This document shows, one piece after another, positions 1 through 35,906 of a DNA stretch of 35,906 nucleotides. Numbering within the stretch: the stretch's first letter is position 1; each line of letters starts with the position of its first letter. The position numbers were made by a program, and so were the translations under genes. The notes under the pieces are model-generated. The model did no database searches and was not told where the DNA came from. It saw only the letters and a program-made list of their open reading frames with translations. The DNA lies in the NCBI RefSeq assembly GCF_006345805.1, contig NW_021826250.1, positions 1 to 35,906 on the forward strand, given 5' to 3'. This DNA comes from Octopus sinensis. Taxonomy: Eukaryota.

Positions 1-524
1 ATAATATATACGCTGCTGTCTTTGTGCGTGGGTTTATAAAATCAATCATCCGACGTATGTTCTCGTATACCTATGTACACATTTATGTGTGTGTCTGTGT
101 ATGTGCGTGCTTGCGTTGTGTGCGCGTGTGTATTTGTGTGTATGTGTGTGAGTGTGTGTATCATGTTTCTTTGAAGACTTAACAGCCAGTCTACCCGATT
201 AATGCTAACTAGCATTATTATTTATAATATTCTACAGCAGTATCTTCATTTATCTTTAATCTGATAGTTATACTCCCATGCAACCGGATATGTGGTAGAC
301 AAGATATTCTCTTGTCAAACATTCTTCATTGACTTGTTTATCATTCTCATTCGCATATTTATTTTTTATTCTCTTCATACATACGAGCGTACATATATGT
401 GGTGAAAATAAGAATACTATCACGTCAAACACACACACACACACATATATATATATATTTATATATGCTAGAGAAGGGCGAATTTATGAAATATTCCTCA
501 TTTTGCTCTATGTACGATGGAAGT

Positions 525-600
525 TACACCCTGAAGATTAGATTCTTACATATTAATAATTCTAATGTGATGTACGAATTCTCGAAACAGTTGTAGTATT
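525..600 (+). ncRNA. Degenerate type I hammerhead-ribozyme-like motif
   Basis: CTGAAGA (531-537); imperfect long stem II (538-551 vs 570-583, about 11/14 pairs); CGAAA (583-587); near-palindromic stem III ACAGTTGT and GTA triplet (593-595). Stem I pairs poorly. Sits in a short island between (TA)n and (CA)n. Confidence 0.35.
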
Positions 601-800
601 GAAGATACACACATACATGTACGCACACACTCACACACTCCGCTTTTCTGTGATCTGAGTTGATCCCCATCATCCTTTTGAGCTCGATAAATAAAGTGCT
701 TTCCTTCTTTCTGGTGCAGGTGGCAGCTGCATATTTGCCTTGTGTGCGCCTACTAAATTTACAAAGCTGGTCAATAAAATCCGTGCTTTTGTACTTTCGT

Positions 801-1100
801 GGAGGCGCAATGGCCCAGTGGTTAGGGCAGCGGACTCGCGGTCGGAGGATCGCGGTTTCGATTCCCAGACCGGATGTTGTGTGTGTTTATTGAGCGAAAA
901 CACCTAAAAGCTCCACGAGGTTCCGGCAGGGGGTGGTGACGACTCCTCTTGTACTTTTTCACCACAACTTTGTCTCACTCCCTCTTCCTGTTTCTTGAGT
1001 AAACCTGCGATGGACTGGCGTCCCGTCCAGCTGGGGGGACATATACGCCACAGAAACCGGGACACCGGACCCATGAGCCTGGCTAGGCTTGAAAAGGGCG
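801..1100 (+). mobile_element. tRNA-derived SINE (head type B, tail X)
   Basis: A-box TGGCCCAGTGG 811-821 and B-box GGTTTCGATTCCC 854-866. Head and body recur at 9724-9910; the tail GCGATGGACTGGCGTCCCGTCCAG recurs inverted near 8030-8052. Confidence 0.85.
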
Positions 1101-1571
1101 ACGTTTTCGTTTTTTTGTACTTTCACTTTAGCAAAAATGTAATTCATGAAGTTACTTAAACTAAATTATGTAAATAAATAAATAAATAATTCGAAAGTCA
1201 GAAACACATAAAAATGAAGGTGAAAGACCAGAACGCTAATACATTCTCGTTTATTTCTGATTTAGAAATCTCTAATCCGGGATAATAACGTTACACTCAT
1301 TATGGAGCGGGTTACGCTTATCAAGAATTGACCTTTGATAATACGGATTGGCGATCAATCAAAGATTTTGCTTGGACCGCAAAAGCGTACCATGATAACC
1401 ATTCACAATGCTCAAGATAACTTGTGATCTCGGATCGAAGCCTAATTTCCCCATGTAATTTATTATTCCTTTATCACTGATTCCCTTATCACGGTGCTTG
1501 TTCGGAACCAAATACGTATGATAAACGAGGATAAATGTATATACCTTTACGAAATACTAAATCCTATTCTT

Positions 1572-1815
1572 ATTTCTTTTTTTATTTCTTTATTGCCCAC
1601 AGGGGACTAAACATAGAGGGGACAAACAAGGACAGACAAATGGATTAAGTCGATTATATCGACCCCAGTGCGTAACTGGTACTTATTTAATCGACTCCAA
1701 AAGGATGAAAGGCAAAGTCGACCTCGGCGGAATTTGAACTCAGAACGTAACAGCAGACGAAATACCGCAAAGCATTTCGCCCGGTATGCTAACGTTTCTG
1801 CCAGCTCGCTGCCTT
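1572..1815 (-). mobile_element. Major tRNA-derived SINE, long-tail subfamily (3' part of the 5S-SINE chimera)
   Basis: Reverse complement of the family seen more than 15 times here: head AAGGCRGCGAGCTGGCAGAA, B-box-like GAGTTCAAATTCC, central GACTTTGCCTTTCATCCTTT..GGTCGAT..AAGTACC (resembles the Meta/Sauria-type central domain, from recall), tail ...GTGGGCAATAAAGAAATA. Confidence 0.9.
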
Positions 1816-1819
1816 TTAC

Positions 1820-1937
1820 GTTTACAGCACCTAGGTTTCTCAAGCGGTCACCCATCTATTTACTAACTAGGCTCGACTTTGCTTAACTTCGGTGATCGGA
1901 CGAGAACTGGTGTTTTCAAAGTGATATGGCCGTAAAC
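1820..1937 (-). rRNA. 5S rRNA: 5S rRNA, dispersed full-length copy (probably retroposed pseudogene)
   Basis: Minus strand reads GTTTACGGCCATATCACTTTGAAAACACCAGTTCTCGTCCGATCACCGAAGTTAAGCAAAGTCGAGCCTAGTTAGTAAATAGATGGGTGACCGCTTGAGAAACCTAGGTGCTGTAAAC (118 nt), a typical invertebrate 5S. Terminal helix GTTTAC/GTAAAC; box A AGTTAAGC; box C altered (TAGATGGG); no oligo-T terminator follows. Confidence 0.92.
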
Positions 1938-2134
1938 CACTAAATCCTATTCTTGACAAACTGAATCCTTTACTGGGGTTTAATTCAAAGTTTGAACGAA
2001 TCATTTTCTGTACGTCAATAAAAGTATTTGGAGTTTTATCAATAAAAATATCAATAGTTTTTGAGCGGGATTCATTCAAACTTCGAATTGTTTTCGTTGT
2101 TATGCAAGACAAGATTTAAAGAGAGAATTTACAC

Positions 2135-2545
2135 GTAGTCGTTCAACTTTCTGGGAATTATGTCCAAATTTCATTCAAATTACGCTATAATTTCTTCGGA
2201 AAGGAAATACCCGTTGGATAGTGTAACAGTAGAAAAACGCGATGGTCTCGGATGCGACACTTTTGATGAGAGGGGTACTCGAACAGGGATGCCCTCGGGC
2301 TACTCAGCAAAAACAATCACAACAGCAAAAGTTTTCATGTGCCAAATTGAGATCTCTATGCAGTTGGTCGTTATGCTAGAAATAGCAGCCAAGTCTGCCG
2401 CAATTTATCTCGTGTTTCATTGGAACTTTGAATAATAACATAACACTAGATATGCAATGTTGGTGAGAATCAGATGCTCGTGATTTAAAGACTGTTGATC
2501 AGTGATGTGCCCAAATACAACTAACCAACAACAACAAAAACAACT
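2135..2545 (+). mobile_element. Two decayed copies of an interspersed repeat ending in (AAC)n
   Basis: Motif GTCGTT..TGCTAGAAATAGCAGCCAAA...GATGGTC..GG..TTTGAT...GGGCTAAACAACAAC recurs at about 7680, 9650, 20245, 30360, 30610, 30935 and 32230. Confidence 0.6.
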
Positions 2546-2714
2546 ACAAGTCTTTATTGATTTCCCAAATCATTGACGGGTCACTGTACCTCATTGCTCT
2601 TTAATTCAAATTGATTTTTGTTCTATGTTCAACATTGGATTGTATCATTGAATAATGATACTTTCTGAAGTTGCTATAATCGGCTAACCCTTCCCTCTTA
2701 AGTTTGTGGTCAAG

Positions 2715-2905
2715 CGCCACAAATTCAAGGCGATGTGCTTGTCGATTATATCAGCCTTAGCACTTTATCGGTACTTTATTGTATCGCTCTTAGCAGGATG
2801 AAAGGCTAAGTCAACCTCTACAGGATTTGAATCGAGAATGTAAAAGAGCTGGAACAAATACAACAAGGCATTTTATCTGATGCTTTTATGATTCTTCCAA
2901 TCCAC
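2715..2905 (-). mobile_element. Old diverged copy of the major SINE
   Basis: GTCGATTATATC...GGTACTT...GGATGAAAGGCTAAGTCAACCTC...GGATTTGAA aligns by eye to 1650-1810. Confidence 0.7.
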
Positions 2906-2960
2906 AACTGCAACAACAACGACACAATATTTTTTCGAAAGTTTTGACTTACTTTATGTC

Positions 2961-3076
2961 GAGGCGCGTGGCTTAGTGGTTAGGGTGTCACTATCATGAT
3001 CGTAAGATTGTGGTTTCGATTCCTGGACCGGGCGACGCATTGTCTTCTTGAGCAAAACATTTCATTTCACGTTGCT
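2961..3076 (+). mobile_element. tRNA-derived SINE 5' fragment (head type A)
   Basis: A-box TGGCTTAGTGG and B-box GGTTTCGATTCC, followed by TTCTTGAGCAAAACATTTCATTTCAC. Homologous to minus-strand copies at 7985-8200, 25922-26196 and 26865-27140. Confidence 0.8.
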
Positions 3077-3364
3077 AAACGGTATTATGTAGGCTGTGTC
3101 TGTATTTTCACACTATGTGTAAACTGGTTTCTTATTTAAACACAGAACTATAAACTTCTTCAGAAAGAGTTAATTTAACCAAAGCTAATTCATTTTTTGC
3201 TCTGGCACTCATTTCATCGACGCTTGGTAGTAGGTCTTAGACAAAGACAACTGTAACTGGTTTTTACCTCTAATTATAGATTATAGATTGTCATATACGA
3301 CATTTAGTGTGTTTTTCTATCAGCCCTACCATTCTACTACCTTCATATATTCAAACCAGCAAAA

Positions 3365-3788
3365 TGCATTTCGTCCCCTGCACGTTCTGAGTTCAAGTTC
3401 CTCTGAGGTCGATTTTGGTTTTCATCCTTTCGGGGTCGATAAATTAAGTACCTATTTCTTTACTACCCACAAGGGGCTAAACACAGAGAGGACAAACAAG
3501 GACAGACACACGGAGAAGGTCGATTACATCAACCCCAGTGCGTAACTGGTACTTAATTCATCGACCCGAAAGGATGAAAGGTAAAGTCGACCTCGGTAGA
3601 ATTTGAACTCAGAATGCAGCGGCGGACGAAATACCACAAAGCATTTCGCCCGTCGTGCTAACGCTTCTGCCAGCTCGCCACCTTTCGATAAATTAAGTAC
3701 CAGTGAAACACTGGGGTTAATGTAATTGACTAGTCCCCTTGCTCCAAATTTCAGGCCTTTGTGCCTTTAGCAGAAACGATTATTATTA
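3365..3788 (+). mobile_element. Major SINE, short-tail subfamily, interrupted by a nested SINE
   Basis: Body 3365-3452 resumes at 3685 and ends ...AAATTTCAGGCCTTTGTGCCT..AGAAACGATTATT. Confidence 0.8.
3453..3684 (-). mobile_element. Major SINE, long-tail subfamily, nested with 17-bp TSD
   Basis: Full head-to-tail copy; perfect TSD TCGATAAATTAAGTACC at 3436-3452 and 3685-3701. Confidence 0.9.
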
Positions 3789-4684
3789 CAATTGTTAGCA
3801 GAATCATGGGAGCGTCAGATAAAATGCATTGCTGTATGTGTCCCAGCAGTTTTTTTTTCTCAGTTCAAATCCTGTGAGGTTGACTTTGCCTTTCATCTTA
3901 AACGATAATACATATTGTCACACAATATATTTCTAAAAATCTGTCTCTATAAGACTGTTAACTGTTTATGTCTGGGAACCGGAAATAATAAATTTTAATA
4001 TATTCCGTTCGCCATTGCTTCATTATGTTTTCTCTCATCCATATAATGTTCTTCAAATCCTCGTGATCATAATATCCATAAAATAATTATTTTCTATAGA
4101 TCGTCGCTGATGAATGTCCTAGAAAGAAAATATAAAATTAATACATAATTCTCAAAGCTCACAGCTCTTGCTTTTCTGAGGACCAATCTTTTGTCTAACA
4201 TCATAAGTTTAATGCCTCTGTAGACATTTATTCATAACAAAAAAAAAAAAACTTCTGCCATTCTTTATATTTATATTTTTCTAAGCATTACATACCATAG
4301 CAATGAAAATATACTCTATTCTTTATAAACCATATAATTTCAATACCGAGTCTTGTTGCATATTGTGTCATGTTTCATAAATCTAATGCACTGTTTCTAC
4401 TCACAATCTATTTGGCTTATGAACATAACACATTTTTTTTTAAACCCGTTTCCAATTTGTAAAGATTGAGATTTTGAAAGTGAACATCTTCAGAGCATAC
4501 GTTCGTTCTTTTACTAAAATATTTTTTTATTTTTTCTTCAGACGCTCAATTCACAGGTGTGAATGTTCTAAGTACATACCCTGAGCCCTTGATTAATGAA
4601 GCACATGCAGGATTGATAAAGTTATACCCCTGTTAATTCTTACTTCTGGGGAGAGCGTAAGGATTTTGTTAGAATCTGGTCTAT

Positions 4685-4851
4685 TCTTCAGTTATTCTTT
4701 TACTGGTTTCAGACACTGGCCATGCTAGAGCACCTCCTTCAAAGTTTTAATCGAGTGTACTGATGCTAAAAGAACATAAACGCAAAAAACACAACCACTG
4801 ATACACAGACAGAAATACACACTCATACACGCACACACACACACAAATATA

Positions 4852-4935
<84 letters not shown>

Positions 4936-5137
4936 GTATGTATGCATGTATGCATGCATGTATGTATAAATAACGAGCTTCCTTACTGTTTCCGTCTGAA
5001 AATTTTCACCCACAAGACAGCGGTGGACTCAAGGTTCCAGTATAAGACTCTTTATCAAAGCTCCACGCAGTCGGACTGAACCTGAAACTACGCGGATGTC
5101 AAGTAAACTTCAGAATCAAACAGCTCTGCTTGCGCCT
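4685..5137 (-). mobile_element. Diverged CORE-like tRNA SINE with internal (TA)n/(CA)n
   Basis: Reverse complement of the family at 18995-19462 and 26286-26712 (GGCCATGCTAGAGCACC tail; CCACGCAGTCGGACTGAACC B-box region). Confidence 0.7.
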
Positions 5138-5365
5138 ATTCACATACATCTATCGGTGACAAGACTACAAGAACACTTCTTAACGAGGACACGTCAGTAG
5201 GCTTCAAACTGGAAACGCAAACCAAAGCAAGTTTATATGGTCCGGATCACAAGTAAAATCTGATTCAAGATAGATATTAAGGTAGAGTAGAACTACAAGC
5301 AATGTAGCCAATCTCGATCGAAAGGTGACGCACGCATACACATGTTCCATTATTTACTATCACCT

Positions 5366-5808
5366 AGGCGGTGAGCTAGCAGAATCGTTAGCACGCCGGG
5401 CGAAATGCTTAGCGGCATTTCGCCTGTCACTACGTTATGAGTTCAAATTCCGCCGAGATCTACATTACCTTTCATCCTTTCGGGGTCAATAAATTAAGTA
5501 CCAGTTGTATACTGGAGTCGATCTAATCGACTGGCCCCCCTCTCCCAAAATTTCAGGCCTTGTGCCTAGAATAGAAAATATTATTTATTATCACCTAAGG
5601 CGGAGAGCTGCCAGAATCGTTAACACGCCGGGCGAAATGCTTAGCGGCATTTCGCTTGCTACTACTTTCTGAGTTCAAATTCCGCCCTGGTCGACTTTGC
5701 CTTTCATCCTTTTTGGTCCATAAATTAAGTACTAGTCAAACACTGGGTTCGATGTAATCGACTAGTCCCCTCCCCAAAATTTCAGGCCTAGTGCCTATAA
5801 AGGAAAGG
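5366..5808 (+). mobile_element. Head-to-tail pair of major SINE, short-tail subfamily (5366-5579, 5597-5808)
   Basis: Two complete copies; the 17-mer ATTATTTA(C/T)TATCACCT occurs before, between and after them (5349-5365, 5580-5596, 5809-5825). Confidence 0.9.
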
Positions 5809-6014
5809 ATTATTTATTATCACCTGACAGATGTGTGAATTGCCTCAGTTTTTATCTGACCAGACAAGAAGGTCTGCTGTTTCATTACAAGAGTGGTTCA
5901 TTTGATTAATCATAAAATTCTTCGGCTGCCAACTCTCACAGTGTGAAGACCAAGGTAAACCGTGGATAGTAATGAGCAAGAGTACAATGATACTGTATCA
6001 GCTCCAGAAATTTC

Positions 6015-6472
6015 TGCCACCACTACCACCATCCTCACCGCCACTGGCACCACTACCCCCACCACTATCACCACCACCACCATAACTACTGCCGCCACCA
6101 CAACCACCATCGTAGCCACCGCCACCACTACTAACACTACCACCACCGTCACCGCCACTGGCACCACCACCACAACTACCACCACCACCACCACCACTAC
6201 CACCACCACCACTACCACCACCACCACAACTACTGCCGCCACCACAACCACCATCGTAGCCACCGCCACCACTACCACCACCGTCACCGCTACTGGTATC
6301 ACCTCCAACAGCACCACAACTACCGCCGCCACTACCACCACCACCACCATAACTACCGCCACCACTATAATCACCCTCATTGCCACTACCACCACTTCCA
6401 CTTCTACCACCACCACCACCACCACTGGCACCACTTCTACCACCACCATCACCGCCATCATTACCATCACCA
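6015..6472. repeat. Degenerate (ACC)n/(ACT)n trinucleotide tract
   Basis: Continuous CCA/CTA/CCG triplets with an internal duplication (ACTACTGCCGCCACCACAACCACCATCGTAGCCACCGCCACCACTAC twice). Confidence 0.9.
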
Positions 6473-6809
6473 TATTGGCTTTTTACGTTTCTATGCTACC
6501 ATTCAGTTTCTATAAGTACATTTCAGTGATTAATATTAATCATGAACAGTTTCCATTTTAAAGAAATGAGAATAAACTGAAGCAAACTCTTTAGAAAAGT
6601 CTAGGTTTAAGCAACTTAATACAGCTTCTATTTCAACAACATATTAATGATATATAAATTACATGATTATGAAAATCGTACGCGGATTACGCTCAGTCTA
6701 TTGCGTGGGGTGGGAGTATATTGAGTTTGTGTGTATCATATGTTTTATACACGTAAATGTATATATTTGTATTCCATTCACTTCTAAACTCAAACTGCTA
6801 ACGCCGTCA

Positions 6810-7430
6810 CACGCACGTTTCTGCCCCCGCGCTCAATGTTTCTGCATCCACGCTCAACGTTTCTGCCCCACTTCACCGTTTCCGCCCCCACACTCAACGT
6901 TTCTGCCCCCACGCTCATTATTTTTCTCCTGCACTCAACGATTCTGCCCCTGCTCTCAATGTTTTTGCTCCCGCGCTCAACGCTTCTGCCCCCGCGCTCA
7001 ATGTTTCTGCCTCCGCGCTCAACGTTTCTGCCCCCTCGCTCAATGTTTCTGCCCCTGTGCTCAATGTATCTGCCCCTGTTCTGAACGTATCTGCTCCCAC
7101 GCTCAACATTTCTGCCCCTACGCTCAACGTTTTTTCTCCCCTCGCTCAACGTTTCTGCCCCCACGCTCAACGGTTCTGCCCCTGCTCTCAGTGTTTTTGC
7201 TCCCGCGCTCAACGCTTCTGCCCCCGCGCTCAATGTTTCTGCCTCCGCGCTCAACGTTTCTGCCCCCTCGCTCAACGTTTCTGCCCCTGTGCTCAATGTA
7301 TCTGCCCCTGTGCTGAACGTATCTGCTCCCACGCTCAACATTTCTGCCCCTACGCTCAACGTTTTTTCTCCCCTCGCTCAACGTTTCTGCCCCCACGCTC
7401 AATGTTTCTACCATCCCGTGCTCAACGTGT
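6810..7430. repeat. 21-bp minisatellite, about 29 units, consensus CGCTCAACGTTTCTGCCCCCA
   Basis: Unit directly visible; the variant string TGCTCTCA(A/G)TGTTTTTGCTCCCGCG recurs at 6951 and 7183 (232-bp period). Confidence 0.95.
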
Positions 7431-7679
7431 CGGACCCCACGTTCTCTCATACCAGCAGAACCCATTCTTCTATCCCGTACCCTCTCCTCATACGCAAATT
7501 CCAGTATCCGTCCCATATTCCAGTAAGCCACTGCTAACATCTCTATACACATTAAGTCCGAAAGTACGAAATTTGTTTACTCATCTATCGAATTCGAATC
7601 TGCTTCACGGCTTTGAGTTGTGCAAAGATCTACATGTCTCTCAGTTCATATACCAATTGTGAGTCAACAAGAAGCCTCT

Positions 7680-7850
7680 GCGTGTTCATATGACATACTG
7701 GAAATAGCAGCTAAAACTCATTCAGTCATACCCTACCAACTTAGGAAAAAGAAGCAGGAAAAGAACATTGGATTATGTGATCACTATAGGTGGAGATACT
7801 TCTGTCGATTTTAGGCTAACCTGGGGTCAATCAACAGTAGTAACAATGAT
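7680..7850 (+). mobile_element. Decayed (AAC)n-tailed interspersed repeat
   Basis: GGAAATAGCAGCTAAA...ACCCTACC...ACATTGGAT...GGCTAACCTGGGG matches the copies near 2370 and 30360. Confidence 0.6.
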
Positions 7851-7984
7851 TAACTATCTATCGGGAATAGATATCACGTTTTCTGCGGAAAATTCGAAGG
7901 GGTTGATCAACTACTTTGTACATAGCTCTGACTATAAATTTTAAACATATAAAGGATAAAGATTTTCCCCGAGATACATAAACT

Positions 7985-8200
7985 CATAGGACCAGTTTCC
8001 TGGATTCCCTAGTGTATATATTTCTTCCTGAACGGGACGCCAGTCCGTCGCAAAAATACTCGATTTTGCCAGCTAAATGGATTGGGAACAACGAGAAATG
8101 AGGTGTTTTGCACAAGAATACAGCGTATCGCGCACACCAGAAATCGAAATCACAATCTCACGTTCATGCGTCCAACACACTAACCACTAAGTCACGTGAC
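7985..8200 (-). mobile_element. tRNA-derived SINE (head type A, tail X)
   Basis: CTAACCACTAAGTCACG is the inverted A-box region; AATCGAAATCACAATCT is the inverted B-box region; ACGGGACGCCAGTCCGTCGC is the inverted tail of the 801 element. Confidence 0.75.
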
Positions 8201-9139
8201 ACCCCAATACGACATATATGTGTGTATGTATGTGTATCCTTCAAATTCGTTTACAGAAAATGTTTTGGATATACATATAAAAGCTCCTATTCTATTATGC
8301 CGGCCACAGCCTAATGATACCAGCTGGCGATACTAGGTTTTTGGGGTCGCACCAAGCTGTACCGATATTATTGTAGGTTAAATATAGTAATAATTATATG
8401 ATATTAAGAGACAAGATATTTGTGGAAACGCGCGTAGCGATGCATTAAAATATTTATAAATTCCATCCAAGGATTATCATTATTACTACTATATATATTT
8501 ATATATGAGTGTTTGTATGTGTGTGTATGTATGCATGTATGTATGAATGTATGTATGTAATAGTATGAAAAAAAGATATGCAAAGAAACTGTTTGTGTGA
8601 GTTCTTCCTATGTAGGTCCTCGGCCTTATAACTCAAAGGTGAAACCGAGGTGGCGGTTATGTTTATTCTGAAAGTAGCAGCACGAAAAAAATCACCCTAA
8701 ATGATGTAATCTGTGGCTCTTGGATTTTTTTCCTCCTATGTAACCTACACAAATAATGCTATATGATTAATGTAAAATATTTAGTAACAATATGAATTAT
8801 AGAAACCTATTTATTTCCTATATTGGCATCACAGGTAGCAGATATGTGCTAGTTATATTGTTATCGATTGTTGCTATCAATCATTGATAATAAGGGTGGT
8901 GAACCACCCTGATTTATTTCTGGGCAGATACAACTGTAGTAAGAAACCCTACAAGAATTAGCTGTGTTTTTATAGATTATAGGTTTCGAAATATTACGGT
9001 GCCTCGATACGGAAACCGAATAACATAAACTTTTAATTTCTTCGATCTTCGTGAATCTTCAGAGTTATAAATGAAGAAATATATACAATCGATAGAACCG
9101 ACTACAGTATATTAGTGGTATCTATTTTAAAGGCTTCGT

Positions 9140-9470
9140 GAAATAAGTACCAGTTGAGCACTGGGGTCGATGTAATCGACTTGCCCCCTTTCTCACACTG
9201 TCAGGCCTTGAGCCTATAGTAGAAAGGATTTTTAAGGTTTCGTAAGGCGGCGAGTTGGTAGTAGTGTTAGAGCGTCGAATAAAATGCCTAACGGCATTCC
9301 TTCTGACATTTTGTGTTCTGAGCTCAAATACTGCCGAGGTCGACTTTATCTTTCATTCATCTCTTCGGAGTCGAAAAGATGAATGAAAAGTACCAGTAAA
9401 ATACTGGGGTGGATATAATCGACTTACTCCTCCTCCAAAAATCAGCGGCCTTGAGCCAAAATTCGAAGCC
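9140..9470 (+). mobile_element. 5'-truncated (9140-9227) plus full-length (9244-9470) major SINE, short-tail type
   Basis: A degenerate 16-mer flanks and separates them: ATTTTAAAGGCTTCGT 9124-9139, ATTTTTAAGGTTTCGT 9228-9243, ATTTTAAAAGCTTCCT 9471-9486. Confidence 0.8.
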
Positions 9471-9723
9471 ATTTTAAAAGCTTCCTTGAGAAAAAAAATA
9501 TAATTGATCCTGCCGAGATTCGAACCTACCACGAAAAAATTCTAATTTATTTATGTCTTTATTATGTAATGCATCAAGACATTTTGACCGCCATTGCCGT
9601 AGTCTCTCGTCCTATTAGAAGCAGCAACTAAATTTTTGTCATATTTTACCGTCACGACTGGAAGGGTTTTGATTATAGACTTTGATCAATAGGACTGACC
9701 CGGGGGCTAAACAACAGCAGAGT

Positions 9724-10220
9724 GAAGGCCCAATGGCCCAATGGTTAGGGCAGCAGACTCGCGGTCCTAAGAACGCGGTTTCGATTCCCAGACCGGACAT
9801 TGTGAGTGTTTATTGAGCAAAAACACCTAAGCTTCACGAAGCTCCGGTGGGGGAGGGGGTGAATCCCGCTGTACTCTTTCACCACCACTTTCTCTCACTC
9901 TTTCTTCCTACTTCTGCCACAAAGCAGAGGAACCATGGTATAACCCACTATGGTGTGGTAAACTTTCAGACCCTAGTCTAGATTGCGAATCCTCTGTACC
10001 CCAGAATGGTTCAGCTCTCCACCCGTTAAAAATCCACCGTATACGGAATGAGGATAATAACGTAGCTTTCGCGCCCGTGCAACCGCCAGTCTATCGCGTG
10101 TGGTGGGTGGATCTTCAAGTTGCCACACGCATTCTTAGTAGCTTAGAGTAGGCTCGAATTAGAGATTATTCTTTGTAGCTAATGGCGTGAGACCCGATTG
10201 GAAGAAGAACAACAACAACA
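9724..10220 (+). mobile_element. tRNA-derived SINE (head type B) with an alternative 3' region
   Basis: 9724-9910 is homologous to 801-990; then about 290 bp of unrelated sequence ending GAAGAAGAACAACAACAAC. ACAACAGCA on both flanks is a possible TSD. The 3' boundary is inferred. Confidence 0.65.
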
Positions 10221-10454
10221 GCACAGAGCATAATTAGTCTAAGTGGAGTCCCATTCACGGTCGGCTGACTTGTCCGACTTTGCAGTCAGATCTTCGTCAT
10301 ATCACTACTGCGTCGAGATTAGCATTGCTTTCATCTCGCACCCCTAGGAGTCGATAAAATAAAGTACAGCTCAAGAACTTGTGTCGGTTGTGTAGACTAA
10401 GCCCGCTCCCCTAAAAATTTATGACCTTGTGTCTAAATTAGAAACAACGATTTT

Positions 10455-10922
10455 GGATTGGCAGATTATTTAGAGCGCCGGATAAAGTGTCTGGTGGTAT
10501 TTGTTCCGGCTCTTTACGTTCTGAGTTCAAATCCCACCGAATTAAAATTTACTTTTAATCCTTCTGGGGTCGATTAAATAAGATACCAGTCAAGTTCTAA
10601 AGTCGATGGTATCGACTAACCAAAAGGCGGTAAGCTGGCAGAGTCGTTAGCACGCCGGGCGAAAGGCTTAGCGGTATTTCGTCTGCCGCTACGTTCTGAG
10701 TTCAAATTCTGCCGAGGTCGACTTTGCCTTTCATCCTTTCGAGGTCGATTAAATAAGTACCAGTTACGCACTGGAGTCAACGTAATCGACTTAATCCGTT
10801 GTCTGTCCTTGTTTGTCCTCTCTGTGTTTAACCCCTTGTGGGTAGTAAAGAAATAGGTATCGACTAGCCAATCACCCTCCCACCCACAAAAACTTGTTCT
10901 TCACCTAAGATTAGAAATCATT
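10455..10922 (+). mobile_element. Old major-SINE copy interrupted by a nested younger copy
   Basis: TTGGCAGATT..TTAGAGCGCCGG head and GAGTTCAAATCCC B-box; the tail resumes after 10871. Confidence 0.75.
10624..10855 (+). mobile_element. Major SINE, long-tail subfamily, nested with 16-bp TSD
   Basis: TSD GGTATCGACTAACCAA 10608-10623 and GGTATCGACTAGCCAA 10856-10871 (1 mismatch). Confidence 0.9.
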
Positions 10923-11142
10923 ACTACAGCCGTCCTTTAAAGGTGGCGAGTTTGCAGAATCGTTAGCGCGTCCAACAAAGTGCTTAGCAATATCCTTTCC
11001 AGCTTTCTACGTTCTTTGTTCAAAACCCACCGAAATCAACTTGGCTTTTCGTCCTTTCGAAGTCCATAAAAATAAAAGTACCAGTCAGTATCAGGGTCCA
11101 GGTACTGACAAAGCCCCTCCCCTCAAAAACTGTTTTACTTGT

Positions 11143-11311
11143 ACAGTTCTATATTTAAGAGATGGGGAATTATGTACATTATTTACATTATTTACATTCA
11201 ACGGATATTTGTCCTCATAACCACAACGCCATATGCCTGTGGGCATATGGCGTAGTGGTTAAGAGCGCGGGCTACTAACCCCAAGATTCCGAATTCGATT
11301 CCAAGCAGTGA

Positions 11312-11349
<38 letters not shown>

Positions 11350-11558
11350 GTAATAATAATATCGAAAAATACCTTAGAAATGAGAACCCAGGTTCGAAAT
11401 TTCCCCAAGACACCTGATGAAGGCTGGAGGGTATATCAGCCGAAACGTGTTAACAACAAACAAGATGAGGACAAATATCTGTCAAATGTAAATAATGCAA
11501 ATAATGTAAACAACAAACAAGATGAGGACAAATATCTGTCGAATGTAAATAATGCACA
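11143..11558 (+). mobile_element. Non-autonomous element: tRNA-like head + (AAT)n + hammerhead motif, with inverted 5' partial copy (Penelope-like architecture)
   Basis: TSD GTTTTACTTGT 11132-11142/11559-11569. A-box TGGCGTAGTGG 11248-11258, anticodon-like arm GGG-CTACTAA-CCC, B-box-like ATTCGATTCC 11293-11302. 48-bp direct repeat 11452-11499/11509-11556. About 11173-11218 is the reverse complement of the 3' end. Confidence 0.8.
11409..11451 (+). ncRNA. Minimal type I hammerhead ribozyme motif (cleavage triplet apparently missing in this copy)
   Basis: Stem I GACAC (11409-13)/GTGTT (11447-51); core CTGATGA 11414-20; stem II GGCTG (11422-26)/CAGCC (11437-41); GAAA 11442-45 then C. No room for an NUH triplet between GAAAC and stem I. 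Confidence 0.7.
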
Positions 11559-12184
11559 GTTTTACTTGTGCCTAAATCAGAAATCAGTTTTACAATTGTT
11601 CTTGTTATTGTTAATCGCTGTTTGTATTATGTGTATCAATATGTTTACGATGAATCAATATTATCCATACACCAACGTCTTCGTTTGGCAAGCGGTGTTG
11701 TTACGCAGGTAGTTTGTTGTTCATTGTCTAGAAACTATAACGAACAAAGTGGTTACAAGAGGTCGGTGAGGTGAAGAGAACAGAGGTCAGGTTATTTCCT
11801 CTCTGTCGAAACCCTAATCACTTTCTTCAGCTACTACTTAATGCTTAATTTCCCATGAAACTCTGGAGTCATAAGCAAGAAGAGGCAAAGGTAGGGTTGA
11901 GGGAAGAGGTGGAGGTGCCTTTTGTGTATTTCATAAGACTATTATCACAAGTTAAGCTGTTTCAATCTCGTGGAACAAAGAAGAAATTATGAAGTGTGTA
12001 GGAGAATGTCGAAATAATGAGCAATATGGCGGAAACGTATTAATCTAACCTAATGTTATTTTCCTGCAGCACCTTCAAAGGATTGGAAATTAATTTACTC
12101 ACAATTAATTACCAAATTTCAGAGCTTTCATCACAGCACATATTAATTCTTGCTTTTGAAATATTTTTGTTCTTTCTCACCGCT

Positions 12185-12960
12185 TACCACCACTATTACT
12201 ACTACTACTCCTACTACTACTACTACCATTACGAATAGTACTTCTGTAAATAATATTATCACCAACAACAGCATTACTACCACCACACCAACACATTTAC
12301 CGACATTAACCGTATTATCACCTTTGCTGACACTATCGCCAACGCCAGTACAACCACCACAGTCACCACCACCACCACTACCACCACTACCATTACCAAT
12401 ACTCTCGCTGCCATCCACGCTATCGTCACGACAAGAATCACCACCAACAATCCAATCACCGATGCTACCACCACCTTTACTAATACCGTTACCACAACCA
12501 ACGCTATCACCCAATTAACATTATCACCCACTCCGCTACTATCACGGCCATCCATATAATTGTTACCACTTCTATACTTAGCCCACCAATGCTGTCACCG
12601 CATTCAATACTATCACCACATTCACTGACATTATTGCACAGCTTATATTATCATCACCACAAGTAATGTCGACAATTTGACAAACATTTTTGACTAGCAT
12701 TATCATTTCCACCAACGCTATTCACCAGCTTCCTTAACACAGTCGCCAACACTACACCAGTACTATCACCATCTTCTCCGACACTATTACTATCACCAAT
12801 ATTATTACAACTAATCTCAGTCTGCTTCAAACAATACGATAACCTGAAACATTATTACTTCTGCTTACACTATTATCACTAAAATTCTCAACAACAACAC
12901 TATCACTACATTACAACCACAAACAAAATTAATGCTTTCATCATTTAACAACATATTACC
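12185..12960. repeat. Decayed (ACT/ACC/ATT)n low-complexity tract
   Basis: Degenerate trinucleotide periodicity; ORFs here are Thr/Pro/Val homopolymer artefacts. Confidence 0.75.
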
Positions 12961-12999
12961 TTCAGCGTGTTCTTTCCGCCTCATTCTCATAATCAGCAT

Positions 13000-13108
13000 C
13001 ATAATAATAATAATAATAATAATAACAAAAACAAGAAGAAGAAGAAGAAGAAGAAGAAGAAGAAGAAGAAGAAGAAGAAGAAGAAGAAGAAGAAGAAGAA
13101 GAAGAAGA
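13000..13108. repeat. (AAT)n then (AAG)n microsatellite
   Basis: Pure runs, about 25 AAG units. Confidence 0.95.
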
Positions 13109-13109
13109 A

Positions 13110-13691
13110 TCCTTTCTACTATAAGGACAAGGCCTGAAATTTATGGGGAGGGGGCCAGTCGATTAGATCGACCCCAGTACGCAACTGATACTTAATTTGT
13201 CGACCCAAGAAGGATGAAAAGCAAAACTCGACCTCGCTGGAATTTGAACTCAACACGTAGCGACAGACGAAATACCTATTTCTTTACTACCCACAAGGGG
13301 CTAAACACAGAGGGGACAAACAAGGACAGACAAACGGATTAAGTCGATTACATCGACCCCAGTGCGTAACTGGTACTTATTTAATCGACCCCGAAAGGAT
13401 GAAAGGCAAAGTCGACCTCGGCGGAATTTGAACACAGAACGTAGCGGCAGACAAAATACCTATTTCTTTATTACCCACAAGGGGCTAAACATAGAGGGGA
13501 CAAACATGGACAGACATAGGTATTAAGTCGATTATATCGACCCCAGTGCTTAACTGGTACTTAATTTATCGACCCCGAAAGGATGAAAGGCAAAGTCGGC
13601 CTCGGCGGAATTTGAACTCACAACGTAACGGCAGCCGAAATACCGCTAAGCATTTCGCCCGGCGTGCTAACGATTCTGCCAGCTCACCGTC

Positions 13692-13693
<2 letters not shown>
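13110..13693 (-). mobile_element. Three-unit major-SINE array (13461-13693 full length; 13277-13460 and 13110-13276 begin at the internal GGTATTT site)
   Basis: Both junctions read ...GAC(G/A)AAATACC|TATTTCTTTA on the plus strand; the last unit carries the short-type tail. Confidence 0.9.
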
Positions 13694-13757
<64 letters not shown>

Positions 13758-13892
13758 TAATAATAATAATAATAATAAATAATAATAATAATAATAATAA
13801 ATAATAATAATAATATAAAATAATAATAATAAAATAATAATAATAAAATAATAATAATAATAACAACAACAATAATAATAATAATAATAATA

Positions 13893-13938
<46 letters not shown>

Positions 13939-13996
13939 TAATAATAATAAAATAATAATAATAATAATAATAATATAATAATAATAATAATAATAA

Positions 13997-14033
<37 letters not shown>

Positions 14034-14060
14034 TAATATAATAATAATAATAATAATAAT
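13694..14060. repeat. Long (AAT)n microsatellite, 5' flank of LINE
   Basis: About 365 bp of AAT with small slips. Confidence 0.95.
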
Positions 14061-14061
14061 A

Positions 14062-15335
14062 GGAATGTTATAGGAGAGTTCGTGCAGTCCTGAAATCTTA
14101 CTAAATGCACGTAACAAGGTGTTAGCTATAAATTCCTTAGCAGTTCCAGTTATTACTTATAGCTACAATGTGTTGAACTGGAATATGAGTGAAGTAAAGA
14201 ATATAGATAGGAAAATACGCAAGTTGCTGAGTTGTAATAGGATGCACCACCCAAAGGCAGACGTAGATCGCCTTTACCTTCCCAGAGCCCAAGGAGGTCG
14301 AGGCCTGATCCAATTTGAACTAGCTTACAAAACAACCACAATTGGACTGGCCAAATATCTCGAATATCGAATGACTGGATGCTAAAGCTCGTGGAAAATC
14401 ACGAGAGACGAAAGAAGCTTCATTCTATCATAAATGAAAGCAAAAAATTTGCTATTGATCTCGTGCAGGATACCCAAACTGAACAACCCGAGGGAAGTAC
14501 GGCAACTATTGTTGCAAAGAAGGTGAAAATGATGGCAATGAAATAAGCGCACGAGCAATTGGCTGATAGGTGGGAGGAGAAACCTCTGCACGGCAAATAT
14601 GTGACCCGCAGCAAACAAGCTGATGTTGACCAGAAGCAAACCCATCAGTAGCTACGGAGCTCAGGGCTAAAAGCAGAGAGCGAAGGTTTCATCCTGGCTG
14701 CTCAAGATCAAAGCCTATTAACCCGGAACTACCAGGCCAATGTGATGAAAAATGGAGCAGATCCAAAATGCCGATTCTGCAACGACATGATTGAAACAGT
14801 GGACCACCTAATCTCTGGATGTAAAGTCTTAGCACCAGTGGAGTATAAATTAAGACATGACAGAGTTGGCCAATGTCTCCACTGGCTAATAAGTCGGCAT
14901 TACAATATCAAAACTGCCGACAAGTGGTATAATCACCACCCTGGGGCTGTAACTGAAGGAGAAAATGTAACCATTCTGTGGGACTTTCCAGTACATACAG
15001 ACCGAACCATCAAGGCCAATAAACCAGATATTGTTGTGAAAGACCAAAACAATAAAGTTTGCTTATTGATCGACATGAGCATCCCCTGTGATCATAATAT
15101 CTCAGCGAAAGAGTTTGACAAGCTCAGAAAATATAAAGACCTACTCATTGAAATTGAGAAAATGTGGCATCTCAAGGCGGTTACAATACCAGTGATCGTA
15201 GGAGCACTAGGAATGATCAAGAAGGGAACCGAAAATTATATGAGAATGATCCCTGGCTTACCATCCCTGCAAGAAGTGCAAAAGATTGTCTTAACTGGTA
15301 CATCACACGTATTGAGAAGAGCATTGTCGATGTGA
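14062..15335 (+). pseudogene. Disrupted RT-thumb / zinc-knuckle / REL endonuclease ORF of the LINE
   Basis: Pieces 14119-14385 and 14742-15335 are open. Frameshifts near 14100 and 14365; in-frame stops TAA 14544-14546 and TAG 14649-14651. Confidence 0.88.
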
Positions 15336-15525
15336 GAACTGTTGCTGCTCATGTATTTTAATTTAACTTTAAAAAAAAAAATTTTATTTTTTATTTTTTT
15401 TAAATGAACGAACTATTGAGTTTGGTTTAATGGCCTACCAATGTATACTATGAGTTTCTTTGCCCTAGGAGTCGGGAAGACACTCGGCAAGAAATGGAAG
15501 CAAATTTGAAAGAAGAAAAAAAAAG
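14062..15525 (+). mobile_element. 5'-truncated non-LTR retrotransposon, R4/Dong-like clade (restriction-like endonuclease)
   Basis: Post-RT motifs (AINSLAVPVITYS; HPKADVDRLYLPRAQGGRGL), CCHC knuckle CRFC..ETVDHLISGC, RHD, REL nuclease KPDIVVKD..IDMSIP..KLRKYKDL. About 190-bp 3' UTR; (AAT)n on both sides. Confidence 0.92.
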
Positions 15526-15689
<164 letters not shown>

Positions 15690-16071
15690 GTTCTACTGAG
15701 CAGGTTTTCGCTACGACTTATGCATTAGCTAATCATTTACCTGCACCATTCAACTAACATTCTCTGTCCCCACGTCTTTAGCTAAGCATAATTCTGGTAT
15801 AGCTTTGCAGCCTTCGCGAGCCATTAGGAATTGCAAGTCCTTCTTGATATACCCTGATCACGTGTTGCCTAACCCTGCTCTAACCTCTCACTCATACTGC
15901 GATGTAAAAGTGACGACCGGCCACGGATCCAGATCTTTCCTAATATATCTTACCGTCACCTTTGTATTTCTTTGCCCTATATATTGTGACATGAGTGTAT
16001 GTGCAGGAATATATCTGACAATTTCATCCTATATTTTTGGCTGGGTCTTCAGTTTTTACAATGTAGCAGAT

Positions 16072-16497
16072 CAGAGCCGGATTCAGACCCATCGAGGCCT
16101 TAAGCACTTAAAAGATTTTGGTGCCCCCATAAAAGATTATGTAATTCAAAATATAAACAATAACAAACCATAAAATAAATTGTTATTTTCCAAAATGAAA
16201 CAAAACAGTAAGAGGGAAAATAATGTTTATTTGTGTATACTTCCACTTTATTTATATTTGAAAAGTTTTCTCCTACTTTTTTGAATTGCGAAGTCTTTGA
16301 TCAAATCCTCAAAATTAATCTTAGGTAACACATCTGCATCAATACTTAGTAGAGATAAAGGCATCCTGAATATTATTTTAGCAAGTTTAAAGTGGTTTCT
16401 TTTGTGCCGTAAACCATTGACCATTTCTGTGGTGTCACCTCCTTCCCTTGACGCCCTAAACACGTGCTTATTTTGCATAATGGTTAATCCAGCGCTG
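16072..16497 (-). mobile_element. Non-autonomous hAT DNA transposon (internal deletion derivative)
   Basis: TIRs CAGAGCCGGATT / AATCCAGCGCTG (10/12). 8-bp TSD TAGCAGAT 16064-16071 / CAGCAGAT 16498-16505. Minus strand 16248-16365 encodes LSLLSIDADVLPKINFEDLIKDFAIQKSRRK, like a hAT C-terminal dimerisation domain. Confidence 0.85.
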
Positions 16498-16673
16498 CAG
16501 CAGATAGTCTCACAACTTTTTCCCTTTGGACTGAGAGAATTTCTGGCTAGATTTCCTGCGGAGCTTGTAATTATTGCTGCAACGGTAATTCTATAGCGGT
16601 GCCTTTCTTTCCTCTCTCATCCCTCTCTCTCTCTCTCTCTTCTCTCTCATTCTTACTTTCTCTTCCCCCTCTT

Positions 16674-16716
<43 letters not shown>

Positions 16717-17393
16717 TTCTGCCTATCTGTCTATATATCCATCTCTATCTCTGGCATTTTATAGTGCGGCAAAGAAGTACTGCTTGATTTTATAAAATTG
16801 ACCTAACTACATTTTTTTCCGTAAACTGTAATAAATCTAAATCTTCCGGACGTGTTACAAGAGATGCAAGAGTAGCTCTATGACTGATTTATATTGCCTG
16901 AACCTGTGCAAGTCCTGCGGTTGTTGTTACTGTTGTTCTCATTATCTTCAAAATTATCTGTTAGACTGTTTGAAATATGTTTTCTATTATTTGTTCATTA
17001 AAGTATTCACTTTCTCTTCTTTTTTCATTCGGTCGTGTAATTTGCTTTGTGATATCTTTTTCGCTTCATTTGTTATTGCAGTATTTTATCTTGTACTGCG
17101 TCCATGTGTTGTAATCATTTGAATGTGAAATGTGGTCAGTGCGTGTAATCAAATAAAATCTATAAAAAGTTTCTTTCTTTATCTATCCATGTGGGTCTGG
17201 GGTTAACATTCCTCAGATAATTATAATTCATTTTAGTAACTTTTCCAAATAGAATTTCATTTGGTAATGTCCACCATAATACTATGTTTGGAAACAAGTA
17301 AACTCATTTTCACACCATGAAATCCAACAAGAAACAACAGCAAAACGAAAACAACACCAATAACAATAATAATAACCATAATCATAATTATTA

Positions 17394-17762
17394 CCTTTGC
17401 ACAGCTTCTAACGCTGGAGATTTACTACAGTGTTAGCTGATTACTACCAGTGAACTAAGTTAACACCTCTTATTTTCGAGCACCTTCCAGAGTATTCGAG
17501 CGGTTCCAAGCAGTGCTGTTTTCTGCAAGTGCTCCACCCTTATTGTAGCCCCTATTTGTTCCACATACTTCTCGAGATTTTTACTCACTGTTCCCAGGGC
17601 TCGGACAATTATTGGTCCTACTGCTACCTTTTACATCGAGCACACCTGCTTAACTTCCCAAGCTAACCTTTGATATCTCTCAACTTTTCGTTCTTCCTTA
17701 TCGCATACCTTGTTGTCAGCTGGGCCCGATATATCTATGATCCAACATTGTTTTCTTTCTCT
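17394..17762 (-). mobile_element. 3' fragment of a second R4/Dong-like LINE family
   Basis: Minus strand translates CWIIDISGPADNKVCDKEERKVERYQRLAWEVKQVCSM*KVAVGPIIVRALGTVSKNLEKY..LQKTALLGTARIL, homologous to the end of the 14742-15335 ORF. Different short 3' UTR; AAT repeats on both sides in element orientation. Confidence 0.85.
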
Positions 17763-17869
17763 ATTATTATTATTATTATTATTATCATTATTATTATTAT
17801 TTTTATTATTATTATTATAAAAAGGGGAGGAGGAGAGCAATAACTTCAGCAGCAATACCAACATAAACA

Positions 17870-18073
17870 ATTTTGTTAAAATTTATTTGCAATAAATTGC
17901 TTACACTTCCGCTATACACAAAATAATTTAACAATTTTTTAAATACAATTCTTAATATTTCATGAAAAAAATATGATGGAATTTTTTAAAACATTGAATT
18001 GGTATGAGGGTCCACCCGTGTACAATAGGAATCAAAAGGGGTCAATAGGCAAAAAACTGGTTGAGAACCACTA
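17870..18073. mobile_element. One end of a hAT/Charlie-type MITE
   Basis: Terminal AAAAGGGGTCAATAGGCAAAAAACTGGTTGAGAACCACT resembles an inverted CAGTGGTTCTCAACC TIR; the other TIR was not found. Confidence 0.5.
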
Positions 18074-18269
18074 ATCCAGATAGATCTTTTTCGAATTGTA
18101 TATATCTCTACGTTCCTTGTGATACTGCCGACAACAAGAACTAAGTTCTTGGTATTATTATTGCCTTTGCACAGCTTCTAACAAATGTCCAATGAAATAC
18201 AAATGCTAATCAAAGGATAACAAGAATAGTAACACCTATCTCAGTATCAATAATAACAGTACAAATAAT

Positions 18270-18480
18270 GGCTTTTGATTTAGACACAAGTTCAGCAATT
18301 TTGAGGGGAAGATAGATAATTGATACCATTGACCCCAGTACATGACTGGCACTTTGTTTCATTCATATTGTAAAGATGAAAGGAAAAGTTGCTCTAGATG
18401 GGATTTAAAACCAGACTGTAATGAAATACAGTGAATACCACTAAGCATTTTCTCCCGACACTCTAACGACGCCGTCAGTA
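18270..18480 (-). mobile_element. Old diverged major SINE
   Basis: TTGACCCCAGTACATGACTGGCACT...GATGAAAGGAAAAGTT...CTAAGCATTTT..CGACACTCTAACGA. Confidence 0.7.
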
Positions 18481-18766
18481 AATCACATTAGCAACGGCAC
18501 ATATAACAACAAAAACACAACAGCAACAATAATGATAATAACAGACAACGACAATATATTGATAGAAGTATCAACGGCAACGATAGCAACAATAACAACA
18601 GTAATTACAAGCTGCAACGGAAATAGCAACCCAAAAAAGCAGCATCAACAGTAGCATCACAAACGGAGATAACAATAACTATCGCAAACAACACCGATAG
18701 CAACAAGATTTAGCATCGATAACAACAGAAAAAATAATAATTAACATCAGAAACAGCACTAGCGAC

Positions 18767-19166
18767 CTTGGGCCCGCGACCAGAGTGTGCAGGAGGTGCA
18801 CGCGTACCTCCTAAAATATTTGTGAGGTGCAAAATCAAAATTTGTATCCCTACTTACTTTTTTCGGGTTTAGAAAACAATGCGTGAAAAGGGATCTGTAA
18901 AAAGTAGCTTGAAGTTAGGGTTCTTCTCAAAGAACAAAGAACAAAAATAAATAAATAAAAAATGAGTCCCTTATCGTAAAAAAAAATTGCATATGCGCAG
19001 GAGTGGCTGTGTCGTAAGTAGCTAGCTTACCAGCCACATGGTTCCGGGTTCAGTCCCTCTGCGTGGCACCTTGGGCAAGTGTCTTCTACTGTAGCATCGG
19101 ACCGACCAAAGCCTTGTCAGTGGATTTGGGAGACAGAAACTGAAAGAAGCCGGTCGTATATATGTA

Positions 19167-19228
<62 letters not shown>

Positions 19229-19509
19229 GTGTGTATATATATATGTGTGTGTGTGCATATGTTTGTGTGACTGTGTTTGTCTTCACACCATCACTTAACA
19301 ACCGATGTTGGTGTGTTTATATCCCCGTAACTTAGCGGTTAGGCAAAAGAGCCCGATAGAATAAGTACTAGGCTTACAAAGCATAAGTCCTGGTGTCGAT
19401 TTGGTCAACTAAGGGTGATGCTCCAGCATGACTAAAATAAGTAAAAGGGTAAAAGAATAAAAGGACTTGGGTTTGCACCCCCTAACCAGATTTCATTGCC
19501 GAGTCAGTG
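18767..19509. mobile_element. Probable hAT-type MITE interrupted by a SINE
   Basis: 8-bp flanking repeat CTAGCGAC 18759-18766 / CTAGCAAC 19510-19517 within an otherwise continuous (AAC/AGC) tract. Subterminal GGAGGTGCA..ACCTCCTAA and TGCACCCCCTAA motifs; TIRs badly decayed. Confidence 0.5.
18995..19462 (+). mobile_element. CORE-like tRNA SINE with internal (TA)n(TG)n
   Basis: Head GCGCAGGAGTGGCTGTGT.GTAAG, B-box GGGTTCAGTCCC, CORE-like GGCACCTTGGGCAAGTGTCTT, tail (TAAAAG)n. Near-identical layout at 26286-26712. Confidence 0.88.
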
Positions 19510-20054
19510 CTAGCAACGACAATTAGGATCGATAGCAACAGAAATAATGATAGTTTACATCAAGGACAACACTAGCAACAACAATTAGCAAAGGCAGCAA
19601 TGGCAAGGATAATGATTCGCATCTACAACAACAATAACAACAACGCGGCAAACGACAATTAGCATCAATAGCAGCATCGGTATTAGCAATAATTAACAAC
19701 GGCAGCAACACCAGCAACAATAATTGATGTCATCAGCAGCAATAGCAACGACAACAGCAATAACGACTATAAGCATTGATAGCAATAAGAATGATAAGAA
19801 TTAGCATCAATAACACCCACATTAGCAACATATCAATGATTAATACAGGCAGCCACAAAAAAATGGGCAGCATCAATATCAACGGTATAAAAACAATGAT
19901 TAGCATCATCATCATCATCATCATCAACAACAACAACAAAACCAATTTGTATCTACAGCAGCAATAATAGTTCGCATCAGCAATAGCATCGTTGATAAGC
20001 GTTGGCAACAACAATAACTCCTACTACTACTACCTTTACCACCACCAACACCAC

Positions 20055-20222
20055 TGAGAAGAAGAAGGGGGAGGAGAGGGAGGAGAAGCAGAGGAGACGG
20101 AGGAGAAGCAGAGGAGGAAGAGGAGGAGGAGGAGGAGAAGAAGAAGAAGAGAAGAAGAAGAAGAAGAAGAAGAAGAAGAAGAAGAAGAGAAGAAGAAGAA
20201 GAAGAAGAAGAAGAAGAAGAAG
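20055..20222. repeat. (GGA)n/(GAA)n purine tract
   Basis: Almost pure purine triplet runs. Confidence 0.95.
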
Positions 20223-20939
20223 GTCAAACAAAGAAGCGTTTATATGGTCGTGTAGCTTGTAAGAAATAGTAACTAAATTTCCTTCAAATCACACTTACAG
20301 TCGGAGAAAAGAAAGGTTAAATTCAGTAAAGATACATTACATGGAAAACAGACGGGGTGGCATGGCTGGAACGTCTTGGATATAGGTTTGTTGCTAAGAA
20401 AATATGGACCACAGCTATTGCTGCTACTACTGCTGCTGTTGCTCCTACTACTACTACTACTACTACTACACTACTACTACTACTACTACTACTATACTAC
20501 TACTACTACTACTACTATCTAAAATGAAGTTGAAACATTAAACAACTTAAAACGTAATAATATTCCGAAAATAAATTCATTAAAGAGAGAGGGGAAACGA
20601 AAGTAAGAGAGAAGCAAAATAGAAACGGCGAGAGAGTGGAGAGAGAGAGAGAGAAAGGGAAGAAAGAGCAACAGAAAGAGTGAGAGTACAAGAGTTGGAG
20701 GTAGAGAGTGGCCAAAAATGAAATAGATGCGATATACAAACACATCACAAAAATAACAACCATCCGCCATTACTACGAACACTAAAATCAACAACAACAA
20801 CAACAACAACAATAACACAAACGATGACAACAGCAACAGCAATAGCAATGGCAGCAGTAGTAATGATAACAGAGCACCCATTCCAACCTCGCCCACCACT
20901 CACAACAACAACAAAAACAATTAGCGATATACGGACACA

Positions 20940-20943
20940 CGCG

Positions 20944-20977
<34 letters not shown>

Positions 20978-21017
20978 ATGTATGTGTATACATGTGTATG
21001 TGTGTGAGTGTATGTAT

Positions 21018-21059
<42 letters not shown>

Positions 21060-21106
21060 ATGTATGTGTTACATGTGTATGTGTGTGAGTGTATGTATAT
21101 ATATAT

Positions 21107-21163
<57 letters not shown>

Positions 21164-21310
21164 TGTGTGTGAATGTATATATATTTTTATACATGTATGT
21201 ATATGTGTGTGTATGTGTGTGTGTATGTGTCAGCGTATGTGAATATATATTATACATATATATATATATATATATATTCACACACACACACCACAATATA
21301 TATATATATT

Positions 21311-21375
<65 letters not shown>

Positions 21376-22119
21376 GTGAGGGAGAGAGAGAAAAAGAGGG
21401 AGAGAGGGAAGGAAGGAGAGGTTAGTTGTTAGCCAATGGAAGTCTCATTAAAAATCTTCATCAGTGAACGTGTTAGAATTGAATGAAAGAGGAAAACAAA
21501 GTTTTATAGAAACACGGGCGGGAAAAGAGAGAGATGTCAGAATATAAAAAGACATCGCTGCACGACAATGTTTTTGTACGTATGCGTGCGTACAAGTGCC
21601 TATGTGTGAGTAAGTGTTGGTAGACCAGCTGATTGCTAATTAATTAGAAATTAGTAAGAGAGAAAAATTTGTTGCTCTTCTCCTTGTTATTGTTGTTGGT
21701 GTTGTTGTTGCAACTGTTGTTTTTTTTGTTGTTTGTTTGTTGTTTTTGTTGTTTGTTGTTGTTGTTGTTGTTGTTGTTGCGGGTATCGTTGCTATTGATA
21801 TTTTTTTTTTTATCCTTTTGATAAACTATGTTTGTTCATTTGTTTTGTGTTGGAGTTTGTTTCTGTTCTACGTGTTTTTTTTTACCAATTTTTGCTATGT
21901 TTAACACTGCACACTTTCACTCTCTTTCACTCGCCCCCCTCTCTCTCTCTCTCTCTATCTCTATCTCTCTCTCTCTTTGACTCACTCTCTCTCTCTCTCT
22001 CTCCTGTTATATGTTTCTGCTATGTGTAACCATACATAAATTCATGCATGCATACATACATAGACACATACATACATATATACACACATACATACATACA
22101 TACACGAAAGCAATCATAC

Positions 22120-22168
<49 letters not shown>

Positions 22169-22264
22169 TTTGTGTATGTATATGTATATGTTTAAATGTT
22201 TACTTATGTATATGCGCATAATTATGTGAATGTGTGTGTATAAAAAATACACACATACATACGT

Positions 22265-22321
<57 letters not shown>

Positions 22322-22374
22322 CACACACTCACATATATAATGTGTATGTTTGAATATATACATGTATGTAGATA

Positions 22375-22407
<33 letters not shown>

Positions 22408-22565
22408 AACATGTAATTATGTGACTCTATACATGTATGTATGTGTATGTATATATACATGTGTGTGTATGCGTGTGCATACCTGCATATATGTATGCGT
22501 GTATATGTATGTACCCAAGCATACATACACACATCTATGCATGTATGTAATGTATATATACGCAT
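20940..22565. repeat. Compound (TA)n/(TG)n/(CA)n/(CT)n/(GTT)n microsatellite region with short unique islands
   Basis: Directly visible dinucleotide and trinucleotide runs. Confidence 0.9.
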
Positions 22566-22859
22566 GAAAATAAACTAAACAATTTATAAATTGATGCGAC
22601 AGTTTTTGTTGTTATTTGTTTTATTTTGTTTATTGTTTATTATTTTCATCAAATCAATTTTTTTTAAACTTTTATTTTACTCCCTCAGAAACAGAAGGCG
22701 TTTCGTTTTGATCCTGGAGGAAAGAGGAGAAAGGATGGAGGGTGAAGGGTATGGGGAAGGTTTCGTGTGAAATCTCTTCACTACAGCCTCAACCACCACC
22801 TACACGGGCAGAGGCAGCACCACCACCACCTCCACGACAACAACAGTAACAAAAATAAC

Positions 22860-22996
22860 ATTACTACCACCAATACCATCACTATCATCATTATAATCAT
22901 CATCATTATTGACACGATAATAATCATCATCATCGTCGTCGTAGTTATCATCATCATCATCATCATCACTATAATCATCATCATTATTGACACTAT

Positions 22997-23030
<34 letters not shown>

Positions 23031-23225
23031 GTCGTCGTCGTCGTAGTTGTCAACATCATCATCATCCTCGTCGCGGTCGTCGTCGTCGTCGTCATCATTT
23101 TCATCATCATCATCATTAAAATCATCATCAACATCATCGTTGCCGTCGTCGTCATCATCATCATCATCCTCATTATCATCATCATTATAATCATCGTCGT
23201 CATCATCATCATCATCATCATCACC

Positions 23226-23310
<85 letters not shown>

Positions 23311-23464
23311 CCACCACAATCATTATCATCATCATCATTATCACCACCACCATCATCATCATCATCATCATCACCTTAATCATCATCAATATAACAAGAA
23401 TACCAACATCAACATCATCATATTCATCATCATCGCCATCATCATCATCAGCATCCTTACCCTG

Positions 23465-23502
<38 letters not shown>

Positions 23503-23947
23503 TACCTTCACCATTAGTGTCACCATTTTAATTATCGTCATCGACTTCATTGTTAGCATCATCAGCATTATCAGCATCATCATCCTCATCAACAACAACA
23601 ACAACAACAACTGCAACAACAATTTGCCTGATCATAAGCGGCCGAAATATAGCCCATTCAGCTAATCAACCACGTGACTTACTAACTAACTAACAGAAGA
23701 TTAAAGACGAAGAAGAAAAACATTGTTTTATTGATTGTTTGTTAGTTTATTGAGGTGTTGTTTTGTTTTCTTGGTTTTTCTCTGTGTTTTTTCCTACTCT
23801 GTCTTTTTTCCTACTCTTCCTCTTTCCTTGTTAATAAATAATTATCAATACGCTTCGTACACGGTAAACTCCTGCTTCCTCGCTACAAGATCCCACTGCC
23901 ATCTGCGCAACAAGAATGCTATCAACACCGTCACCACCGCCGCCACC

Positions 23948-23979
<32 letters not shown>

Positions 23980-23986
23980 CAACAGC

Positions 23987-24029
<43 letters not shown>

Positions 24030-24276
24030 GCAAAAACAGCAACAACAACATTGGCAATAGTAACAACAGCGCAAGCTGCGGCACCGCTACCATCACTACC
24101 ACCACCTGCTTCACCATTATCCTCATCAACTTCATCATCGTCGTCATCATCATCATCATCATCATCATCGTCATCATCATCCTCATCATCGTCGTCATCA
24201 TCATCATAATAATCATCATCATCGTCATCATTATATCATCGTTATCATAATCATCATCATTGCCATCATCATCAAT

Positions 24277-24308
<32 letters not shown>

Positions 24309-24397
24309 TATCATCGTCGTCATCATCATCATCCTCATCATCATCATCCTCATCATCATCATCATTGTCATCCTCATCCTCATCATCATCATCATTG

Positions 24398-24431
<34 letters not shown>

Positions 24432-25130
24432 CATCATCATCATCATCATTATATCATCATCATCATCATCATCATCATTATCATCGTCATCTTCATCATC
24501 ATTATTATCATCATTGTCATCATCGTCATCATCGTCATGATCATCATTATTATCGTCGTTATTATTATCCACGCTTCAAGCAACGACACCCAACATCAAT
24601 ACCAACATCCGCAACAACAAAAAAGAAAACACAATGACAAAAGCAACGTCATCACCACCCACCATCATTATCATCATCATCACAACTACCACCATCACCG
24701 TCGTCGTCGTCATCAACATCATCATTATCGTCTTCATCAGCATTTTCATCACCATCAACCAACAACGCAAACAACAATAGCATCAGCATCATTATAATCG
24801 GCAACAGCAGCATGAGAAGAAGAAGAAGAAGAAGAAGAAGAAGAAGAAGAAGAAGAAGAAGAACAACAACAACAACAACACAACAACAATGGGAGGATGA
24901 AGAAGACGAGAAGGAGAAAAAAAGAAAAAATGGAGGAGGAGGCGGAGGCGAGCAGGAAAGGAGAAGAACAACAACAACAATGGGAGGATGAGAAAGAAGA
25001 GGAGAAAAAGAAGAAAAGGAAGAAGGAGGAGGAGGAGAACAGGGAAGAAGAAGAAGAACAACAACAACAACAACAATGGGAGGGGAAGCAGAGGAGGAGG
25101 TAGTGGTGGAGGAGGAGGAGGAGGAGGGTT
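22860..25130. repeat. Very long (CAT)n-dominated compound microsatellite with (AAC)n, (AAG)n and (GGA)n blocks
   Basis: About 2.2 kb of triplet repeats interrupted by one unique island at about 23620-23930. Confidence 0.95.
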
Positions 25131-25461
25131 TCACATTTTGTCGATTCTGGATGGATAAAAGGTCAAGTAGCTCTTGGCCGAATTTGAAACCCAGAAGGTA
25201 AATGTGCCGGAAGAAATACTGCTAAGCATTTTGTTCGACATGCTTCCAAATGTATTCAGGACGCAGCCGTCATGACCATAATAATCTTTTCTACTCTAGG
25301 CGCAAAGCCTGAAATTTTTGGGAAGGATTCTTGTCGACATTGGAGAAATTTCATCACAGATCGTAGAGACAGACGAAATGCTGCTATTTAATCCGGTGTG
25401 CTAATGATTCTGCAATAATAATGGTAATTTGAAATCAGAAGGGAAAGACGGACGAAATACC

Positions 25462-25632
25462 TATTTCTTTACTATCCACAAAGGGGACAAACAAGGACAG
25501 ACAAACGGATTAAGTCGATTACACCGACCCCAGTGCGTAACTGGTACTTATTTAATCGACCCCGAAAGGATGTAAGGCAAAAGTCGACCTCGGCGGAATT
25601 TGAACTCAGAACGTAACGGCAGACGAAATACC
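25462..25632 (-). mobile_element. Long-tail major SINE inserted at the GGTATTTCGTC site of an older copy
   Basis: GACGAAATACC at 25451-25461 and 25622-25632; a diverged host copy continues on both sides; further decayed SINE pieces at 25140-25420. Confidence 0.85.
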
Positions 25633-25921
25633 ACCAAGTATTTCGACCGGTGTGCAAAAAATTTTGCCATTTAACAAAAACAACAACAACAACAGCATCA
25701 ATAAAAACCGAATACGTCACGATTAACCAGGTAGAAACAGCGCTTCACGATACGGAGCAATTTTCACTCTGAGCTCTCAAAAATTGTCGTTCGTTGTTTG
25801 TAAATAGCGTGCATTTTGCAACTACATCGGAAAGCTGTATTTCAAGTGGAGGAGTCCAGGTTCGAACTGGAGTACCTGCATGCACAGAAAGATTTTTTTT
25901 TGTTGTTTTTTGTTTTTGAAC

Positions 25922-26196
25922 TGAGACCCCCTTCGGTCATGACTGACCATGAAAGTTACCTAGAAAGCACCTAGAAAGTTACCCTCCCAGGCACAAGTCC
26001 GGGCAAGGTTGTTTATGGAAGACCAGCAGTCGCATATGCATACCGCCTCCCCTCTCCAGGCCACCAGCTAAGTGAACTGGAGCAAGTGAAATAAAGTGTC
26101 TTGCTCAAGAACATAACATGCAGCCCGGTCCGGGATTCGAACTCACAAACTCACGATCGTAAGCTCAACACTCTAACCACTGAGCCAAGCGCCTTC
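25922..26196 (-). mobile_element. tRNA-derived SINE (head type A, tail Y)
   Basis: Minus strand GAAGGCGCTTGGCTCAGTGGTTAGAG..GAGTTCGAATCCC; tail AGAAAGTTACCCTC..GTCCGGGCAAG..TGGAAGACCAG shared with 26865-27140. Confidence 0.85.
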
Positions 26197-26285
26197 ACAT
26201 TGACCAATACACATACATATATGAATAACTGAAATCAAATTTCGAGCGTTTTTTTTTTGTTTTTCTTTTTTTTTAATAATTTGCA

Positions 26286-26417
26286 GTCGCGGGAGTGGCT
26301 TTGTGGTAAGTAGCTTGCTTAACAACCACATGGTTCCAGGTTCATTCCCACTGCATGGCACCTTAGGCAAGTGTCTTGTGAGTGGATTTAGTAGATGGAA
26401 ACTGAAAGAAGCCCGTC

Positions 26418-26491
<74 letters not shown>

Positions 26492-26712
26492 GTGTGTATA
26501 TGTTTGTGTGTCTGTGTGTCCTCCCAACATCGCCTGACAACCGATGCTGGTGTGTTTACGTCCCCTTAACATAGCGGTTCGGCAAAAGAGACCGATAGAA
26601 TAAGTACTAGGCTTACAAAGAATAAGTCCTGGGGTCGATTTGTGCGGCTAAAGGCGATGCTCCAGCATGGCCGCAGTCAAATGACTGAAACAAGTAAAGG
26701 AGTAAAGAGTAT
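26286..26712 (+). mobile_element. CORE-like tRNA SINE with internal (TA)n(TG)n
   Basis: Same head, CORE-like block, GAAAGAAGCCCGTCG-(TA)n junction and tail as 18995-19462. Confidence 0.88.
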
Positions 26713-26864
26713 TATTGCTTACGTTCGTGTGAGCATTACTGCAATGAGCATAACTTCCTGATATTCATTTCCGAGGCGATTATATGTTTGTTTATCAAAA
26801 TTTATAAACAGTTTCAAAAATTAATGGCTGGTAGGGACATCGTATTTCGTTATACAAACATAGT

Positions 26865-27140
26865 AAAGACCTTCTTCAGTCATGAACGCCCATTGGATTA
26901 CACCAAGAAAGTTACCCTCGAAGGCACTGGTCCGGGCAAGATTGTTTTGTGGAAGACCAGTAGTCACCCATGCGTACCATTCACTCCTCTTCACGTCACT
27001 GATGTTATCCAAGGGAAAGGCAAAGGCCGATACAGCTTCGCACCAGTAATGCCACAACTCATTTCTACAGCTATTGCAACGGGAAATGAGGTGTCTTGCT
27101 CAAGAACACAACACACAGCGCGGTACGGGAATCGAACTTT
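26865..27140 (-). mobile_element. 5'-truncated tRNA SINE (head type A, tail Y)
   Basis: GTGTCTTGCTCAAGAACACAAC..GGGAATCGAAC plus a tail homologous to 25922-26060. Confidence 0.8.
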
Positions 27141-27959
27141 GTAAACAGGTTTGTTTATTTAGGTGTGTCATCTTCAGGTCATAAGATTGTTTTATAGTGC
27201 TTCACAAAAAGGATGTAGGTAGGTAGAGAGAGTTTCTTTGGTCACTTCATTTTCGGTTTTATTGGATTTTAATCCTGTGACAATGTAAAGGTGAAAGTTC
27301 AAAGTTTATTTCAGTATTTAACAACTTAGTAATTGTGTGTGTCAGCTTTCTTGTGAAGAAATTTTTAAGAGTTTACAAAAGAATGCCAGTAGGTGGCATA
27401 CTTTAGCTGGTCAATAAGTTTCTTTACTTGTTACAATTGTTGTTTAGGGTATTTCCTGTTTGCTTGTATTTGAAAGGTGGAGGGTTATTTGTCGTACATG
27501 TATGCATACATACATATATACACATATAAAATTGCATGCATACATACATGTGTGTATGTGTGGATATATGAAGATATGTACGTGTATACGCACGTATTTA
27601 CGCGTGTACATTTTTATGTATACATGTATGCATATATGTATTTGAGTGTGTGTGTGTGTTCATATATAGTGCAAGAGAGTGAGAAAGTGGAGATAGTGTT
27701 GATATATATTCACCTGTGGATACAATTGTTAATCTATGCATGTTTCTGCTCAAATGTGTGTGTATGTACGTGTAGAATTGTGCGAATGTCCACCTATCTA
27801 TGTGTCAATGACTAAAGCGACTGTGTCTGCGTGTGTATATGTGTTTCTGTGTGTCTGTGTGTGTGAGAGTGTGTGCGTTTGGATTAAATGGAGACAATCC
27901 AGACCAGTAAACAAATGCTACGTTTAACTACTCCTACCTCTTCTAAACACTTACATATA

Positions 27960-28120
27960 CACTAATCCCTCGCCATATCGCGGTTCGCCTATCGCGGTTT
28001 ATCATTTAAGCTGACGCCGATTCCCGCGTGGCGTTGTTTTGCGTTTATAATAAAATGAATATATACAAATTATAAAAATAAGAAAAATATATACAGTAAA
28101 GTACTGTTTCTACTTCGCAC
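27960..28120 (+). mobile_element. Tc1/mariner-pogo (Tigger-like) MITE left end
   Basis: TA|CACTAATCCCTCGCCATATCGCGGTTC resembles a CAGTAATCCCTCG-type TIR after a TA site; repeated ATCGCGGTT; right TIR absent. Confidence 0.5.
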
Positions 28121-28299
28121 AAATGCAGAAAAATGCAAGGAGATACAAATATGCAAACAAGCAGGTACTCACATATATGCATATACAGAAATGCGCATAC
28201 ACAGAGGTACACAAAGGAGTACATATTGCAGGCATATACAATTATATAAAGAGGTAGGAACACACAAATACACAAGCAGGAAGTCAGACACAGATATAT

Positions 28300-28347
<48 letters not shown>

Positions 28348-28745
28348 GTACAAGTTCTCACACTTACACACACTAAGGCAGATATAAGCCTACATATAAT
28401 CACACTCATATAGATACATACAGGCATAGGCGCACATACACACACACAGGCGCGCACACACACATACACACACACATGAAGAGAGAGAGAGAGAGGTACA
28501 CACACGCGCACACACATACATATACGTACATGCACTCTCAGAGGGAGAGGGAGAGAGAAAACGAGAGAGATAAAGAGACACACACATGCACTCTCAGAGG
28601 GAGAGAGATAGAAAGAGAGAGATACATACACACATACGCACAGAGAGAGAGAGAGGCACATACACACATACACACACATGCACTCACAGACAGAGAGGGA
28701 GAGAGGTATATACACATGCGCACACATACAGAAGGACAGAGGGCT

Positions 28746-28797
<52 letters not shown>

Positions 28798-29634
28798 ACA
28801 CACACATACGCACTGAGAGAGAGCGAAAGAGAGAGTCACACACACACACACACTTCATTAGCAATCAATATTTAGACAACAAACAGAAATATTTCAATGC
28901 CGATGTTTGAGGTGTAAGGAATGCAATGGAAGCGTTGACGGTGGTATGTCACTCAGCCGTGTTTTATTGGAGCATTGTATCCGTACAAGGTGGAGTCGCA
29001 ATGGTTTAAGGGCAGCCACGATTTCTCAATGGCGTTTTCCATTTTGTGTGACGGTTTTCAGTGCGGAGAAGGAAAAATATTGAAAAAATGTGTCAAACCA
29101 ATATTTTTTCTTTGGTTTCTTTTTGAGGAAGTGGGTGAGTGGGGGAGAGCGTAAGGGTTTTATTTTATTTAATTTTGTTTATTTTGATTTTTTTTCTTTC
29201 GTTTATTTTGTTTTGTTTGTGTTATTTTTGTTTCGATGGGAGGAAGTCATATTTTTCTAGTGTTTTTTTTTTTCTCTTTTTACGTTTTTCTATTTGTCGA
29301 ATACATTTCGTGTTTTAAATCTTAATGAACTTTAATTAAGTTGGTTTATTAGGGAAATTTTATATAAAGGAAAACAACAAAATAAAAAAAAAGAAAGATT
29401 TTTTTCAAAAATATTTGATAGAAAAAAATTTAAATTAATATTTTCTTTGATTAATAAATTCTTTAGGCATATATGTACATGTGTGTGTATGCGTGTGTGT
29501 ATGTATGTATGTATATATATTATATATATATAATTATACATATATATATATATACATACATATATATATACATATATATATATATAAATGTATATATACA
29601 TACATATGCATATATATATATAATATATATGTTT

Positions 29635-29680
<46 letters not shown>

Positions 29681-29994
29681 ATACATAATAAACAAACACC
29701 ACATATATATATATGTGTGTGTATATATTTCATTCTCACTCATTAAGAAAAGGAGACTCGTTTATTGTTTACCACAATTTTCCTCTCAGCTATTTGTTGT
29801 TTCTATTTTTGTTGTTTGTTTTCTTATTATTCTGTTTACCAAATGATTTCCCTCGATTCTCTTTTCCTTTCTCTTACCTTTGTTATCTCTTATTTCATTT
29901 TTTTTTTTTTGTTAATGTTATTTTCGCTTCGGATATGAAGAGGTGTAATCAGAAAGTCATAAACCATGGCCGTTTATAGTTTATGCTTACAGTT

Positions 29995-30170
29995 TAAGCG
30001 TGGCTGTGTGGTAAGAAGCTTGCTTCCCAACTACATGGTTCCGGGGTTCAGTCCCACAGCGTGGTACCTTATAAAGTGTCTTCTGCTATAGCTTCGAGCT
30101 AATCAAAACTTTATGAGTGGATAGTAGACGGAAGCTGAAAAAAACACATCGTGTGTGTGCGTGTGTGTTT
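29995..30170 (+). mobile_element. CORE-like SINE 5' half
   Basis: GTGGCTGTGTGGTAAGAAGCTTGCTTCCCAAC..GGGTTCAGTCCCAC.GCGTGGTACCTT..AAGTGTCTTCT. Confidence 0.8.
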
Positions 30171-30324
30171 AAGCAATGTTATCGATAATGGCACGAAATT
30201 GTGCTCGAACCCTTGGCCGATAACTAATGGGGAGTTGGTGACCTCTATTTGTTCCCCGTTCGTCTGTGCATTTAGTACATGATTTTCAACTTGACCTGTA
30301 TGTTCTCCCGCATGTATATATACA

Positions 30325-30354
<30 letters not shown>

Positions 30355-30355
<1 letters not shown>

Positions 30356-30775
30356 GTATGCTATAAAGAGCAGCTAAATTCCCTTTCAAACCACATATTG
30401 CTCTCTCCTACCATCTTTTTAAAAATGAACAAACAATACATTGTAGATAATATAATCCTTGAAACCTTACAAAAAAAAAAAAAAAACAGGACGGACATGG
30501 CTGGAATGCGTTTCATCTTGAATGTCCTCTACATGGATTCATCTAGATCTAAACGGTACTAACTTAATTGATTCATAGCCAATTACTGAAGAATATTTCT
30601 CCAAACTTTGTAGAAATAGTAGCCAAATCATACTGAACTCGAGCGCCATTGTCTGAATAGCAAAGTAGACATTAGACAAAGCAGTTTCAAATATACTTTG
30701 GCTGAAACGGGATGACCACGGTTTGGACGCCTTTGATCATAGATCTCCCAATCAGAGTTTGGCATAGGTTCAAAC
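30355..30775 (+). mobile_element. Two decayed copies of the (AAC)n-tailed repeat family
   Basis: GCTATAAAGAGCAGCTAAAT..ACATGGCTGGAATGC and TAGAAATAGTAGCCAAA..GGGATGACCACGG..GCCTTTGATCATAG. Confidence 0.6.
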
Positions 30776-31337
30776 AAAGGGTCCAAACATAAGCCCTAAC
30801 ATGTTGCAAACCTAGAGTCCAAATACATGTTCCAAACATAGTGTTCAAACATAAGCCCTAAAATGTTTCAAACAAGAACAGTAAGCGCGTATAACAGAGG
30901 ATCGTGGATAACGGAGAATCTAAGTAACCACGCATTCTGCTAGAAATAGTTGCCGGATTTCTCTGAAATAATGCCTTACCAACTTCAAAACGATGCATTG
31001 CTTAAATTCACTATAATTACATACATCCTGTAGTCATCCGAATAGACGGCGTAAGTTTGATATTTACGGGGGAAAAAAGATTAAAAAAAACACAACGTAT
31101 AAAAATAACAACATGATTGGGAAACCAAATTAATCAAGCGATGAGAAAATGAAATGAATGTAATTGTACGTTTCGGGTGGTGGTTGTTTGTCAGGAAAAG
31201 ACAAGTGGGCGAATGAAGCGAAAAAAAGAAAAGAATTTTTTAATTTAAATCAATGTTGATTTCAGTTTGGGTGCAAGGTGAAGAGAAATCAGTGAGTGAA
31301 AATGAGTAGAACACCAACCAATATTGCTCGACACTAA

Positions 31338-31960
31338 GGCAGCGAGCTGGCAGAAACGTTAGTGCACCGGACGAAATGCTTGCGGTATTTCGTCTGTCTT
31401 TACGTTCTGAGTTCAAATTCAACCGAGGTCGACTTTGCCTTTCATCCTTTCGGGGTTGATAAATTAAGTACCAGTTATGCACTGGGGTCGATATAATCCA
31501 CTTAATCCCATGTCTGTCCCCTCTATGTATAGCCCCGTGTGGGCAATAAAGAAATAATGTTTAAAGAAAGGTGGTGAGTTGGCAGAAATGTTAGCACGCC
31601 GAGCGAAATGCGTAGCCGTATTTCGTCTGCCGTTACGTTGTGAGTTCAAATTCCGCCGAGGTCGACTTTGCCTTTCATCCTTTCGGGATCGATAAATTAA
31701 GTACCAGTTACGCACTGGGGTCGATCTAATCGACCTATGTCTGTCCTTGTTTGTCTCCTCTATGTTTAGCTCCTTGTGGGTAATAATAAAGAAATAGGTA
31801 TTTCATCTATCTTTACTTCTGAGTTCAAGTTCCGCCGAGGTCGACTTTGCCTTTCATCCTTTCGAGGTCGATTAAATAAGTACCAGTTACGCTCTGAGGT
31901 CGATCTAATCGACTGACCCCTTCCCCAAAAATTTTGAGCCTTGTGCCTAGAGTAGGAAAG
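31338..31960 (+). mobile_element. Three-unit major-SINE cluster inside one 18-bp TSD
   Basis: AATATTGCTCGACACTAA at 31320-31337 and 31961-31978. Units at about 31338-31557, 31568-31796 and 31797-31960; the last starts at GGTATTTC and has the short tail. Confidence 0.9.
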
Positions 31961-32809
31961 AATATTGCTCGACACTAATGCTCAGAGAAAGAAAGAGAAA
32001 GAGAGAGACTGACAGAAAGGACTGAAACTTCAATGATCTCTAGCTGACAGCTGATTAAAGGAATGTCCTGAAGTGCAAGCTATTCGGATAATACATAATA
32101 TTAAGATTATAAAACAGTTAGTCTGAGATTAGAGATATATCCAATCCGGCCTGACCTGGGGCTAAGCATCAGCAAATGACGATAACAAGAACATCGACAA
32201 CGGTGAAAAGCCAACGAGGAAACCTCCGCGTGATAGTTCAAACCACAAGACATAGCAGCCAAATCACCCTAAGTTACATCCCATCGTCTTGAAAATGAGA
32301 AAGATAGGATGAGTGATGTAGTTTTAGTCCTATGTCACACTCACCTCACTAGAAAATGAAAGAGTGGTCACGGCCGGCTGTGATATCATTGGCTGAAGAT
32401 CTGCTCGATCAGAGCACATCTTGAATTAATAAAAACAATAGCAAGAACAACATCAGCGACACTGACGACAACGACGACCACGATGACGATGACTCCGTCA
32501 GCGATGGTAGCGGCGATAGTGACGGTGGCACAGTGGTGGTGACAGAAGTGAAGGCAGCGGAGAACTCACTGGTGAAGGTGGTGGAGGAGGCGGTAGCAGT
32601 AGCGGTGACGGAAGCGACAACGGTGATAGCGGTGATTCTGGCAACGGTGGTAAGCAGGACCGATAACAAGTGAAACATCAACAAAACATCGTCAAATCGT
32701 GGCCCACCTTCCCACCCCTTCCACCTCAGACACAGACACACACACACATATAAACACACACATACATACATATACACAAACACACATGCATACATACGCA
32801 CACATACAA

Positions 32810-32858
<49 letters not shown>

Positions 32859-33324
32859 ACACACACTCCGTCCAAAAGTAAACATCATCGACAATTTTCG
32901 TCACTTGAAATCAACTCGCCATGTCTTTCCGTTATTTTCTTTTTGCCACACTCTTTACCCGTCCACTGACCCGGTCGGTCCCTGCCCTTCTTCCCACCGC
33001 CCTTTCTCCCCAGATTCAGCCACCCACCTCACGCCACCCTACCCTATACCCATCAGACCGACCCACTAAACATACCACTACTATCAGCACTACAATGCTG
33101 TCTTTTTGGGTTTTTTTTTCCTTTCCCTCGCCCCTCCACATTGTTTGTCTTCCATGTTTATCTTATATCTCCCAACAACCACCTTCACAATACAAACAAT
33201 AACACTTGCCAGCTATAGACTCCAATTCGTTGCCGAAACGTTGTCCAGCAAAACTTTCTGTTTACATGTCTCCCTATCCATCCACACCTATAACACTCAA
33301 GGCTATAACTTCCCAACTCAAGCA

Positions 33325-33327
33325 ACC

Positions 33328-33361
<34 letters not shown>

Positions 33362-33636
33362 ATGTGTGTGTGTGTGTCTGTGCGTGCATATTCATGTATG
33401 CATTGTGTGTGCATATGTTTATATATGTCTGTGTGTATAGGTGTGTGTGTATATTAAAATGTGGTGTAAGTGTAATTTTGTGTATGTAAATATGTATTTG
33501 TACATGCATACATAAATACAAACGTGTTGTGTGTGTGGTGTGTGTGTGTGTGTGTGTGTCTGTGTGTATACAGCAAAATAAATGAATGGATGTTGTTATA
33601 TGTGTATATGTATGTGTGAATATGGGTATAGAGATT

Positions 33637-33715
<79 letters not shown>

Positions 33716-33891
33716 CGTACATACATATATACACACAGTGTGTTGGTCCGTGTGTATATGTACGGATAGATGTGTGTACATGTGTGCATATAGCCATATA
33801 CATACAAGCAATAAATACAGCCATTCATGCATAAATACACGCATGTATAAACGCATTAAAAAATTCTCTATCTATGTACTATATATATATA

Positions 33892-33932
<41 letters not shown>

Positions 33933-34165
33933 CATACATACATACATCATATACATATACAAAATATGTCCATATATATATATATGGGTGTGTGTGTGTA
34001 TGTGCTCGAAATGAGGAGTCGATGTACAGTCGACAACAGAGAAAGGGTCGTTTTTATATTACTTGTCTTGTTTCCCATTTGTTTCTCGCGTTGTTTGCGT
34101 AGCCAACTTTGTTTTCGTATTCATGTTGTTTACTTACGTTTGTAACGTCCTGTACCCATGTATTC

Positions 34166-34206
<41 letters not shown>

Positions 34207-34245
34207 TTATGCGTATGTTCACATATGTATGTATATATGTATATA

Positions 34246-34296
<51 letters not shown>

Positions 34297-34460
34297 ATAT
34301 ATATATATATAATATATATATATATAATCTATAAACAAACATTTTTATTTACCGATAATGGTTCTTTTAACATACCGAACTACTTGGTAAAATTATTAAT
34401 TATTAATTAATTATTAATTAATTTTACCCATTATTATTATATTATAAATATATATATAGG

Positions 34461-34505
<45 letters not shown>

Positions 34506-34511
34506 GATTAG

Positions 34512-34550
<39 letters not shown>

Positions 34551-34649
34551 TTATATGGACGCACTCATACATATATATACTCAGAGAGAAACTGAGTAAG
34601 AGGGACAGACTTATGTGCATATATTTAGGTGTGTGTGTATACATTATTG

Positions 34650-34712
<63 letters not shown>

Positions 34713-34776
34713 TGTATATATGTATATGTGTGCGTGTCTTTCTGTATGTATTTCATATATATATACTACAACATAC

Positions 34777-34830
<54 letters not shown>

Positions 34831-35450
34831 GAGAGAGAGACATAGCTGGACACACACACTCATACAAACATGTTTGTGTATGCGTAGCTGTGTGTATATA
34901 TATCTATATATTATATATATATATATATATATGATGTAATGTATATATGTATATATCTGTATGTTATGTGTCTGTCTGTCTCTCTGTTTTCTTGTTTACT
35001 TTTCTTGCCTTTATTTTTTCATTAATATTGATGAGTGTCACCGTCTTTCGGTTTATTTATTTCTCTCAATGTTTGTCTAGCTGCTTCTTTATCTATTTAT
35101 CTTTCTATTCCTCAGCATGTATATGTGTGGTGTATGTATGTGCCTGTTTTGTGTACGTGTGCGTGTGTGCATGTGTGTGTGTGTGTTTGTCTGCGTTTCT
35201 GCGTACGGGCTTACCTCAGTTTGCTAAAGACTGCAAAGACGGTCAACACTGGACTATCACGTATAATTCTAATTAATAAAACACACCTCCACACACACAC
35301 ACACGCGCACACATACACACACGCGCACACACACGCACGCACGTACGCACGCACACATAAATAAACATTGTACAAAGATATCTGTGTATGTATATATATA
35401 TATATATATATATAGTGTGTATTTGTAAATAAGCATGAAGGAAGCCCGTC

Positions 35451-35483
<33 letters not shown>

Positions 35484-35524
35484 CTATATATTATAATATA
35501 TATATATATATATATGTTTGTGTG

Positions 35525-35571
<47 letters not shown>

Positions 35572-35585
35572 TAGAATTTATATTA
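33325..35585. repeat. Compound (TA)n/(TG)n/(GATA)n/(CA)n microsatellite region
   Basis: (GATA)n at about 33637-33715 and 34460-34550; many (TA)n runs; short non-repetitive islands. Confidence 0.92.
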
Positions 35586-35906
35586 AATATTAATTACAAA
35601 GTGGGACAAGAACGCAAAAACACCCAGGAGACGACACAAAAAACCGACGGGTCACTCGAAGCCTCTAATCTTCAGTCGGGAACCGATCATCTTAGTAATT
35701 TCGGTTGTTTAATCTCGATATCACTCCGATCCGCCAGCCCCAAGGAAAATCCAAGCTACATGCATTGGATTTCTTGGAAAGAGTGTCGAATGTATACGGA
35801 ACAAAGGCAGGATGCCACACGAATGTAAATACAAGAAACAAAATTATATATAATTTTGTATATATGTTTATATATAAAACAGGACAGGAGCGTCTTACGA
35901 CTTTAG

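Follow-up and report, generated by a model that had tools for sequence, protein, structure and literature searches.

The window, the whole 35,906-nt stretch of Octopus sinensis DNA that we analysed (contig NW_021826250.1), contains a composite element read on the minus strand, in which a 5S rRNA copy, an AA linker and a full SINE follow one another within a 16-bp target-site duplication (TSD; Table 1). The 5S copy is complete, as the initial annotation had proposed: Rfam RF00001 aligns along its full length to positions 1937-1819 of the minus strand (103.8 bits, E = 6.7e-22). Its length had been given as 118 nt, ending at 1820; compared with a 5S gene of the matching class at C5:50.22 Mb, it is 120 nt long. 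Because solo copies of the same SINE begin at AAGG, the spacer between the two parts is 2 nt and not the 4 nt first read. The copy differs from this class II gene at six positions, two of which are common to other dispersed class II copies, and it carries a two-base variant that occurs once genome-wide. It retains the internal promoter sequence of 5S and lacks the conserved upstream element and the T-run terminator of the array 5S genes, so that it does not qualify as a functional gene. The flanking 16-mer is perfect and occurs exactly twice in the window, once at each end of the unit, against a chance expectation of 0.07 matches (with up to two mismatches); none of 100 shuffles gave two. One base separates the TSD from the 5S, and no T-run lies between 5S and SINE, both as annotated, but there is a T4 run inside the SINE body.

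Table 1 Features of the composite 5S-SINE element in the window
Feature	Positions	Strand	Remark
TSD, copy at the 5' side of the element	1939..1954	+	empty site spans one TSD interval only
Single additional base separating TSD and 5S, probably non-templated	1938..1938	-	
Full-length 120-nt 5S copy, gene class II, without upstream element	1818..1937	-	ends at the mature 3' end
AA linker	1816..1817	-	presumably a short oligo-A on the 5S RNA or a non-templated addition
Full-length abundant SINE ('SINE B') with A-rich tail	1572..1815	-	
A-box-like motif in SINE head	1789..1803	-	read by eye
B-box-like motif in SINE head	1729..1741	-	read by eye
T4 run in SINE body	1699..1702	-	would terminate Pol III before the LINE-like tail
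3' tail like the 3' end of a zf-RVT-bearing LINE, presumed L1/Tx1 group	1585..1626	-	32/42 nt, hand count
TSD, copy at the 3' side of the element	1556..1571	+	

Elsewhere in the window we found five further near-full-length copies of SINE B and, at 6858-7447, a block of a 21-bp minisatellite that is duplicated about 232 nt apart. The list of stop-to-stop open reading frames offered no coding context worth pursuing at the locus. A stable fold of the whole element was considered and rejected, as it scored no better than shuffled sequences (z = -1.3).

The 5S copy and the SINE entered this locus as one insertion. In a related organism (E), one 795-nt contig, seen in two studies, runs from window position 2260 to 1956 and then directly from 1572 to 1171; it is without all 383 nt of 5S, SINE and one TSD, and its flanks are about 89-91% alike. 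This is the empty site that the initial annotation had suggested looking for, and neither a locus with only one of the two parts nor a 16-mer duplicated at the empty site appeared. In two other organisms (B and D), contigs from the right flank enter the element by 52 and 37 nt, while those from the left flank reach 28 nt into its tail, just below our 31-letter standard. These partial contigs make it likely that the insertion is common to B and D and younger than their split from E. An empty allele within the assembly itself was ruled out, the right flank being single-copy.

The partner is a major SINE, as had been claimed: a 16-nt motif from its head has 41,992 exact copies in the genome. Neither ARAGORN nor Rfam found a tRNA in SINE B, and Rfam reported no other family in it either; its putative tRNA derivation comes from the A-box-like and B-box-like motifs read by eye, whose identity we presume. 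A literature search for a candidate SINE name, 'Twhin', found no paper. The T4 run of the window's SINE body is present in 5 of 56 copies. By hand count, 32 positions of the last 42 nt match the 3' end of a LINE with a zf-RVT domain in its open reading frame (E = 4.9e-7; one of three frames tested was above the cut-off), which we assign to the L1/Tx1 group by assumption and not from a tree. This LINE is abundant (2,330 candidates) and ends in (TATC)n repeats (L252-L255, L257, L264 and L279). Since the link consists of similarity over a 42-nt tail and this LINE lies within (TATC)n, a sister family could be SINE B's true partner. SINE B is often followed by tandem partial units that start from an internal GGTATT site (L016, L018, L020, L082, L087 and others; 31335-31796 in the window), its TSDs often start with GGTA, and several chimeras are inserted into SINE B itself at the internal GGTATT site (L048 and L088).

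Dispersed 5S copies with an attached retroelement are common in this genome. A 17-mer from the 3' end of 5S has 355 exact matches, and we inspected the first 100 listed, from C1 to the start of C5, a sample that follows position rather than chance and misses copies in which the 17-mer is mutated or cut. Nine of these 5S ends had the upstream element of true genes, and none of the nine had a partner. Among the 91 dispersed copies, many of them 5'-truncated in the 5S part, 84 had a partner motif in the sense orientation within 70 nt; the same motifs, which were drawn from the 91 loci themselves, were found in 103 of 4313 background windows (2.4%), in 3 of the 91 upstream flanks and in antisense at none of the 91. 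The 84 partners, under labels of our own, were SINE A heads (34), a short tail (27), SINE B heads (10), an RTE-like tail (4) and others (9). The partner was joined at its own 5' start in 46 of the 91 by head match and in one more by eye. A small RNA placed 5' of a non-LTR sequence and in its sense is the arrangement of chimeric retrocopies, and most of the dispersed '5S genes' called in the genome would be retrocopies of this kind.

At 27 of the 91 loci a tail of about 55 nt, two-hairpin-like and common to several LINE and SINE families, joins the 5S near one breakpoint; the near-constant breakpoint suggests a remnant of protected or processed RNA. L245 (C4:198 kb) is tripartite, with 5S, a SINE A head and SINE B, possibly from a double jump. 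At L144 (C4:114.44 Mb), L141 and L142, a 5S with trailer is joined to unclassified sequence; the partner in L144 resembles coding sequence and could make this a 5S-mRNA chimera. Some chimeras were copied at the DNA level along with their flanks (C6074/C6075, comprising L093-L096; L051; L222/L223).

For the junction itself, the initial annotation had proposed counting copies and had posed a choice between a one-off chimera and a composite family. Loci that span the junction are indeed many: among the best 40 scored of 822 candidates, 39 align across it. A junction shared by many copies was not found, with 31 distinct junctions among 36 chimeras (the commonest in three loci), which speaks against a family with a uniform junction; these 36 have near-full SINE B partners and are enriched for likeness to the junction. 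The count would have misled, because the loci are many but their junctions, 5S classes and partners differ. The junction is unique in 145 of 153 copies, and 13 matches to the window's junction type continue into several different partners. Exact adjacency of a 5S end and a SINE B head occurs 16 times, 13 of them independent, where about 0.1 would be expected by our own arithmetic. By exact motifs this amounts to about 13 fusions per 42,000 SINE B copies, so roughly 0.03-0.05%. Judged from sequence, the 5S-SINE fusions would thus form a recurrent, genome-wide class of independent chimeras, neither a one-off nor one family, and the proposed either/or was wrong.

We next compared the dispersed copies with true 5S genes, which fall into three classes with arrays on C4 and a head-to-head pair on C5, C9721 and C9513 (gene loci L147-L151, L153 and L205-L207, at C4:131.8-131.96 and 135.79 Mb; L024, L036 and L037). 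In the terminal helix, a compensatory pair change distinguishes class I from class II, and one class Ib gene lies head to head with a class II gene about 0.75 kb away. A class-type 3' trailer, ending at or before the T-run, is retained in 70 of the 91 dispersed copies, and where both could be read the class of the trailer is that of the internal diagnostic site in 50 of 56. As the trailers match the copies' own 5S gene class, the donor was RNA, and in most copies pre-5S. The window copy joins at the mature 5S end and not at a trailer. Mature-end copies often carry A-rich linkers (4 of 11 with SINE B versus 0 of 34 with SINE A; Fisher p = 0.002, post hoc), a bias that would fit pairing of the cDNA end with the last bases of the acceptor. 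In yeast, 3'-extended and oligoadenylated 5S precursors are known (PMC12129344). Dispersed U6 copies were fused to the same partners at 15 of 21 readable loci, as judged by eye, and 6 of 14 extra loci were without a motif match. The U6 fusions follow the U6's own T-run and join the same SINE heads and tails (L159-L165, L186-L200). A U6 variant whose 5' stem is altered forms a tandem array at C1:141.93-141.95 Mb (L166-L185).

TSDs and trees bear on how such loci arose. In the set of 36, a TSD surrounds 5S and SINE together at 11 loci, one of these TSDs being of low complexity, and none surrounds only the SINE; the corresponding counts were 8 of 22 for solo SINE B copies and 1 of 108 for shifted controls. 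A genome-wide signal of long TSDs found no support (8 of 91 versus 17 of 455 controls, with several of the 8 apparently spurious). Because long TSDs are rare in the 91, the case for co-integration with partners other than SINE B (SINE A, short tails) is made by adjacency and by a few paralogous empty sites, namely chimeras inserted in repeats that resume after the partner (L070 and L071). In a tree of 50 SINE halves, from which 8 of 58 rows with less than 85% identity were dropped, chimeric and solo SINEs intermix (14 changes versus a shuffled mean of 15.9); the tree is weakly supported, with only 3 of 47 branches starred. In it the window's copy clusters with two solo SINEs (95/85). Five class II chimeras with short junctions were rejected as a clade (p-AU = 0.0015). 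The T4 run would cut a read-through transcript, which argues against a single Pol III unit for the window copy; that copy is likely a dead end.

As the origin of these chimeras we favour end-to-end template jumping that recurs during target-primed reverse transcription and is probably carried out by a LINE of the presumed L1/Tx1 group; we give this reading a probability of about 0.72. The LINE reverse transcriptase would prime on the tail of the SINE RNA at a nick, copy that RNA to its 5' end and jump from there onto the 3' end of a 5S RNA; copying would then run to the 5S 5' end, and resolution would leave the 16-bp duplication. Such LINEs would need their own 3' tail to start, and Pol III RNAs (pre-5S, mature 5S and U6) would therefore reach the genome almost only as 5' passengers. 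We infer both the jump itself and that the enzyme comes from an L1/Tx1-group LINE sharing the SINE's tail; template switching, already named in the initial annotation, is the best of the explanations considered. End-to-end template jumping and untemplated base addition have been observed in vitro with L1 ORF2p (PMC10830420).

Ligation before reverse transcription, with 5S or pre-5S joined to SINE RNA by an RtcB-like activity and the fused RNA then retrotransposed, is a route shown for human U6/L1 (PMC6789731). It would leave the same DNA product, a full-length small RNA in sense within one TSD; U6 chimeras occur in this genome as well, and the short recurrent tail fragments could be cleaved RNAs. 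Most partners, however, begin at their native 5' start, where a triphosphate would be expected, and the 5S ends vary between trailer, mature and A-rich forms that would all be 3'-OH. RtcB needs a cyclic phosphate and a 5'-OH, and ligation by it falls off steeply when the donor ends in 3'-OH or the acceptor carries a 5'-triphosphate (PMC6789731). An intact 5S on native SINE starts fits this chemistry poorly, which bears on the question of jump versus ligation, and a jumping polymerase accounts better for the untemplated bases added at junctions. We consider the ligation route unlikely.

We think it improbable that the window element is a copy from a small composite 5S+tRNA SINE family with one master, although such families exist elsewhere, HaSE3 among them (PMC3272025). 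The window's exact junction does recur at C13:19.30 Mb and C12:22.27 Mb, and the three loci were not rejected as a clade (p-AU = 0.063). Yet the window's SINE is closer to other copies (92.7% identity) than to the same-junction loci (86-89%), and it sits with solo SINEs in the tree; its 5S variant is single, its junction type continues into several partners, and a junction of mature end plus AA could recur by itself. That the SINE inserted beside an existing 5S pseudogene, by chance or by targeting of 5S as in the zebrafish LINE Mutsu, might be argued from the abundance of SINE B, from the existence of LINEs that insert into 5S (PMC10946416) and from the many chimeras with partners other than SINE B, most of which show no TSD. 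At the window locus insertion next door is largely refuted by the TSD outside the 5S and the empty site without either part; TSDs around the SINE alone were absent from the 36, adjacent pairs far exceed the chance expectation, and the true 5S genes sampled carried no partner. We regard this last scenario as highly improbable.

One pair of loci may record a step further. The copies at C3:37.38 Mb (L228, 37.376) and C19:29.54 Mb (L229, 29.543) have a 15-nt junction in common that is absent elsewhere; they share a 5S variant that is rare (4 of 154 copies) but not private, and their flanks are unrelated. No 5S gene with the trailer of this pair is in the assembly. Their SINE halves differ at subfamily sites, and as a clade the pair (L082/L090) gave p-AU = 0.24. 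The pair may be one re-mobilised chimera, and the difference between the halves may reflect homogenisation with downstream tandem units or, alternatively, two jumps onto a lost paralog. A systematic screen of 153 copies for re-mobilised chimeras yielded nothing but two duplicates that were local or flank-identical, its rarity filter having missed L082/L090. As a tentative extension, and one that we doubt as a whole, several hundred independent jumps might have preserved, like fossils, the successive states of the 5S 3' end during processing (precursor of terminator length, trimmed, mature and oligoadenylated), with the first bases of the SINE selecting the end and at least one fusion (C3/C19) retrotransposed as a nascent 5S+tRNA SINE lineage. 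If true, the genome would keep the birth process of 5S-headed SINEs in bulk.

We found no description of an octopus 5S-SINE element in the literature; subscription papers, supplements, Repbase and Dfam lay outside the search and may hold an annotation. The available extracts of PMC5804259 and PMC10946416 list no such element. The origin of 5S-headed SINEs has been explained, in the extracts available, by a postulated event in which the template changes from a tRNA-SINE to 5S RNA (PMC4824008, PMC4758252 and PMC3272025), and the shape of the ancestor is also drawn from PMC4494074 and PMC7245038. The ancestor proposed for the SINE3/AmnSINE1, HaSE3 and MEG types has the layout seen here, with 5S added 5' of a tRNA-headed SINE; SINE3-type elements are amplified families with a uniform junction, whereas nearly every octopus junction is unique and the putative tRNA-type head is present in full. 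The hypothetical intermediate would thus exist here as a large, countable class, in which the frequency of fusion, the RNA ends accepted and the rarity of amplification can be asked about directly. Candidate reasons why almost none amplify are the missing upstream element and the terminator T-runs kept in trailers.

Among known chimeras, the mammalian 5S/L1 insertions (10.1101/2025.02.02.635956) are alike in that 5S is co-inserted with a non-LTR element inside TSDs. They are, as far as the available text goes, often in antisense and cut short at loops C and D, whereas none of the 91 octopus copies has an antisense partner and their 5S 3' end is intact, in a sample picked on that 3' end in which 3'-truncated copies go uncounted. 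Crocodilian SINEU-2 elements (PMC4494074) likewise record repeated independent additions of small RNAs to SINE 5' ends in a Tx1-rich setting; those extensions are derived from U1 and 3'-truncated, in contrast to the intact 5S and pre-5S of the octopus. The closest counterparts are the 'Group IV' chimeras that Doucet et al. 2015 (PMC4476161) described in platypus and lizard, with U6 joined to L2, to RTE or to the SINEs of these LINEs (U6-L2 and U6-Mon-1 of platypus, U6-AnolisSINE2 of lizard); in them a small Pol III RNA lies 5' of a LINE or SINE, in sense and as one insertion. According to the excerpts of that study, such chimeras are the only pseudogene form in genomes with stringent LINEs, and TSDs of L2-type chimeras are short or absent (PMC4476161). 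The octopus chimeras differ in that the donor is 5S rRNA, often full length and with an unprocessed 3' trailer, and in that they occur in an invertebrate, in hundreds of copies, with at least five partner types and with what is likely an L1/Tx1-group driver for SINE B. On the best reading, the window element behaves like the U6 Group IV chimeras and extends them to an intact 5S in an invertebrate.

What the first reader, a model, noticed from the sequence alone, without database searches (positions are those of the whole stretch)
11143..11558. Candidate 'SINE-retrozyme': tRNA-like Pol III head plus hammerhead ribozyme with Penelope-type inverted structure
Seen: a 416-bp insert with an 11-bp TSD splitting an older SINE tail. 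It holds a tRNA-like head (A-box 11248-58, arm GGG-CTACTAA-CCC, B-box-like 11293-302), (AAT)n, a hammerhead core (GACAC-CTGATGA-A-GGCTG[loop]CAGCC-GAAAC-GTGTT, 11409-51), a 48-bp tandem duplication of the 3' end, and no poly-A tail. Known: PLEs carry minimal hammerheads in pseudo-LTRs and often insert with inverted or tandem partial repeats; retrozymes are non-autonomous hammerhead retroelements; SINEs normally rely on LINEs. Inference: a non-autonomous element that uses its own Pol III promoter and a self-cleaving ribozyme and is mobilised by a PLE reverse transcriptase. This is the best candidate here for an undescribed system. This copy seems to lack the NUH triplet and is probably inactive.
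Basis: partly seen in the sequence, partly recalled or inferred. Interest (0 to 1): 0.85.

Follow-up and report, generated by a model that had tools for sequence, protein, structure and literature searches.

The report
Octopus tRNA-headed hammerhead mobile element
This is one worn copy of a very abundant octopus-type mobile DNA family that joins a tRNA-like start to the self-cutting-RNA end typical of Penelope retroelements, and it probably spreads by borrowing Penelope enzymes rather than the LINE enzymes that such short elements normally use.

Summary
In detail: a 416-bp insert with an 11-bp target-site duplication, a tRNA-like A/B-box head, (AAT)n, and a minimal type I hammerhead. The body belongs to a very high-copy family found in runs of five organisms, and in an Octopus bimaculoides record. 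Four runs show that the family form carries the GUU cleavage triplet that this copy lacks. Common non-CpG variants fall only at free ribozyme positions. The insertion has three Penelope marks: an inverted 3' piece, a 30-nt extension at one end only, and a partial tandem. Best reading (0.6): a SINE-like, non-autonomous element mobilised by an endonuclease-bearing Penelope-like element (PLE). Not shown: the PLE partner, Pol III transcription, cleavage, and stem covariation. Head-body linkage outside this copy rests on 2 contigs. The triplet-less form recurs (7 of 32 listed pieces), so cleavage may be dispensable. It is not categorically new: Schistosoma Sm-alpha/Sj-alpha are tRNA-derived, Pol III, hammerhead-bearing SINEs, and animal retrozymes are proposed PLE derivatives. 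The scan had no note on this family; it noted related kinds in other genomes. Verdict: new variant of a known kind.

The parts
11132..11142 (+). left target-site duplication (11 bp), inside the tail of an older SINE copy
11143..11172 (-). 30-nt 3' extension of the family, present only at this (inverted) end; PLE-type tail
   Evidence: matches the family loose-end consensus behind 11508 and 11558 and the C-terminus of P0001; Craig 2021 passage
11173..11218 (-). inverted, 5'-truncated copy of the element's 3' region
   Evidence: 91% over 44 nt to 11465-11508
11219..11240 (-). inverted copy of the first ~19 nt of the head plus loop (fold-back hairpin with 11242-11265), joined to the inverted 3' piece at a short microhomology
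11241..11315 (+). tRNA-like head; A-box 11248-58, anticodon-like arm 11269-81, B-box-like 11293-302 with one mismatch
11316..11360 (+). (AAT)n spacer, 14 AAT and one AGT
   Evidence: AAT upstream of the body in 39 contigs of run X7
11361..11408 (+). high-copy body upstream of the ribozyme
   Evidence: depth from 11368 on; P0001
11409..11451 (+). minimal type I hammerhead: stem I 11409-13/11447-51, core 11414-20, bulged A 11421, stem II 11422-27/11436-41, GAAA 11442-45; this copy lacks the 3-nt GUU triplet that the family carries behind 11446
11452..11508 (+). 3' region, first copy (48 nt plus a 9-nt repeat)
11509..11558 (+). partial tandem copy of the 3' region, ending 30 nt short of the family end
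11559..11569 (+). right target-site duplication (11 bp)

Best explanation
A non-coding, non-autonomous retroelement family of about 300 nt in octopuses. A tRNA-derived head with an internal Pol III promoter is joined, through (AAT)n, to a roughly 180-nt 3' module of the kind found in Penelope pseudo-LTRs: a minimal hammerhead followed by about 90 nt. Proposed cycle: (1) Pol III transcribes from the A/B boxes; the element has no T4 run, so it reads through to a flanking terminator (inferred). (2) The RT and GIY-YIG endonuclease of an EN+ PLE recognise the 3' module and prime reverse transcription at staggered nicks (inferred from the product). (3) Fold-back and template jumps give an insertion with element 3' ends facing outward at both junctions, a partial tandem, a one-sided 30-nt extension and an 11-bp TSD (product shown; enzyme inferred). 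The hammerhead can form helix III only as a dimer, through its self-complementary ACGU. It probably was kept intact in the source copies and cuts only occasionally, in trans or in tandem transcripts. It is probably not obligatory for each insertion. This copy's ribozyme is dead.
For: - Family: held by runs of 5 coded organisms at 0.86 of sampled words (14 runs); 19,134, 25,295, 12,023 and 3,201 contigs laid in 4 runs.
- Triplet: GTT put in behind 11446 in 4 of 4 runs (83, 82, 56, 44 contigs); loose ends at 11447 and 11448 agree. 22 of 32 listed pieces carry 3 or more gap letters. P0001 (O. bimaculoides) has one extra residue there.
- Constraint: of 6 variant places listed inside the ribozyme, 4 are CpG decay. 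The other 2 are N7 (two different bases) and loop 2, both structurally free (about 0.05 by hand arithmetic).
- PLE type: all architecture points of Cervera 2014 fit. The same core and stem II occur in 50 unrelated loci; 19 of 50 have a G-U-H triplet and a stem I of 3 bp or more, with 10 distinct stems (0 of 1000 arm shuffles reach 19). In L040 the upstream ORF hits RT and GIY-YIG, in L030 GIY-YIG.
- Insertion: the inverted 5'-truncated copy, partial tandem and 30-40-bp one-sided tail are the PLE marks described by Craig 2021 and the TE curation guide. Opposite-strand joints appear in other contigs (2 rows shown, 1 contig per run).
- Head: colinear over 72 nt with four heads of other SINE copies in the window, with invariant tRNA positions. 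Head start fused to 11407 in 2 contigs of run X15 (15 of 17 letters match).
- Helper available: PLEs cover 6.83% of O. vulgaris, with 31 recently active families.
Against: - No autonomous PLE sharing this 3' end was found: no genome is held, and none of 43 locus ORFs hit the window.
- No compensatory change in stem I or II was listed at 5% or more.
- 7 of 32 listed pieces cross the cleavage site with no gap (3 of 4 runs), so the triplet-less form is recurrent or a subfamily; the list is biased toward pieces like this copy.
- CpG decay hits C11.1 and G12 in about 7-18% of depth.
- Cleavage of a monomer would part promoter from tail.
- The PLE insertion marks were examined in full in this one copy only.
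- A second SINE family in the window also shows tandem and inverted partial copies, so such marks may not be specific in this genome.
- This copy's B-box has a mismatch.
Confidence: 0.6

Rival explanations
1. A non-autonomous Penelope derivative (pLTR fragment or retrozyme monomer). The tRNA-like head is a captured passenger, or is present in a minority subfamily only, and transcription comes from Pol II or read-through.
For: The 3' module alone explains the ribozyme and the insertion marks. PLE end-pieces with minimal hammerheads are widespread single elements. Head linkage is barely sampled. The B-box of this copy is imperfect.
Against: The element starts exactly at tRNA position 1, and the fold-back begins there, as expected if the RNA began there. 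The body is preceded by AAT in 39 contigs, and the head start occurs next to the ribozyme in another organism's run.
Confidence: 0.2
2. A LINE-mobilised tRNA SINE that carries a hammerhead as a passenger or for processing (Sm-alpha-like). The inverted structure here is a one-off repair or twin-priming event.
For: SINEs normally use LINEs. LINE clades are abundant in octopus. TSDs are normal for LINE insertion. Sm-alpha is a precedent for SINE plus hammerhead. No LINE 3' end was compared.
Against: No poly-A or simple-repeat tail in this copy or in the loose-end consensuses. Both target junctions are element 3' ends, which twin priming of one RNA does not give (recalled mechanism). The hammerhead is the minimal PLE type, and the one-sided tail is 30 nt.
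Confidence: 0.12
3. A one-off chimera at this locus: a SINE head joined by chance to a PLE end during one insertion.
For: No whole second copy was seen. Protein-space searches across the head-body join found nothing. An earlier scan note reports such a one-off join in another genome.
Against: No separate family with this head exists in the window. AAT lies upstream of the body in 39 contigs, and the head start is fused to the ribozyme in 2 contigs of another organism's run with different substitutions.
Confidence: 0.05

Closest known systems
Sm-alpha / Sj-alpha SINE-like retroposons of Schistosoma (Ferbeyre 1998, Laha 2000; seen only as cited in PMC2770079, PMC6765202, PMC8490949 passages)
   Same: tRNA-derived head, Pol III promoter followed by a type I hammerhead, about 300 nt, tens of thousands of copies
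   Different: Sm-alpha has a canonical hammerhead, is often tandem and derives from tRNA-Gln. Here the ribozyme is the minimal PLE type, there is an internal (AAT)n, and the insertion has PLE marks. The passages read name no PLE partner for Sm-alpha. Sequence homology was not tested.
Minimal hammerheads in pseudo-LTRs of metazoan EN+ Penelope-like elements (PMC4209133; PMC8557442)
   Same: core, bulged base before a long stem II, G10.1-C11.1, short stem I, palindromic helix III, position near the 3' end; inverted 5'-truncated copy, partial tandem, 30-nt one-sided tail
   Different: no RT/GIY-YIG ORF; a tRNA-like head instead of a PLE body; partner element not identified
Animal non-LTR retrozymes (PMC7229834; bioRxiv 10.64898/2026.07.22.740005)
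   Same: non-coding, about 300 nt, low GC, type I hammerhead, long TSD, proposed mobilisation by PLEs
   Different: defined as tandem repeats with a hammerhead in each unit and producing circular RNA; this copy is a monomer. No tRNA head or Pol III promoter is mentioned in the parts read.
Octopus tRNA-derived SINEs (Ohshima and Okada 1994; not readable here, seen as a citation; OR2 is a CORE SINE per PMC4758252)
   Same: tRNA-type head, octopus host, very high copy number
   Different: Whether this family is one of those three, or is an entry in Repbase/Dfam or the 2015 octopus genome supplement, could not be checked. No hammerhead is mentioned in what was seen.

Membership tests
PLE-type minimal hammerhead | CUGANGA and GAAA core, long stem II, base between 9 and 10.1, G10.1-C11.1, stem I of 4-5 bp | tested here: met
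   against the features
PLE-type minimal hammerhead | NUH triplet with palindromic 15.2-16.2 | tested here: met
   met for the family form (GTT in 4 of 4 runs; P0001); absent in this copy and in 7 of 32 listed pieces
PLE-type minimal hammerhead | covariation in stems within the family | tested here: inconclusive
   no compensatory pair at 5% or more; variants at N7, loop 2 and CpGs only
PLE-type minimal hammerhead | self-cleavage as a dimer | not testable with these tools
   needs in vitro transcription
EN+ Penelope-like element insertion | inverted 5'-truncated copy at the 5' end, partial tandem, 30-40-bp tail at one end | tested here: met
   this copy only:
EN+ Penelope-like element (autonomous) | RT + GIY-YIG ORF | tested here: not met
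   no such ORF in the insert or window
Non-autonomous PLE derivative | 3' end shared with an autonomous PLE of the same genome | not testable with these tools
   no genome held
tRNA-derived SINE | tRNA-like head with A and B boxes at the 5' end, 80-500 nt, non-coding, TSD, high copy | tested here: met
   B-box with one mismatch; Rfam and default ARAGORN negative
tRNA-derived SINE | head present in most family members | tested here: inconclusive
tRNA-derived SINE | poly-A or simple-repeat 3' tail | tested here: not met
tRNA-derived SINE | 3' end shared with a LINE | not tested
   no octopus LINE library available
tRNA-derived SINE | Pol III transcription | not testable with these tools
   only contigs were available; run X15 is RNA by guess only
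Animal non-LTR retrozyme | tandem units each with a complete hammerhead | tested here: not met
   one hammerhead in this copy and window; family-wide arrangement unknown
Animal non-LTR retrozyme | circular RNA | not testable with these tools
   no raw reads offered
Sm-alpha / Sj-alpha | canonical type I hammerhead behind a tRNA-Gln head, sequence homology | not tested
   no Sm-alpha sequence fetched; the ribozyme here is minimal, so it works like Sm-alpha at most and is not filed as a member

The most novel reading that the evidence does not exclude
A true Pol III SINE that parasitises Penelope-like elements instead of LINEs. It has on the order of 10^5 copies in several octopus species, and its source copies keep a working dimer-dependent hammerhead. 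Cleavage in trans leaves marks in the genome: the recurrent 3-nt loss at the scissile bond, and partial tandems that start at the cleavage site (here the second 3' copy begins within 1-5 nt of it). That would give the largest natural data set on how PLE enzymes insert RNA and on what their hammerheads do.
Probability: 0.35. Interest if true: 0.72.

Novelty: new variant of a known kind. Interest (0 to 1): 0.5.

Why it matters
SINEs are defined by reliance on LINEs, and the role of hammerheads in endonuclease-bearing PLEs is stated to be unclear. A short, very abundant, head-bearing element with PLE insertion marks would extend SINE partners to PLEs. It would define the minimal cis element for PLE retrotransposition (at most about 180 nt). 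It would also let one test the ribozyme's role by comparing subfamilies with and without the triplet. A sizeable part of octopus repeats now labelled SINE or Penelope may need relabelling, and octopuses would hold one of the largest hammerhead families in animals. The concept of a SINE with a hammerhead is not itself new.

Tried and rejected
- No whole genome is held, so genome-wide BLAST, a consensus and the PLE partner search could not be run.
- No second copy in the window.
- Pattern scans: the hammerhead core gave 2 loci in prokaryote genomes, 0 in viral contigs and 48 in metagenomes; none matches this family beyond the core. Head and body patterns gave 0 in genome and viral contigs.
- Spurious-ORF searches across the head-body join: 0 hits. 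The body frame gave 1 hit at near length and none among longer proteins. P0001 is a singleton.
- A loose A/B scan upstream of the hammerhead hit 5 of 50 loci (3 distinct sequences); the pattern is too loose (18 hits in the window) and was not counted as evidence of analogues.
- Head against 6 tRNA-like sequences from the loci: 2 of 6 beat all 1000 shuffles; the others were reached by 5, 10, 304 and 428 of 1000. The parent tRNA is not assigned; a resemblance to tRNA-Arg is recalled only.
- Absence of a T4 run in the element is not significant at this length and is not used as evidence.
- RNA run X15 is RNA by guess and intronic copies would appear anyway, so it is no evidence of expression.
- Rfam miRNA hits are hairpin or microsatellite artefacts.
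- Two papers were not held: the 2015 octopus genome paper and Lunse 2017. The bioRxiv preprint's supplements were not seen and could list more families.

Full report
Observation. The insert 11143-11558 lies between two copies of an 11-mer that occurs nowhere else in the window. The flanks rejoin into the tail of an older SINE copy, aligning across the junction to two other copies. On the plus strand the insert holds a head (11241-11315), (AAT)n (11316-60), a body, a hammerhead-like motif (11409-51) and a 3' region repeated at a period of 57. The first 98 bases are inverted material: the element's 3' end (11143-11218) joined to the first ~19 nt of the head (11219-37), which forms a strong fold-back with the head (z -5.09). 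A core + stem II + stem I descriptor finds only this site in the window and a hit in 1 of 100 shuffles. A strict A..B-box descriptor finds 5 sites, this one included, and none in 100 shuffles. Against this: Rfam lists no tRNA or hammerhead here, ARAGORN needs a threshold of 60%, and the hammerhead fold alone has z -0.30.

It is a family. No genome is held and the window has no second copy. The stretch 11345-11558 is held at 0.86 of sampled words by 14 runs of 5 coded organisms. Laying 11330-11600 on 4 runs placed 19,134, 25,295, 12,023 and 3,201 contigs. Summed depth is 8-9 million in two runs whose listed contigs have depth 30-62. This suggests of the order of 10^5 copies; the tool warns that this is no copy number, so it is a rough inference. 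A spurious 51-aa protein named Octopus bimaculoides matches a body frame at 79%. That record is my basis for calling the family octopus-type.

The ribozyme. In 4 of 4 runs GTT is put in behind 11446 (83, 82, 56, 44 contigs), and the strongest loose ends at 11447 and 11448 read the same way. P0001 has one extra residue at that place. The family form therefore has a GUU triplet and a self-complementary ACGU for a dimer helix III; this copy has lost 3 nt at the scissile bond. Six variant places are listed inside the motif at 5% or more. Four are CpG transitions (11441, 11442, 11446, 11447). The other two are 11418, the free N7 position (T>A 4.5-17% of depth; T>C up to 44%), and 11430 in loop 2. 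Both non-CpG places falling among 9 free of 39 non-CpG positions has a chance of about 0.05 (hand arithmetic): modest support for selection in source copies. No compensatory pair was listed. Of the 32 pieces listed, 22 carry 3 or more gap letters, 3 carry 1-2, and 7 carry none, so the triplet-less form is not unique to this copy. The list favours long pieces like the query. This argues that cleavage is not needed for every round, or that the site is a deletion hot spot.

Type of ribozyme. Cervera and de la Pena 2014 (PMC4209133, parts 1-2 of 4 read) define PLE minimal hammerheads by a long helix II, a 4-5-bp helix I, a base between 9 and 10.1, G10.1-C11.1 and a palindromic 15.2-16.2; all fit. 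They report no cleavage of a monomer and low cleavage of dimers. The same core and stem II occur in 50 unrelated public loci. 19 of 50 have a G-U-H triplet and a stem I of 3 bp or more, with 10 distinct stems; 0 of 1000 arm shuffles reach 19 (the loci are partly redundant and were picked by the pattern). Of 14 ORFs scanned, out of 43 on the same strand, 4 hit Pfam: RT plus GIY-YIG upstream of the motif in L040, GIY-YIG in L030, RT in L015 and L050. So this motif is a PLE pseudo-LTR feature elsewhere. These loci share only the core with the window.

Insertion marks. Craig et al. 2021 (PMC8557442, passages) describe PLE insertions as partial tandems, often with an inverted 5'-truncated copy at the 5' end and a 30-40-bp extension at one end only. 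Here the inverted piece carries 30 nt (11143-72) that the right end lacks. These 30 nt are the family's own continuation, seen in loose ends behind 11508 and 11558 and in P0001's end. Both target junctions are element 3' ends. Loose-end consensuses show no poly-A, and 3' ends look heterogeneous. A few opposite-strand joints occur in other contigs. The second 3' copy starts within 1-5 nt of the predicted cleavage site, at a microhomology; a cleaved fragment as first template is possible but rests on one case. Caution: another SINE family in the window also forms tandem and inverted partial copies.

The head. It aligns without gaps over 72 nt to four heads of other SINE copies in the window, with invariant T8-G9-G10-C11, A14, T33, T54-A58 and C61-C62. 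The A-box matches the consensus quoted in PMC8969392 (passages); the B-box has one mismatch. Linkage beyond this copy is thin: AAT precedes the body in 39 contigs of run X7, and 2 contigs of run X15 join the head start (15 of 17 letters) to 11407. Protein-space searches across the join were empty.

Mechanism. Shown: the anatomy, the family, the intact family ribozyme sequence and the PLE-like product. Inferred: Pol III transcription, trans-mobilisation by an EN+ PLE, and occasional dimer cleavage. PLEs are plentiful in O. vulgaris, at 6.83% of the genome with 31 recently active families (PMC13282606, part 1 of 3 and supplement). I give this 0.6, a PLE derivative with a passenger head 0.2, LINE mobilisation 0.12, and a one-off chimera 0.05.

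Comparison. Sm-alpha and Sj-alpha are SINE-like, hammerhead-bearing, apparently Pol III-transcribed, and Sm-alpha is tRNA-Gln-derived (passages of PMC2770079, PMC8490949, PMC6765202; the original papers were not read). Animal non-LTR retrozymes are tandem units proposed to be mobilised by or derived from PLEs (PMC7229834 passages; bioRxiv 10.64898/2026.07.22.740005 parts 1-3 of 5). The curation guide notes that they can be seen as a new type of SINE. This element works like these but fails their defining tests: it is a monomer with a minimal hammerhead and no simple-repeat tail. Ten paper searches listed nothing on an octopus SINE with a hammerhead or on a tRNA SINE mobilised by a PLE. Passages of PMC10886601, PMC3531059, PMC6962438, PMC8967140, PMC4758252 and 10.1101/596502 added none. 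Subscription papers, Repbase and Dfam were not visible, and so abundant a family is probably catalogued under some label.

Earlier scan notes. None for this sequence or genome. Notes on other genomes describe a ribozyme-free tRNA-like element with Penelope-type insertions, PLE end-pieces with hammerheads, and a one-off SINE-Penelope join. I used them as leads only.

Verdict. A real feature and a new variant of a known kind; interest 0.5.

Noticed in passing
window 1819-1937 (-) and 1583-1816 (-): A full-length 5S rRNA match (103.8 bits) lies directly upstream of the head of a SINE copy on the same strand; possibly a 5S-headed composite SINE.
   Followed up: no
window 3368-3900, 5349-5825, 13105-13693, 31335-31966: The most abundant SINE family of the window occurs repeatedly as partial tandem or inverted partial copies; it may share an unusual insertion mode or only nest in itself.
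   Followed up: no
window 804, 2962, 9727 (+), 26194 (-): Four more tRNA-type heads with strict A/B boxes, colinear with the finding's head but with different bodies.
   Followed up: partly
window 14652-15335 (+): A 227-aa frame that looks like the C-terminal zinc-knuckle and restriction-like endonuclease part of a LINE (motif recalled, not scanned).
   Followed up: no
window 11219-11265; run X15 loose end at 11407: In both cases the head fragment breaks off at the same place, about 20 nt in, before jumping to a downstream part; possibly a recurrent fold-back and jump at the RNA 5' end.
   Followed up: partly
L030, L038, L040 and relatives: PLE-like tandem arrangements with the hammerhead 60-130 nt before the next long frame; many other loci show a longer palindromic helix III variant of the same core.
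   Followed up: partly
window 6800-7450: GC-rich minisatellite-like repeat region giving long open frames on both strands.
   Followed up: no
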